A stretch of DNA of 43,735 nt from a virus (lineage: Duplodnaviria > Caudoviricetes): IMG/VR virus record IMGVR_UViG_3300017778_002624, positions 1 through 43,735 of that record; one strand, written 5' to 3'. Shown here one piece after another: positions 1 through 43,735 of the stretch. The notes beneath the pieces are model-generated. The model had not been told where the DNA came from. It made no database searches and saw only the letters and a program-made list of their open reading frames with translations. The position numbers were made by a program, and so were the translations under genes. Positions within the stretch are counted from its first letter, which is position 1; every line of letters begins with the position of its first letter.

Positions 1-123
1 GCGGATGCGCGCCCAGAATATGTCGATGGGCCGGAACACCAAAATCCTACAGCACTTCCAGACGCGCGTTCCGGGCGCTGGCCGGATCGGCTCCTACAAC
101 TGGGGCGCGGACCCTCTCGGCAA
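1..123. repeat. Terminal direct repeat, copy 1 (circular assembly overlap)
   Basis: Bases 1-123 are identical to 43613-43735. Confidence 0.95.
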
Positions 124-523
124 TGGATCGGTGGCGTTCGTCAACGCCTTCAATCAGGCGACCTGCATCAGCGACGAGCTGGGCTTCGGCGGCGGCGGTC
201 TGTACGCGCCAAACACCACCGAGTTCGTGGCTGATAGCGGCTGGGTGGATGTCGACATCCCGCTGGAGCCGCTCTGGTCCTACTGGCTGATGATGGGCGG
301 TGGCACCAACAAGGACGGCCACGAAGGGGCGGCCTATACCTCGCCCCTTCGCTACATCGTCAGCAATCCGGCGGTCTGGGTCAGGAACTGGACCGGCAAC
401 GCCTATATGTGCGAGGCCAAGTTCAACACCGACCCCACCGTGGACCTTGCCGTGATCCCTGATGCCGAGAGCGTCAGGGGGCGGATGCTGGTCTCTGCCC
501 TGTCGTTCCTGCGGCAGGCGTAA
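1..523 (+). CDS. C-terminal part of a ~350-aa putative tail/receptor-binding protein that starts at 43083 and crosses the join
   Basis: ATG at 5 equals ATG at 43617, which is in frame (178 codons) with ATG 43083. Follows the tail fibre gene. Confidence 0.75.
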   Translation, partial: RMRAQNMSMGRNTKILQHFQTRVPGAGRIGSYNWGADPLGNGSVAFVNAFNQATCISDELGFGGGGLYAPNTTEFVADSGWVDVDIPLEPLWSYWLMMGGGTNKDGHEGAAYTSPLRYIVSNPAVWVRNWTGNAYMCEAKFNTDPTVDLAVIPDAESVRGRMLVSALSFLRQA

Positions 524-548
524 CCGCCGCAGGAACGGGCAGATTGGC

Positions 549-1442
549 CTAGCTCAGGTCGGCCAGCCGGTCCTTGAAGGCGGCCTCCAGCGCATCGTGC
601 TCGACCTTCTCGGTGCGCCAGAGCTTGCGCCGGTTCGTCTCGCAGCCATCCCAGAGCCGCTGGAGCTGTTCGGGCGTGGCCGCCTCGCGGGCGTCGGCCT
701 TCACGCTCTCGGCCCACGCGAGGATGTCGTCCTCGGTCGAGGCCTGCTCGTCGCCGGGGAAGGCGCTGGCATCGGTGGTGAACCCGCCTGACGGCTCGAA
801 GGCGGCGTCCTCGATGGGGGTGTCGACACTGTCGTCGTCTTCGCGGAACGGGTCCGGCGGCGGCGGGGTGACGTCGCGGATCGAGACGCTCTGGAGTTCC
901 TCGACCGCGTAGATGCCGAGCAGGACGTCCGGCATATGGCGTCGGGCCAGCGCGCGGATCGCGTAGTAGGATAGCTGCTGGTCGGGGTCGGTCTTCCAGA
1001 GCGGGCTGTTCTTCACCGTGATCTGGCCGACCTGCGGCGTGGTCACCGTGACGACCTGCCCAGACTTCAGCTTGGCCGAGACCATGACGCAGCGCGTCGC
1101 GCCTGCGCCTTGGTAGGTGTAGGTCGGCTTCTCGCTGAAGTGCCGCTGGACGATGGCGTTGATGTACTGGGCCATGAAGGCGATCTTGTCGCCGACCAGA
1201 TAGGTCTGGCTGGCCGTGGCCACCGGGTCGGTGCCGTGGAGGGCGGCCATGTAGGCGACGGCGAGGCAGACGTCAGGCTTGCCGCGAAGGTCTTTCGGGA
1301 CCAGAGCACCGGCGCTGGCCAGCATGGTGGCCACCTCCTGAAGCGCCGCCATCGGTGCGGGCAGGAGCTGGCGGTCGGTGGGGATCAGGTCTCGAGCGGC
1401 GGGGAGTGAGCGGATTTCGTCCGCAAGGGCGATGTCAGTCAT
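549..1442 (-). CDS. recT: RecT/Redbeta-family ssDNA annealing protein (297 aa)
   Basis: Motif NSPLWKTDPDQQLSYYAIRALARRHMPDVLLGIYAVEE and acidic C-tail; downstream of the exonuclease; start reset to ATG 1442 with GGAGA RBS. Confidence 0.8.
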   Translation of the reverse strand: MTDIALADEIRSLPAARDLIPTDRQLLPAPMAALQEVATMLASAGALVPKDLRGKPDVCLAVAYMAALHGTDPVATASQTYLVGDKIAFMAQYINAIVQRHFSEKPTYTYQGAGATRCVMVSAKLKSGQVVTVTTPQVGQITVKNSPLWKTDPDQQLSYYAIRALARRHMPDVLLGIYAVEELQSVSIRDVTPPPPDPFREDDDSVDTPIEDAAFEPSGGFTTDASAFPGDEQASTEDDILAWAESVKADAREAATPEQLQRLWDGCETNRRKLWRTEKVEHDALEAAFKDRLADLS

Positions 1443-1456
1443 AGTCGTCTCCGGGG

Positions 1457-2587
1457 TTAAGATGATGCGGTCCAAGTCTGCTCGCCGCGCGCCATCATCC
1501 GGCGGGCGATGCCGGTCGCGTCGAGGGTGGTGTCGTCGGCCACGATCCTGCCGCGCAGGGCGAGCCAAGGGGTGTCCATGCCGAACCGCTCGCGGTAGGC
1601 GACGAAGGAGGCGAGGGCCTCCCTGCGCTGCCCCTCGGCGGCCATGTCGGCGAGGCTGGCGTTCCAGTCGATCCAGTCGATCTCCGGCATCCGCATGGTC
1701 TGGGCGGCGATCCAGCGCCACGACGGCTCGCGGCTGAACTTCACCTGCTTCAGCCAGTCCATGTCCACGTCGCCGAAGACCCGGCCCTGATCCCGCAGGT
1801 CTCGGGCTGCCTTCCACGCTGCGGTGTAGGCGACCTTCTGGAGGTCGTAGCCGTAGTTGGCGATCTGGCCGAGGAAGAACGACACCGGCGGCTTGTCCTC
1901 CGGGCAGCCGTAGGTCTTCAGGTCGATCATGCCGGGGCGGCGCAGGTAGTCGATGCGCGCCTTCAGGCGGACGGTCGCGTCGCCGACCTGCTCGGTCCAG
2001 AAGATCGACACCTCGGAGTAGCCGCCGGTGAAGTTCTCCTCGCGGATCGAGCGGCCATCCAGCGCAGGCTGGGGGGCGTTCATCAGGTAGTCGATCATGC
2101 GGAGCTGGGCCATCCATCGCTTCGACAGGATGCCCCGGCCACCGGCCTTGATCTGCTCGTCGACCTTCCAGTCGTCGCTGACCGGCAATCCCGCCCGCTT
2201 GGCGGCCATCACCAGCTCCGGGCGCTGTGCGCTGCCGATGGGCACATAGGCCCCCGGAGTGGCCAGCAGGGCGTCCCTGATGGCCTTGCGGGTGGTCAGG
2301 TACTCGGCGGGCATCTCCTCGTGCTCAAGGTAGCAGTCGTCGAACCGATGCGGCTCCAGCACCATGACGTGGGAGGCCCGGCCAAACTGCTTGACCAAGC
2401 TCTCCTCTTCGTCCTCATCGTCGGGGCGCAAGATGCCGAGACCGACCAGCACGGACTTCCCGGCGGCGCTGTTCGACCACCATCCCACGGGGTTGATGAG
2501 CAGGCGCTTCAGGTCGGTCGATCCGAGGGCGGGGTCGGCGTGGTAGGCCTCCTCGTCGAGGCCAAAGTAGATGCCGTCCTCAATCAC
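1457..2587 (-). CDS. RecE/exonuclease VIII-like PD-(D/E)xK nuclease (DUF3799-like)
   Basis: GIYFGL..EAYH..PALGST, FGRASH..VLEP, EVSIFW, LKARIDYL..DLKT, YDLQ..Y motifs; paired with RecT. Confidence 0.85.
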   Translation of the reverse strand: MIEDGIYFGLDEEAYHADPALGSTDLKRLLINPVGWWSNSAAGKSVLVGLGILRPDDEDEEESLVKQFGRASHVMVLEPHRFDDCYLEHEEMPAEYLTTRKAIRDALLATPGAYVPIGSAQRPELVMAAKRAGLPVSDDWKVDEQIKAGGRGILSKRWMAQLRMIDYLMNAPQPALDGRSIREENFTGGYSEVSIFWTEQVGDATVRLKARIDYLRRPGMIDLKTYGCPEDKPPVSFFLGQIANYGYDLQKVAYTAAWKAARDLRDQGRVFGDVDMDWLKQVKFSREPSWRWIAAQTMRMPEIDWIDWNASLADMAAEGQRREALASFVAYRERFGMDTPWLALRGRIVADDTTLDATGIARRMMARGEQTWTASS

Positions 2588-2889
2588 TTCGCCAGTCTCC
2601 AGATGATGGCCGTCTTGGCCGGGTCGCGGGACGGTCCCCGCTTGCCGCTGTCTTCGATCAGCCCCATCGCCTTCAGCTCTGAGGTGCGGGGCTGGATAGT
2701 TTCGTATGGCAGCCGGAGCCGCCGGGCGATCTGCACGGCGGTGCCGGGGCGTTCCGTCAGGGTCTCAAGCACCTTGCCCCTGACCCACGACACTTTCGGA
2801 CGCACCGCGTCGGCTGCCGCCTTCGAGGTGTCTGTGTCCGCGTGGCCGGGGGCCTCGGGGTAGGTGCCGAACAGATCGCTCTGGGTCAT
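2584..2889 (-). CDS. Winged-helix DNA-binding protein
   Basis: TAVQIARRL..YETIQPRTSELKAMGLIEDSG..R pattern; DTSKAAA N-terminal motif. Confidence 0.7.
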   Translation of the reverse strand: MTQSDLFGTYPEAPGHADTDTSKAAADAVRPKVSWVRGKVLETLTERPGTAVQIARRLRLPYETIQPRTSELKAMGLIEDSGKRGPSRDPAKTAIIWRLAK

Positions 2890-3143
2890 CGCGGCCTGAA
2901 CCCCTCACCAGCGTCGACCGCCTCGGCGTGGGCGGCATCCATCGCGTCGAGCCGGGCCTTCATGGCGTCGATCTCGGCCTCGCGCTCGGGGTTGTCGTAG
3001 TCCTCGCCCTGCTCGTGGGCGAAGCTGTGCTTGCGCTCCTCGCCACGGACGGCCTTGTCGTAGGCGGCCTTGAGGTGGGGGTAGGGCATCGTCGCGATCT
3101 CGACGGGGTTGCCCTTGCTGTCGGTGTAGTGGGTAGCGGTCAT
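2886..3143 (-). CDS. Hypothetical protein
   Basis: ORF with 4-nt overlap to the next gene; typical codon usage. Confidence 0.7.
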   Translation of the reverse strand: MTATHYTDSKGNPVEIATMPYPHLKAAYDKAVRGEERKHSFAHEQGEDYDNPEREAEIDAMKARLDAMDAAHAEAVDAGEGFRPR

Positions 3144-3145
3144 GG

Positions 3146-3526
3146 TCAGTTGTTTCCGGGGATGATGATGCCGCCAGCAGTCTTGCGATCTGCCCGGCGA
3201 CGACGGTCTGCGAGGCGCTGGAGGGCGTCCTTCGCGTGGTTGATGTCGATGAACGACATGGGCTGGGCGTGCAGCTCCTCGAAGGCGACGAGCACGCCGA
3301 GCCGGGCAGCCTGCGGCGACATCAACCCAGCGAGGGTCTTGCCCACGATGTTGCCGATGTTACCTGCCGCGTCGGCGGGGGAGAGATCGGCATCCTCCAT
3401 GAGGGCCGACTGGCAGAGCTGAACGATGGAGGCCTGAAGGTTCAGGATGCAGACCTCGCGGTCGGTCAGCTCGCGCTCGACCGGCGCTGGCTGTGGCAGG
3501 CCGGGGAGCGGGGTGGTCTCGGTCAT
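3146..3526 (-). CDS. Hypothetical protein
   Basis: ORF coupled to neighbours. Confidence 0.7.
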   Translation of the reverse strand: MTETTPLPGLPQPAPVERELTDREVCILNLQASIVQLCQSALMEDADLSPADAAGNIGNIVGKTLAGLMSPQAARLGVLVAFEELHAQPMSFIDINHAKDALQRLADRRRRADRKTAGGIIIPGNN

Positions 3527-3771
3527 GTCGTCGCCTTCGGTTTGATGTCGATGCTGCGGAGCCAGCGGCTTATCTGCTGGCGGGTGAAGTTGCGGACCTC
3601 ATCGCAGTCCGTCCGTGGAGAACCGGAGACGGGCTGCTTGTGGAAGCGGCCCCTCCCCTCGATGACTATGCAGGGGTGCTTCCCGCCTTGGCGCATCGAC
3701 GCCGTCAGCCCGTAGGGGGAGACGAGGTCGATGGCCACGGCCAGCGCGATGCGCTCGTGCTTCTGGGTCAT
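3523..3771 (-). CDS. Small basic protein, possibly HicA-like fold
   Basis: RQGGKHPCIVI...VSGSPRTD resembles the HicA-like GxH and SPSD pattern. Confidence 0.5.
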   Translation of the reverse strand: MTQKHERIALAVAIDLVSPYGLTASMRQGGKHPCIVIEGRGRFHKQPVSGSPRTDCDEVRNFTRQQISRWLRSIDIKPKATT

Positions 3772-3775
3772 GCTG

Positions 3776-3871
3776 TCACCCTCTGCGGGGCGGCTCGGCG
3801 TCGAGGGCGCAGAGCAGGATGAAAACGACGAGGCCGACGATGGTCCCGATGACGTAGCTGGACGCGATCAC
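3776..3871 (-). CDS. 31-aa single-pass membrane peptide (not in ORF track)
   Basis: GTG overlaps the upstream TGA; MIASSYVIGTIVGLVVFILLCALDAEPPRRG; fills the gap almost exactly. Confidence 0.6.
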   Translation of the reverse strand: MIASSYVIGTIVGLVVFILLCALDAEPPRRG

Positions 3872-4644
3872 CGGACCCGAGCCTTGCTGTCGGCGAAGAA
3901 CCGGACGCCGGGCAGGGACAGCTCGCGCCCGCCCAGCTTCTGGGCCTTCATGTAGGCCCGGATCGCCTTCTCGATGTCCGGCAGGGGGAAGTAGTCGCCG
4001 AGGCCGCCCAGCGAGGCCCGGAGGGGCTGCTGGTCGGTGATCTCGAAGGTCATCGACGTGGCCGAGGTGACGGTCCCGGCAGCGGTGTGGGTGCGGACCA
4101 GATCGGCGGCGCTCGATCCGGTGGCGACGGCGTCGAGACGGACGGCGGCGGCCTCGCTCTCGATGGCGCTGTCCATCACCGTGTTGCCGACATCCTGATG
4201 GCCTGCCTCCTCGATGGCGGCGGCGGCGGCGGCCCGGCGGGCAGCTTCCTGCCGCTCGATCTCGGCGGCAGCGGCAGCCTGCTGGCGGGCCGCCTCCTCG
4301 ACCCTCCTGTTGTGACGGGTGATCGTGGCGAGGGCTGCAGCCTTGGCGGCGTCCAGCTTGTCGAGACGCGGCTTGAACAGGCCCTGTACCTCCTTGGCGG
4401 CGGTGTCGAACCGGCGCTTCTCCAGATCGCGGCAGGCGTCGAGGTCTTTCGATGCGCCCATGATCCGGCGCACGCCAGCAGTCAGGGTCTCCAGATCGTT
4501 CGGCCCGTTGACCTCGCCGGGGAAGTCCTCGGCGGCGCGGAGGGCGTCGGTCGCGGCGACGAAGGCCGCCTTGTGCTTGTTGGCGATGAACTCAGGATCG
4601 ACGAGCGGCGCGTCGATGCTGTTGGGGAGGTAGGTGTCGGTCAT
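3868..4644 (-). CDS. Coiled-coil protein of the recombination module (258 aa)
   Basis: Start ATG 4644 with AAGGAG RBS; Ala-rich coil; C-terminal DIEKAIR...LPGVRFF like Gp157/Gam-neighbourhood proteins. Confidence 0.65.
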   Translation of the reverse strand: MTDTYLPNSIDAPLVDPEFIANKHKAAFVAATDALRAAEDFPGEVNGPNDLETLTAGVRRIMGASKDLDACRDLEKRRFDTAAKEVQGLFKPRLDKLDAAKAAALATITRHNRRVEEAARQQAAAAAEIERQEAARRAAAAAAIEEAGHQDVGNTVMDSAIESEAAAVRLDAVATGSSAADLVRTHTAAGTVTSATSMTFEITDQQPLRASLGGLGDYFPLPDIEKAIRAYMKAQKLGGRELSLPGVRFFADSKARVR

Positions 4645-4820
4645 GTCAGCTCCTTGATGGCCTGCTCGCAGGCCTCTCTGGTGGGGTATTGGGTTTCGGG
4701 CAGGCCGTCGAAGTCGTGGAAGCAGTCCCAGCCTTCGTCGCCGCAACGCTCCCAGTTCTCATTGGCCATGCAGTAGACGGTACCGGCCTCGGTGCCGACG
4801 GCGAGGGCGACGACGGCCAT
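4641..4820 (-). CDS. Hypothetical acidic Cys-containing protein (59 aa)
   Basis: TGATG and ATGA overlaps with both neighbours. Confidence 0.6.
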   Translation of the reverse strand: MAVVALAVGTEAGTVYCMANENWERCGDEGWDCFHDFDGLPETQYPTREACEQAIKELT

Positions 4821-5098
4821 CAGGCCGCTCCCACGATTGGAAAATCGCCGGTGACCGAGGGGTCGGCCTGCATCATGGCGCAGTAGGCCTTCGCGGCCTC
4901 GTCCCTCATGCGGATGTTGGCGTTCAGCGTGCCCTCGATCTGGAAGCAGACCTGACGGCGGCCCTTGACCATGACGTAGCCCTCGGGGGCACCGAGGTCG
5001 CCGCGAGCGATGCGCGCCTCGCAGGCGGCGATGTTGGCGACCGCCTTGTTGTAGCGGTTGAGAAGACCCTCGCGGGTGCTGGTGCTGTAGTCGGTCAT
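4820..5098 (-). CDS. Hypothetical protein, first gene of the leftward operon (92 aa)
   Basis: ATG 5098 preceded by GGGAGAGA RBS and a leader hairpin. Confidence 0.7.
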   Translation of the reverse strand: MTDYSTSTREGLLNRYNKAVANIAACEARIARGDLGAPEGYVMVKGRRQVCFQIEGTLNANIRMRDEAAKAYCAMMQADPSVTGDFPIVGAA

Positions 5099-5110
5099 CT
5101 GTCTCTCCCT

Positions 5111-5128
5111 GCCGGGTCCGACCCCGGC
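5111..5128 (-). promoter_or_regulatory. Leader hairpin GCCGGG-GUCGGA-CCCGGC
   Basis: Perfect 6-bp stem directly before the RBS; same loop as 7658-7673. Confidence 0.6.
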
Positions 5129-5134
5129 GATGTC

Positions 5135-5210
5135 GCTGTGTCTCATGGGGCGAATGGGGTGTCAACAATAAATGTTGCACAGTGCGAGCAGGGCGTGCCA
5201 TACAGCGTCC
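5135..5210. promoter_or_regulatory. Divergent promoters with a central inverted repeat (candidate operator)
   Basis: TTGACA on minus strand (5160-5165); TTGCAC on plus strand (5175-5180) followed by GCCATACA; CAACA-ATAAA-TGTTG at 5163-5177. Confidence 0.65.
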
Positions 5211-5234
5211 ACCGGAAATCTCACTGGAGACGAC

Positions 5235-5519
5235 ATGACGCCCGAACAGTTCCGCGCCCACGGCGCTCGCCTATACGGCAAGGTGGGGTGGCGACGCCAG
5301 CTCTCCGAGGCGCTCGGCGTCCACCGGCAGACCGTCTACCGATACGCCGATGGCAGCTACCCGGTCCCGCTGCGGGTCCAGCTCGCCATGCAGACGTTGC
5401 AAGACCGGCAGGTTCGTGAGATAGCGGGGGCCTCCAGTGCCGCCGCTCTCGATCCGACATCGGGTGGCGACACGGGGGGCGAGAGGTCTCCCCCCCTCGC
5501 CCCCCACGGGAGGGGCTGA
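5235..5519 (+). CDS. Cro-like HTH regulator
   Basis: MTPEQF..GWRRQLSEALGVHRQTVYRY helix-turn-helix; GGAGA RBS; first rightward gene. Confidence 0.75.
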   Translation: MTPEQFRAHGARLYGKVGWRRQLSEALGVHRQTVYRYADGSYPVPLRVQLAMQTLQDRQVREIAGASSAAALDPTSGGDTGGERSPPLAPHGRG

Positions 5520-6013
5520 TGCCGCCCTCCCACATCCCCATCATCCAGCCCGCCAAGGACATCCCGCGCGACGCGCAGGGTCGCCCGATCACGCCCAAGG
5601 CCTCGCCGAGGCGCAGGAACAAGTCGCCCGAGGCTGACTTCCAGAAACAGGTGACAGCCTACCTGCGGCTGGCTCTGCCCCCACAGGCGGGCATCTTCTG
5701 GTCGGCCACCCTGAATGGGCAGCGCATCCCGACCGAGGCCGGTCGGCGCAGGGCCAAGGAGCAGGGCCTGAACCCCGGCGTGTTCGACTTCGTGTTCATC
5801 GTATTGGAGGTCGATCACGTCAGGTTCCGGCCCCTGAAGCCCGGCGACACCTACTGGCTGGAGCTGAAGGCCAAGGACGGTCGCCTCACCAAGGAGCAGA
5901 AGGTGCTCATGGACACGCTCTGGGACCGTGATCGAGGAGCGACCGCCAAGACGCTCGATCAGGTCGCCGCCGCGCTCGATGCGTGGGGCTTCCCGATCCG
6001 GGCGCGACCCTAG
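5519..6013 (+). CDS. VRR-NUC-type nuclease / junction resolvase
   Basis: EADFQ, GLNPGVFD, WLELKAKDGRLTKEQ motifs. Confidence 0.8.
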   Translation: MPPSHIPIIQPAKDIPRDAQGRPITPKASPRRRNKSPEADFQKQVTAYLRLALPPQAGIFWSATLNGQRIPTEAGRRRAKEQGLNPGVFDFVFIVLEVDHVRFRPLKPGDTYWLELKAKDGRLTKEQKVLMDTLWDRDRGATAKTLDQVAAALDAWGFPIRARP

Positions 6014-6040
6014 CAGCACACATTCTCAGGGAGATGAGAG

Positions 6041-6445
6041 ATGGCGAAAGTAGACAAGCACCGAGCGCGCTGGGACAGGGGTGACGTCGACCGGCTGGCC
6101 GACATGGCCAACTTCGGCATGGCCCCCAACGAGATCGGCCACGTCCTCGGGCGCACCGGCCCAGCGATCAGGGCCAAGGCTGCGGAGCAGGACATCAGGC
6201 TCGACCAGAGGCCCCTCACCACCGTCCGAGCCTTCGGGCGCAAGGGCGGCGTCTTCGTGCGGGACTTCCACGGCGGCAGCATCGGCGTCCGCTGGGGCCG
6301 GGCACACCGATCTGGCGCGGCGTTCAGCGCCGAGGCCTGCGAGCGGCTGCTCGACGCAGGGATGATCGTCCCGGCTGAAGGCGCAGGCCAGAACGGCCAC
6401 GTCTGGTGGAAGCGCAGCAAGGCCCGGAAGGCGAAAATCGGGTGA
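6041..6445 (+). CDS. HTH-containing protein
   Basis: W..GDVDRL..M....EIGHVLGRT..AIR.KA (GcrA/Myb-like N-terminus); GGGAGA RBS. Confidence 0.6.
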   Translation: MAKVDKHRARWDRGDVDRLADMANFGMAPNEIGHVLGRTGPAIRAKAAEQDIRLDQRPLTTVRAFGRKGGVFVRDFHGGSIGVRWGRAHRSGAAFSAEACERLLDAGMIVPAEGAGQNGHVWWKRSKARKAKIG

Positions 6446-7293
6446 GTGCCAAGCCCTTCTTCAAGCTGTTCTTCAGCGATCTGGCTGGCGACACCCTGCA
6501 CCTCTCGGACGCCGAGTTCGGCAGCTATATGCTGCTGCTCGGTGCCATGTGGAACGCCGGTGGTCGCCTGCCGGACGATCCTGCCCGGCTGGCCCGGATC
6601 GCTCGGTGCTCGGCCAAGGTCTGGGGCCGCCGGTGGTCCGTCATGTCCGGCTACTTCGACCACGCTGATGGGCACATCAGCTCGGCCCGCATGACGCGAG
6701 AGATCAAAAAGGTCGAGCACTTAACGGCAGAACGATCTGCCGCTGGGAGGGCGGGCAACGAGGCTAGGTGGTTGAAATCTAACGACACGGCCATCGCAAA
6801 TGGGATCGCAAAACCATCGCAGCCAGAACCAGAGCCAGATATAGAAGCTGGGCTGCTACGCGCGGGCGACGACTGGCCTGCCGGTCGAGCCTTCGATCAC
6901 GCCCTGATCTTGACCCAACTGGCCCAGACGCCGAACCTCGACATCAACCGCTCGCCGGGCCTCGGCCAGAGCATCGGTCGACTGGCGCGCTGGCGTCAGG
7001 ACGGCAACGCGAGCTGGGAGCACGACGTCGTCCCGGTGGTGACCGCGCTGGCCCAGAAGTCCAGCCGCGCCATCGGGACGTGGGCCTATTTCGACGCCGC
7101 CATCGGCGAAAGCATTGCGGCGAACCGCCGCGCATTGACCATACCGGAGCACGACCATGTCCAACGCCCTGATCCCCGCCGCCCAGTCTCCGGGCACGAC
7201 AGCAGAAAACGAGGCGCTCTGGAGGCGCTTGACGCCATCGAAGGGCGAGACGGTCTCCTCCCTGATCCGCACGGGCAGGGTGACGGTCGCTGA
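6442..7293 (+). CDS. DUF1376/YdaU-like replication initiator
   Basis: PFFKLFFSD..GDT.HLS..EFGSYMLLL..MW..G.LPDD...LARIA; RS.AG..G motif; GTG start at 6442. Confidence 0.8.
   Translation: MSAKPFFKLFFSDLAGDTLHLSDAEFGSYMLLLGAMWNAGGRLPDDPARLARIARCSAKVWGRRWSVMSGYFDHADGHISSARMTREIKKVEHLTAERSAAGRAGNEARWLKSNDTAIANGIAKPSQPEPEPDIEAGLLRAGDDWPAGRAFDHALILTQLAQTPNLDINRSPGLGQSIGRLARWRQDGNASWEHDVVPVVTALAQKSSRAIGTWAYFDAAIGESIAANRRALTIPEHDHVQRPDPRRPVSGHDSRKRGALEALDAIEGRDGLLPDPHGQGDGR
6770..6845. promoter_or_regulatory. Candidate replication origin (short iterons inside the initiator gene)
   Basis: Locally A-rich; ATCGCA x3 (6793-6821) and CCAGA x3 (6823-6839); lambda O-like placement. Confidence 0.45.
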
Positions 7294-7645
7294 CCTGCCA
7301 GTCCTGCGGCGGATGCTGGCCGAGACCAGCCAGCCCGCCACCGCCCGCGAGAGGCTGGCCCTGCTGGAGGCACTGTTCCAGCACTACCCCGCCCGGAACC
7401 TCGGCGCTGGCGAGAAGCAGTTCTGGTTGGACTGGAACGAGGACATGGGCGACCTCCCCGTCCCGGTGCTGGCTGCCGCCTGCGCGAAGTGGCGGCGCTC
7501 GGAGCAGCGGTTCGCTCCGTCGCCCGGCCAACTCCTGAAGCTGACCGATGCCGACTGGGTCTTCCGCATTAAGCTGCTCCAGCTCCACGTCAGTATGCTG
7601 GAGGCTGAGGACAAGGGTGTTGACAAGCAGAATGAGCAGGCCTAG
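7157..7645 (+). CDS. Putative helicase-loader/replication partner protein
   Basis: Overlaps the initiator 3' end; GGAG RBS; W.EDM.DLP..VL..AC..WRR...F.PSPGQL motif. Confidence 0.6.
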   Translation: MSNALIPAAQSPGTTAENEALWRRLTPSKGETVSSLIRTGRVTVADLPVLRRMLAETSQPATARERLALLEALFQHYPARNLGAGEKQFWLDWNEDMGDLPVPVLAAACAKWRRSEQRFAPSPGQLLKLTDADWVFRIKLLQLHVSMLEAEDKGVDKQNEQA

Positions 7646-7673
7646 AGGTGACGAATAGCCCGGTCGGACGGGC
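7620..7673 (+). promoter_or_regulatory. Sigma70-type promoter plus leader hairpin GCCCG-GUCGGA-CGGGC
   Basis: TTGACA (7620-7625), 17-nt spacer, TAGAGG (7643-7648), hairpin 7658-7673, then GAGGAGA RBS. Confidence 0.65.
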
Positions 7674-7687
7674 GAGGAGAGAACCAA

Positions 7688-8032
7688 ATGCCTACCGCCA
7701 CCATCAACATCGGCCTCGCCATCGGCGACCGCCTCGACGCCATCACCGAGGAGCGCGCTCTCGAGGCGCTCCTCGCCCACACCGGCGACCGCCCCATCAC
7801 CTACGCCGTCGTCCAGAGCACCACCGAGCGGACGCTGGTGGCGGTGCTGGAGGAGGCGGCCACCGTCGGCGCTCTCTGGGCGCTGTGCGAGGAGTTGGAG
7901 CAGGACTGCATCGCCCAGCAGGTCGAGGGCCAGCCGGGCCAGCTCGTCGGCCCTCGCGATCACGAGTGGGGTCCGTTCGACCCGACCCAGTTCATTAGCT
8001 GGGACGAAGTCGTGGCGCGAGGCGCTGCCTGA
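7688..8032 (+). CDS. Hypothetical acidic protein
   Basis: Strong RBS; LEQDCIA..G.LVGP...WGPFDP motif. Confidence 0.75.
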   Translation: MPTATINIGLAIGDRLDAITEERALEALLAHTGDRPITYAVVQSTTERTLVAVLEEAATVGALWALCEELEQDCIAQQVEGQPGQLVGPRDHEWGPFDPTQFISWDEVVARGAA

Positions 8033-8382
8033 TGAGCAAGCCCTTCACCACCCTCGACGACCAGATCGTCGACCGCTTCGGCACCGTCTGGACAATCGCG
8101 CAGGCCGAGGCCCGGCTGCACCTGATCGCCGACCTGCTGGCCGACCCCTCCGAGACCGAGGGCTGCGCCAAGATCGGGCTGACGCGCTTCGCCGCGCTGG
8201 CCGCCGCGATCCGCACCGCGAAGGCCTTCGCCTCCACCGTGACCCAGCCGCCCTATGAGCAGGGAGCTGCCGCCCACAGGGGCGGCCAGCCCCAGACCGA
8301 CAACCCCCACCCGGCAGGGTCGGTTCAGGCGCTCTCGTGGTTCAACGGCTGGCGCAGGGCAGAGTGGGAGGACGCCCGGTGA
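8032..8382 (+). CDS. Hypothetical protein with an Rmf/CrpP-like C-terminal motif
   Basis: PYEQGAAA..G.....NPH......W.NGW. Confidence 0.6.
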   Translation: MSKPFTTLDDQIVDRFGTVWTIAQAEARLHLIADLLADPSETEGCAKIGLTRFAALAAAIRTAKAFASTVTQPPYEQGAAAHRGGQPQTDNPHPAGSVQALSWFNGWRRAEWEDAR

Positions 8383-8468
8383 GACGCCTCCCCTTCGCCC
8401 TCGTCACCACGATCCAGTTCGCCGTCATCGCTGGCTGGATCGCCGCCTTCTGGTGGGTGCTGGCATGA
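8379..8468 (+). CDS. 29-aa hydrophobic peptide (not in ORF track)
   Basis: GTGA and ATGA overlaps on both sides; GGAGG RBS; MRRLPFALVTTIQFAVIAGWIAAFWWVLA. Confidence 0.65.
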   Translation: MRRLPFALVTTIQFAVIAGWIAAFWWVLA

Positions 8469-8665
8469 CCGCCCAGTCCCTGATCCGCTGCAAGGCGACC
8501 CTTCACACGGTCGACCAGTACGGCGTCGAGCACATCGAGCGCCACGTCGCATGGACCCCCGGTCAGGCCGCCACTATGGCCTACCGGCGGGCCGTCTCGA
8601 TGCTCCGCTCCGGTGAGGCTGTCGCCTACACCACCCGCCACCACGAGGAGGTCGTCACGCCATGA
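8465..8665 (+). CDS. Hypothetical protein (66 aa)
   Basis: ATGA overlaps on both sides. Confidence 0.6.
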   Translation: MTAQSLIRCKATLHTVDQYGVEHIERHVAWTPGQAATMAYRRAVSMLRSGEAVAYTTRHHEEVVTP

Positions 8666-9153
8666 CCATCGGCAACGAGATCGAGGCCCTCGCCGCCCGA
8701 GTGGCAGAGGGGCTGGAGGATGCCGGTCAGGCCCGCCTCACCAAGGCGCACGTCAAGCGCACCTACGCCGAGGCCCTGATCCGTCAGGTCTCGGCCCGGC
8801 ACGGGGTCGCGGTTGCGGCTGTGCTGCGAAAGCACGAGGCCCGGCAGAAGCCGCACGTCGTCTCCGCTCGCGCCCAGATCGCCGCCCTCCTCTACGAGGC
8901 CGAGTACAGCTACCCGGAGATCGCGCGCCTGCTGGCGATGTCGCACCACAGTCAGGCCATGCGCGCCCGGCAGCAGCACATCGACCGGCTGGCCGGGGCC
9001 GACGTGACGGTCGACATCGAGACGGGCCGCATCGCCCAGTCGATGATCCGCAAGCACGGCCTCACCGTCCGTCAGGCCGCCGAGCGGCTCGACGTCTCGC
9101 CCCTGCGCCTGAAGGCGCGCCTGAGCACCCTGAAAGGAAAGAGCCATGACTGA
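8662..9153 (+). CDS. DnaA C-terminal-like HTH protein
   Basis: VVSARAQIAALL....YSYPEIARLL...HHS resembles DnaA domain IV; second HTH at the C-terminus. Confidence 0.65.
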   Translation: MTIGNEIEALAARVAEGLEDAGQARLTKAHVKRTYAEALIRQVSARHGVAVAAVLRKHEARQKPHVVSARAQIAALLYEAEYSYPEIARLLAMSHHSQAMRARQQHIDRLAGADVTVDIETGRIAQSMIRKHGLTVRQAAERLDVSPLRLKARLSTLKGKSHD

Positions 9154-9619
9154 GAAACTGTTGCCCTGTCCGTTTTGTGGCGTGGCCCCAACCCCCTATC
9201 GCGGCGAGGTCATCGTCACGGTTGGCTGTGACAACAACGAATGCCCAGCCCGCGAGTGCTATTGCTCGATGCCCCTCGCCTACGAAACCGAAGCCATCGC
9301 AGCATGGAACCGCCGCACCCCTGCACCAGAGGGGGAGGCGGTGGCTGCCCTTCGCGCTCTAGTCCGCGATTGCCTTGCCAACGACTTCAACGAACTGTGG
9401 GACAGCTACACCGCTGCACAGGCCACGCTCGCAGCATCCCCTGTCGTTCCGGTAGGGAGGGAGGATATTGAAGTCGTGGCCGAGTGGCTGGAAATCGCCA
9501 AGGAGACGCCGAAACCGCTGCACAGCAGCCTAAACTATGTGCCGGTATGCCCGTCAGAGATTGAGGCCATCGAACGCATCCTCGCAGCCCTTGGCACGAA
9601 GGGGGCCGATCATGACTGA
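9146..9619 (+). CDS. Lar-like (restriction alleviation family) zinc-finger protein
   Basis: LLPCPFCG..C....C...AIAAWNRR signature; AT-richer codons. Confidence 0.65.
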   Translation: MTEKLLPCPFCGVAPTPYRGEVIVTVGCDNNECPARECYCSMPLAYETEAIAAWNRRTPAPEGEAVAALRALVRDCLANDFNELWDSYTAAQATLAASPVVPVGREDIEVVAEWLEIAKETPKPLHSSLNYVPVCPSEIEAIERILAALGTKGADHD

Positions 9620-9953
9620 CATAGCCGGTCTGTGCGAGAGGCTGCGGGCCGTCAGGTCGCAAGGCATCCGCGCTGGAAAGTTTTGGAACGAAGACGGCCC
9701 CGAAGCAGCCGACACCCTTGAACGCCAAGCCGCTGAACTGGCGAACTGTCGTCAGCATTGGTCGAGTGAGTTCAAAAAACTAAGCGCGGAGAGCAAGGCG
9801 TTAGCCGATGAGCAAGCCGCTGAGATAGAGAGGCTGCGAAAAGCGGCAAAGCGTTTGCTCCGTGCGGTCGGTGCCAGCAAGGAAACCCCGAGCGACGAAA
9901 TGCTGGATGCGATATGGGCGACCGACGCCGCCCTTACAGGAGAAATGACATGA
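9612..9953 (+). CDS. Hypothetical coiled-coil protein
   Basis: ATG 9612; EAADTLERQAAE..EQAAEIERLR; AT-richer codons. Confidence 0.6.
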   Translation: MTDIAGLCERLRAVRSQGIRAGKFWNEDGPEAADTLERQAAELANCRQHWSSEFKKLSAESKALADEQAAEIERLRKAAKRLLRAVGASKETPSDEMLDAIWATDAALTGEMT

Positions 9954-10561
9954 CCGACGCCCCAGACCCCGGCTCCGATCCTCTGACCAACGCCCGATGG
10001 GAGGCGTTCTGCATCGCCTATGTCGGGAGCGGCAATGCGACGCAGGCCTATGTGACGGCTGGGTACAAGGCTGGGCCAGCCGCAGGGGTGTCGGCGCACC
10101 ACCTCCTAAAGAACCCTAATGTAGAGGCCCGCATCCATAGCCTGCGCCTATCGAAGTGGAAGTCGCTGCACATGACGGCTGACGAGCTGCTGGCCGCGAT
10201 GGCCGGGCAGGTGCGCTTCAGCATGGGCAACATCGTCCACATCACCCCCGACGGCGACCCCTACATCGACCTGTCCAAGGCCAGCCCGGACGACATGGCC
10301 TGCCTGACCGAGGTCAGCATCGAGGACTTCACCGATGGCCGCGAGGTCGACGAGGAGGGCAACACCATCAAGCGCGACGTGCGCCGGGTGAAGGTGAAGG
10401 CCCCGAACAAGATGGCGGCGGCGACGCTGCTGGCCCGGAACCTTGGGCTGTTGAGGGATCGGGTCGAGGTGACGGTGTCGGAAGACTTCGCCGAGACCAT
10501 GCAGCGCGCCGGGTTCAGGGCGCGAGAGGCCCGCGCGGCCAGAGAGGGAGACAAGGCGTGA
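9950..10561 (+). CDS. terS: Terminase small subunit
   Basis: F...Y...GNATQAY..AGY.......HLLKNP.V; K..A..LLAR.LGL. Confidence 0.85.
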   Translation: MTDAPDPGSDPLTNARWEAFCIAYVGSGNATQAYVTAGYKAGPAAGVSAHHLLKNPNVEARIHSLRLSKWKSLHMTADELLAAMAGQVRFSMGNIVHITPDGDPYIDLSKASPDDMACLTEVSIEDFTDGREVDEEGNTIKRDVRRVKVKAPNKMAAATLLARNLGLLRDRVEVTVSEDFAETMQRAGFRAREARAAREGDKA

Positions 10562-10734
10562 GCGAGATACTGGACGGCCTGCTGCGGCAGCCGGGGACCG
10601 AGGACATGAGCGGGGCGCTGGCCGCCCCTCGCCGCCCCTTCCTGTTCGCCAAGACGCGGAACGATGCCGCGACCCAGACCAGCAAGGCGGGCCGCAAGGC
10701 TGCTCCGCTGAAGAAGTTCTCTTGGGAGGACTGA
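10558..10734 (+). CDS. Hypothetical protein (58 aa, not in ORF track)
   Basis: GTGA overlap with terS; ends LKKFSWED. Confidence 0.55.
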   Translation: MSEILDGLLRQPGTEDMSGALAAPRRPFLFAKTRNDAATQTSKAGRKAAPLKKFSWED

Positions 10735-10738
10735 CCTG

Positions 10739-10915
10739 ATGGCCCGGCCCAAGCACGGCGAGGAGCGCCCCATCACCGCCGCCCAGTGCGAGCGGGCGTG
10801 GGGCATCATGAGCAGGGGCGTCAGCCTGCGCCGGGCCGCCTCCCTGATCGGCGTGGCAATGGACCGCCTCGACCGTGCCCTCTGGGCGTGGCGAGAGAGC
10901 CTCTCCCGTGGCTAG
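10739..10915 (+). CDS. Small HTH protein (58 aa, not in ORF track)
   Basis: GGAGG RBS; GVSLRRAASLIGV helix-turn-helix. Confidence 0.6.
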   Translation: MARPKHGEERPITAAQCERAWGIMSRGVSLRRAASLIGVAMDRLDRALWAWRESLSRG

Positions 10916-11318
10916 GTGGATCGACAAGCAGGCCACCAAGGCCGAGCGCGTGCAGGCCCACCGCGAGAAGCTGGTGGCCAGAGCCATGAGGCACCGCGAG
11001 GAGGCCCCTGCGAGGGCCGCCTTCGCCGCAGAGCAGGCCGAGGCAGCCAAGGAGCGAGACCGCCCAGTCCGGCGACCCTACACGCCCGGCGAGCGCCGCC
11101 TGCCAGACCTGTCGGACGACGACCTGCGCGAGGCGCTGGAGAAGGGCGACCGTGCGATCCCGAGGCACCTTGACTATCCACACCTGTTGATGCTTCGTGA
11201 GCGCGGGTTCACGCGCATGGTGTGGGCCGACACGGGCACCGGGGAGTTCGGTGTGCCGTCGTTCAGGGGTGACGTGGTCACCGAGGTCGGAGAGATATGG
11301 CTGAGACAGACAGGCTGA
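10908..11318 (+). CDS. Hypothetical protein
   Basis: GTG start overlapping the previous gene; typical codon usage. Confidence 0.6.
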   Translation: MARWIDKQATKAERVQAHREKLVARAMRHREEAPARAAFAAEQAEAAKERDRPVRRPYTPGERRLPDLSDDDLREALEKGDRAIPRHLDYPHLLMLRERGFTRMVWADTGTGEFGVPSFRGDVVTEVGEIWLRQTG

Positions 11319-11566
11319 GGCGTGCCGAGCACGTCGGGGCCGACGGCGTGAACCGGGCCGACGCCCGGCTGCGCTCGTTCGGGCCGAGAGAAGGCGACGC
11401 GGTCATGTGCCCGCGCTGCGGTGGTGGAGGGTGGATCGCCGAGCGCGCCCCCGCCTACAGCGCGCGGGTCTATGGCGGGAAGACGATGATGCTCCAGCCG
11501 GTGAAGTGCCCGGTCTGCAAGGGCGAGGGGCTGGACCCTGAATGGATAGAGGAGACGTCGACGTGA
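11297..11566 (+). CDS. Zinc-finger protein (CxxCxGxG x2)
   Basis: CPRCGGGG and CPVCKGEG. Confidence 0.7.
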   Translation: MAETDRLRRAEHVGADGVNRADARLRSFGPREGDAVMCPRCGGGGWIAERAPAYSARVYGGKTMMLQPVKCPVCKGEGLDPEWIEETST

Positions 11567-11841
11567 GCGGATTGAGCTGCCCGGCCTGCGGGGCTGTCGA
11601 GGGCATCGTCGTCAGGGACACGCGGCCCCAGCCCGGCGGCCAGCGGCGTCGACGGGTGTGCTCGTGCGGCCACCGCTTCACCACGATAGAGGTGATCGTC
11701 GACCGGCATCCGGTGATCTTGGAGCGGGTGTCGCTGCATGGCTGCCTCGACGCCATCCGCATCCGCGAGAGCGACGAGACGTTCAAGGCCCTGCTGGCCG
11801 ACCGCATCGCGGCTGCCGTCAACGACGTGCTGCGCCTGTGA
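11563..11841 (+). CDS. NrdR-N-like zinc-ribbon protein
   Basis: CPACG..VRDTR....RRRRVC.CGHRFTTIE; no ATP-cone. Confidence 0.7.
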   Translation: MSGLSCPACGAVEGIVVRDTRPQPGGQRRRRVCSCGHRFTTIEVIVDRHPVILERVSLHGCLDAIRIRESDETFKALLADRIAAAVNDVLRL

Positions 11842-12182
11842 CCCCGCTGGAGCGCCTCGGCCTAGAGGGGGCCGCCGCCAGCCTGACCGGCTCTCGCATG
11901 GCGGGGAGCCTGCTGGTCGTGCTGCTGGACGGCAGGGGGCGGCAGGTCGGTTTCGATGTCATCGCCGCCGCTCGTCGGCCCCGGTTCAGGGAGCAGCCGG
12001 TATCGAGGGCCAGCGTGCAGGTCCGCATCTGCATCCTGCGGTCTGCGCTGGCCGACCTCGGCCTGACCGACGCCATCAAGACGTGCGGGATCGACAGCCC
12101 CTCCTCGCCTGCGACAGGCTACGCCCTGCCTGAGCCGGGCCGATCTCGCGTGATGGAGCTGCTGATGGAGGAGGCGGGATGA
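11838..12182 (+). CDS. OmpR-type winged-helix protein
   Basis: VQVRICILRSAL.....IKT......GY.L. Confidence 0.55.
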   Translation: MTPLERLGLEGAAASLTGSRMAGSLLVVLLDGRGRQVGFDVIAAARRPRFREQPVSRASVQVRICILRSALADLGLTDAIKTCGIDSPSSPATGYALPEPGRSRVMELLMEEAG

Positions 12183-12406
12183 CCCTGCGCGTCCTCATCA
12201 TCGGCCCCGGTGATCCGTCCGGCCACCTCGCCCGGCTGGCCCGGTGGAACAGCGACGTCACGGTGGTGCCGGGCCGCGAGCTGAGGGGTGTGGACTTGGT
12301 GCTGCTGATGGGTGGTGGTAACGACGAGGCCGTGAGGCGCGCCAGACTGGCAGGCGTGCGCGTGGCAGAGGTGGCTGATGGCGATCCCCGGAGCGATGCT
12401 GATTGA
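12179..12406 (+). CDS. Hypothetical protein, short SLOG/DUF2493-like
   Basis: DLVLLMGGG....VRRARLAGVRVAEV. Confidence 0.5.
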   Translation: MTLRVLIIGPGDPSGHLARLARWNSDVTVVPGRELRGVDLVLLMGGGNDEAVRRARLAGVRVAEVADGDPRSDAD

Positions 12407-12668
12407 CGAGTGCGCCCGCCGCCACGCCCGGCTGGAGCGCGTCCTGCTGCTGGAGGAGATACAGGGCGGCAGTCAGGTCATCCACGATGTCGTCTGGCGG
12501 GAGGGGCCTGCCCCGTTCCCCTTCGCCACCTATCGCTATGAGCGCGAGGCTCTGCCCGAGGTCACGTTCAGGCCGCTGTTGATGCAGCCCGAGACCCTGA
12601 AGCGCCGCATCCGCCGCGTCGTGGCCGACTGGCTGGAGGCTCTGGCCGAGAAGGTGCGGCATGGCTGA
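12378..12668 (+). CDS. Hypothetical protein
   Basis: ORF bridging to terL. Confidence 0.5.
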   Translation: MAIPGAMLIDECARRHARLERVLLLEEIQGGSQVIHDVVWREGPAPFPFATYRYEREALPEVTFRPLLMQPETLKRRIRRVVADWLEALAEKVRHG

Positions 12669-14250
12669 CCGCGACGACCGGCAGTACGACCGCTACCCCG
12701 TCGCCCGGACGCCGCAGGCCCAGCGAGAGGCCTTCGCCGAGGCGCTTGTCGAGTACAGCCACGACCCCTTCGGCTTCGTCATGTGGGCCTTCCCGTGGGG
12801 CGTCGAGGGCACCGAGTTGGAGCACGAGACCGGGCCTGACGAGTGGCAGATCGAGGAGCTGGAGGCCATCGGCCAGCACCTGCGGCAGGGCGTCGACCGC
12901 CCATTCCGCTCGACCACCGCCTCCGGCCACGGGATCGGCAAGACCGCCGAGGTGTCCTTCGTGGTGTTCTGGGCTGGGATGACCGCCGTCGACACGCGGG
13001 GCGTGGTCACGGCCAACAGCGACACCCAGCTCAGGACCAAGACATGGGCCGAGCTGGGCAAATGGTGGGGCCTCCTCTGCCGCCAGCACCCCATCGCCGA
13101 GACCCTGTTTGAGCTGACCGCCACCGGCTTCAGGTCGATCTCGCGTGAGCGGACGTGGCGCATCGACGCCATCCCGAACAACCCCCGCAACCCCGCCGCC
13201 TTCGCCGGTGCCCACAACGCCGGGAAGCGGCTGGTCATCATCATCGACGAGGCGTCCGAGATCGAGGACATCATCTGGGACGTCGTCGAGGGCGCGCTGA
13301 CCGACGCCGACACCGAGATCGTCCTGCTGGTCTACGGCAACCCGACCAAGAACGTCGGGCGGTTCAAGGAGATCACGGTCGGCAGGATGCGCCACCAGTG
13401 GCGGACCAAGCAGATCGACAGCCGCACGGTGAAGCGGACCAACAAGCCGCTGCTGGAGAGCTGGGTCGACGCATGGGGCGAGGACAGCGACTTCGTCCGC
13501 ATCCGGGTGAGGGGCATCTTCCCGCGCGTCGGCTCGATGCAGCTCATCCCCGCCGATCTGGTGCAGCAGGCCCGGCAGCGGAAGTCTGCCTACATCCCGT
13601 CGGACCCCCTCGTGGCTGGCCTCGACGTGGCCCGCTTCGGCGACGACGCCTCGGTCCTGCGCGCACGCCGGGGCCGGGACGCCGCCTCGATCCCCAAGAA
13701 GGAGTGGCGCGGCGTCGACCTGATGACGCTGGCCTCGGACGTCGCGCTCTGGTGCGCCGACAACCGGCCAGACGCCCTGTTCGTGGACATCGGCGGTCTG
13801 GGGGCTGGCGTCTACGACCGGCTGATCCAGCTCAGGGTGCCCAACGTCTACCCCGTCAACTTCGGCGGCAAGGCCCGGATGGCCACCATGAACGGGGTCG
13901 AGGCTCGCGTCGCCGACCACGGGGCGGCCATGTGGGTCAACCTGCTGGCGTGGCTGCCGCTGGCCGCCCTCCCGCCTGACGACGACCAGATCGAGATCGA
14001 CCTGACCAGCCGCGAGTACGGCTTCACCGCCGACGGCGCGATCCGGCTGGAGAGCAAGAAGGACATGAAGAAGCGGGGCCTCGCCTCGCCCGATGACGCC
14101 GACGCTCTGGCCCTCACCTTCGCCATGCCGGTGCAGCCTCGATACGTCGCGTCTAGCGCGAGCGGCATTGCCGGTGTAAGGGCGGAACAGATGGCCAACG
14201 CTCTCGGCGGCGTCCAGTCTGAATACGACCCCTATGCGGAGCTGAAGTGA
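12661..14250 (+). CDS. terL: Terminase large subunit
   Basis: Walker A SGHGIGKT, Walker B IIIDEAS, GNPT, nuclease motifs GLDVARFGDD and SPDDADALALTF. Confidence 0.95.
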   Translation: MADRDDRQYDRYPVARTPQAQREAFAEALVEYSHDPFGFVMWAFPWGVEGTELEHETGPDEWQIEELEAIGQHLRQGVDRPFRSTTASGHGIGKTAEVSFVVFWAGMTAVDTRGVVTANSDTQLRTKTWAELGKWWGLLCRQHPIAETLFELTATGFRSISRERTWRIDAIPNNPRNPAAFAGAHNAGKRLVIIIDEASEIEDIIWDVVEGALTDADTEIVLLVYGNPTKNVGRFKEITVGRMRHQWRTKQIDSRTVKRTNKPLLESWVDAWGEDSDFVRIRVRGIFPRVGSMQLIPADLVQQARQRKSAYIPSDPLVAGLDVARFGDDASVLRARRGRDAASIPKKEWRGVDLMTLASDVALWCADNRPDALFVDIGGLGAGVYDRLIQLRVPNVYPVNFGGKARMATMNGVEARVADHGAAMWVNLLAWLPLAALPPDDDQIEIDLTSREYGFTADGAIRLESKKDMKKRGLASPDDADALALTFAMPVQPRYVASSASGIAGVRAEQMANALGGVQSEYDPYAELK

Positions 14251-14435
14251 TGTGTGGCGCTTACGGTGCGGCCAGCAAAATGGCCGGAGGCTTCAGTCCG
14301 ATGCACGCCCTGCTGGACCGCAACAAGAAGGGCACCCCCGCCAGCCGTGGCGCAGCGAACGCTGCTGCCGCCGCCGCGCCGGTGGCTGCCCTGACGCCGG
14401 GCGCGGCCCCGATGCAGCCGAGGGTCCGGTTCTGA
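14250..14435 (+). CDS. Small putative virion protein (Met-Cys start)
   Basis: TGATG overlaps on both sides; MCGAYG... Confidence 0.55.
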   Translation: MCGAYGAASKMAGGFSPMHALLDRNKKGTPASRGAANAAAAAAPVAALTPGAAPMQPRVRF

Positions 14436-14623
14436 TGTGCGGCCCGAAGCCTCCAGCCCCGGTCGCCCCGCGTCAGGCCCCCCGTGCGCCCGACGCAGGG
14501 TCGGTCGCCGACCGCTCGCAGGCAGCCCTGCTGCGGCGGCAGACGATGTCGGGCATGGTCTTCACCGACCAGAACCGGCTCGGTGCTCCGATGACCGCCG
14601 GGAAGCCGGTACTGGGGGCCTGA
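14435..14623 (+). CDS. Small pre-portal virion protein (T7 gp7.3-like position)
   Basis: MCGPKPPAP..RRQTMSG..GKPVLGA; immediately before the portal. Confidence 0.65.
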   Translation: MCGPKPPAPVAPRQAPRAPDAGSVADRSQAALLRRQTMSGMVFTDQNRLGAPMTAGKPVLGA

Positions 14624-14624
14624 A

Positions 14625-16364
14625 GTGAATATCTCGGAAGGTGATCTGCGAGCGCACGCCGACAAGCGGATCACCGCTCTGGGCGCGCAGCGGCGCGAGT
14701 GGGAGCCGGGGGCCGAGGAGGTCGCCCGCTTCACCCTGCGCTGGCTCTCGCCGTACATCCGCAACATGGGGTCGAACCGGAACGTCCGGCAGCAGACGGT
14801 GGACGGCCACACCTACAGCGGCGGGCAGGCCAACAACCGGCTGTTCAACAGCACGGCCAGCCGCGCCCACCGCACTCTGTCGGCTGGTATGTCGTCAGGG
14901 ATGTCCTCACCCTCGCAGCCGTGGTTCAAGCTGAAGTTCGCCGACAGCGAGCGCGGCGCGGCCCATGCGGTGAAGGTGTGGACCGACGACGTCCAGACCC
15001 TGCTCTACGCCTTCCTCGCCCAGACCAACGTCTATCAGGCCATGCAGTCCAGCTACCGCGAGCTGGGCATCTTCGGCGTGTCGTCGATCCTCTGGGTGCC
15101 TCACTGGCAGTACGGGGCCGTGGCCTACGCCCAGACCTTCGGCGAATACTGGCTGGGGCAGGACGACGGCCTGCGCGTCGACACCATGATCCGCGACACG
15201 ACCATGTCTGCCGGGCAGATGGCCGAGCGGTTCGCCGAGGACAAGCTGTCGAGGACGGTCAAGAACCTGCTGGCCGACAAGAAGTTCGACGCTCAGGTCG
15301 AGGTGCGCCACATCATCGAGCCGAACAGGGACCGCGCCTTCGGGAAGCTCGACAAGACCAACATGGCCTACCGCTCCTACTACATCGAGCAGGGGTCGGA
15401 CGAGAAGAAGGTGCTGGAGGTCGGCGGCTTCAAGCGCAAGCCGATGTCCACCCCCCGGTGGGAGAGCATGGGCACGTCCGCCTACTCGGTCGGCCCCGGC
15501 TTCGACGCCCTGCCGGAGAGCCGCAAGGTCCAGCTTCAGGAAATCCGCTACCAGCAGGCGCAGGACTACACCGTGCGCCCGTCGCTGGAGATGGCCGTGG
15601 CCAACCGCAACAGCGGTGCCAACCTGATCCCCGGTGGGATCACATGGTCGGCCTCCCAAGACCTCGCCGGTCAGGGGGCCAAGCCGATCTGGCAGATCAA
15701 CGCGTCGGCCCTCCCTGCCCTCTCGCAGGACATCAGCCAGCGCACCGAGCCTGCGATCCTAGACGCCTTCTACGCCAACCTGTTCATGGCGATCACCAAC
15801 ATGAGGGGCGTCCAGCCCCGCAACGTCGAGGAGATCGCCCGCCGCAACGAGGAGCAGCTCGCCCAGCTCGGGCCGGTCGTCGACCGGGTGCAGGTCGAGA
15901 AGCTGGCCGTCATCGTCCTTCAGGCCTTCGAGATGCTGTCCGACGCCGGGAAGCTGCCGCCGGTGCCGGAGGAGATCAACGGGGCAGAGCTGTCCATCGA
16001 GTTCATCTCGGTGCTCGCTCAGGCCCAGCGCATGATCGGCCTCGGCTCGATGGAGCGGGCCGTCGGCTTCGTGGGCAACATCGCGGGCGTCTACCCGGCG
16101 ATCCTCGATGTGCCGGACTTCGAGGGCATCGTGGCCGACTACACCTCGCGCCTCGGCATCCCGGCCAAGTCCATGCGGTCGGAGAAGGACGTCGCCGCGA
16201 TCCGCGAGCAGCGGGCCGCCGAGCAGCAGCAGGCCGCTCAGGCCGAGCAGATGGCGGCAATGGCCCCGGCCATGCAGCAGGTCGCCGCCGGTGCCGAGCT
16301 GCTGTCCAAGACTGACGCGAACGCGGGCCTCCTGCCCCGCCTCCTGCCCCCAGCGATGGTTTGA
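14625..16364 (+). CDS. Portal / head-tail connector (T7 gp8, BPP-1 type)
   Basis: L.AGM.SGM.SPSQPWF, PRW.....YS.GPG, EEI..R.EE....LGPV motifs. Confidence 0.93.
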   Translation: MNISEGDLRAHADKRITALGAQRREWEPGAEEVARFTLRWLSPYIRNMGSNRNVRQQTVDGHTYSGGQANNRLFNSTASRAHRTLSAGMSSGMSSPSQPWFKLKFADSERGAAHAVKVWTDDVQTLLYAFLAQTNVYQAMQSSYRELGIFGVSSILWVPHWQYGAVAYAQTFGEYWLGQDDGLRVDTMIRDTTMSAGQMAERFAEDKLSRTVKNLLADKKFDAQVEVRHIIEPNRDRAFGKLDKTNMAYRSYYIEQGSDEKKVLEVGGFKRKPMSTPRWESMGTSAYSVGPGFDALPESRKVQLQEIRYQQAQDYTVRPSLEMAVANRNSGANLIPGGITWSASQDLAGQGAKPIWQINASALPALSQDISQRTEPAILDAFYANLFMAITNMRGVQPRNVEEIARRNEEQLAQLGPVVDRVQVEKLAVIVLQAFEMLSDAGKLPPVPEEINGAELSIEFISVLAQAQRMIGLGSMERAVGFVGNIAGVYPAILDVPDFEGIVADYTSRLGIPAKSMRSEKDVAAIREQRAAEQQQAAQAEQMAAMAPAMQQVAAGAELLSKTDANAGLLPRLLPPAMV

Positions 16365-16759
16365 TGGCCGAAGACTACGAGTTCGATCTGGCGGCGTGGG
16401 CCGAGGCCCAGAAGTCCTACGACGAGCTGGACCCTGTCCATCAGGAGCAGGTCCGCCGAGCGGCCCTCGCCGACAAGCGGCGCATGGCCGCTCTGGGGAT
16501 GCAGGCCCAGCTCGACCTGAAGACCCTGATGCAGCTCCCCCACTTCCGCAGGTTCATGTTTACAGTGCTGGCGAAGTCCGGTATGTACCGCGCTGCCTTC
16601 CACCCGCATGAAGGCGCTCTCCAGTATTCGGAAGGGCGTCGCGGCCTTGGGATTGAGCTGCTGAACGATATGCTGCGGATCGACCCGCAGATCGCCCTCG
16701 ATATGACGAGGGAGCAAGCCAAACTCGAAACGAAGGTGAACAATGCTCCGCAGACATAA
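16364..16759 (+). CDS. Bbp19-like head-associated protein
   Basis: DLKTLM....FRRF...L..SG....F......Y.EGRR.LG; lies between portal and scaffold. Confidence 0.7.
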   Translation: MAEDYEFDLAAWAEAQKSYDELDPVHQEQVRRAALADKRRMAALGMQAQLDLKTLMQLPHFRRFMFTVLAKSGMYRAAFHPHEGALQYSEGRRGLGIELLNDMLRIDPQIALDMTREQAKLETKVNNAPQT

Positions 16760-17537
16760 CATTCTCGCACTGGCGCTCCGGCAGCCCTTCTTCGCGCCCG
16801 ACGGCGCGGAGGGCGGTGCTGGCGCGGCAGTCGCTGACGCCGCTGCCCCCGCCACGACTGGCGTTGGGGCCGGTGCTGAAACTCCCGCCGTGGCCGCTGA
16901 CGCGGACGCCGGTGGGTCCATCCTTGGTGACGCCGCCTCTCCGGGTGACGGCGTCGCTCGGGCCGGGGATGAGGGCGCGGCTGCTGATGCCGACGCAGCG
17001 TCGGGAGACGCCGCTGACGCGGAGGCCGCGCCCCAGCCCTACGCCGACCTGACTGCACCGGAGGGCTTCGCCTCCATCGACACCGATGCGCTGGCCGCAG
17101 CCACCCCGCTGATGCGCCAGTTCGGCGTGCCGGACGACAAGGCGCAGGAGTTCATCAACGGGGCCGCCCCGATCATCAGCTCGATGGTCGAGCGCGCCGT
17201 GGCCGCCAACGCCGAGGCCGGGAAGCTGGCGCAGGCCGAGCTGGTCAAGGCGTGGGCCGACGAGGTCCGGGCCGACCCTGCACTGGGCGGTGCCAACTAC
17301 GACCGCACCGTGGCCAGCGCGGCCAAGGTGCTCGACACATTCTTCGACCCGGAGTTCAGGGAGTTCCTGACCATCACGGGGCTGGGGAATAACCCCGCCA
17401 TGATCCGGGGGGTGGCCAAGATCGCCTCCCAGATCGAGGAGGGTTCCATCCACCTCGGCGGCGCAACGCCCAAGGCGCTTGAGCCGCACCAGAAAGTCTA
17501 CGACCCCGTCTACGATGGGCCGCAGCCCACCCAGTAA
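16743..17537 (+). CDS. Capsid scaffolding protein
   Basis: Acidic Ala-rich N-half; W......DP.LGG, L..TGLGN.P.M motif; precedes the major capsid gene. Confidence 0.8.
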   Translation: MLRRHNILALALRQPFFAPDGAEGGAGAAVADAAAPATTGVGAGAETPAVAADADAGGSILGDAASPGDGVARAGDEGAAADADAASGDAADAEAAPQPYADLTAPEGFASIDTDALAAATPLMRQFGVPDDKAQEFINGAAPIISSMVERAVAANAEAGKLAQAELVKAWADEVRADPALGGANYDRTVASAAKVLDTFFDPEFREFLTITGLGNNPAMIRGVAKIASQIEEGSIHLGGATPKALEPHQKVYDPVYDGPQPTQ

Positions 17538-17552
17538 CCACCACCACCGCTG

Positions 17553-17569
17553 AACGTCGGATGACAGTG
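17553..17569 (+). promoter_or_regulatory. Late-gene upstream motif, copy 1 (AACGTCGGATGACAGTG)
   Basis: Near-identical to 41521-41538; both intergenic. Confidence 0.5.
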
Positions 17570-17598
17570 CAGCATAGCCCACAGAAGGAAACGCCCCT

Positions 17599-18636
17599 AT
17601 GGCCGTCCGTAACGCAACCGTCCCGTCCTTCATGGATGTGATGACCCGACTGGACCCCGGTGGCGGTCTCTCCGAGATCGCCGAAATCCTGACCCAGACC
17701 AACGAGGCCAACGACGATATGTCGTGGACCGAGGGCAATCTGGTGACGGGTGACCGTCACACTGTCCGCACGGCCAAGCCGGTCGTGGACTTCCGCCGCC
17801 TGAACGAGGGTACCGCCCGCAGCAAGTCCGGCACCTCGCAGATCGAGGAGCAGGCCGCCATTCTGGTCGGCAAGCACCAGATCGACCGCGACCTCGCGAT
17901 CCTCTCGGGCAACATCGGCAAGTACCGCATGAACGAGGGCGTCAGCTTCCTCGAAGCCATGTCGGACAAGCTGTGGCAGACCGTCTTCTACGGCAACGCC
18001 GTCGCCGACGACAAGTCGTTCCACGGGCTGGCCAACCGCTTCGGCTCACTGTCCGGCTCCTTCGGCAACCAGATCGTCGACGCTGGCGGCACCGGCTCCG
18101 ACAACCGCTCGATCTGGCTGATCGTGTGGGGGCCGGACAAGTGCACCGGCATCTACCCGAAGGGCACCAAGGGCGGCCTGATGCACATGGACACCACGTC
18201 CAACAAGGCCATCGGCCCGGACGGCTTCCCCATCGGCGACGAGCTGCTCGACGCTGCCGGGAACCCGTATCTGGGCTACAAGGACCACTGGCAGTGGAAC
18301 GTCGGCCTGAAGGTAAAAGACCCGCGCTTCGTGGTCCGTGGTGCCAACATCGACTTCAGCGACCTGACCAAGGACCGGACCACCGGGGCCGACATTCAGG
18401 ACGTGATGGTGCAGATGATGGGCCGCATCCAAGGCATCAACGGCGGCAACGCGGCCTTCTACATGAGCCGTGACCTCGAGAACTTCCTCGACCGTCAGTC
18501 GTCCAACGATGGCCGCTCCTTCAACGGCTTCCACCGCGCCAACTTCGGGCGTCCGGGTCTGGACAGCATGGCCTTCCGGGGCGTGCCGCTGCGCCGGATG
18601 GACGTGCTCAACGTCAACGAGGCCCGCGTCGTCTAA
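17599..18636 (+). CDS. Major capsid protein (BPP-1 Bbp17-like, HK97 fold)
   Basis: EIL.QTNE..DD..W.EGN, R.LN.G...SKS, SIWL.VWG....GIYPKG, FRGVP.RR.D. Confidence 0.92.
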   Translation: MAVRNATVPSFMDVMTRLDPGGGLSEIAEILTQTNEANDDMSWTEGNLVTGDRHTVRTAKPVVDFRRLNEGTARSKSGTSQIEEQAAILVGKHQIDRDLAILSGNIGKYRMNEGVSFLEAMSDKLWQTVFYGNAVADDKSFHGLANRFGSLSGSFGNQIVDAGGTGSDNRSIWLIVWGPDKCTGIYPKGTKGGLMHMDTTSNKAIGPDGFPIGDELLDAAGNPYLGYKDHWQWNVGLKVKDPRFVVRGANIDFSDLTKDRTTGADIQDVMVQMMGRIQGINGGNAAFYMSRDLENFLDRQSSNDGRSFNGFHRANFGRPGLDSMAFRGVPLRRMDVLNVNEARVV

Positions 18637-18644
18637 GCCGGGCC

Positions 18645-18677
18645 GGTGGCGGCGGGAGTTTTGCTCCCGCCGCCACC
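18645..18677 (+). terminator. 14-bp GC hairpin after the capsid gene, no U-tract
   Basis: GGTGGCGGCGGGAG-TTTTG-CTCCCGCCGCCACC. Confidence 0.55.
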
Positions 18678-18730
18678 TCCCGCTACTCCCGCCTGCAACA
18701 TCAACGCGACCCGCCCGAGGAGGGCACACC

Positions 18731-19153
18731 ATGATTACCGACCGCGAGAACACCTTCTTCGACAACCTGCTGCCGAGCGCGTCTGCGACGCCGTTCGGTG
18801 ATGTCGTGAAGATCACCAACCGCCAGCGCAACCCTGACCTCGTCGCCTACCTTCAGGCCGAGACTGCGGTGAACAACGCCACGTCGCTGCGCTTCCAGTT
18901 CGTCAGCTCGGCGGACGCCGCCCTCGGCACGCCGAACATCATCTTCGACACCGGCGTCGTGACGCTGGCCAACTTCAACGCCGCCCAGCGATACGTCGCC
19001 TCGGTGGTCGCTGTGCCGGAAGCCCACCAGTATCTGGGCTGGATTTACATCCTCGCCGGGACTGCCCCGACGCTGGGTGGCATCACCGGCGGCATCGTCG
19101 AGGTCGCCACCCTCGAAAGCCTGCCGCGCCCGGCCTACTGGACCGGACGCTAA
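18731..19153 (+). CDS. Capsid cement/decoration protein (Bbp16-like, 140 aa)
   Basis: MITD.E..F start, beta-rich, YLG..Y..GT...G.IT.GIV; GAGGAGG RBS. Confidence 0.75.
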   Translation: MITDRENTFFDNLLPSASATPFGDVVKITNRQRNPDLVAYLQAETAVNNATSLRFQFVSSADAALGTPNIIFDTGVVTLANFNAAQRYVASVVAVPEAHQYLGWIYILAGTAPTLGGITGGIVEVATLESLPRPAYWTGR

Positions 19154-19160
19154 TCGGTGA

Positions 19161-19182
19161 CGGCGGGGAGCGATCCCCGCCG
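19161..19182 (+). terminator. 9-bp hairpin with GCGA tetraloop, no U-tract
   Basis: CGGCGGGGA-GCGA-TCCCCGCCG. Confidence 0.45.
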
Positions 19183-19220
19183 CTGCCTGCCCCATTGACC
19201 CGCGAAGAAAGGGACACCTG

Positions 19221-19607
19221 ATGTCCGACACCAACGAACTGATCATCAACGACAGCCTCCTGCCGCGCTTCACTGCCGCCGGTGTGCTGGTCGAGCCGGG
19301 CAAGCCGTTCCCGGCCTCCGACCTGAAGGCCGAGGACTTCATCGCCAAGTCGACCCCGGTCGGCAACCTGACCGACGAGCAACTGCTGGCGCTGGTCGCC
19401 ACGCGGGGCCTGACCGCAGGTGAAGCCGCAGCCGAGGCTCCCGCCGAAGCTGCCGCCGAACCGCTCGACCGTGACGGCGACGGCAAGCCGGGCGGCTCGC
19501 TGTCCAAGGCTGAGATCGCCGCCGCGCTGCTGGACCTGAACGTCGAGTTCGACGCCAAGGCCACGCGCGACGATCTGGGCCGACTGCTCGACGCCGCACA
19601 GGCGTAG
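19221..19607 (+). CDS. Acidic head-module protein with HeH/LEM-like helices
   Basis: LDRDGDGKPGGS motif; SKAEI.A.L....VEFD.KATRDDL..LL. Confidence 0.7.
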   Translation: MSDTNELIINDSLLPRFTAAGVLVEPGKPFPASDLKAEDFIAKSTPVGNLTDEQLLALVATRGLTAGEAAAEAPAEAAAEPLDRDGDGKPGGSLSKAEIAAALLDLNVEFDAKATRDDLGRLLDAAQA

Positions 19608-19634
19608 CCGACCCCGGCCAGACTGTGATACGGG

Positions 19635-19665
19635 AGGGGCGGCTCATGAAGGGCCGCCCCTTTTT
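19635..19665 (+). terminator. Rho-independent terminator
   Basis: AGGGGCGGCTC-ATGAA-GGGCCGCCCC followed by TTTTT. Confidence 0.8.
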
Positions 19666-19679
19666 GCTGGAGACACCCC

Positions 19680-20540
19680 ATGCGCCTCGCCCGCTTCGGC
19701 CTCGCCCTCGCCGCCCTGCTCTCGCTGCTCGCCCTGCCCGCGAACGCCCAAGTGGCGTCGGGTTCGGTGCGGACGGCGGACCCCTCCTATGTGAACGGCG
19801 AGACCCGGCCCCTGTCGCTGCTGCCGTCGGGCGCGCTGCGGGTCCACGACGGGTCAAGCGGCGCTGCGGCGCAGGAGGTTCAGGGGAGCACCGCGAACTT
19901 CACAGTCCCGACCAGCAACCCCTTCGGCATGGCTTGCGTCTATACGGCTGGCGTCCCGCCCATCGTCACCGACAACACCCTCGGGCGCTGTCAGGCCACC
20001 CAGCGTGGGTCGATCCGGGTCACGCTGATGGACACCGGCGCGACCGCCGTGGGCATCTCCAATGCGGGTAGCGACACGGTGACTGGCGCGGCCACCAATG
20101 GCGTGAACGTCACCGGCTTCAACTTCGTCTTCGACGGCACGCAGTATGTCCGTCAGCGCGGCGATGTGGGGGGCGGGACCGTCGTTCAGCCGGGCCTCGT
20201 CGCAACCCACTGGACCTATGCCGCCGCATCGGGCGGCATCTCCAACACCACGACCGCCGTGACGATCAAGACGGCGGCGGGCGCTGGCGTCCGCAACTGC
20301 ATCGCCGCCCTCCAGCTTTTCAACGGCACGCTCGGTGCCGCGACCGAAGTGGCGATCCGTGACGGCGCGGCTGGCACGGTGATCTGGCGCGGGCGGCGGG
20401 AGACGGTGGCGTCCAGCGAGGATGTGGTCCTGCCGGTGCCGATCTGCGGCACGGCCAACACCCTTCTCGAAGTCGTGACCCTCACCGCCACCGTGACCGG
20501 CGGCGTCTATGTGAACGCGCAGGGCTTCACCCGCCCGTAA
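19680..20540 (+). CDS. Beta-rich protein with a Sec-type signal peptide, in the structural module
   Basis: MRLARFGLALAALLSLLALPANA-Q; Thr/Gly/Val-rich body. Confidence 0.7.
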   Translation: MRLARFGLALAALLSLLALPANAQVASGSVRTADPSYVNGETRPLSLLPSGALRVHDGSSGAAAQEVQGSTANFTVPTSNPFGMACVYTAGVPPIVTDNTLGRCQATQRGSIRVTLMDTGATAVGISNAGSDTVTGAATNGVNVTGFNFVFDGTQYVRQRGDVGGGTVVQPGLVATHWTYAAASGGISNTTTAVTIKTAAGAGVRNCIAALQLFNGTLGAATEVAIRDGAAGTVIWRGRRETVASSEDVVLPVPICGTANTLLEVVTLTATVTGGVYVNAQGFTRP

Positions 20541-20560
20541 TCGGCCCACTGGAGTAGGCG

Positions 20561-21217
20561 ATGAGCTTCTCGGCAACAGAGCTGGCGAACATGGCGTGTC
20601 GGGAAATCCCGACACGCCAGATCGTCTCGCTCGAAGACAACACGCAGACCGCGACAGTCATGCGGGCCGAGATACCGCAGGTGCTCGGCGAGATCATGGA
20701 GAGCGGCGAGTGGTCGTTCGGTGTGCGCCGCGAGACGCTGTCGGCGACGACCAACACCCGCACCTCGGCATGGGCCTACGCCTTCGCTGTGCCGACCGGC
20801 ATGGCCATGCCGCTGCGGATCGTCCCGACGCCCGACGTCACCGACGCCACCTTCCTCCTGCCCGGCCAGCGGCTCGTGGCCAACAACCCGAACGCGGGGC
20901 CGCCGATCCCCTTCGACTTCGAGGGGCCGCTCCTCTGGACGGATGAGCCTGCCCCCATCCTCGAGTTCATCACGGTCTCGCCCGAGTGGAACCAGATGAG
21001 CTACCGCTTCCGCCGCGTGCTGGCCCTGACGGTGGCCGCCCGGTCGGTGGTGGCGATCACCCAGAACACCGAGCGCAAACGGGAGCTGCTTCAGGAGGCC
21101 GAGCTGTTCGGCCAGCGCGCCTTGGCCGCCAGCCTGAACGCCAACAGCACCCAGAACACCTACGGCGAGGATTTCATCCCGTCGTCGCTGCGCGGCCACT
21201 TCGAGGCCAATGAATGA
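20561..21217 (+). CDS. Tail tubular protein A / adaptor (T7 gp11-like)
   Basis: ELAN.A...I....I.SL.D, WSF..RR..L, WAYAF.VP motifs; position. Confidence 0.8.
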   Translation: MSFSATELANMACREIPTRQIVSLEDNTQTATVMRAEIPQVLGEIMESGEWSFGVRRETLSATTNTRTSAWAYAFAVPTGMAMPLRIVPTPDVTDATFLLPGQRLVANNPNAGPPIPFDFEGPLLWTDEPAPILEFITVSPEWNQMSYRFRRVLALTVAARSVVAITQNTERKRELLQEAELFGQRALAASLNANSTQNTYGEDFIPSSLRGHFEANE

Positions 21218-21861
21218 CCGGCTTCCGCGCAGCCATGCCGACCTTCGCTGGGGGCGAGATCGCGCCCTCGGTGGCGTCGCGCTTCGACACCGCCAAGTAC
21301 GCGACCTGCCTTGAGAGGGGCAGGAACGTCCTCGGCCTGCCCGGCGGCGGCCAGTACAACAGGCCCGGCACCGAGTTCGGCGCGGCGATCCGAGACCACA
21401 CCAAGCTGACCCGGCTGCTCCCCTTCGTCTTCTCGACCGATCAGGGCTATGCGCTGGAGTTCAGCCACCTGACCATGCGGGTCTTCTCCGGCGGCGAGCT
21501 GGTGGTCCGTCCGCGCCTCATCATCACCGCCATCACCAAGGCGGCGTCTGCCGTGGTGACCGTGCCGAACCACGGCTACTCGGTCGGCTGGGACGTCTAC
21601 TTCCAAGGCGTGCTCGGCATGACGCAGATCAACGGCCTGACCGGGCGCATCACCGCGATCTCGGGCAACGACGTCACGGTCAACATCAACTCGACCGGCT
21701 TCTCGACCTTCACCGCCGACACCGGCGGGATCGCGGGGAACGCCCTCGGCGGCGTCGGCGGCTACGCGCCGGTGGACCCGAACGCGCCGCCGCCGGACAT
21801 CCCCTACACGCCAACCCTGCCGCCGACGGGCGGGGGCACCGGGAGCGGCGTCCTGCCATGA
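21214..21861 (+). CDS. Tail tubular protein B / nozzle, N-terminal part, with an FCCH-like insert
   Basis: FAGGEIAP..R.D..KY, GG..NRPGT.F, RLLPFVFS..Q.Y.LEF; ITAITKA..AVVT...HG..G..V....V.GMT.IN. Confidence 0.8.
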   Translation: MTGFRAAMPTFAGGEIAPSVASRFDTAKYATCLERGRNVLGLPGGGQYNRPGTEFGAAIRDHTKLTRLLPFVFSTDQGYALEFSHLTMRVFSGGELVVRPRLIITAITKAASAVVTVPNHGYSVGWDVYFQGVLGMTQINGLTGRITAISGNDVTVNINSTGFSTFTADTGGIAGNALGGVGGYAPVDPNAPPPDIPYTPTLPPTGGGTGSGVLP

Positions 21862-23693
21862 GTATCGCCGCGATCTTCCAGCTCACCACGCCATACTCGG
21901 ACACCCAGCTTTCCGAGCTGGGGTACGAGCAGTCGCTCGATGGCTTCGTGCTGACGCACATGAGCTACGCCCCGCGCCGCCTGCGCCGGTTCGACCACAA
22001 CGACTGGCGCATCGACAGCGCGCCCATCGGCGTGGCCGGTGCCCAGCCTGCGACGGCGATTGTCAGCAGGACGCGGAACTACACCGACAACGTCAACGGC
22101 GGCTACACCGAGCAGAACTACCAGTACGGGGTCACGGCGGTGGACCTGACGACGGGCCGCGAAAGCCCGCCGACCGACACCCTATCGGTGCTCAACGATC
22201 TGGGCACGCGGCCCGGCTCGCCGCTGGGCAACTTCAACACCATCGTCTGGGATGCGGTCGCCAACGCCGAGGTCTATCGCATCTATAGCAAGAAGAACGG
22301 CAGCTACGGCTACATCGGGACGACGGACGCATCCGCCCCGCAGTCGTTCATCGACGACAACATCCTGCCGGACTACTCGGACAGCCCGCCCGTCCTGAGC
22401 AATCCCTTCCCGGTCGGCAACTACCCCGCCGTCGTGACCTTCCATGACCGGCGCGCCTTCTATGGCCGGACCCTGAAGAAGCCGTCCGCCGCCTACGGCA
22501 GCCAGACCGATGACGTCTTCAACCACGACAAGTCGCGGCCTCTGCGCGCGACCGACAGCATCGCGACAAGCCTCATCTCCCGGCGTCTGAACACGATCCG
22601 CCACCTGCTCTCGCTGGGCAACCTGCTGGCCCTGACCTCGGACGGCATCTTCTCGCTGCGCCCGACTGATGGCGGCGGGCTGACCCCGATGGGGATCGAG
22701 ACCAAGACCGAGGGCTTCCAAGGCGTCGGCTCTGCCCGGCCCGAGGCCATCGACACGGTCGGCTTCTACACTACCGCTCGGGGCAACCGGGTGCGGACCA
22801 TCGGCTACACCTTCGAGCGCGACGGCTTCAAGGGCAACGACATCACCGTCTTCGCCCCGCACCTGTTCCAAGGCTTCGACATCGTGGCGATGGCGTGGTG
22901 CGAGGAGCCGTCTCGGATCATGTGGTGCCTGCGGAGCGACGGCAAGCTGGTCGCGCTGACGTGGCAGGCCGAGCAGGACGTCTGGGGCTGGACCCTCTGC
23001 GAGACCGACGGCGTGATCGAGAGCATCTGCTCGGTCAGCGAGGAGGGCCGGGACGTCCTCTACATGGCCGTGCGCCGGACCATCAACGCCGCGCAGGTCC
23101 GCTACATCGAGCGCCTGACCGACCCGGTTTGGATGGACGAGAACTGGGCGTCGCTGCCAGACGCCGTCGTCATGGACAGCTCCTACACCTACCGGGGCAC
23201 GGCGGCGGTCGCCCTGACCGGGCTGCACTGGCTGGAGGGCCGGTCTGTCGCCGTGCTCGCTGACGGCTATGTCGTCACCGGGAGGACGGTGGTCGCCGGT
23301 CGCCTGACCCCTGACCTGCCGAACGCGGCGACGGTGATCTCGGTGGGCCTGCCCTACGAGAGCTACATCCGCACCCTGCCGGTGGTCGCCCAGACCGGGA
23401 GCGGATCGACCGTGGGCCGCCGTCAGTCGGTGTCCAACGTCATCATCAAGGTCATGAACACCCTCGGCATCCGCGTCGGGACCGGCGACAACCCGGTGCT
23501 GGCGTCCATGTTCGACGCCCCCCTCCCCGACGACGTGACCGGCGACACGCCAAGGCCCCCCTACACCGGCGACCTCGACACGATGGGCATGGACCCCGGC
23601 GACTGGAAGACCGCCAAGGTCACTATCGCCCAGCTCCAACCCCTGCCGATGGTGGTGCTCGGGGTCTTCCCCGACATCAACATGGGCCGATGA
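21858..23693 (+). CDS. Tail tubular protein B / nozzle, C-terminal part
   Basis: TPY...L..L.Y.QS.D, YPAVVTF...R, EQDVWGW, RYIERL, GL.WLEG..V.VLADG, VGLPY, QPLPM.VL. Confidence 0.85.
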   Translation: MSIAAIFQLTTPYSDTQLSELGYEQSLDGFVLTHMSYAPRRLRRFDHNDWRIDSAPIGVAGAQPATAIVSRTRNYTDNVNGGYTEQNYQYGVTAVDLTTGRESPPTDTLSVLNDLGTRPGSPLGNFNTIVWDAVANAEVYRIYSKKNGSYGYIGTTDASAPQSFIDDNILPDYSDSPPVLSNPFPVGNYPAVVTFHDRRAFYGRTLKKPSAAYGSQTDDVFNHDKSRPLRATDSIATSLISRRLNTIRHLLSLGNLLALTSDGIFSLRPTDGGGLTPMGIETKTEGFQGVGSARPEAIDTVGFYTTARGNRVRTIGYTFERDGFKGNDITVFAPHLFQGFDIVAMAWCEEPSRIMWCLRSDGKLVALTWQAEQDVWGWTLCETDGVIESICSVSEEGRDVLYMAVRRTINAAQVRYIERLTDPVWMDENWASLPDAVVMDSSYTYRGTAAVALTGLHWLEGRSVAVLADGYVVTGRTVVAGRLTPDLPNAATVISVGLPYESYIRTLPVVAQTGSGSTVGRRQSVSNVIIKVMNTLGIRVGTGDNPVLASMFDAPLPDDVTGDTPRPPYTGDLDTMGMDPGDWKTAKVTIAQLQPLPMVVLGVFPDINMGR

Positions 23694-24157
23694 GGCGAGA
23701 CTGGTCGGTGCGGGTCGCCACCTACGCCGAGGTCAACCGGCTGGCGAGGGGCATGAGGGCCGCCGACAGGCGCGAGGTGGGTGCGCTCGGCCACACCCCG
23801 AAGCAGGCGCTGGTGGCCGGTCTGAAGGCCTCCACGATGGCATGGACGGCGTGGTTCAAGGGGTCGCCCGTGACCATGTTCGGGATCGCGCCGGTCAGCG
23901 TGCTGGAAGGCCGGGCTGCCGTCTGGATGCTGGGCACCGATCAGGTGGCACAAGGGGCCGCCCCCCTCATCCGCTGGGGGCCGAGGTTCATCCGCGCCAT
24001 GCAGGCCGAGTTCCCCGTTCTGGAGAACGCCGTGGCCGCCGACAACCGGCTGGCCATGCGCCTGCTGGTGGCGCTGGGGTTCGACATTGAGGACGATGTC
24101 GTGATAGTGGGCGGTGTGCCCTTCAGGCGCTTCTCCAAAGGCTCCCGACGTGTGTGA
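23690..24157 (+). CDS. T7 gp13-like protein (DUF2833/GNAT-like)
   Basis: MRAADRREV, WMLGT, LEN.V...N..A.R.L..LGF. Confidence 0.7.
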   Translation: MRRDWSVRVATYAEVNRLARGMRAADRREVGALGHTPKQALVAGLKASTMAWTAWFKGSPVTMFGIAPVSVLEGRAAVWMLGTDQVAQGAAPLIRWGPRFIRAMQAEFPVLENAVAADNRLAMRLLVALGFDIEDDVVIVGGVPFRRFSKGSRRV

Positions 24158-24749
24158 ACCGGCCACCCTGATAATGATTTCGACGGCGATGGCTGCCGCC
24201 GGGTCAGCCGTGCAAGGCTACTCGGCCTACACAGGGGCGATGTACGCCTCTGGCGTCGCCGAGAACAACGCCGCCCTCTCGCGCGAGCAGGCCGCCGACG
24301 CTATCCGCAGGGGCGAGGACGAGCAGCAGAGGAAGTGGCGAGAGATCAGCCAGATCAAGGCCGCCCAGATCGCAGGCATGGCCGCCTCCGGCGTCGACAC
24401 CAGCTTCGGTTCGGCAGCCGACATGATCGGTGACACGGCGGTGCTCGGCACCGAGGACGTCTCGATCATCGCTGAGAACGCCGCCCGCGAGACGCGGGGC
24501 TTCCACATTCAGGCCCAGAACTTCAACAACGAGGCTGGTGCCAAGAAGCGCGAGGCCTACGCCGGTGCCGTCTCCACCGCCTTCGACATCGGCTCCACCA
24601 TCATGGGTGGGGCCTCGCAGATGCAGGGCCTCAAGCTGCCGAAGACCGGCGGCTCCGTCGGCCCCATGAAGACCCCCTACATCAACACCGGGGGCGGCTT
24701 CCGTGGTGGCCGTGACCGGCCCATGCCCATGTTCGGTGGAGGCCGCTGA
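24150..24749 (+). CDS. Internal virion/ejection protein (T7 gp14-like)
   Basis: GTG start MCEP; A.DA..RG, AASGVD...GSA motif. Confidence 0.75.
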   Translation: MCEPATLIMISTAMAAAGSAVQGYSAYTGAMYASGVAENNAALSREQAADAIRRGEDEQQRKWREISQIKAAQIAGMAASGVDTSFGSAADMIGDTAVLGTEDVSIIAENAARETRGFHIQAQNFNNEAGAKKREAYAGAVSTAFDIGSTIMGGASQMQGLKLPKTGGSVGPMKTPYINTGGGFRGGRDRPMPMFGGGR

Positions 24750-26974
24750 TGGCATCCGTCACCGTCTACTCCCAGACCGAGCGGCTCGCGCCGGTCACCA
24801 CCGCCAAGCAGCAGATGGTCTCCGGCGGCTTCGGCGAGGGGATCGGCGAGAGCGTCCAGCGCGCCGGTGGTGCGGTCGGCCAGTACGCCAAGGCCAAGGA
24901 CGCCTACAACGCCCGCGTCGAGGAGGCGGGCGTCATGGAGCTGGACACCCAGTTCTCCGAGCGCGCCCGCGAGATTGAGCGTGGCTTTCTGGCCCAGAGC
25001 GGGCGCAATGCGATTGACGCCCAGACCGAGACGGATGAGGCCTACCGCCAGCTAGAGGCTGAGTTCCTCGAGATGGGGTCCACCACCCCCCGTCAGGCCC
25101 TCATGATGCAGGCCCAGCTCAACCGCCGCAGGGAGAACTGGGCCGGTCGGCGGGACGGCCACGTCGCCCGCGAGACCGAGGTCTGGCAGGTCGGTGTCGA
25201 GGCGTCCTCCCTGACCGCCGCGATCCGTGAGGTGATCGACACGCCGCCCGGCTCGGCAGAGCGGACGTCCGGCTTCCTGCTGGTCGGGGCGCGTCTGGAC
25301 GACATCGCCCGCCGTCGGGGCTGGAGCGCCGAGGAGCGCGCGGAGAAGGGGTTTGCCGCCTTCTCCGACATCCACCTGACCACCATCGACGACATGAGGA
25401 ACAGCGACAACGCCGAGGGCGCGCTGGCCTACTACGACGAGTTTGAGGACGCCATCGACCCGACCAAGCGCACCGATCTGCGCCGGGCGACGGAGGAGGA
25501 CTACTGGACGCAGGACGCTCTCGCAGCCGCCGAGGGCGACCTGACGGGCGGCGAGGATGAGACCTACGACGTCGACCCCGGCGACGGCTCTGGCACGCGG
25601 CAGGTCAGGGCGGTCTCGCCGGTGTCGGCTGAGGTCAACTCTCGCTTTGGGGCCATGCGCGCCAGCGGGCCTCACGGCGGCACTGACTATCTGGCCCCTG
25701 AGAACACTCCGGTCCGGTCGATGCTTCCGGGCGTGGCGACCATCAAGCGCCAGCTGGGGCAGGCGGGCCTCTACGTCGAGGTAGACCACGGCAATGGGCT
25801 GGTCTCGCAGTATATGCACCTGAACCGGACCAACATCCGAGACGGCCAGCGCGTCGACGCGGGGACGGTAATCGCCCTGTCCGGGGGGCGGGCCGGGACC
25901 GCGAACGCGGGCAACAGCGAAGGCCCCCACCTCCATGTATCAGTGAAGCGGAACGGCCAGAACGTGGACCCGGAGGGCGTCATAGGCGGCGACCAAGAGG
26001 TTGGCGGCTCGGGAAGAAACGCGCCGAGAGGCCCGAGCTTCACGACGGCGCAGGACGTCGAGGACTGGGCTGAGGCCCGTAGCGGCGGCAACGCCCGACG
26101 CTACGCCATCAACCTTGCGGCAGGCATGGCCGTGCTCAATCGTGAGCGAGGCATCCGCACCGACCGCGAAAATGAGGGCGACCGGGCGGCGAACGAGTGG
26201 CGGGCGGCCAATCCGGGCGCTCTGTGGTCGTCCGCGCCCACCAGCATCCGCAACGGCGCTTCGCCGAGCTATCGTGCCCGCGAGGCCGAGCAGGAGCACA
26301 ACCAAGCAGAGGCAGACGCCAGAGCTGCGGGGGCCGACCGGGCCGTGGGCGACACGGTCTATCTCGACCTCTTGGACCTCGCGGCGAGTGACCCGCAGGA
26401 GTTCCTGCGCCGCAACCCGGACGACGTCCGCTCGATCATCACGCCGGGCCAGTACGCCACCCTCCGGCAGAAGGCGTCGTCGATCCGCAATGGGGACAAC
26501 TCCTCCCAAAACATCGACCTGATCCGCCCTGAGATGCGCGCGGCACTCAGCAGCGCAGGCTTTCAGGTCGAGCCATCAAGGATGGAGGAGGCGGATGCGC
26601 GAGCAGCCGCCGACCTGTCGGAGTATGTCGAGAGCTTCGCCGCCCGCCACCTCGCATCGAACGGCACCCCGGCCACGGTGGCCGATCTGCGCGGCGCATA
26701 CCGCACGGGCACGGCCCTGCTGAGGACCAGCGACGGGCGTCAGGTGATGGCGGCGTCGGCGCGGAGCTTGGGCGTGCTGCCGTCATCGGCACCGCGCACT
26801 CCGGCCCGCCGAGGCGTTGCCGAGCCGCCGCGCGTCGAGGGCTTCGCCATCGAGCGCCGTCACCTCAACTGGCTTCGGAACCGTTTCCGCGCAGAGGGGG
26901 TTCCCAACCCCACTCAGCGTCAGATAGACAACGCCTACGCCGCCGCCCGCAGAGCAGGGCAGCTTCCCGAATAG
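24749..26974 (+). CDS. Internal virion/ejection protein with an M23 (LytM) peptidoglycan peptidase domain
   Basis: HGGTDY (HxxxD), HGNGLVSQYMHL and GPHLH (HxH) at ~25620-25980 within a helical scaffold. Confidence 0.85.
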   Translation: MASVTVYSQTERLAPVTTAKQQMVSGGFGEGIGESVQRAGGAVGQYAKAKDAYNARVEEAGVMELDTQFSERAREIERGFLAQSGRNAIDAQTETDEAYRQLEAEFLEMGSTTPRQALMMQAQLNRRRENWAGRRDGHVARETEVWQVGVEASSLTAAIREVIDTPPGSAERTSGFLLVGARLDDIARRRGWSAEERAEKGFAAFSDIHLTTIDDMRNSDNAEGALAYYDEFEDAIDPTKRTDLRRATEEDYWTQDALAAAEGDLTGGEDETYDVDPGDGSGTRQVRAVSPVSAEVNSRFGAMRASGPHGGTDYLAPENTPVRSMLPGVATIKRQLGQAGLYVEVDHGNGLVSQYMHLNRTNIRDGQRVDAGTVIALSGGRAGTANAGNSEGPHLHVSVKRNGQNVDPEGVIGGDQEVGGSGRNAPRGPSFTTAQDVEDWAEARSGGNARRYAINLAAGMAVLNRERGIRTDRENEGDRAANEWRAANPGALWSSAPTSIRNGASPSYRAREAEQEHNQAEADARAAGADRAVGDTVYLDLLDLAASDPQEFLRRNPDDVRSIITPGQYATLRQKASSIRNGDNSSQNIDLIRPEMRAALSSAGFQVEPSRMEEADARAAADLSEYVESFAARHLASNGTPATVADLRGAYRTGTALLRTSDGRQVMAASARSLGVLPSSAPRTPARRGVAEPPRVEGFAIERRHLNWLRNRFRAEGVPNPTQRQIDNAYAAARRAGQLPE

Positions 26975-26981
26975 GACCGTC

Positions 26982-29900
26982 ATGGCACAAGACCCCTCGT
27001 TCAGCGTCGTCGAGGCCGACCGGCGCGCCGAGGAGCAGTACCGGCGTGCCGCGCAGCCCGCCGCCTACAGCGCCCTCGCTCAGGCAGCGACCACCTCACC
27101 GGAGGCGGCGGCCCTGCGCCAACGAGCGGCCACGATCCTCGGCACCATCCCTGCCGCGATCCAAGACGACCCCGACGCCGTAACCCGCGCGAGGGTTCAG
27201 GATGACATGGGGCGGCTGCCCGCCTTCCCTGCGACCATGAACTGGCTGGCCGACCCGGACAACGCCGCCGTCGCTCACGATCAGGTCGAGAGCCTCACCA
27301 CTCTCGAGGCCCTCCTCGCCCGCCCGGCTCCGACGTCGACCAACCCGTTCGACCGCCTGAACCAAGACGCCGCCTCCTTCTTGGGCCGCCCCGGCGTCGC
27401 CCGCCCCACGCCGGTCTTCCGCACCCGCGCGCCGCGCGTCGGCCTCGGGACGCGGATAGCTCGCTACGGCCTCAACCCGACGGCCAACGTGGGGGAGCTG
27501 TTCGCTGCGGCTGGTGATCTGGGCCGGGACGTCATGGCGGGCCTCGGCCAGCCTCTGGCGAGCACCGTCGAGGGCGTCGGCGTCGAGGCCCAACTGACGG
27601 GCGGCGCGCCACGGCTGATGCCCACGCTGATGAGCCTTGCCCGTCCGGGCGGCCTGAACAACCCGATGGCGCAGATCGACATTGGCCGGTACTTGGCCGA
27701 CGAGGTGCTCATCGCCCTTGGGCTGGGAGACAGCGTCGAGGAGACGCGCGCGCGCGTGCGAGAGACCGGCGTCGGCATCGAGGCCGCCGGTAAGTCGATG
27801 GGGATCGGCGCGCGGAACTGGCGCGGCACGCTGACCGACGACGACATCCAGCAGATCATCGCCTCGGGCAACTCCGACCGCATCCTGCCCGACCGCCAGA
27901 CCGAGACCGGGCTGGTAGGGGATGTGGCGCAGGGTGTCGGACAGGTCGGGGGAACCATCCTGATCTCGACCGCGACGCGCGGCACCCTGACGATGCCCTC
28001 CCTCTACGCGCAGGGCGTCGCGCAAATGAACACCCGTGTCGAGGCCGACATGGCGCAGGACGGGCGCACCGAGTATTCGGAGCGGGACCGTCAGGCGCTG
28101 CGAGCTGGCGGTGCGGTGACCGCGATCTCCGAGCGACTGGGTCTGGACGCCATCCTCGGCAAGCTGCCGAAGCCGATCCAAGACCGGATCAAGGGCCGCC
28201 TCTCCGACATTCTGGTTGCAGGCTTCGGTGAGGGCGCGTCAGAGGTCGCCGAGGGCGTCGGCCAGAACGCGGCGGCCATGACCCTGCTGGACGAGGACAC
28301 CGGCCTTTTCGAGGGCACGGTCGAGGGCGGCACGGTCGGCGCGCTCGTCGGCTCGATTGCCCGGATGCTCGTCCTGACGGCAACGCCCGGTCGCCAGTAC
28401 ACCGAGGATCAGGCCCGCGCCGAGGCCGCCGAACCGGCGGCGGTGCGCCTCGACAACCTTGTGGACATGGTTGCGCGCAACACCCTGCTGAACCGCACGC
28501 CGGAGCGGCTGCGGAACTTCCTGACGGGGGTGTCGGGCGACGACAACATCTACCTGCCCGCAGAGGCCGCCATCACCTTCTTCCAGTCCTCGCCAGAGGC
28601 TGAGGCGCTCCTCGACGAGCTGGACATCCGCGACCAGTACGAGGCCGCCCAGATCGGCGACACGCCCATCGCGATCCCGAAGGCCGCCTACCTGATGGCC
28701 GCCGCCAAGAACCCCGACCTGCACCCCACCATGCGCGGCGTGCTTCAGGACGGCCTCGGCGCTGCCTCCATCGCTGAGGCCGAGGAGTTCAAGAGGAACG
28801 GCGCGGCCAAGCTGGCCGAGGAAATGGACGCCGCCATCGCCAAGGCCGAGCAGGAGGACGCCGCCGACAACCCGGTGCGGGCCGTCGAGGCCGAGGTCTT
28901 CAGCCAGCTTCGCGCGAGCGGCTACACCGTCGACGCGGCGCGCCTTCTGGCCGCCTACACCGCCAACCTGTCTAGGGTCGAGGCGGCCAACAACCCCGAC
29001 CTATACCCCGACGCGATGGCCGCCTACCGCGACGCAGGCCTCTCGATCCGCGCCGCCTTCCCTGCAAGCCTGCGCCAGCCTGAGCGGGCCGCCGCCGTGG
29101 TCGATGCGTTCGTCCGTGGCCGGGCGAAGCCTGCCTCCTCGCTGGCCGAGTTCGTCAGCCAAGACGGCGGGATGTTCGACACCGGCGGCCAGCTCGCAGC
29201 GATGGGCGCTGACCGCTGGCACCGGGGCAAGGTGGGCAAGGGCAGGCTGGTCGTACCGGATACGTTCAGCGCGACCGGCCCGATGCCTGCCGATCTCGCC
29301 GACCGCCAGCCGGAGCAGGTGCTCGCCCGCGCTGTGGCCGCTGGCTACCTGCCGGAAGGCTCGACCGTCGACGACCTGATGGCTGCCCTGAAGGCCGACA
29401 TCAAGGGCAAGAAGGGCAAGGCTGCCGCTCCGGCGTTCGACCCCGCCGCCCCTGAGAACGCGCAGGCCCTCGGCGATCTGGAGGGGCTGCTGGCCGATCT
29501 GGACATCGACCCGAACACCGCCACGCCCGAGGAGATCAGGGCGGCGCTCGACCGGGTGGCGGCTGCGCCGGACGTGTCGCCCGCGCAGGTCTTCGAGCAG
29601 AGCAAGGCGGCCACCCGCGCTCTGGCGCAGGACTACAAGGCGATGGTCGGCAACACCGAGCCGGAGTTCGTCGGGACGGTGCAGCCGGTACTGGAGGACA
29701 TGATCCAGATCGCCGACGCGCTGGAGGTGGCTGAGCACGCGCCGAACGACCCGGCGGTGGTCAAGTCCTACAGGGTGCTGATCGACCAGACCATCGAGCA
29801 GTTCCTCCTGCTTGGCGACCTGAAGATCGAGGCGTGGCGCGGCGAGGGGCAGCCCTACGCCGACAGCAAGGCCATGCTCGCCGACATCCGTAACAACGGC

Positions 29901-32900
29901 CACTTCTGGTTCTTCCTGACGGAGAACGGCTTCGGCGACGAGGCTGGCGTCGACACCAGCGCCGGTCACCCGATGATGGAGAAGACCGCCCTCCGGCTGG
30001 ACGACGGCACCGAGCTGATCGCCAACGACGTCTTCCGTGTCGTCCACGACATCTTCGGCCACGGCCAGCAGGGCTTCGGCTTCGGCCCCGTCGGCGAGCT
30101 GAACGCCTACCTCGAGCACGCCGCGATGTACTCGCCGGAGGCCCGGCCTGCGCTCGCCGCCGAGACGGCCATGCAGAACGCATGGGTCAACTTCGGCCCG
30201 CACCTGCGGCGCGAGGACGGCACCCTGCCGGTGCGCGGCGAGCCGGACTACATCCCGCTGGCCGACCGCCGCTTCGCCGATCAGAAGGCGTTCGTCGCCA
30301 CGCCGGAGGTGCTGGAGCTGCTCCACAAGGGCGCGAAGGCGAAGGCTGCCTCGGAGGCGAGCGCCGACGCCAAGCCGGTCCAGAAGGCGCTCGATGCCAT
30401 CAAGGCCCTCGGCGAGGCCAACCCGCTGAACGAGCGCGAGACGGTGGTAGAGGGCGGCGGCCTCACGGTGCGGGCGCAGGGCGACAAGCTGTTCGTCAGC
30501 GGCCTGCGCGCCATCGAGAAGGGTGGGGGCCGCCGCGCGATGCAGGCCCTGATCCGCGTCGCCGACGAGAACGGTGTCGTCATCGAGCTGTGGCCGGTGC
30601 CGGGCGATGCGCCTGCCGGGAAGACGATGACGCAGGAGGCCCTGCGGTCGTGGTACGAGGGCCTCGGCTTCACGGCGTCCGGCTCCAACTACATGAGCCG
30701 ACGCCCGACCGTGAAGATGAAGCTCGGCGGCGGGATGAGGACGGTTACCCTCAATCAGTCCGACGCCGCCCCGACCGAAGCCGCCATAGAGGCTCGCGCC
30801 AAGGAAATCTCTGCCGAGAGCATGAAGCTGCCCGGCAACAACTACATCGGTCTGGGGCAGGCCGCAGTGATGGCTCGCGCGGAGCTGGAGGGGGCACCGC
30901 CGCCGGTTGCTATGACCCGCCCGCCGGTCAACCCGGACGGCACCATTACCCTGACGCACTACAGCGTTGAGGCCGACCTGACCGAGACCGACCCCACCAA
31001 GTGGGGCCGGAGCGGGAACTTCCTGCCGCGCTCAGAGCGCAACATGATCTCGTCGCACCTGCCGCGCACCTACTTCGGGATCGGCGTCGGCCAGCCGGGC
31101 GGCTACCGCCCTGAGTTCGCGGACCGCACGGTCTACACCACCGACATCGATGCCAGCCGCCTGTACGACGCCGCTGCCGACCCTGACGGCTTCCGCGATA
31201 ACCTCGACGGCGTGGCGCAGGGCGACCGCATCAACGCCATCGAGCGCCAGATCGCCGAGAAGTACGACGGCTACTGGCTGAAGAACGAGCTGGGCATGAC
31301 AGCCACGCTGTTCAAGCCGGTGGCGGTGGTGAGGGAGGGGGCCGGTCGCGGCGGCCCGCCCAGCAAGATCGAGTGGACCGAGGTTAATGAGTGGGAGAAG
31401 GGCGCGCCGCCCGAAGTCGAAAGCCTGATCGCGGGCTTCATCGGAGGCTCTGCCGACGCCGTCGCGAACGGCCTAGAGTTCGGGGTGATGGACAACAGGC
31501 CGCTCGATGCGGTGGTGACTGAGGGCGCGACCGGCGAGGCGCTGGACCTGCGGAAGAAGATGGACGCCGCCTTCGCGCCTATGCGGGCGATGCTCCGCGC
31601 CAAGTTTGGCGGGACCGTGCAGGCCTACCGTGTTCAATCAGACCTTGAGCCGGAGAGCGCAAACAACATCAAGCACAGCGGCCCTGATGCCGAGCGTCGG
31701 GCCTTCTCGTTCACCACCAGCCGGGAGTTCGCTGAAGACCTCGCGGGCAAGTTCAAGGTCGGCAAGCAGTTCAGCGAGGAGACTATCGCTGAGGCCGAGC
31801 GCGTCTTTGCTGAGACGGGCCGCTATGACGTCCGCGACAACCTGTGGCTGGAGCTGGAGACCTTCAGCGGCACACGGTACGACAACGGCGAGCCGTTCAC
31901 TGCTCAGAGCATCAATGTCATGCGCGGCGACGGCTTCCAGTACGACGTGGACAGCGTGCGCGCCTACTTCGAGCGGGTGAACGAGGACATCGCCGAACGG
32001 CAGGCGCTGCTGGCCGAGAGGCTCTCGAAGATCGTCACCGTCGATGTCCCGATCAACAGGGTCGTCTGGATGTCCGACCGCTTCAATCAGCAGGAGCTGA
32101 TCGTCGCCATGACGCCGGAGGAGGCGGCGGTGATGGCGCGGCGCGAAAGGATCGCGTTCGCCGAGCGCGACCGCGTCTTCTACCAGTCCGCCACCCCCGA
32201 CGAGCACCCCGACCGGATCAGCACTCGGCTGCCGACGACCAAGGGCGCGAAGGAGGACGCGGTCGCCAACAAGCTCACGGTCTCGACCGAGGCGATGGGC
32301 AAGAAACCGTCGGTGCTGGAGCACAACGCCAAGCTGGTCTCCAGCTACCCCGGCGTCCGCATCAAGGCTCGCTCGGCGCAGGGCCGCGCCCGCGCCTTCA
32401 TCGACCACGTCAAGGCCAACCTGCTGGCGCTGTTCGACCGTGTGCCCGCCGAGACCCGCGAACGGTCCAAGCAGTGGTACGACGGTGCCCGCGCCCTGAC
32501 CACCGTCTGGGCTGGCCGCTACGGCCTGCCAGATCGGTCGGTCGCAGCTGTGCTCGCCGCCCTCTCGCCGCAGAAGGACTGGTACCAGAACGTCTCGCTG
32601 GCCGAGCGTGTGCTGGATGTCTGGTCGAAGCGGCAGGACTACGTCTACGACGAGGCGATGGAGGCGAAGGGCGCGGAGCTGTTCGCCAAATACCCCGACC
32701 TGTTGGCCAAGCTGCGCGGGAAGTCTCTGGCCCAGCTGGAGCACCTGACGGAGAAGGCGGCGTTCGTCCGCATCTACGACCAAGCCCACAACCCTCGCGG
32801 CTTCCGCATTGCCAGCCCCGAGGGGCAGTTCCTCGGTGAGCCGGGCGGCAACGTGGCGTGGGGGTCTCTGGTCGAGATCGCCAAGGCAGTCTCCGTTCTG

Positions 32901-35900
32901 GAGGGGCAGAGCTTCGAGAACGTCTCGTTCGCGCTGGGCGACCGGCACAAGGTCCGTAACTTCTACAACAACATCATCTCTCCCCGGTCAGCCGAGGGCG
33001 ACGTGACCATCGACACCCACGCGGTGGCCGCTGGCCTGCTCCGCGCGCTGTCCGGCTCGGACGCCGAGGTCTTCCACAACTTCGGCTCCAGCCCGATGGC
33101 GGCCAAGCAGCCGGACGGCTGGGTGCCCGCCAAGAACGCCAACGAGTTCGGGGTGTCCGGCACCTACGGCTTCTATGCTGACGCCTACCGAGAGGCGGCG
33201 GCAGAGCGCGGCGTGTCGGCGCGGGAAATGCAGTCGATCACATGGGAGGCTGTGCGCGGCCTGTTCGGTGCGAAGTTCAAATCCAACAAGAAAAATGTCA
33301 AGGCGATCAATGACCTGTGGCTTGCCCACGGCAAGGGTGACGCCACCCTAGAGGAGACAATCAATGCGGTCATCGAATACGCAGGCGGCATCGCCCAGCC
33401 AAGCTGGGACGGACCCGGTGCTGGACTGGCTGTCGCAGAACGGCAGGCCAGCTACGATGGAGAACTATCTCGGGCTGGCCTACCCGGACGCGACGCCGGA
33501 CGCGGAGCAGATGGCCAGCCTGCCGGAGACGTTGATCCGGTAGCGCGGGTCTTCTACCAGTCCGAACCCGCCCGGCCAGCCCCCCCGTTCTTCAGCGCGC
33601 TGACCCGCGCCGTCGAGAACGAAGGCCCCGAGCAGGCGACCCCCGCAGAGTGGAAGCGGTGGCTGATCGAGCCGGAGAGCGTCAAGCGGGGCGTGGTGCG
33701 CGACAAGGCCACCAACAAGCCGATGGTGGACGCTGACGGCAACCCCGTGATCTCGGAGACGGTGATCCCGGCCAAGCCCCGCGCTGGCGTGAAGATGGAC
33801 GAAATCTTCTGGACCGGCACGGGGACGTGGCTCGACGCGCTGGCCGATCCCGACGAGCTGTCCCAGACCTTCGCCCGCGAGGCGGGCCAGATCGACGCCG
33901 ACGGCAACATCACCCGCCAGACGTTCCTCGACTTCCTGAAGGCCGGTGGCCTGCGGATGGACGAGGTGGTGCTGGGCGCTTTCGATCAGGCCACCGTGGA
34001 TGCGCGGGTTGAGGAAATACTCGACGAGAAAGTCGACGAGGCCGTGGCTGATTGGGACGGCGGCAGCGTCTACATCGGTAGGGTTTCGGACGACGAGGAC
34101 GGCCCAACCACCGGGTGGGGCCTGTTTGCTGATGGTCGCCTGATTAGCGAAGACTTCTACGACAGCGAGGAGGCGGCACAAGAGGCTGCGGACGAGGCCA
34201 ATCAGGAGGAGGAGGCCGACGCCATCCGGCGCGTCCGCAACGACTGGCGTGGGCTGGCTATAGATCAAGCCGAGCGCGAGGGTGTCGGCGGCGAGCAGAC
34301 CAAGTTCGCCGACTGGGCCACCAGCGGTGCCGTCGGCACCTACCGCGAGGTGCTGTTCCGCCTGCCCGGCATCGACGGCCCAGAAACCCACTGGGACCAG
34401 AGCAACGTCGTCGCCCACGTCAGGCTGACGATCCGCCTCGACGCCGAGGGCAACCGCGTCCTGTTCATCGAGGAGGTCCAGTCTGACTGGCACCAGAAGG
34501 GGCGGGATCAGGGGTATCAGGCACCCTTTGATCCAGTGGAGCAGGCCGCCGCCAAGGCGGCGGCGTCTGAGACGAACAGGCTCCTTCTGGCCGCGCGCCG
34601 CCCGTTTGTCGCGGCGACGCAGGCCTCGCTGGCGCAGAGCATTGCTGAGACCGAGGACGCCATCCGTCAGGCCGAGGAGGCCGGGATGTCGCAGAGCTTG
34701 CGCGACAACCTGCGCGACGGCGTCAACATCCTGAAGAGTGCAGCGGCCAATCTCGCGAGCAGTGTCGATCTCAATGCCGAGCTGGGCATCACCGGGGGGG
34801 CGGACAGCACACTGATCGCCGAAAACCTTTACCGGCGTTCGCAGCGTGGCGACCTGATGATGCGCCGCGACGACGCGCTGAAGGCGTCCTACGACGCAAT
34901 GCTGGCGGCGGGCCTCGCCCACAACGAGGCCTCGCAGCGCCTCCAAAACGCCCGCAATCCCAAGGGCATCCCCGACGCCCCCTTCCGCACCTCATGGCCC
35001 GCGCTCGTCATGAAGCGGATGATCCGCTGGGCGGTCGACCACGGCTACGAGCGGGTGGCGTGGACGACGGGGGACCAGCAGGCGGATCGGTACAATCTGT
35101 CGAGCGCGGTGGGCTGGATCGAGACGATCAAGACCGGCGATGGCCGCGTCGCTTACAATGTCCAAAGCCCCGGCGCGCGCAGCGTGATCCGCGAGCACGG
35201 CGAGGCCATGAACGGCTGGGTCATCCTGACCCGCGAGAAGGCTATGGAGGTCTTCGGGCAAGACCTCGGCGGGCGCACCTATGACGGCGCACGCGACCAG
35301 AACCCCGTCCGCTTCGACGGCGACGACCTGAAGATCGGCGGCGAGGGGATGCGCGGCTTCTACGACCGCAACCTCGTCAACATCACGAACGACATCGTGA
35401 AGCGGTATGGGGTGAAGGTCGGCATGATCGACATGGTTCACCCGACCCTGAAGAAGTATCGAGAGCTTCAAGGCAGGATCGACGAGACCAACGCCCAGAT
35501 GAAGGCCATCGCCGCCAGCCAGAAAGGCAAGATGGACGCGGTCGCCGACCTCCCCTTCGAAGAGCAGGACGACATCCTGAAGGCGGACCCTGAGTTCGTG
35601 GCCGCTCAGACAGAGCACACGACGCTCCGCATCCGGCTTGACGACCTCCAGCGCCAGCAGCGCCAGACCCTGCCTGAGACCGGCGCGTCCTCCTTCGGCG
35701 ACCAGCCCGGCTTCACCATCACGCCCGCCCTGCGCGACGCGGCCATGTCCGGCTTCGCCCTGTTCCAGAAGGTCGCCGACGAGCCGCGCGCCCAGATCGC
35801 CTTCAGCCAGTCAGGCGCGTTCATCACCCTGTTCCAGAAGCGCGACATGACCTCGCTGTTCCACGAGCTGGGGCACCTCTCGCTGGAACGGCTGGTGAAG

Positions 35901-38900
35901 AACGCGACCGGGCCGAACGCCAGCGAGAAGTCCAAGCGCGATCTCCAGATCGTCCTCGACTACCTGAACGTCCGCGACCCTGCCGACATCGGCGTGGATC
36001 AGCACGAGCTGTGGGCGCAGACCCAAGAGCGATACCTGATGGAGGGCAAGGCCCCGTCGCTGGAGCTGCGCTCCGCTTTCAGGACGATCAAGGGCTGGTT
36101 CATGTCGGTCTACAAGAGCCTGACCCACCCGCAGGTGAACGTGCCGATCACCGACGAGGTGCGCGGCGTCTTCGACCGGATGATGGCTACCGACGAGGAG
36201 ATCACGGCGGCCCGCAACCAGCTCAAGCTGGAGGCCGGGTACACCGACGCCGCTGAGGCCGGGATGAGCGAGCAGCAGTTCGCCGACTACCAGCGCCTTG
36301 TGGAGCGGGCGCGCACCGACAGCGAGGACGAGCTGCTCAAGAAGCTGACTGCCGCCATCCGTCGCGAGCGGACGGCTGAGTGGAAAGCTGAGGCCGCCGA
36401 GCTTCGCCCTGATGTGGCCGCCGAGGTCGACCAGCAGCCCGCCATCTCGGCCATGAACTACCTGCGGGACAACAAGGTCTCGCTGAACCGCGAGGACGTT
36501 GCCCGTCTGCTGGAGGACGACGCTGCCGTCGCCGCCCTGCCCAAGACGGTGCCGCCGCTCACATCCAAAAACGGGCTGCACCCGGACGTGATCGCCGAGG
36601 CCACCGGCTTCGGGTCTGGCGCGGAGCTGCTCGCCGGGCTGGCGGCACTGGAGGCCGAGCGTCAGGGGATGCTGGCCACCGGCGACAAGCGCAGCGTCCG
36701 GTCGAAGCGGATCGACGACGAGGTCACGGCCCGCCTGCGAGAGGTCCACGGCGACCCCTTCACTGACGGCTCGATTGAGGCCGAGGCGATGGCTGCCGTC
36801 CACAACGAGAGGCAGGCCGAGGTGCTTCACCTTGAGCTGTCGGTCGCCACCCGCCGTGTCGGCGGCGTGCCGCCCCCCATCAACGCGCTGCGGGAGTGGG
36901 CCGCTGAGAAGATCGGCAGCCGCCCGGTCAGCGAGGCGCGCTCGGGCAAGTACCTGCGCGCCGAGCGCAAGGCCGCCAACGCCGTGCAGAAGGCCGCCGC
37001 CAGCCGGGACTTCGCCGAGGTCGCCCGGCAGAAGCAGGCCCAGACCATGAACCACCTGCTCTATGGAGCGGCCCGCCGGGCCGAGGACTTCGTCGAGGCG
37101 GCGGTGAAGCGCATGAGGAAGCTGGACAAGGCCCGCACCATCAAGTCGATGGATCAGGCCTATCTGGAGCAAATCCACGGCCTGCTGGAGGCCTTCGATC
37201 TGCGCGAGGTCAGCGGTCGGCAGGTCAAGAGGCGGCAGTCTCTGGCCGAGTTTATCGCGGCTCAGGAGGCGCAGGGCAAGACCATCGTCCTGCCCGCCAA
37301 GCTGGCCGAAATGGCCGCCCGTCAACACTACTCGACCCTCACGGTCGACGAGCTGAAGGCGCTCGACGACACCGTCCGCGCGCTGGCCAAGCTGGGCCGC
37401 CTGAAGAAGCAGTTGACGGTGAAGGGCGAGCAGCGCGATCTCGACGCCATTGCCGATCAGGCCCAGAAGTCTGCCGACCACCTGCCCACTATCCACAAGG
37501 ACGTGGGCCTGCGACCGAAGGACCAGTGGTTCGCCAAGCTGGCCGACTTCGGCGTCGCCTTCGAGGCGTCGATGGTCAAGGCGCAGGAGTGGTTCCGGCT
37601 GCTCGACGGCGGTGACCCGGCGGGCATCTTCTCGACCGTGCTCGACCTCCCGGCCAACGCCGCCTTCGTCCGCATGGAGGAGCTGAACGCCAAGTTCTTC
37701 GAGGCCATCGTTGCCTCTGAGGCCCTGATCCCGAAGGCGGTCAAGGCGAAGTGGATGGACTTGGTCAGCGACCATCCGTTCATGAACCCCTCGACCGGCG
37801 AGCCGCTCGGCGGGGTGCAGCGCCGAGACCTCATCGCCATCGCGCTCCAGACCGGAAACCTGTCGAACTTCGAGATCATGGCGAAGGGCTGGGGCATCAT
37901 CCCGCGAGACGCCGAGATGGAGGCGATCACAGCCGCTCGCACCGCGCTGGTCGCGTGGCTGGACACCAAGCTGGACGCGACCGAGTGGGCGTATGTCCAG
38001 ACGTGGTGGGACGGCTTCGAGGGCAACAAGGCCGACTACTTCGCCACGGCCCGCGAGATCAACGGCTACGCACCGGAGGCGGTCGAGGCCGCCCCCCTGA
38101 CCACCAGCGCCGGTGAGCTGGCCGGAGGCTATGTGCCGGTCTCCTACGACGGTCGCTTCGACCGGCTCCAGCAGGAGCGGGACGCTGCCGACACTGCCGA
38201 TATGTTCGGCGGTCTGGGGCGCTCCAGCCCCCGTCCGGACAACGGCTCAACGAAGGAACGGACGGGCTACAGCGGCCCCCCGCTGCTGAACCTCGACGCC
38301 ATCGCCAACGGCGCGCGCAAGCACATCCGGTACATCGCCTACGCCAAGTACATCGACAACAGCCTGAAGTTCCTGCGCCACCCGGTCGTCGCGAAGACTG
38401 TGCGGGACAAGCTCGGCGAGCAGGCCCGGAAGGGAATGGAGGACTGGCTCGGCTCGCAGGTCAAGATGGACACGCCGCTGGACCCGAACGCCAACCCGTT
38501 CATCAAGGCCGCCCGCTGGTCGCGGACCAACATGACCTCTGCCCTGCTGCTCGGCAGCGTCAACGTGCTGCTGGCCCAGCCGTCAGGTCTGGCGGTCTCG
38601 GTCGCGACCCTCGGCCCGCGCCGTCTGGCCAGCGGGATGATGAAGGCCGCCAACCTGATGGCGACCGGCAGGTTCAACGAGTTCGTCTTCTCGCGGTCCA
38701 AGATCATGAAGGACCGCTTCGAGGGGGCCAGCTTCGAGCGCGACATCCGGCTGGCCCTGACCAACATGGTCGGGAGCAAAGACCTGCGGGACAGGATCAC
38801 CTACCTCTGCGCTCGAGCGATCTCGGCCATCGACGTCTTTGTCGTGTCGGGGCCGACATGGATCGCGGCCTACGACCGCGCTCTGGCTGATGGCCGGGAT

Positions 38901-39593
38901 GAGGAGACGGCGGTCTATCTCGCCGACAAGGCCGCCGAGGGCGCTCAGGGGTCGGGCCGGGCCTCTACCCTTTCCGCGATCCAGCGGAACAACGAGGTGA
39001 CGAAGATGGTCACCTTCGCCTACGGCTGGGCGAACGCCCTCTACAACATCCAGCGCGGTGCCGCGACCGATCTGAAGAACGGCGTGAACCGCACTCACGC
39101 CGCCTACCAGCTCGCTGCCGTCATGCTGCTGCCCGCCATCGCCGACGCCCTCATGTCTGGCGACTGGCCGGACTTCGAGGACGAGGAAGACCCGGTCATG
39201 GCCATCATGGCGTGGTTCGGGCGCAACGTCCTGTTCGGTGCCTTCTCGGGCATCCCGGTGGTCCGCGACTTCGCTGGTGCCGCCGAGCGCAAGGCTGCCG
39301 GGAAATACGCCGGGCCGGTCGGGCAGACGGCGATGGGGCGGATCGGCGACGAGTTCGGCAAGCTGGGGCAGGATGCGTGGGACTTGGCCTTCAGTGAGGA
39401 CGGTGAGGTCTCGCGGCGCTGGCCGTCGCACGCCATCAACTCCGTCGGCTTCGCGCTCGGGCTGCCGGGCACAGCACAACTTGCGCGGTCGGTGAACTAT
39501 GCTACGGACGTCGCCGACGGAGAGCAGAACCCTGATGGGGTCATCGACTGGATGTCGGGCCTCGCCAAGGGGCCGCAGGAGGATCAGAAGTAA
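26982..39593 (+). CDS. Giant 4203-aa polyvalent internal virion/ejection protein
   Basis: Uninterrupted ORF at the T7 gp16 position; LPD22-like N-terminus (WLADPDNAAVAHD), several enzyme-like cassettes, HELGH zincin motif at aa 2961-2965. Confidence 0.9.
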   Translation: MAQDPSFSVVEADRRAEEQYRRAAQPAAYSALAQAATTSPEAAALRQRAATILGTIPAAIQDDPDAVTRARVQDDMGRLPAFPATMNWLADPDNAAVAHDQVESLTTLEALLARPAPTSTNPFDRLNQDAASFLGRPGVARPTPVFRTRAPRVGLGTRIARYGLNPTANVGELFAAAGDLGRDVMAGLGQPLASTVEGVGVEAQLTGGAPRLMPTLMSLARPGGLNNPMAQIDIGRYLADEVLIALGLGDSVEETRARVRETGVGIEAAGKSMGIGARNWRGTLTDDDIQQIIASGNSDRILPDRQTETGLVGDVAQGVGQVGGTILISTATRGTLTMPSLYAQGVAQMNTRVEADMAQDGRTEYSERDRQALRAGGAVTAISERLGLDAILGKLPKPIQDRIKGRLSDILVAGFGEGASEVAEGVGQNAAAMTLLDEDTGLFEGTVEGGTVGALVGSIARMLVLTATPGRQYTEDQARAEAAEPAAVRLDNLVDMVARNTLLNRTPERLRNFLTGVSGDDNIYLPAEAAITFFQSSPEAEALLDELDIRDQYEAAQIGDTPIAIPKAAYLMAAAKNPDLHPTMRGVLQDGLGAASIAEAEEFKRNGAAKLAEEMDAAIAKAEQEDAADNPVRAVEAEVFSQLRASGYTVDAARLLAAYTANLSRVEAANNPDLYPDAMAAYRDAGLSIRAAFPASLRQPERAAAVVDAFVRGRAKPASSLAEFVSQDGGMFDTGGQLAAMGADRWHRGKVGKGRLVVPDTFSATGPMPADLADRQPEQVLARAVAAGYLPEGSTVDDLMAALKADIKGKKGKAAAPAFDPAAPENAQALGDLEGLLADLDIDPNTATPEEIRAALDRVAAAPDVSPAQVFEQSKAATRALAQDYKAMVGNTEPEFVGTVQPVLEDMIQIADALEVAEHAPNDPAVVKSYRVLIDQTIEQFLLLGDLKIEAWRGEGQPYADSKAMLADIRNNGHFWFFLTENGFGDEAGVDTSAGHPMMEKTALRLDDGTELIANDVFRVVHDIFGHGQQGFGFGPVGELNAYLEHAAMYSPEARPALAAETAMQNAWVNFGPHLRREDGTLPVRGEPDYIPLADRRFADQKAFVATPEVLELLHKGAKAKAASEASADAKPVQKALDAIKALGEANPLNERETVVEGGGLTVRAQGDKLFVSGLRAIEKGGGRRAMQALIRVADENGVVIELWPVPGDAPAGKTMTQEALRSWYEGLGFTASGSNYMSRRPTVKMKLGGGMRTVTLNQSDAAPTEAAIEARAKEISAESMKLPGNNYIGLGQAAVMARAELEGAPPPVAMTRPPVNPDGTITLTHYSVEADLTETDPTKWGRSGNFLPRSERNMISSHLPRTYFGIGVGQPGGYRPEFADRTVYTTDIDASRLYDAAADPDGFRDNLDGVAQGDRINAIERQIAEKYDGYWLKNELGMTATLFKPVAVVREGAGRGGPPSKIEWTEVNEWEKGAPPEVESLIAGFIGGSADAVANGLEFGVMDNRPLDAVVTEGATGEALDLRKKMDAAFAPMRAMLRAKFGGTVQAYRVQSDLEPESANNIKHSGPDAERRAFSFTTSREFAEDLAGKFKVGKQFSEETIAEAERVFAETGRYDVRDNLWLELETFSGTRYDNGEPFTAQSINVMRGDGFQYDVDSVRAYFERVNEDIAERQALLAERLSKIVTVDVPINRVVWMSDRFNQQELIVAMTPEEAAVMARRERIAFAERDRVFYQSATPDEHPDRISTRLPTTKGAKEDAVANKLTVSTEAMGKKPSVLEHNAKLVSSYPGVRIKARSAQGRARAFIDHVKANLLALFDRVPAETRERSKQWYDGARALTTVWAGRYGLPDRSVAAVLAALSPQKDWYQNVSLAERVLDVWSKRQDYVYDEAMEAKGAELFAKYPDLLAKLRGKSLAQLEHLTEKAAFVRIYDQAHNPRGFRIASPEGQFLGEPGGNVAWGSLVEIAKAVSVLEGQSFENVSFALGDRHKVRNFYNNIISPRSAEGDVTIDTHAVAAGLLRALSGSDAEVFHNFGSSPMAAKQPDGWVPAKNANEFGVSGTYGFYADAYREAAAERGVSAREMQSITWEAVRGLFGAKFKSNKKNVKAINDLWLAHGKGDATLEETINAVIEYAGGIAQPSWDGPGAGLAVAERQASYDGELSRAGLPGRDAGRGADGQPAGDVDPVARVFYQSEPARPAPPFFSALTRAVENEGPEQATPAEWKRWLIEPESVKRGVVRDKATNKPMVDADGNPVISETVIPAKPRAGVKMDEIFWTGTGTWLDALADPDELSQTFAREAGQIDADGNITRQTFLDFLKAGGLRMDEVVLGAFDQATVDARVEEILDEKVDEAVADWDGGSVYIGRVSDDEDGPTTGWGLFADGRLISEDFYDSEEAAQEAADEANQEEEADAIRRVRNDWRGLAIDQAEREGVGGEQTKFADWATSGAVGTYREVLFRLPGIDGPETHWDQSNVVAHVRLTIRLDAEGNRVLFIEEVQSDWHQKGRDQGYQAPFDPVEQAAAKAAASETNRLLLAARRPFVAATQASLAQSIAETEDAIRQAEEAGMSQSLRDNLRDGVNILKSAAANLASSVDLNAELGITGGADSTLIAENLYRRSQRGDLMMRRDDALKASYDAMLAAGLAHNEASQRLQNARNPKGIPDAPFRTSWPALVMKRMIRWAVDHGYERVAWTTGDQQADRYNLSSAVGWIETIKTGDGRVAYNVQSPGARSVIREHGEAMNGWVILTREKAMEVFGQDLGGRTYDGARDQNPVRFDGDDLKIGGEGMRGFYDRNLVNITNDIVKRYGVKVGMIDMVHPTLKKYRELQGRIDETNAQMKAIAASQKGKMDAVADLPFEEQDDILKADPEFVAAQTEHTTLRIRLDDLQRQQRQTLPETGASSFGDQPGFTITPALRDAAMSGFALFQKVADEPRAQIAFSQSGAFITLFQKRDMTSLFHELGHLSLERLVKNATGPNASEKSKRDLQIVLDYLNVRDPADIGVDQHELWAQTQERYLMEGKAPSLELRSAFRTIKGWFMSVYKSLTHPQVNVPITDEVRGVFDRMMATDEEITAARNQLKLEAGYTDAAEAGMSEQQFADYQRLVERARTDSEDELLKKLTAAIRRERTAEWKAEAAELRPDVAAEVDQQPAISAMNYLRDNKVSLNREDVARLLEDDAAVAALPKTVPPLTSKNGLHPDVIAEATGFGSGAELLAGLAALEAERQGMLATGDKRSVRSKRIDDEVTARLREVHGDPFTDGSIEAEAMAAVHNERQAEVLHLELSVATRRVGGVPPPINALREWAAEKIGSRPVSEARSGKYLRAERKAANAVQKAAASRDFAEVARQKQAQTMNHLLYGAARRAEDFVEAAVKRMRKLDKARTIKSMDQAYLEQIHGLLEAFDLREVSGRQVKRRQSLAEFIAAQEAQGKTIVLPAKLAEMAARQHYSTLTVDELKALDDTVRALAKLGRLKKQLTVKGEQRDLDAIADQAQKSADHLPTIHKDVGLRPKDQWFAKLADFGVAFEASMVKAQEWFRLLDGGDPAGIFSTVLDLPANAAFVRMEELNAKFFEAIVASEALIPKAVKAKWMDLVSDHPFMNPSTGEPLGGVQRRDLIAIALQTGNLSNFEIMAKGWGIIPRDAEMEAITAARTALVAWLDTKLDATEWAYVQTWWDGFEGNKADYFATAREINGYAPEAVEAAPLTTSAGELAGGYVPVSYDGRFDRLQQERDAADTADMFGGLGRSSPRPDNGSTKERTGYSGPPLLNLDAIANGARKHIRYIAYAKYIDNSLKFLRHPVVAKTVRDKLGEQARKGMEDWLGSQVKMDTPLDPNANPFIKAARWSRTNMTSALLLGSVNVLLAQPSGLAVSVATLGPRRLASGMMKAANLMATGRFNEFVFSRSKIMKDRFEGASFERDIRLALTNMVGSKDLRDRITYLCARAISAIDVFVVSGPTWIAAYDRALADGRDEETAVYLADKAAEGAQGSGRASTLSAIQRNNEVTKMVTFAYGWANALYNIQRGAATDLKNGVNRTHAAYQLAAVMLLPAIADALMSGDWPDFEDEEDPVMAIMAWFGRNVLFGAFSGIPVVRDFAGAAERKAAGKYAGPVGQTAMGRIGDEFGKLGQDAWDLAFSEDGEVSRRWPSHAINSVGFALGLPGTAQLARSVNYATDVADGEQNPDGVIDWMSGLAKGPQEDQK
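32175..32190 (+). repeat. 16-nt direct repeat GTCTTCTACCAGTCCG (VFYQS), copy 1
   Basis: Identical to 33549-33564; related to 29589-29603 (VFEQS) and 30747-30761 (TLNQS). Confidence 0.85.
33364..33543 (+). CDS. Nested 59-aa gene in the +1 frame of the giant gene
   Basis: GAGGAGA RBS 6 nt before ATG; 51/59 codons end in G/C while 28/60 host-frame codons end in A/T; MRSSNTQAASPSQAGTDPVLDWLSQNGRPATMENYLGLAYPDATPDAEQMASLPETLIR. Confidence 0.75.
   Translation: MRSSNTQAASPSQAGTDPVLDWLSQNGRPATMENYLGLAYPDATPDAEQMASLPETLIR
33549..33564 (+). repeat. 16-nt direct repeat GTCTTCTACCAGTCCG (VFYQS), copy 2
   Basis: Identical to 32175-32190. Confidence 0.85.
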
Positions 39594-40069
39594 TGGACGC
39601 CAGCGTACAGATTGCCCTCGTCGGTGTGGTGAGCGGGCTGCTCACGCTCTGCGTTGGAGAGCTGTTTCGCCGCTGGCGGTCAGGGTCCGATCTGATCCGC
39701 GACCTGAAGGTCGAGGCCGACACGCTGAACGTCACTGCCGATGCCGAGCACAAGACGATGGAGGCGCTCACGGACGCCTTCCGCGCCATCGCCGACCGGC
39801 AGGCCGGAGACATCAGCGACCTTCAGGACAGGCTGCGCCGGGTAGAGGACGCCCTCCTCGTCGCGCAGCAACGCAACGAGGCTCTCGAAAAGGAAAACTC
39901 CGTGCTGCGCCATGAGGTCGAGCGTCTCCGGTCAGAGCGCGACACCATGCGCCTCCGCGCCGAGCTGGCCGAGGGGGAAAACCGCAACCTGACCCAGCTA
40001 TCCCAGTCCGGCGAGCGCCTGTATAAGCAGGACGCCCTGCCCGAGGACGACGAGGAGCCGACGCCGTGA
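39593..40069 (+). CDS. Membrane-anchored coiled-coil protein (lysis-associated)
   Basis: N-terminal hydrophobic helix then heptad coil; precedes the holin. Confidence 0.65.
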   Translation: MDASVQIALVGVVSGLLTLCVGELFRRWRSGSDLIRDLKVEADTLNVTADAEHKTMEALTDAFRAIADRQAGDISDLQDRLRRVEDALLVAQQRNEALEKENSVLRHEVERLRSERDTMRLRAELAEGENRNLTQLSQSGERLYKQDALPEDDEEPTP

Positions 40070-40374
40070 ACCTCCCCGACCGCAACTACGCCACGCTCGA
40101 CGCGCTGGCCGTCATCGGATCGCTGGTGATCGTGGCGGGCATCGTCGGCGGGCTGTTCGTCTTCAAGCTGGACCCTGCCGTCGCCCCCATCGTCTCGGCA
40201 CTGGCTACCGCGATCCTCGGCATCCCCGTCTCCTACGGCGCTTTCCGGTGGGGCAGCAGCGTGGGGGCCAAGAACGCGCAGAACCCGGCTGGCCCGACCG
40301 CAGCTCGCGCCGCCGATCAGGTCGCGCAGGCGGCGGACGACGAGGCCGCACGCATCAAGGAGCCGGGACTGTGA
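40066..40374 (+). CDS. Putative holin
   Basis: Two transmembrane segments, F.WGSS.G motif, directly before the endolysin. Confidence 0.7.
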   Translation: MNLPDRNYATLDALAVIGSLVIVAGIVGGLFVFKLDPAVAPIVSALATAILGIPVSYGAFRWGSSVGAKNAQNPAGPTAARAADQVAQAADDEAARIKEPGL

Positions 40375-40907
40375 CCGAGCAAGAACGCTTCGACCGCTGC
40401 TTCAAGGCGGTCCTGCGCCACGAGGGCGGCTACGTCGATCACCCCCGAGACCCCGGTGGCGCGACGAACCTCGGCGTCACCATCGGCACGGCGAGGGCCT
40501 ACCGTCTGGACATCGACGGCGACGGCGACGTCGACAAGGACGACGTGCGCCTGCTGACGCCCGAGACGGCAGCGCCGGTCTACCGCGACGGCTACTGGCT
40601 GAAGACGAAGTGCGACAAGCTGCCAGCCGGGGTGGACTACATGGTCTTCGACCTCGCCGTGAACAGCGGCACCAACCGCGCCGCCCGCTATCTCCAGCGC
40701 GCAGCCGGTGTTGTCGAGGACGGCCAGATCGGGCCGAAGACCATCGCCGCCGTGACCGGGAACGCCGCCCGCATAGTCGAGCGGCTTGAGGACATCCGTG
40801 AGGATTTCTATCGCTCGCTCGACACCTTCCCCACCTTCGGGCGCGGCTGGCTGCGGCGACTGGACGAGGTGGCCACCAAGGCCCGCCTCTGGGCTGTGGG
40901 GCTGTGA
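40371..40907 (+). CDS. Endolysin, glycoside hydrolase family 108
   Basis: HEGGYVDHPRDPGGATNLGVT, FD.AVNSG, DGQIGPKT, FGRGWLRR; GTG start at 40371. Confidence 0.92.
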   Translation: MTEQERFDRCFKAVLRHEGGYVDHPRDPGGATNLGVTIGTARAYRLDIDGDGDVDKDDVRLLTPETAAPVYRDGYWLKTKCDKLPAGVDYMVFDLAVNSGTNRAARYLQRAAGVVEDGQIGPKTIAAVTGNAARIVERLEDIREDFYRSLDTFPTFGRGWLRRLDEVATKARLWAVGL

Positions 40908-41215
40908 TGCTGACGACCAAGGGCTACATCCTGATCGGCACTGCGGTGGCGTTCCTCGCCATCCTCGGCGCTCTGGCGTGGACCCGCGACAAGCTGGCCG
41001 ACGCTCGCGACAAGATCGTCCAGCTTGAGCAGGGCATCGGTGCCCGTGACCGGAAGATCGACGACCTTGAGGCGCAAGTCCTCCGGGTCAGCAGCACCGC
41101 CGTCGCCCAGAGCGAGGCGGCAGACGTTGTTTGCAGGGGCACTGGCGCGGAGCTGTTCGCGCGGGGCCGTCAAGTCGGGAGGGCCGAAGCGTGCGCCGCA
41201 GTCACAGTTCGCTGA
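40907..41215 (+). CDS. Putative i-spanin (Rz-like)
   Basis: N-terminal transmembrane helix plus coiled coil after the endolysin. Confidence 0.65.
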   Translation: MLTTKGYILIGTAVAFLAILGALAWTRDKLADARDKIVQLEQGIGARDRKIDDLEAQVLRVSSTAVAQSEAADVVCRGTGAELFARGRQVGRAEACAAVTVR

Positions 41216-41502
41216 TCGTTGTCGCTGCTCTGGCGCTGGCCGCCTGCACGCCGACCCCCGATCCCACCCTCCCGATCAAGCCGGACCCATGCCCGCCGTC
41301 GGCAGCCGCCGCCGTCGAGGCTGACGCCGACCGCGTCGGCCTGACCGAGGACCAGCAGCTCAAGCTGGACATCGCCGGGATCGGCGCGCTGGGCGACCTG
41401 TACGTTCGCTACATCCTCGGTGAGAGCCAGCACGGTGCCCGAGCTGCCCGCCTTGAGAACCGCGTCGAGCAGACGCGAGAGTGGTGCTCTGCCCGCGACT
41501 GA
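41191..41502 (+). CDS. Putative o-spanin lipoprotein (Rz1-like)
   Basis: Lipobox LAAC then a Pro-rich segment; overlaps the Rz-like 3' end. Confidence 0.65.
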   Translation: MRRSHSSLIVVAALALAACTPTPDPTLPIKPDPCPPSAAAAVEADADRVGLTEDQQLKLDIAGIGALGDLYVRYILGESQHGARAARLENRVEQTREWCSARD

Positions 41503-41520
41503 TGTAAGGCGGGGGCAGCC

Positions 41521-41538
41521 AACGTCGTGATGACCGTG
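41521..41538 (+). promoter_or_regulatory. Late-gene upstream motif, copy 2 (AACGTCGTGATGACCGTG)
   Basis: Near-identical to 17553-17569. Confidence 0.5.
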
Positions 41539-41548
41539 GGACGCTCGA

Positions 41549-43072
41549 ATGACCATTGCCGTAACCAGCCTGACCGCCGGGCCGTTCACCCCCACCGGGC
41601 TGGCTCAAGCCCTGCCGTTCGCCTTCAAGGCCTACAGCACGGCAGGCGTCCGCGAGCTTGAGGTCTACCAGCTCCTCGGCGTCGTCGAGACGATCATCTC
41701 CCCCGCCAACTACACCGTCACCGTCAACACAGACGTGACCGGCGCGGTGCTGGAGGGCGGCACCGTCAACCTGCTGGTCGGCGCAGCCTCTGTTTCACTG
41801 GGCAACCTGTATGTGAGGGCGGCCCCCGCCCAAACGCAGACGCAGGTCTGGTCCGACACTGGCTCCCGGCTGAAGAACCTGAACGAGGCTCTCGACCGTG
41901 CCGCGCTGCGGCACAACCGCCTGCGTGAGCAGTTCGCCTCGACCCCCTCGGCCACGATGGCGGCGGCAGCAGCGGCGGCAGCGTCTGCTGCTGCGGCGGC
42001 TGCGGCGGCTGCGGAGAGTGCGGTGGGCAGCCTCGTGTCTCTGACGGCCCCGACGGGCACTGCGAACGCCCTTGTCAGCGCGGCTGCGGCAGGATCGGCC
42101 ATCATTGATGGGGCTGCCGACCAGCTCCTCCTCCTTCCGATCACCGCAAACAACACCGGGGCCGTGACGCTTTCGGTGGCGGGCGTGGATGGCGGGACAG
42201 CGCGCCCCGTCCGCGCCGCATCCGGCATACCCCTGCTGGCAAACTCCCTGATCGCTGGCCAGTTTGCCCTCCTCAAGTATGCGGCGGTGAGTGGCGTCTA
42301 CTTTCTGGTCTACCCGAACAACCTGAGCCAAGACGGCAGGTTTGCCCTTCTCTTCAGGACCGGCGCATCAACCGCCAACGCCATTGTCACGGTCACGCAA
42401 TACGGCAACCTCGGGGCCTATAACGTCAACGACCTGTTCCTCTGCCCGATGGCGGTGTCGAACAGTTCGGGCACCGTCACGCTTAACATCGACGGCATCG
42501 GGACCAAGCCCCTGACGAGCCACACGGCTGACCTCCTGCCCGTTCCGGCGTGGGCCGACAACGGGGTCGTGCTGATCCGCTACAGGGCGGACATCGACAA
42601 GTTCGTCCTCGTCATGACCAACTACACGGTCAGCCCGAGCGACGCCCTCGCCCCTGCAAAGACACCCTCCTACCATGTCGTCGGAACCTCGGCGATTGGA
42701 GAGGGGCTGGCGTCTCGTCTGGTGGTAACCCCGCTGACCCCGCTGCCGAACAACACCTTTGCGAACACCTACCTTCACGTCAGGTTCCCGGCAGATCGCC
42801 CGGCAGAGGGCGGGATGGTCATCAAGATCGTCGGCTTCAACGACGCTGAGTATCTCCAGATCAGGGACTTCAACGCGGTCGATCAGGTCGCCGCCGGGCG
42901 CTGGCTGGCTGGAGATGTTGGCGTGATCGCCCGCGATCCGGTGTCGAGCCTGTTCTACCTCGTGAGGGTGGACCGCCGGACCCCAGTGGAGGAGGCGGTG
43001 GTCTCAAGCCAGACAGACTTCTACGCAATGGCCAACAGCCGCATCTACGCGCTCGCGCGCTTCAGCAAATAG
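41549..43072 (+). CDS. Tail fibre with a T7-type N-terminal anchor and three repeated beta domains
   Basis: PFAFK..LEVY..NYTVT..GGTV..ALDR anchor; poly-Ala linker; TANA..N.G.VTL..G repeats. Confidence 0.8.
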   Translation: MTIAVTSLTAGPFTPTGLAQALPFAFKAYSTAGVRELEVYQLLGVVETIISPANYTVTVNTDVTGAVLEGGTVNLLVGAASVSLGNLYVRAAPAQTQTQVWSDTGSRLKNLNEALDRAALRHNRLREQFASTPSATMAAAAAAAASAAAAAAAAAESAVGSLVSLTAPTGTANALVSAAAAGSAIIDGAADQLLLLPITANNTGAVTLSVAGVDGGTARPVRAASGIPLLANSLIAGQFALLKYAAVSGVYFLVYPNNLSQDGRFALLFRTGASTANAIVTVTQYGNLGAYNVNDLFLCPMAVSNSSGTVTLNIDGIGTKPLTSHTADLLPVPAWADNGVVLIRYRADIDKFVLVMTNYTVSPSDALAPAKTPSYHVVGTSAIGEGLASRLVVTPLTPLPNNTFANTYLHVRFPADRPAEGGMVIKIVGFNDAEYLQIRDFNAVDQVAAGRWLAGDVGVIARDPVSSLFYLVRVDRRTPVEEAVVSSQTDFYAMANSRIYALARFSK

Positions 43073-43082
43073 GAGGCCGGGC

Positions 43083-43735
43083 ATGGCTCTGGTTGAACAC
43101 TGGCGGACAGACTTCGACACCGACGCAAAGGTCAAGAAGTTCTTCTATTCACCCGCGCCCGGCGGACTGGCGAACATCGCCCATCTTCGCCGCGTTGTAA
43201 CGGCGGACGATGCGGTCTCGGCTATCGAGATCAACATCGGGACCGAGGTTCCCACGGTCGAATACTTCTCGACGCCCGACGGGACGAACGATGCCTACGA
43301 CAAGATGGTCGCCGACATCGGCGCAAGGGCCAACGGCGACATCCTCTATTGCTACAGCATGGATAGCACCAAGCACGGTCGCTACACGAAGACCGGCGGC
43401 GCACTGAGCGCCCGCACCGGCAGCGTCTCCCCGAAGATGGCGGACGACGAAAACCACCGCCGGATCACGCAGATCAGGCTGCTGCTGCAATCATACTCGG
43501 CGCACGGCGACGCCTTCGCGCCGCCCAACCTCGGCTACCCAGACTTCTCGGTGCTCAACAACAGCATCAGTCGCCCGGCCACGGACGACCTGTCGGGCTG
43601 GGTGATGCGCTGGCGGATGCGCGCCCAGAATATGTCGATGGGCCGGAACACCAAAATCCTACAGCACTTCCAGACGCGCGTTCCGGGCGCTGGCCGGATC
43701 GGCTCCTACAACTGGGGCGCGGACCCTCTCGGCAA
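43083..43735 (+). CDS. N-terminal part of the putative tail/receptor-binding protein (continues at 1-523)
   Basis: AGGAGG RBS; ATG 43083; open to the end of the window. Confidence 0.75.
   Translation, partial: MALVEHWRTDFDTDAKVKKFFYSPAPGGLANIAHLRRVVTADDAVSAIEINIGTEVPTVEYFSTPDGTNDAYDKMVADIGARANGDILYCYSMDSTKHGRYTKTGGALSARTGSVSPKMADDENHRRITQIRLLLQSYSAHGDAFAPPNLGYPDFSVLNNSISRPATDDLSGWVMRWRMRAQNMSMGRNTKILQHFQTRVPGAGRIGSYNWGADPLG
43613..43735. repeat. Terminal direct repeat, copy 2
   Basis: Identical to 1-123. Confidence 0.95.

Follow-up and report, generated by a model that had tools for sequence, protein, structure and literature searches.

A conserved gene nested out of frame behind a predicted glycosylase-fold domain in a phage polyvalent protein, and its candidate role as an inhibitor of that domain

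We identified a gene of 59 codons nested in the +1 frame of a giant phage polyvalent protein gene, at the end of a domain with a predicted DNA glycosylase/AP-lyase fold; judged by its conservation across relatives, this open reading frame (ORF) is a real conserved gene. The small acidic protein that it encodes probably binds and blocks the neighbouring glycosylase-fold domain, and the two would then form an effector-inhibitor pair. The window, by which we mean the whole stretch of DNA analysed (43,735 nucleotides), holds a complete phage record, which carries direct terminal repeats. Feature coordinates are listed in Table 1, and other loci carry numbers with the prefix L. Our literature searches returned no description of this domain-partner pair.

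Table 1. Positions of the features discussed, in the window unless a locus number is given
Feature	Positions	Strand	Description and basis
Giant polyvalent protein gene	26982..39593	+	4203 aa; likely internal virion/ejection protein; LPD22, phrog_9880 C-terminus, gene order
VFYQS junction repeat (16 nt)	32175..32190 and 33549-33564	+	Within chance expectation
DUF7178-related domain	32202..33410	+	Host aa 1741-2143; predicted HhH-GPD glycosylase/AP-lyase fold; Pfam, AF2
Lys1990 (domain K250)	32949..32951	+	Start of second helix of helix-turn-helix; predicted nucleophile
Asp2011 (domain D271), TIDTH motif	33012..33014	+	Caps helix 272-279; predicted catalytic Asp
Shine-Dalgarno (SD) GAGGAGA	33351..33357	+	6 nt before ATG 33364; same bases encode host Glu-Glu-Thr
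Nested gene	33364..33543	+	ATG to TAG, 59 aa, frame +1 relative to giant gene; predicted inhibitor/partner
Host-frame Gly/Ala/Asp/Arg linker	33411..33548	+	Reads through nested gene; host-frame identity, stops in relatives
Opposite-strand partner	L216:5181-5357	-	Between portal and capsid genes
Opposite-strand partner	L220:4890-5090	-	
Opposite-strand partner	L229:1924-2103	-	

The carrier protein and its enzyme domain

Upstream of the giant gene lie genes for terminase, portal/adaptor, capsid and tail, two internal-virion genes and a peptidase-bearing gene. The 4203-aa protein has an LPD22 domain at aa 28-116 (46.3 bits against a Pfam cut-off of 28.6) and a C-terminus that matches phrog_9880. 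It is multi-domain, bears an LPD domain and is encoded among virion genes, as are the polyvalent proteins of Iyer et al. 2017, giant multi-domain LPD proteins of the virion module that are predicted to be injected with the DNA (PMC5512222, as far as its text was available); the structural-gene setting named in the original prediction was borne out by LPD22 and gene order. From its place after the two internal-virion genes, the protein is likely packaged and injected. Scans with Pfam, PHROG and NCBIfam models found no MuF domain in it. In most of 18 loci checked, the enzyme-domain gene likewise has portal, terminase, internal-virion or tail genes as neighbours.

The gene before the giant gene (24749-26974) encodes an M23-type peptidase domain at aa about 284-420, and its product is probably an ejection protein that degrades the cell wall. 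No Pfam match was obtained for further domains of the giant protein, encoded at 29550-31350 and 33561-35759; its aa 871-1069 match phrog_3170, a family found again within or next to the enzyme gene in L003, L061 and L291. Among the small genes of the window are a segment resembling ribosome modulation factor (8032-8382; PF04957, 34 bits) and a Lar restriction-alleviation gene (9146-9619; PF14354).

The domain upstream of the nested gene matches DUF7178 (PF23802) in three stretches with 100 bits against a cut-off of 27, is about twice the length of that model, and overlaps the nested gene with its last 15 codons. Its AF2 model (pLDDT 94.6) predicts a two-lobed helical fold with a helix-hairpin-helix (HhH), and the top 20 rows of a VIA-align search comprised 18 DNA glycosylases and two queuine-salvage enzymes; the glycosylase-like character first read from the sequence is thus matched by the predicted fold. 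Nearest are the 8-oxoguanine glycosylases Ogg (TM1821, 3n0u) and AGOG (1xqp), which are repair enzymes, and a queuine-salvage hydrolase. In comparison with Ogg, AGOG and EndoIII of the HhH-GPD type, the phage domain has 9-14% identity, about 400 aa with insertions, and a place in a virion protein. Residues K250 and D271, 21 residues apart and invariant in 138 of 138 aligned domains, occupy secondary-structure positions in the AF2 model that correspond to what we take to be those of the HhH-GPD catalytic residues, and their predicted catalytic roles are assumed by analogy with EndoIII and OGG1. A lysine nucleophile is part of the mechanism described for bifunctional HhH-GPD glycosylases in the available part of PMC3260424. 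The domain is accordingly modelled as a predicted DNA glycosylase/AP lyase, which would make DUF7178 a candidate phage glycosylase.

Conservation of the nested gene and its product

The original prediction placed the 59-aa ORF at 33364-33543 with GAGGAGA 6 nt upstream, and both coordinates and SD proved correct, as did its count of 51 G/C-ending codons among the 59 of the nested frame. The 28 A/T-ending host codons across the overlap were likewise found again, out of 61 codons and not 60 as first given, and such codons are indeed rare elsewhere (456 of 4204 in the whole gene; binomial P 5e-12). Outside aa 2100-2200, no 61-codon window of the host frame has more than 18, so that the GC3 dip at the nested gene is the only one of its kind in the giant gene. 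Twenty-one out-of-frame ORFs of at least 40 aa lie on the + strand inside the giant gene; only 33364-33543 combines an SD with high nested GC3 (0.86 versus 0.54 in the host frame).

As predicted, 5 nt separate the nested TAG from the V codon that opens the second VFYQS. The proposal that enzyme and nested gene share a cassette bounded by this repeat did not stand: the 16-nt repeat (32175/33549) is the longest exact repeat of the giant gene, 16-mer repeats also arose in 75 of 200 codon shuffles, and FYQS follows the partner in one of 45 read-through cases, namely the window.

As a single-sequence query the nested 59-aa product retrieved no match, and relatives were therefore collected through the enzyme domain. 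The close-relative set consisted of the best 80 of 599 viral loci with the domain, one of them (L052) cut at a contig end. A homologous small ORF followed the domain in all 79 evaluable loci and overlapped the domain end in frame +1 in 78 of these; the anticipated homologues just downstream of domains with ALSPQ/VTIDTH/QSITWE, nested or free-standing, were thus found. Conservation of the +1 ORF in relatives had been named beforehand as a point on which the prediction would stand or fall, and the ORF is conserved. In L006 the partner follows an inserted domain as a free gene, and in L293 it is likewise kept behind an inserted domain. The L006 insert (2400-2837) separates enzyme and partner, and a near-identical enzyme in L009 is without it; judged by eye from a motif, the insert may be ADP-ribosyltransferase-like.

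Start signals were counted in 79 sequences (78 loci and the window) within the expected 24 codons. An ATG was present in 76 and an SD with a start codon in 75, compared with 0, 2, 8 and 15 of 79 in four control windows. Relative to the small gene, the host frame stops inside it in 20 of these sequences and shortly downstream in 42, stays open onward in 16, and is cut in one. Selection, which the original prediction proposed to compare in both frames, was assessed on pairs with both frames open and 70-98% DNA identity (50 distinct sequences; the pairs are non-independent): divergence at the three nested codon positions was 0.17/0.12/0.38, and amino-acid identity among close pairs was 75% in the nested frame versus 56% in the host frame. 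By this sequence comparison, selection acts mainly on the nested frame. The gene is present in GenBank phage LS06-2018-MD07 (OP947163; E 3.7e-6), where it is unannotated, having been missed because it lies inside a giant gene.

With a profile built from 37 members, 1,885 clusters (50% identity) were retrieved. The partner members tested fitted no model in Pfam, PHROG or NCBIfam, the 37 members gave no significant Pfam match, no sequence match to known DNA mimics was found, and recognition of the nested product by the ESM Atlas was low. The family core comprises residues 15-59, the first 14 residues being shaped by the overlap, and holds the conserved motifs D-P-V-L, P-x-T-R-E-N-Y-L, A-Y and A-E-x-E-x-x-L-P. 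Of 117 members, 94 have a negative net charge, and the family median is -5 (window copy, 59 aa: -4); for the C-terminal third the median is likewise -5, and E48 and E50 are conserved at 90% or more. The window copy deviates at two near-invariant positions, with M32 for R and M50 for E. One 190-aa protein (P0219) joins an enzyme C-terminus and a partner in one frame, as a real fusion or through a sequencing frameshift.

Arrangement, partner types and losses

In the reciprocal direction, the domain lay upstream in 73 of 74 loci retrieved with the partner protein, the 74th having just 36 nt of upstream sequence, and in 18 of 18 loci of a second partner-seeded scan; a partner without the domain was not found in phages in either evaluable set (73/73 and 18/18). 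A metagenome scan with a two-copy member returned four loci: one beside the domain, two orphans and a startless fragment. The orphans are a homologue of two tandem copies (L384:1531-2067) and one near a type I restriction specificity gene (L385:4001-4324), the fragment lies near DUF72 (L387:2593-2712), and the DNA of these three loci contains no domain. No further orphan copy occurred in 1,200 sampled bacterial genomes, which indicates that orphans are rare.

Addition of 29 genome loci and of three scans seeded by divergent domains gave a wider set of 381 loci, 380 of which have the domain on the + strand and 352 of which are long enough to judge, forming 169 groups at 90% identity. This set is non-random, as it was found partly through the partner and partly through partnerless queries; in it, a partner lies directly downstream of the domain in 141 of 169 groups, compared with 79 of 79 among close relatives. 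A window-family partner on the same strand is present in 113 groups, where it is nested in a gene that reads on (n = 45), nested in a short tail (n = 33), overlapping the stop (n = 27) or free-standing (n = 8). Frame +1 is used in 102 of the 105 overlapping or nested cases, and +2-frame copies exist. In three groups (L216, L220, L229) the partner is convergent on the opposite strand and touches the enzyme stop codon. The pair is present in two cultured strains, Jannaschia seohaensis DSM 25227 (L156) and Pseudofulvimonas gallinarii DSM 21944 (L160). That the partner can lie inside the host gene, overlap its end, stand alone, follow an inserted domain or occupy the opposite strand indicates that it acts as a separate protein. 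Copies on the opposite strand, free-standing copies and those behind an insertion rule out a frameshift product as well as a mere coupling device, and tie the protein to the enzyme.

Three other +1 partner types accompany 22 groups (11, 6 and 5 domains) and are acidic in 20 of 22; in three further groups we assigned single acidic +1 ORFs by eye. In comparisons with the window's family, HHalign (93%) showed the type of 5 to be a distant form; the similarity of the type of 11 lies mostly in the start, where the overlap constrains the sequence, and the type of 6 gave no match. Apart from the window's family, two unannotated families of acidic small proteins in frame +1 were observed just after the domain (L167, L177, L268-L298; and L171, L311-L330); outside the overlap they resemble that family little or not at all. 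In a midpoint-rooted FastTree phylogeny of 138 of the 169 domains, from which 31 close window-family members were omitted, each other partner type corresponds to one enzyme clade (support 1.0, 0.98 and 0.997). Since kin share labels, this mapping shows partner replacement along the history of the enzyme and not binding. No enzyme-partner covariation was detected beyond shared nucleotides (effective number 85, low power).

No partner lies near 28 of the 169 domains (90% clusters), and the group of 31 that contains these 28 retains K250, D271 and other core residues. Whole-record searches, in which the positive control was recovered, found no partner in eight of nine partnerless records, among them cultured phage CRP-738; the ninth is L216. 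The window-family profile found none in five of five incomplete genomes, two of which carry the type-of-11 partner, undetectable by that profile. Three of four GenBank phages with the domain, again including CRP-738, lack the partner family. Losses occurred in several separate clades, the largest of 15 (L163, L176, L190-L192, L206-L250), which implies that the enzyme is not always lethal without a window-type partner; the partner is common, not obligatory. In L163 and L176, the two of this clade that were read, the enzyme is directly followed by a further domain common to both (no Pfam match in L176), which could restrain the enzyme in cis.

Proposed function and alternatives

Under the effector-inhibitor reading, which we consider probable, both proteins would be made from the same late mRNA, and the acidic C-terminal AExE stretch would occupy the DNA-binding cleft of the enzyme in the manner of DNA-mimic inhibitors, protecting replicating phage DNA and the producer cell. 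The giant protein would be packaged and ejected without the inhibitor, left behind at packaging, and the enzyme would then act on DNA in the next cell, be it the host chromosome or the modified bases of a rival element. Nesting may have arisen through transfer of enzyme and partner as one unit into the interior of a polyvalent gene, whose own frame then became open across the partner to form a linker. Of the effector-immunity pair originally proposed, the pairing and the fold were upheld, and a strict toxin-immunity reading was not: an active toxin should never occur without its immunity, and for 28 of 169 intact domains no partner was detected; an unrelated or distant protector may exist for these. 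As the closest folds are those of repair enzymes and a queuine-salvage hydrolase, the enzyme may be benign.

A helper role is rather unlikely in our estimation. The small protein would then be a folding or packaging chaperone, or an activating or specificity subunit; the enzyme that it serves might be a benign one, packaged to repair oxidation damage in the ejected phage DNA. Tight linkage and clade-matched partner types are equally expected of a helper, the resemblance to 8-oxoguanine glycosylases and the intact partnerless enzymes fit a non-toxic enzyme, and P0219, if not a sequencing frameshift, is an in-frame fusion of enzyme tail and partner. Repeated loss argues against an essential subunit, however, orphans without the enzyme and an opposite-strand copy transcribed apart from the late operon fit a helper poorly, and the acidic tail suits cleft blockade. 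Less probable again is a DNA mimic directed at a host repair glycosylase or restriction enzyme and linked to the domain through a shared infection step. Size and acidity like those of p56, Ugi and SAUGI, as far as described in the sources available, would agree with it, and the orphans show that the partner can exist alone; yet in phages the partner never occurred without the domain in the evaluable loci, and its type changes with the enzyme clade, which together point to the phage's own enzyme as the target.

We regard as very improbable a programmed frameshift that would cut the giant protein short behind the enzyme, with the ORF as the tail of the resulting product. The prevalence of frame +1 and the fusion P0219 would be expected from such a product, but 75 of 79 sequences provide the ORF with an SD and a start codon of its own, a +1-frame stop directly precedes the ATG in L060 and relatives, and free-standing, +2-frame and opposite-strand copies exist. 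That a low-complexity linker gave rise to the ORF by chance, as the blank single-sequence query and low ESM Atlas recognition might suggest, has a negligible probability, given that the profile search yields 1,885 clusters and the ORF is conserved where stops close the host frame; this account is refuted by conservation, retention of SD and start, the size of the family and nested-frame selection.

An inhibitor of the phage's own enzyme resembles the toxin-immunity pairs of MuF proteins in temperate-phage head modules, whose cognate-specific inhibitors act by binding (Apk2/IapK; PMC12226406, available in part). As there, the enzyme domain resides on a virion-associated protein encoded among head genes, a small gene follows directly downstream, and partner types differ between enzyme clades. 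Unlike MuF pairs, the present one has no MuF domain, its glycosylase-fold enzyme is internal in a 4203-aa protein, its partner gene is hidden in another frame within the carrier gene, and its toxicity and binding are predictions. The available text of PMC5512222 describes no cognate inhibitor genes, nested genes or such a glycosylase domain, and its supplementary tables may list the domain under another name. According to the accessible part of bioRxiv 10.1101/2025.10.29.685425, antiphage Dag glycosylases are host defence HhH enzymes, of which the virion enzyme would be the phage-side counterpart. Like Ugi, p56 and SAUGI, as far as these are covered by the sources available, the partner is small and acidic with a proposed cleft-blocking mode; the target of those proteins is uracil-DNA glycosylase, an enzyme of another fold, which for the phage-encoded inhibitors is that of the host, whereas the partner here would block the phage's own HhH enzyme. 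In the lambda Rz/Rz1 spanins, Rz1, a lysis lipoprotein, is fully embedded in the +1 frame, and embedded, overlapped and separated forms occur across phages; the gene embedded here runs across a linker of an ejection-type protein, with one of whose domains it pairs.

The enzymes carried by polyvalent virion proteins should be dangerous to the producer cell, which raises the question of how they are restrained. This locus offers a candidate answer in a gene of 60 aa that is hidden from annotation and belongs to a family of 1,885 clusters without a profile model. More tentatively, glycosylases in ejection proteins may attack DNA, with their cognate inhibitors forming a hidden, polymorphic immunity layer encoded out of frame in the carrier gene, and resident prophages and some bacteria (the orphans) may use the same small proteins to disarm an incoming virion enzyme. 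If the small protein is an inhibitor, the pair would represent a new effector-immunity class and a route to find which polyvalent domains are toxic, and, if this holds true, the first inhibitor family for an HhH-type glycosylase.
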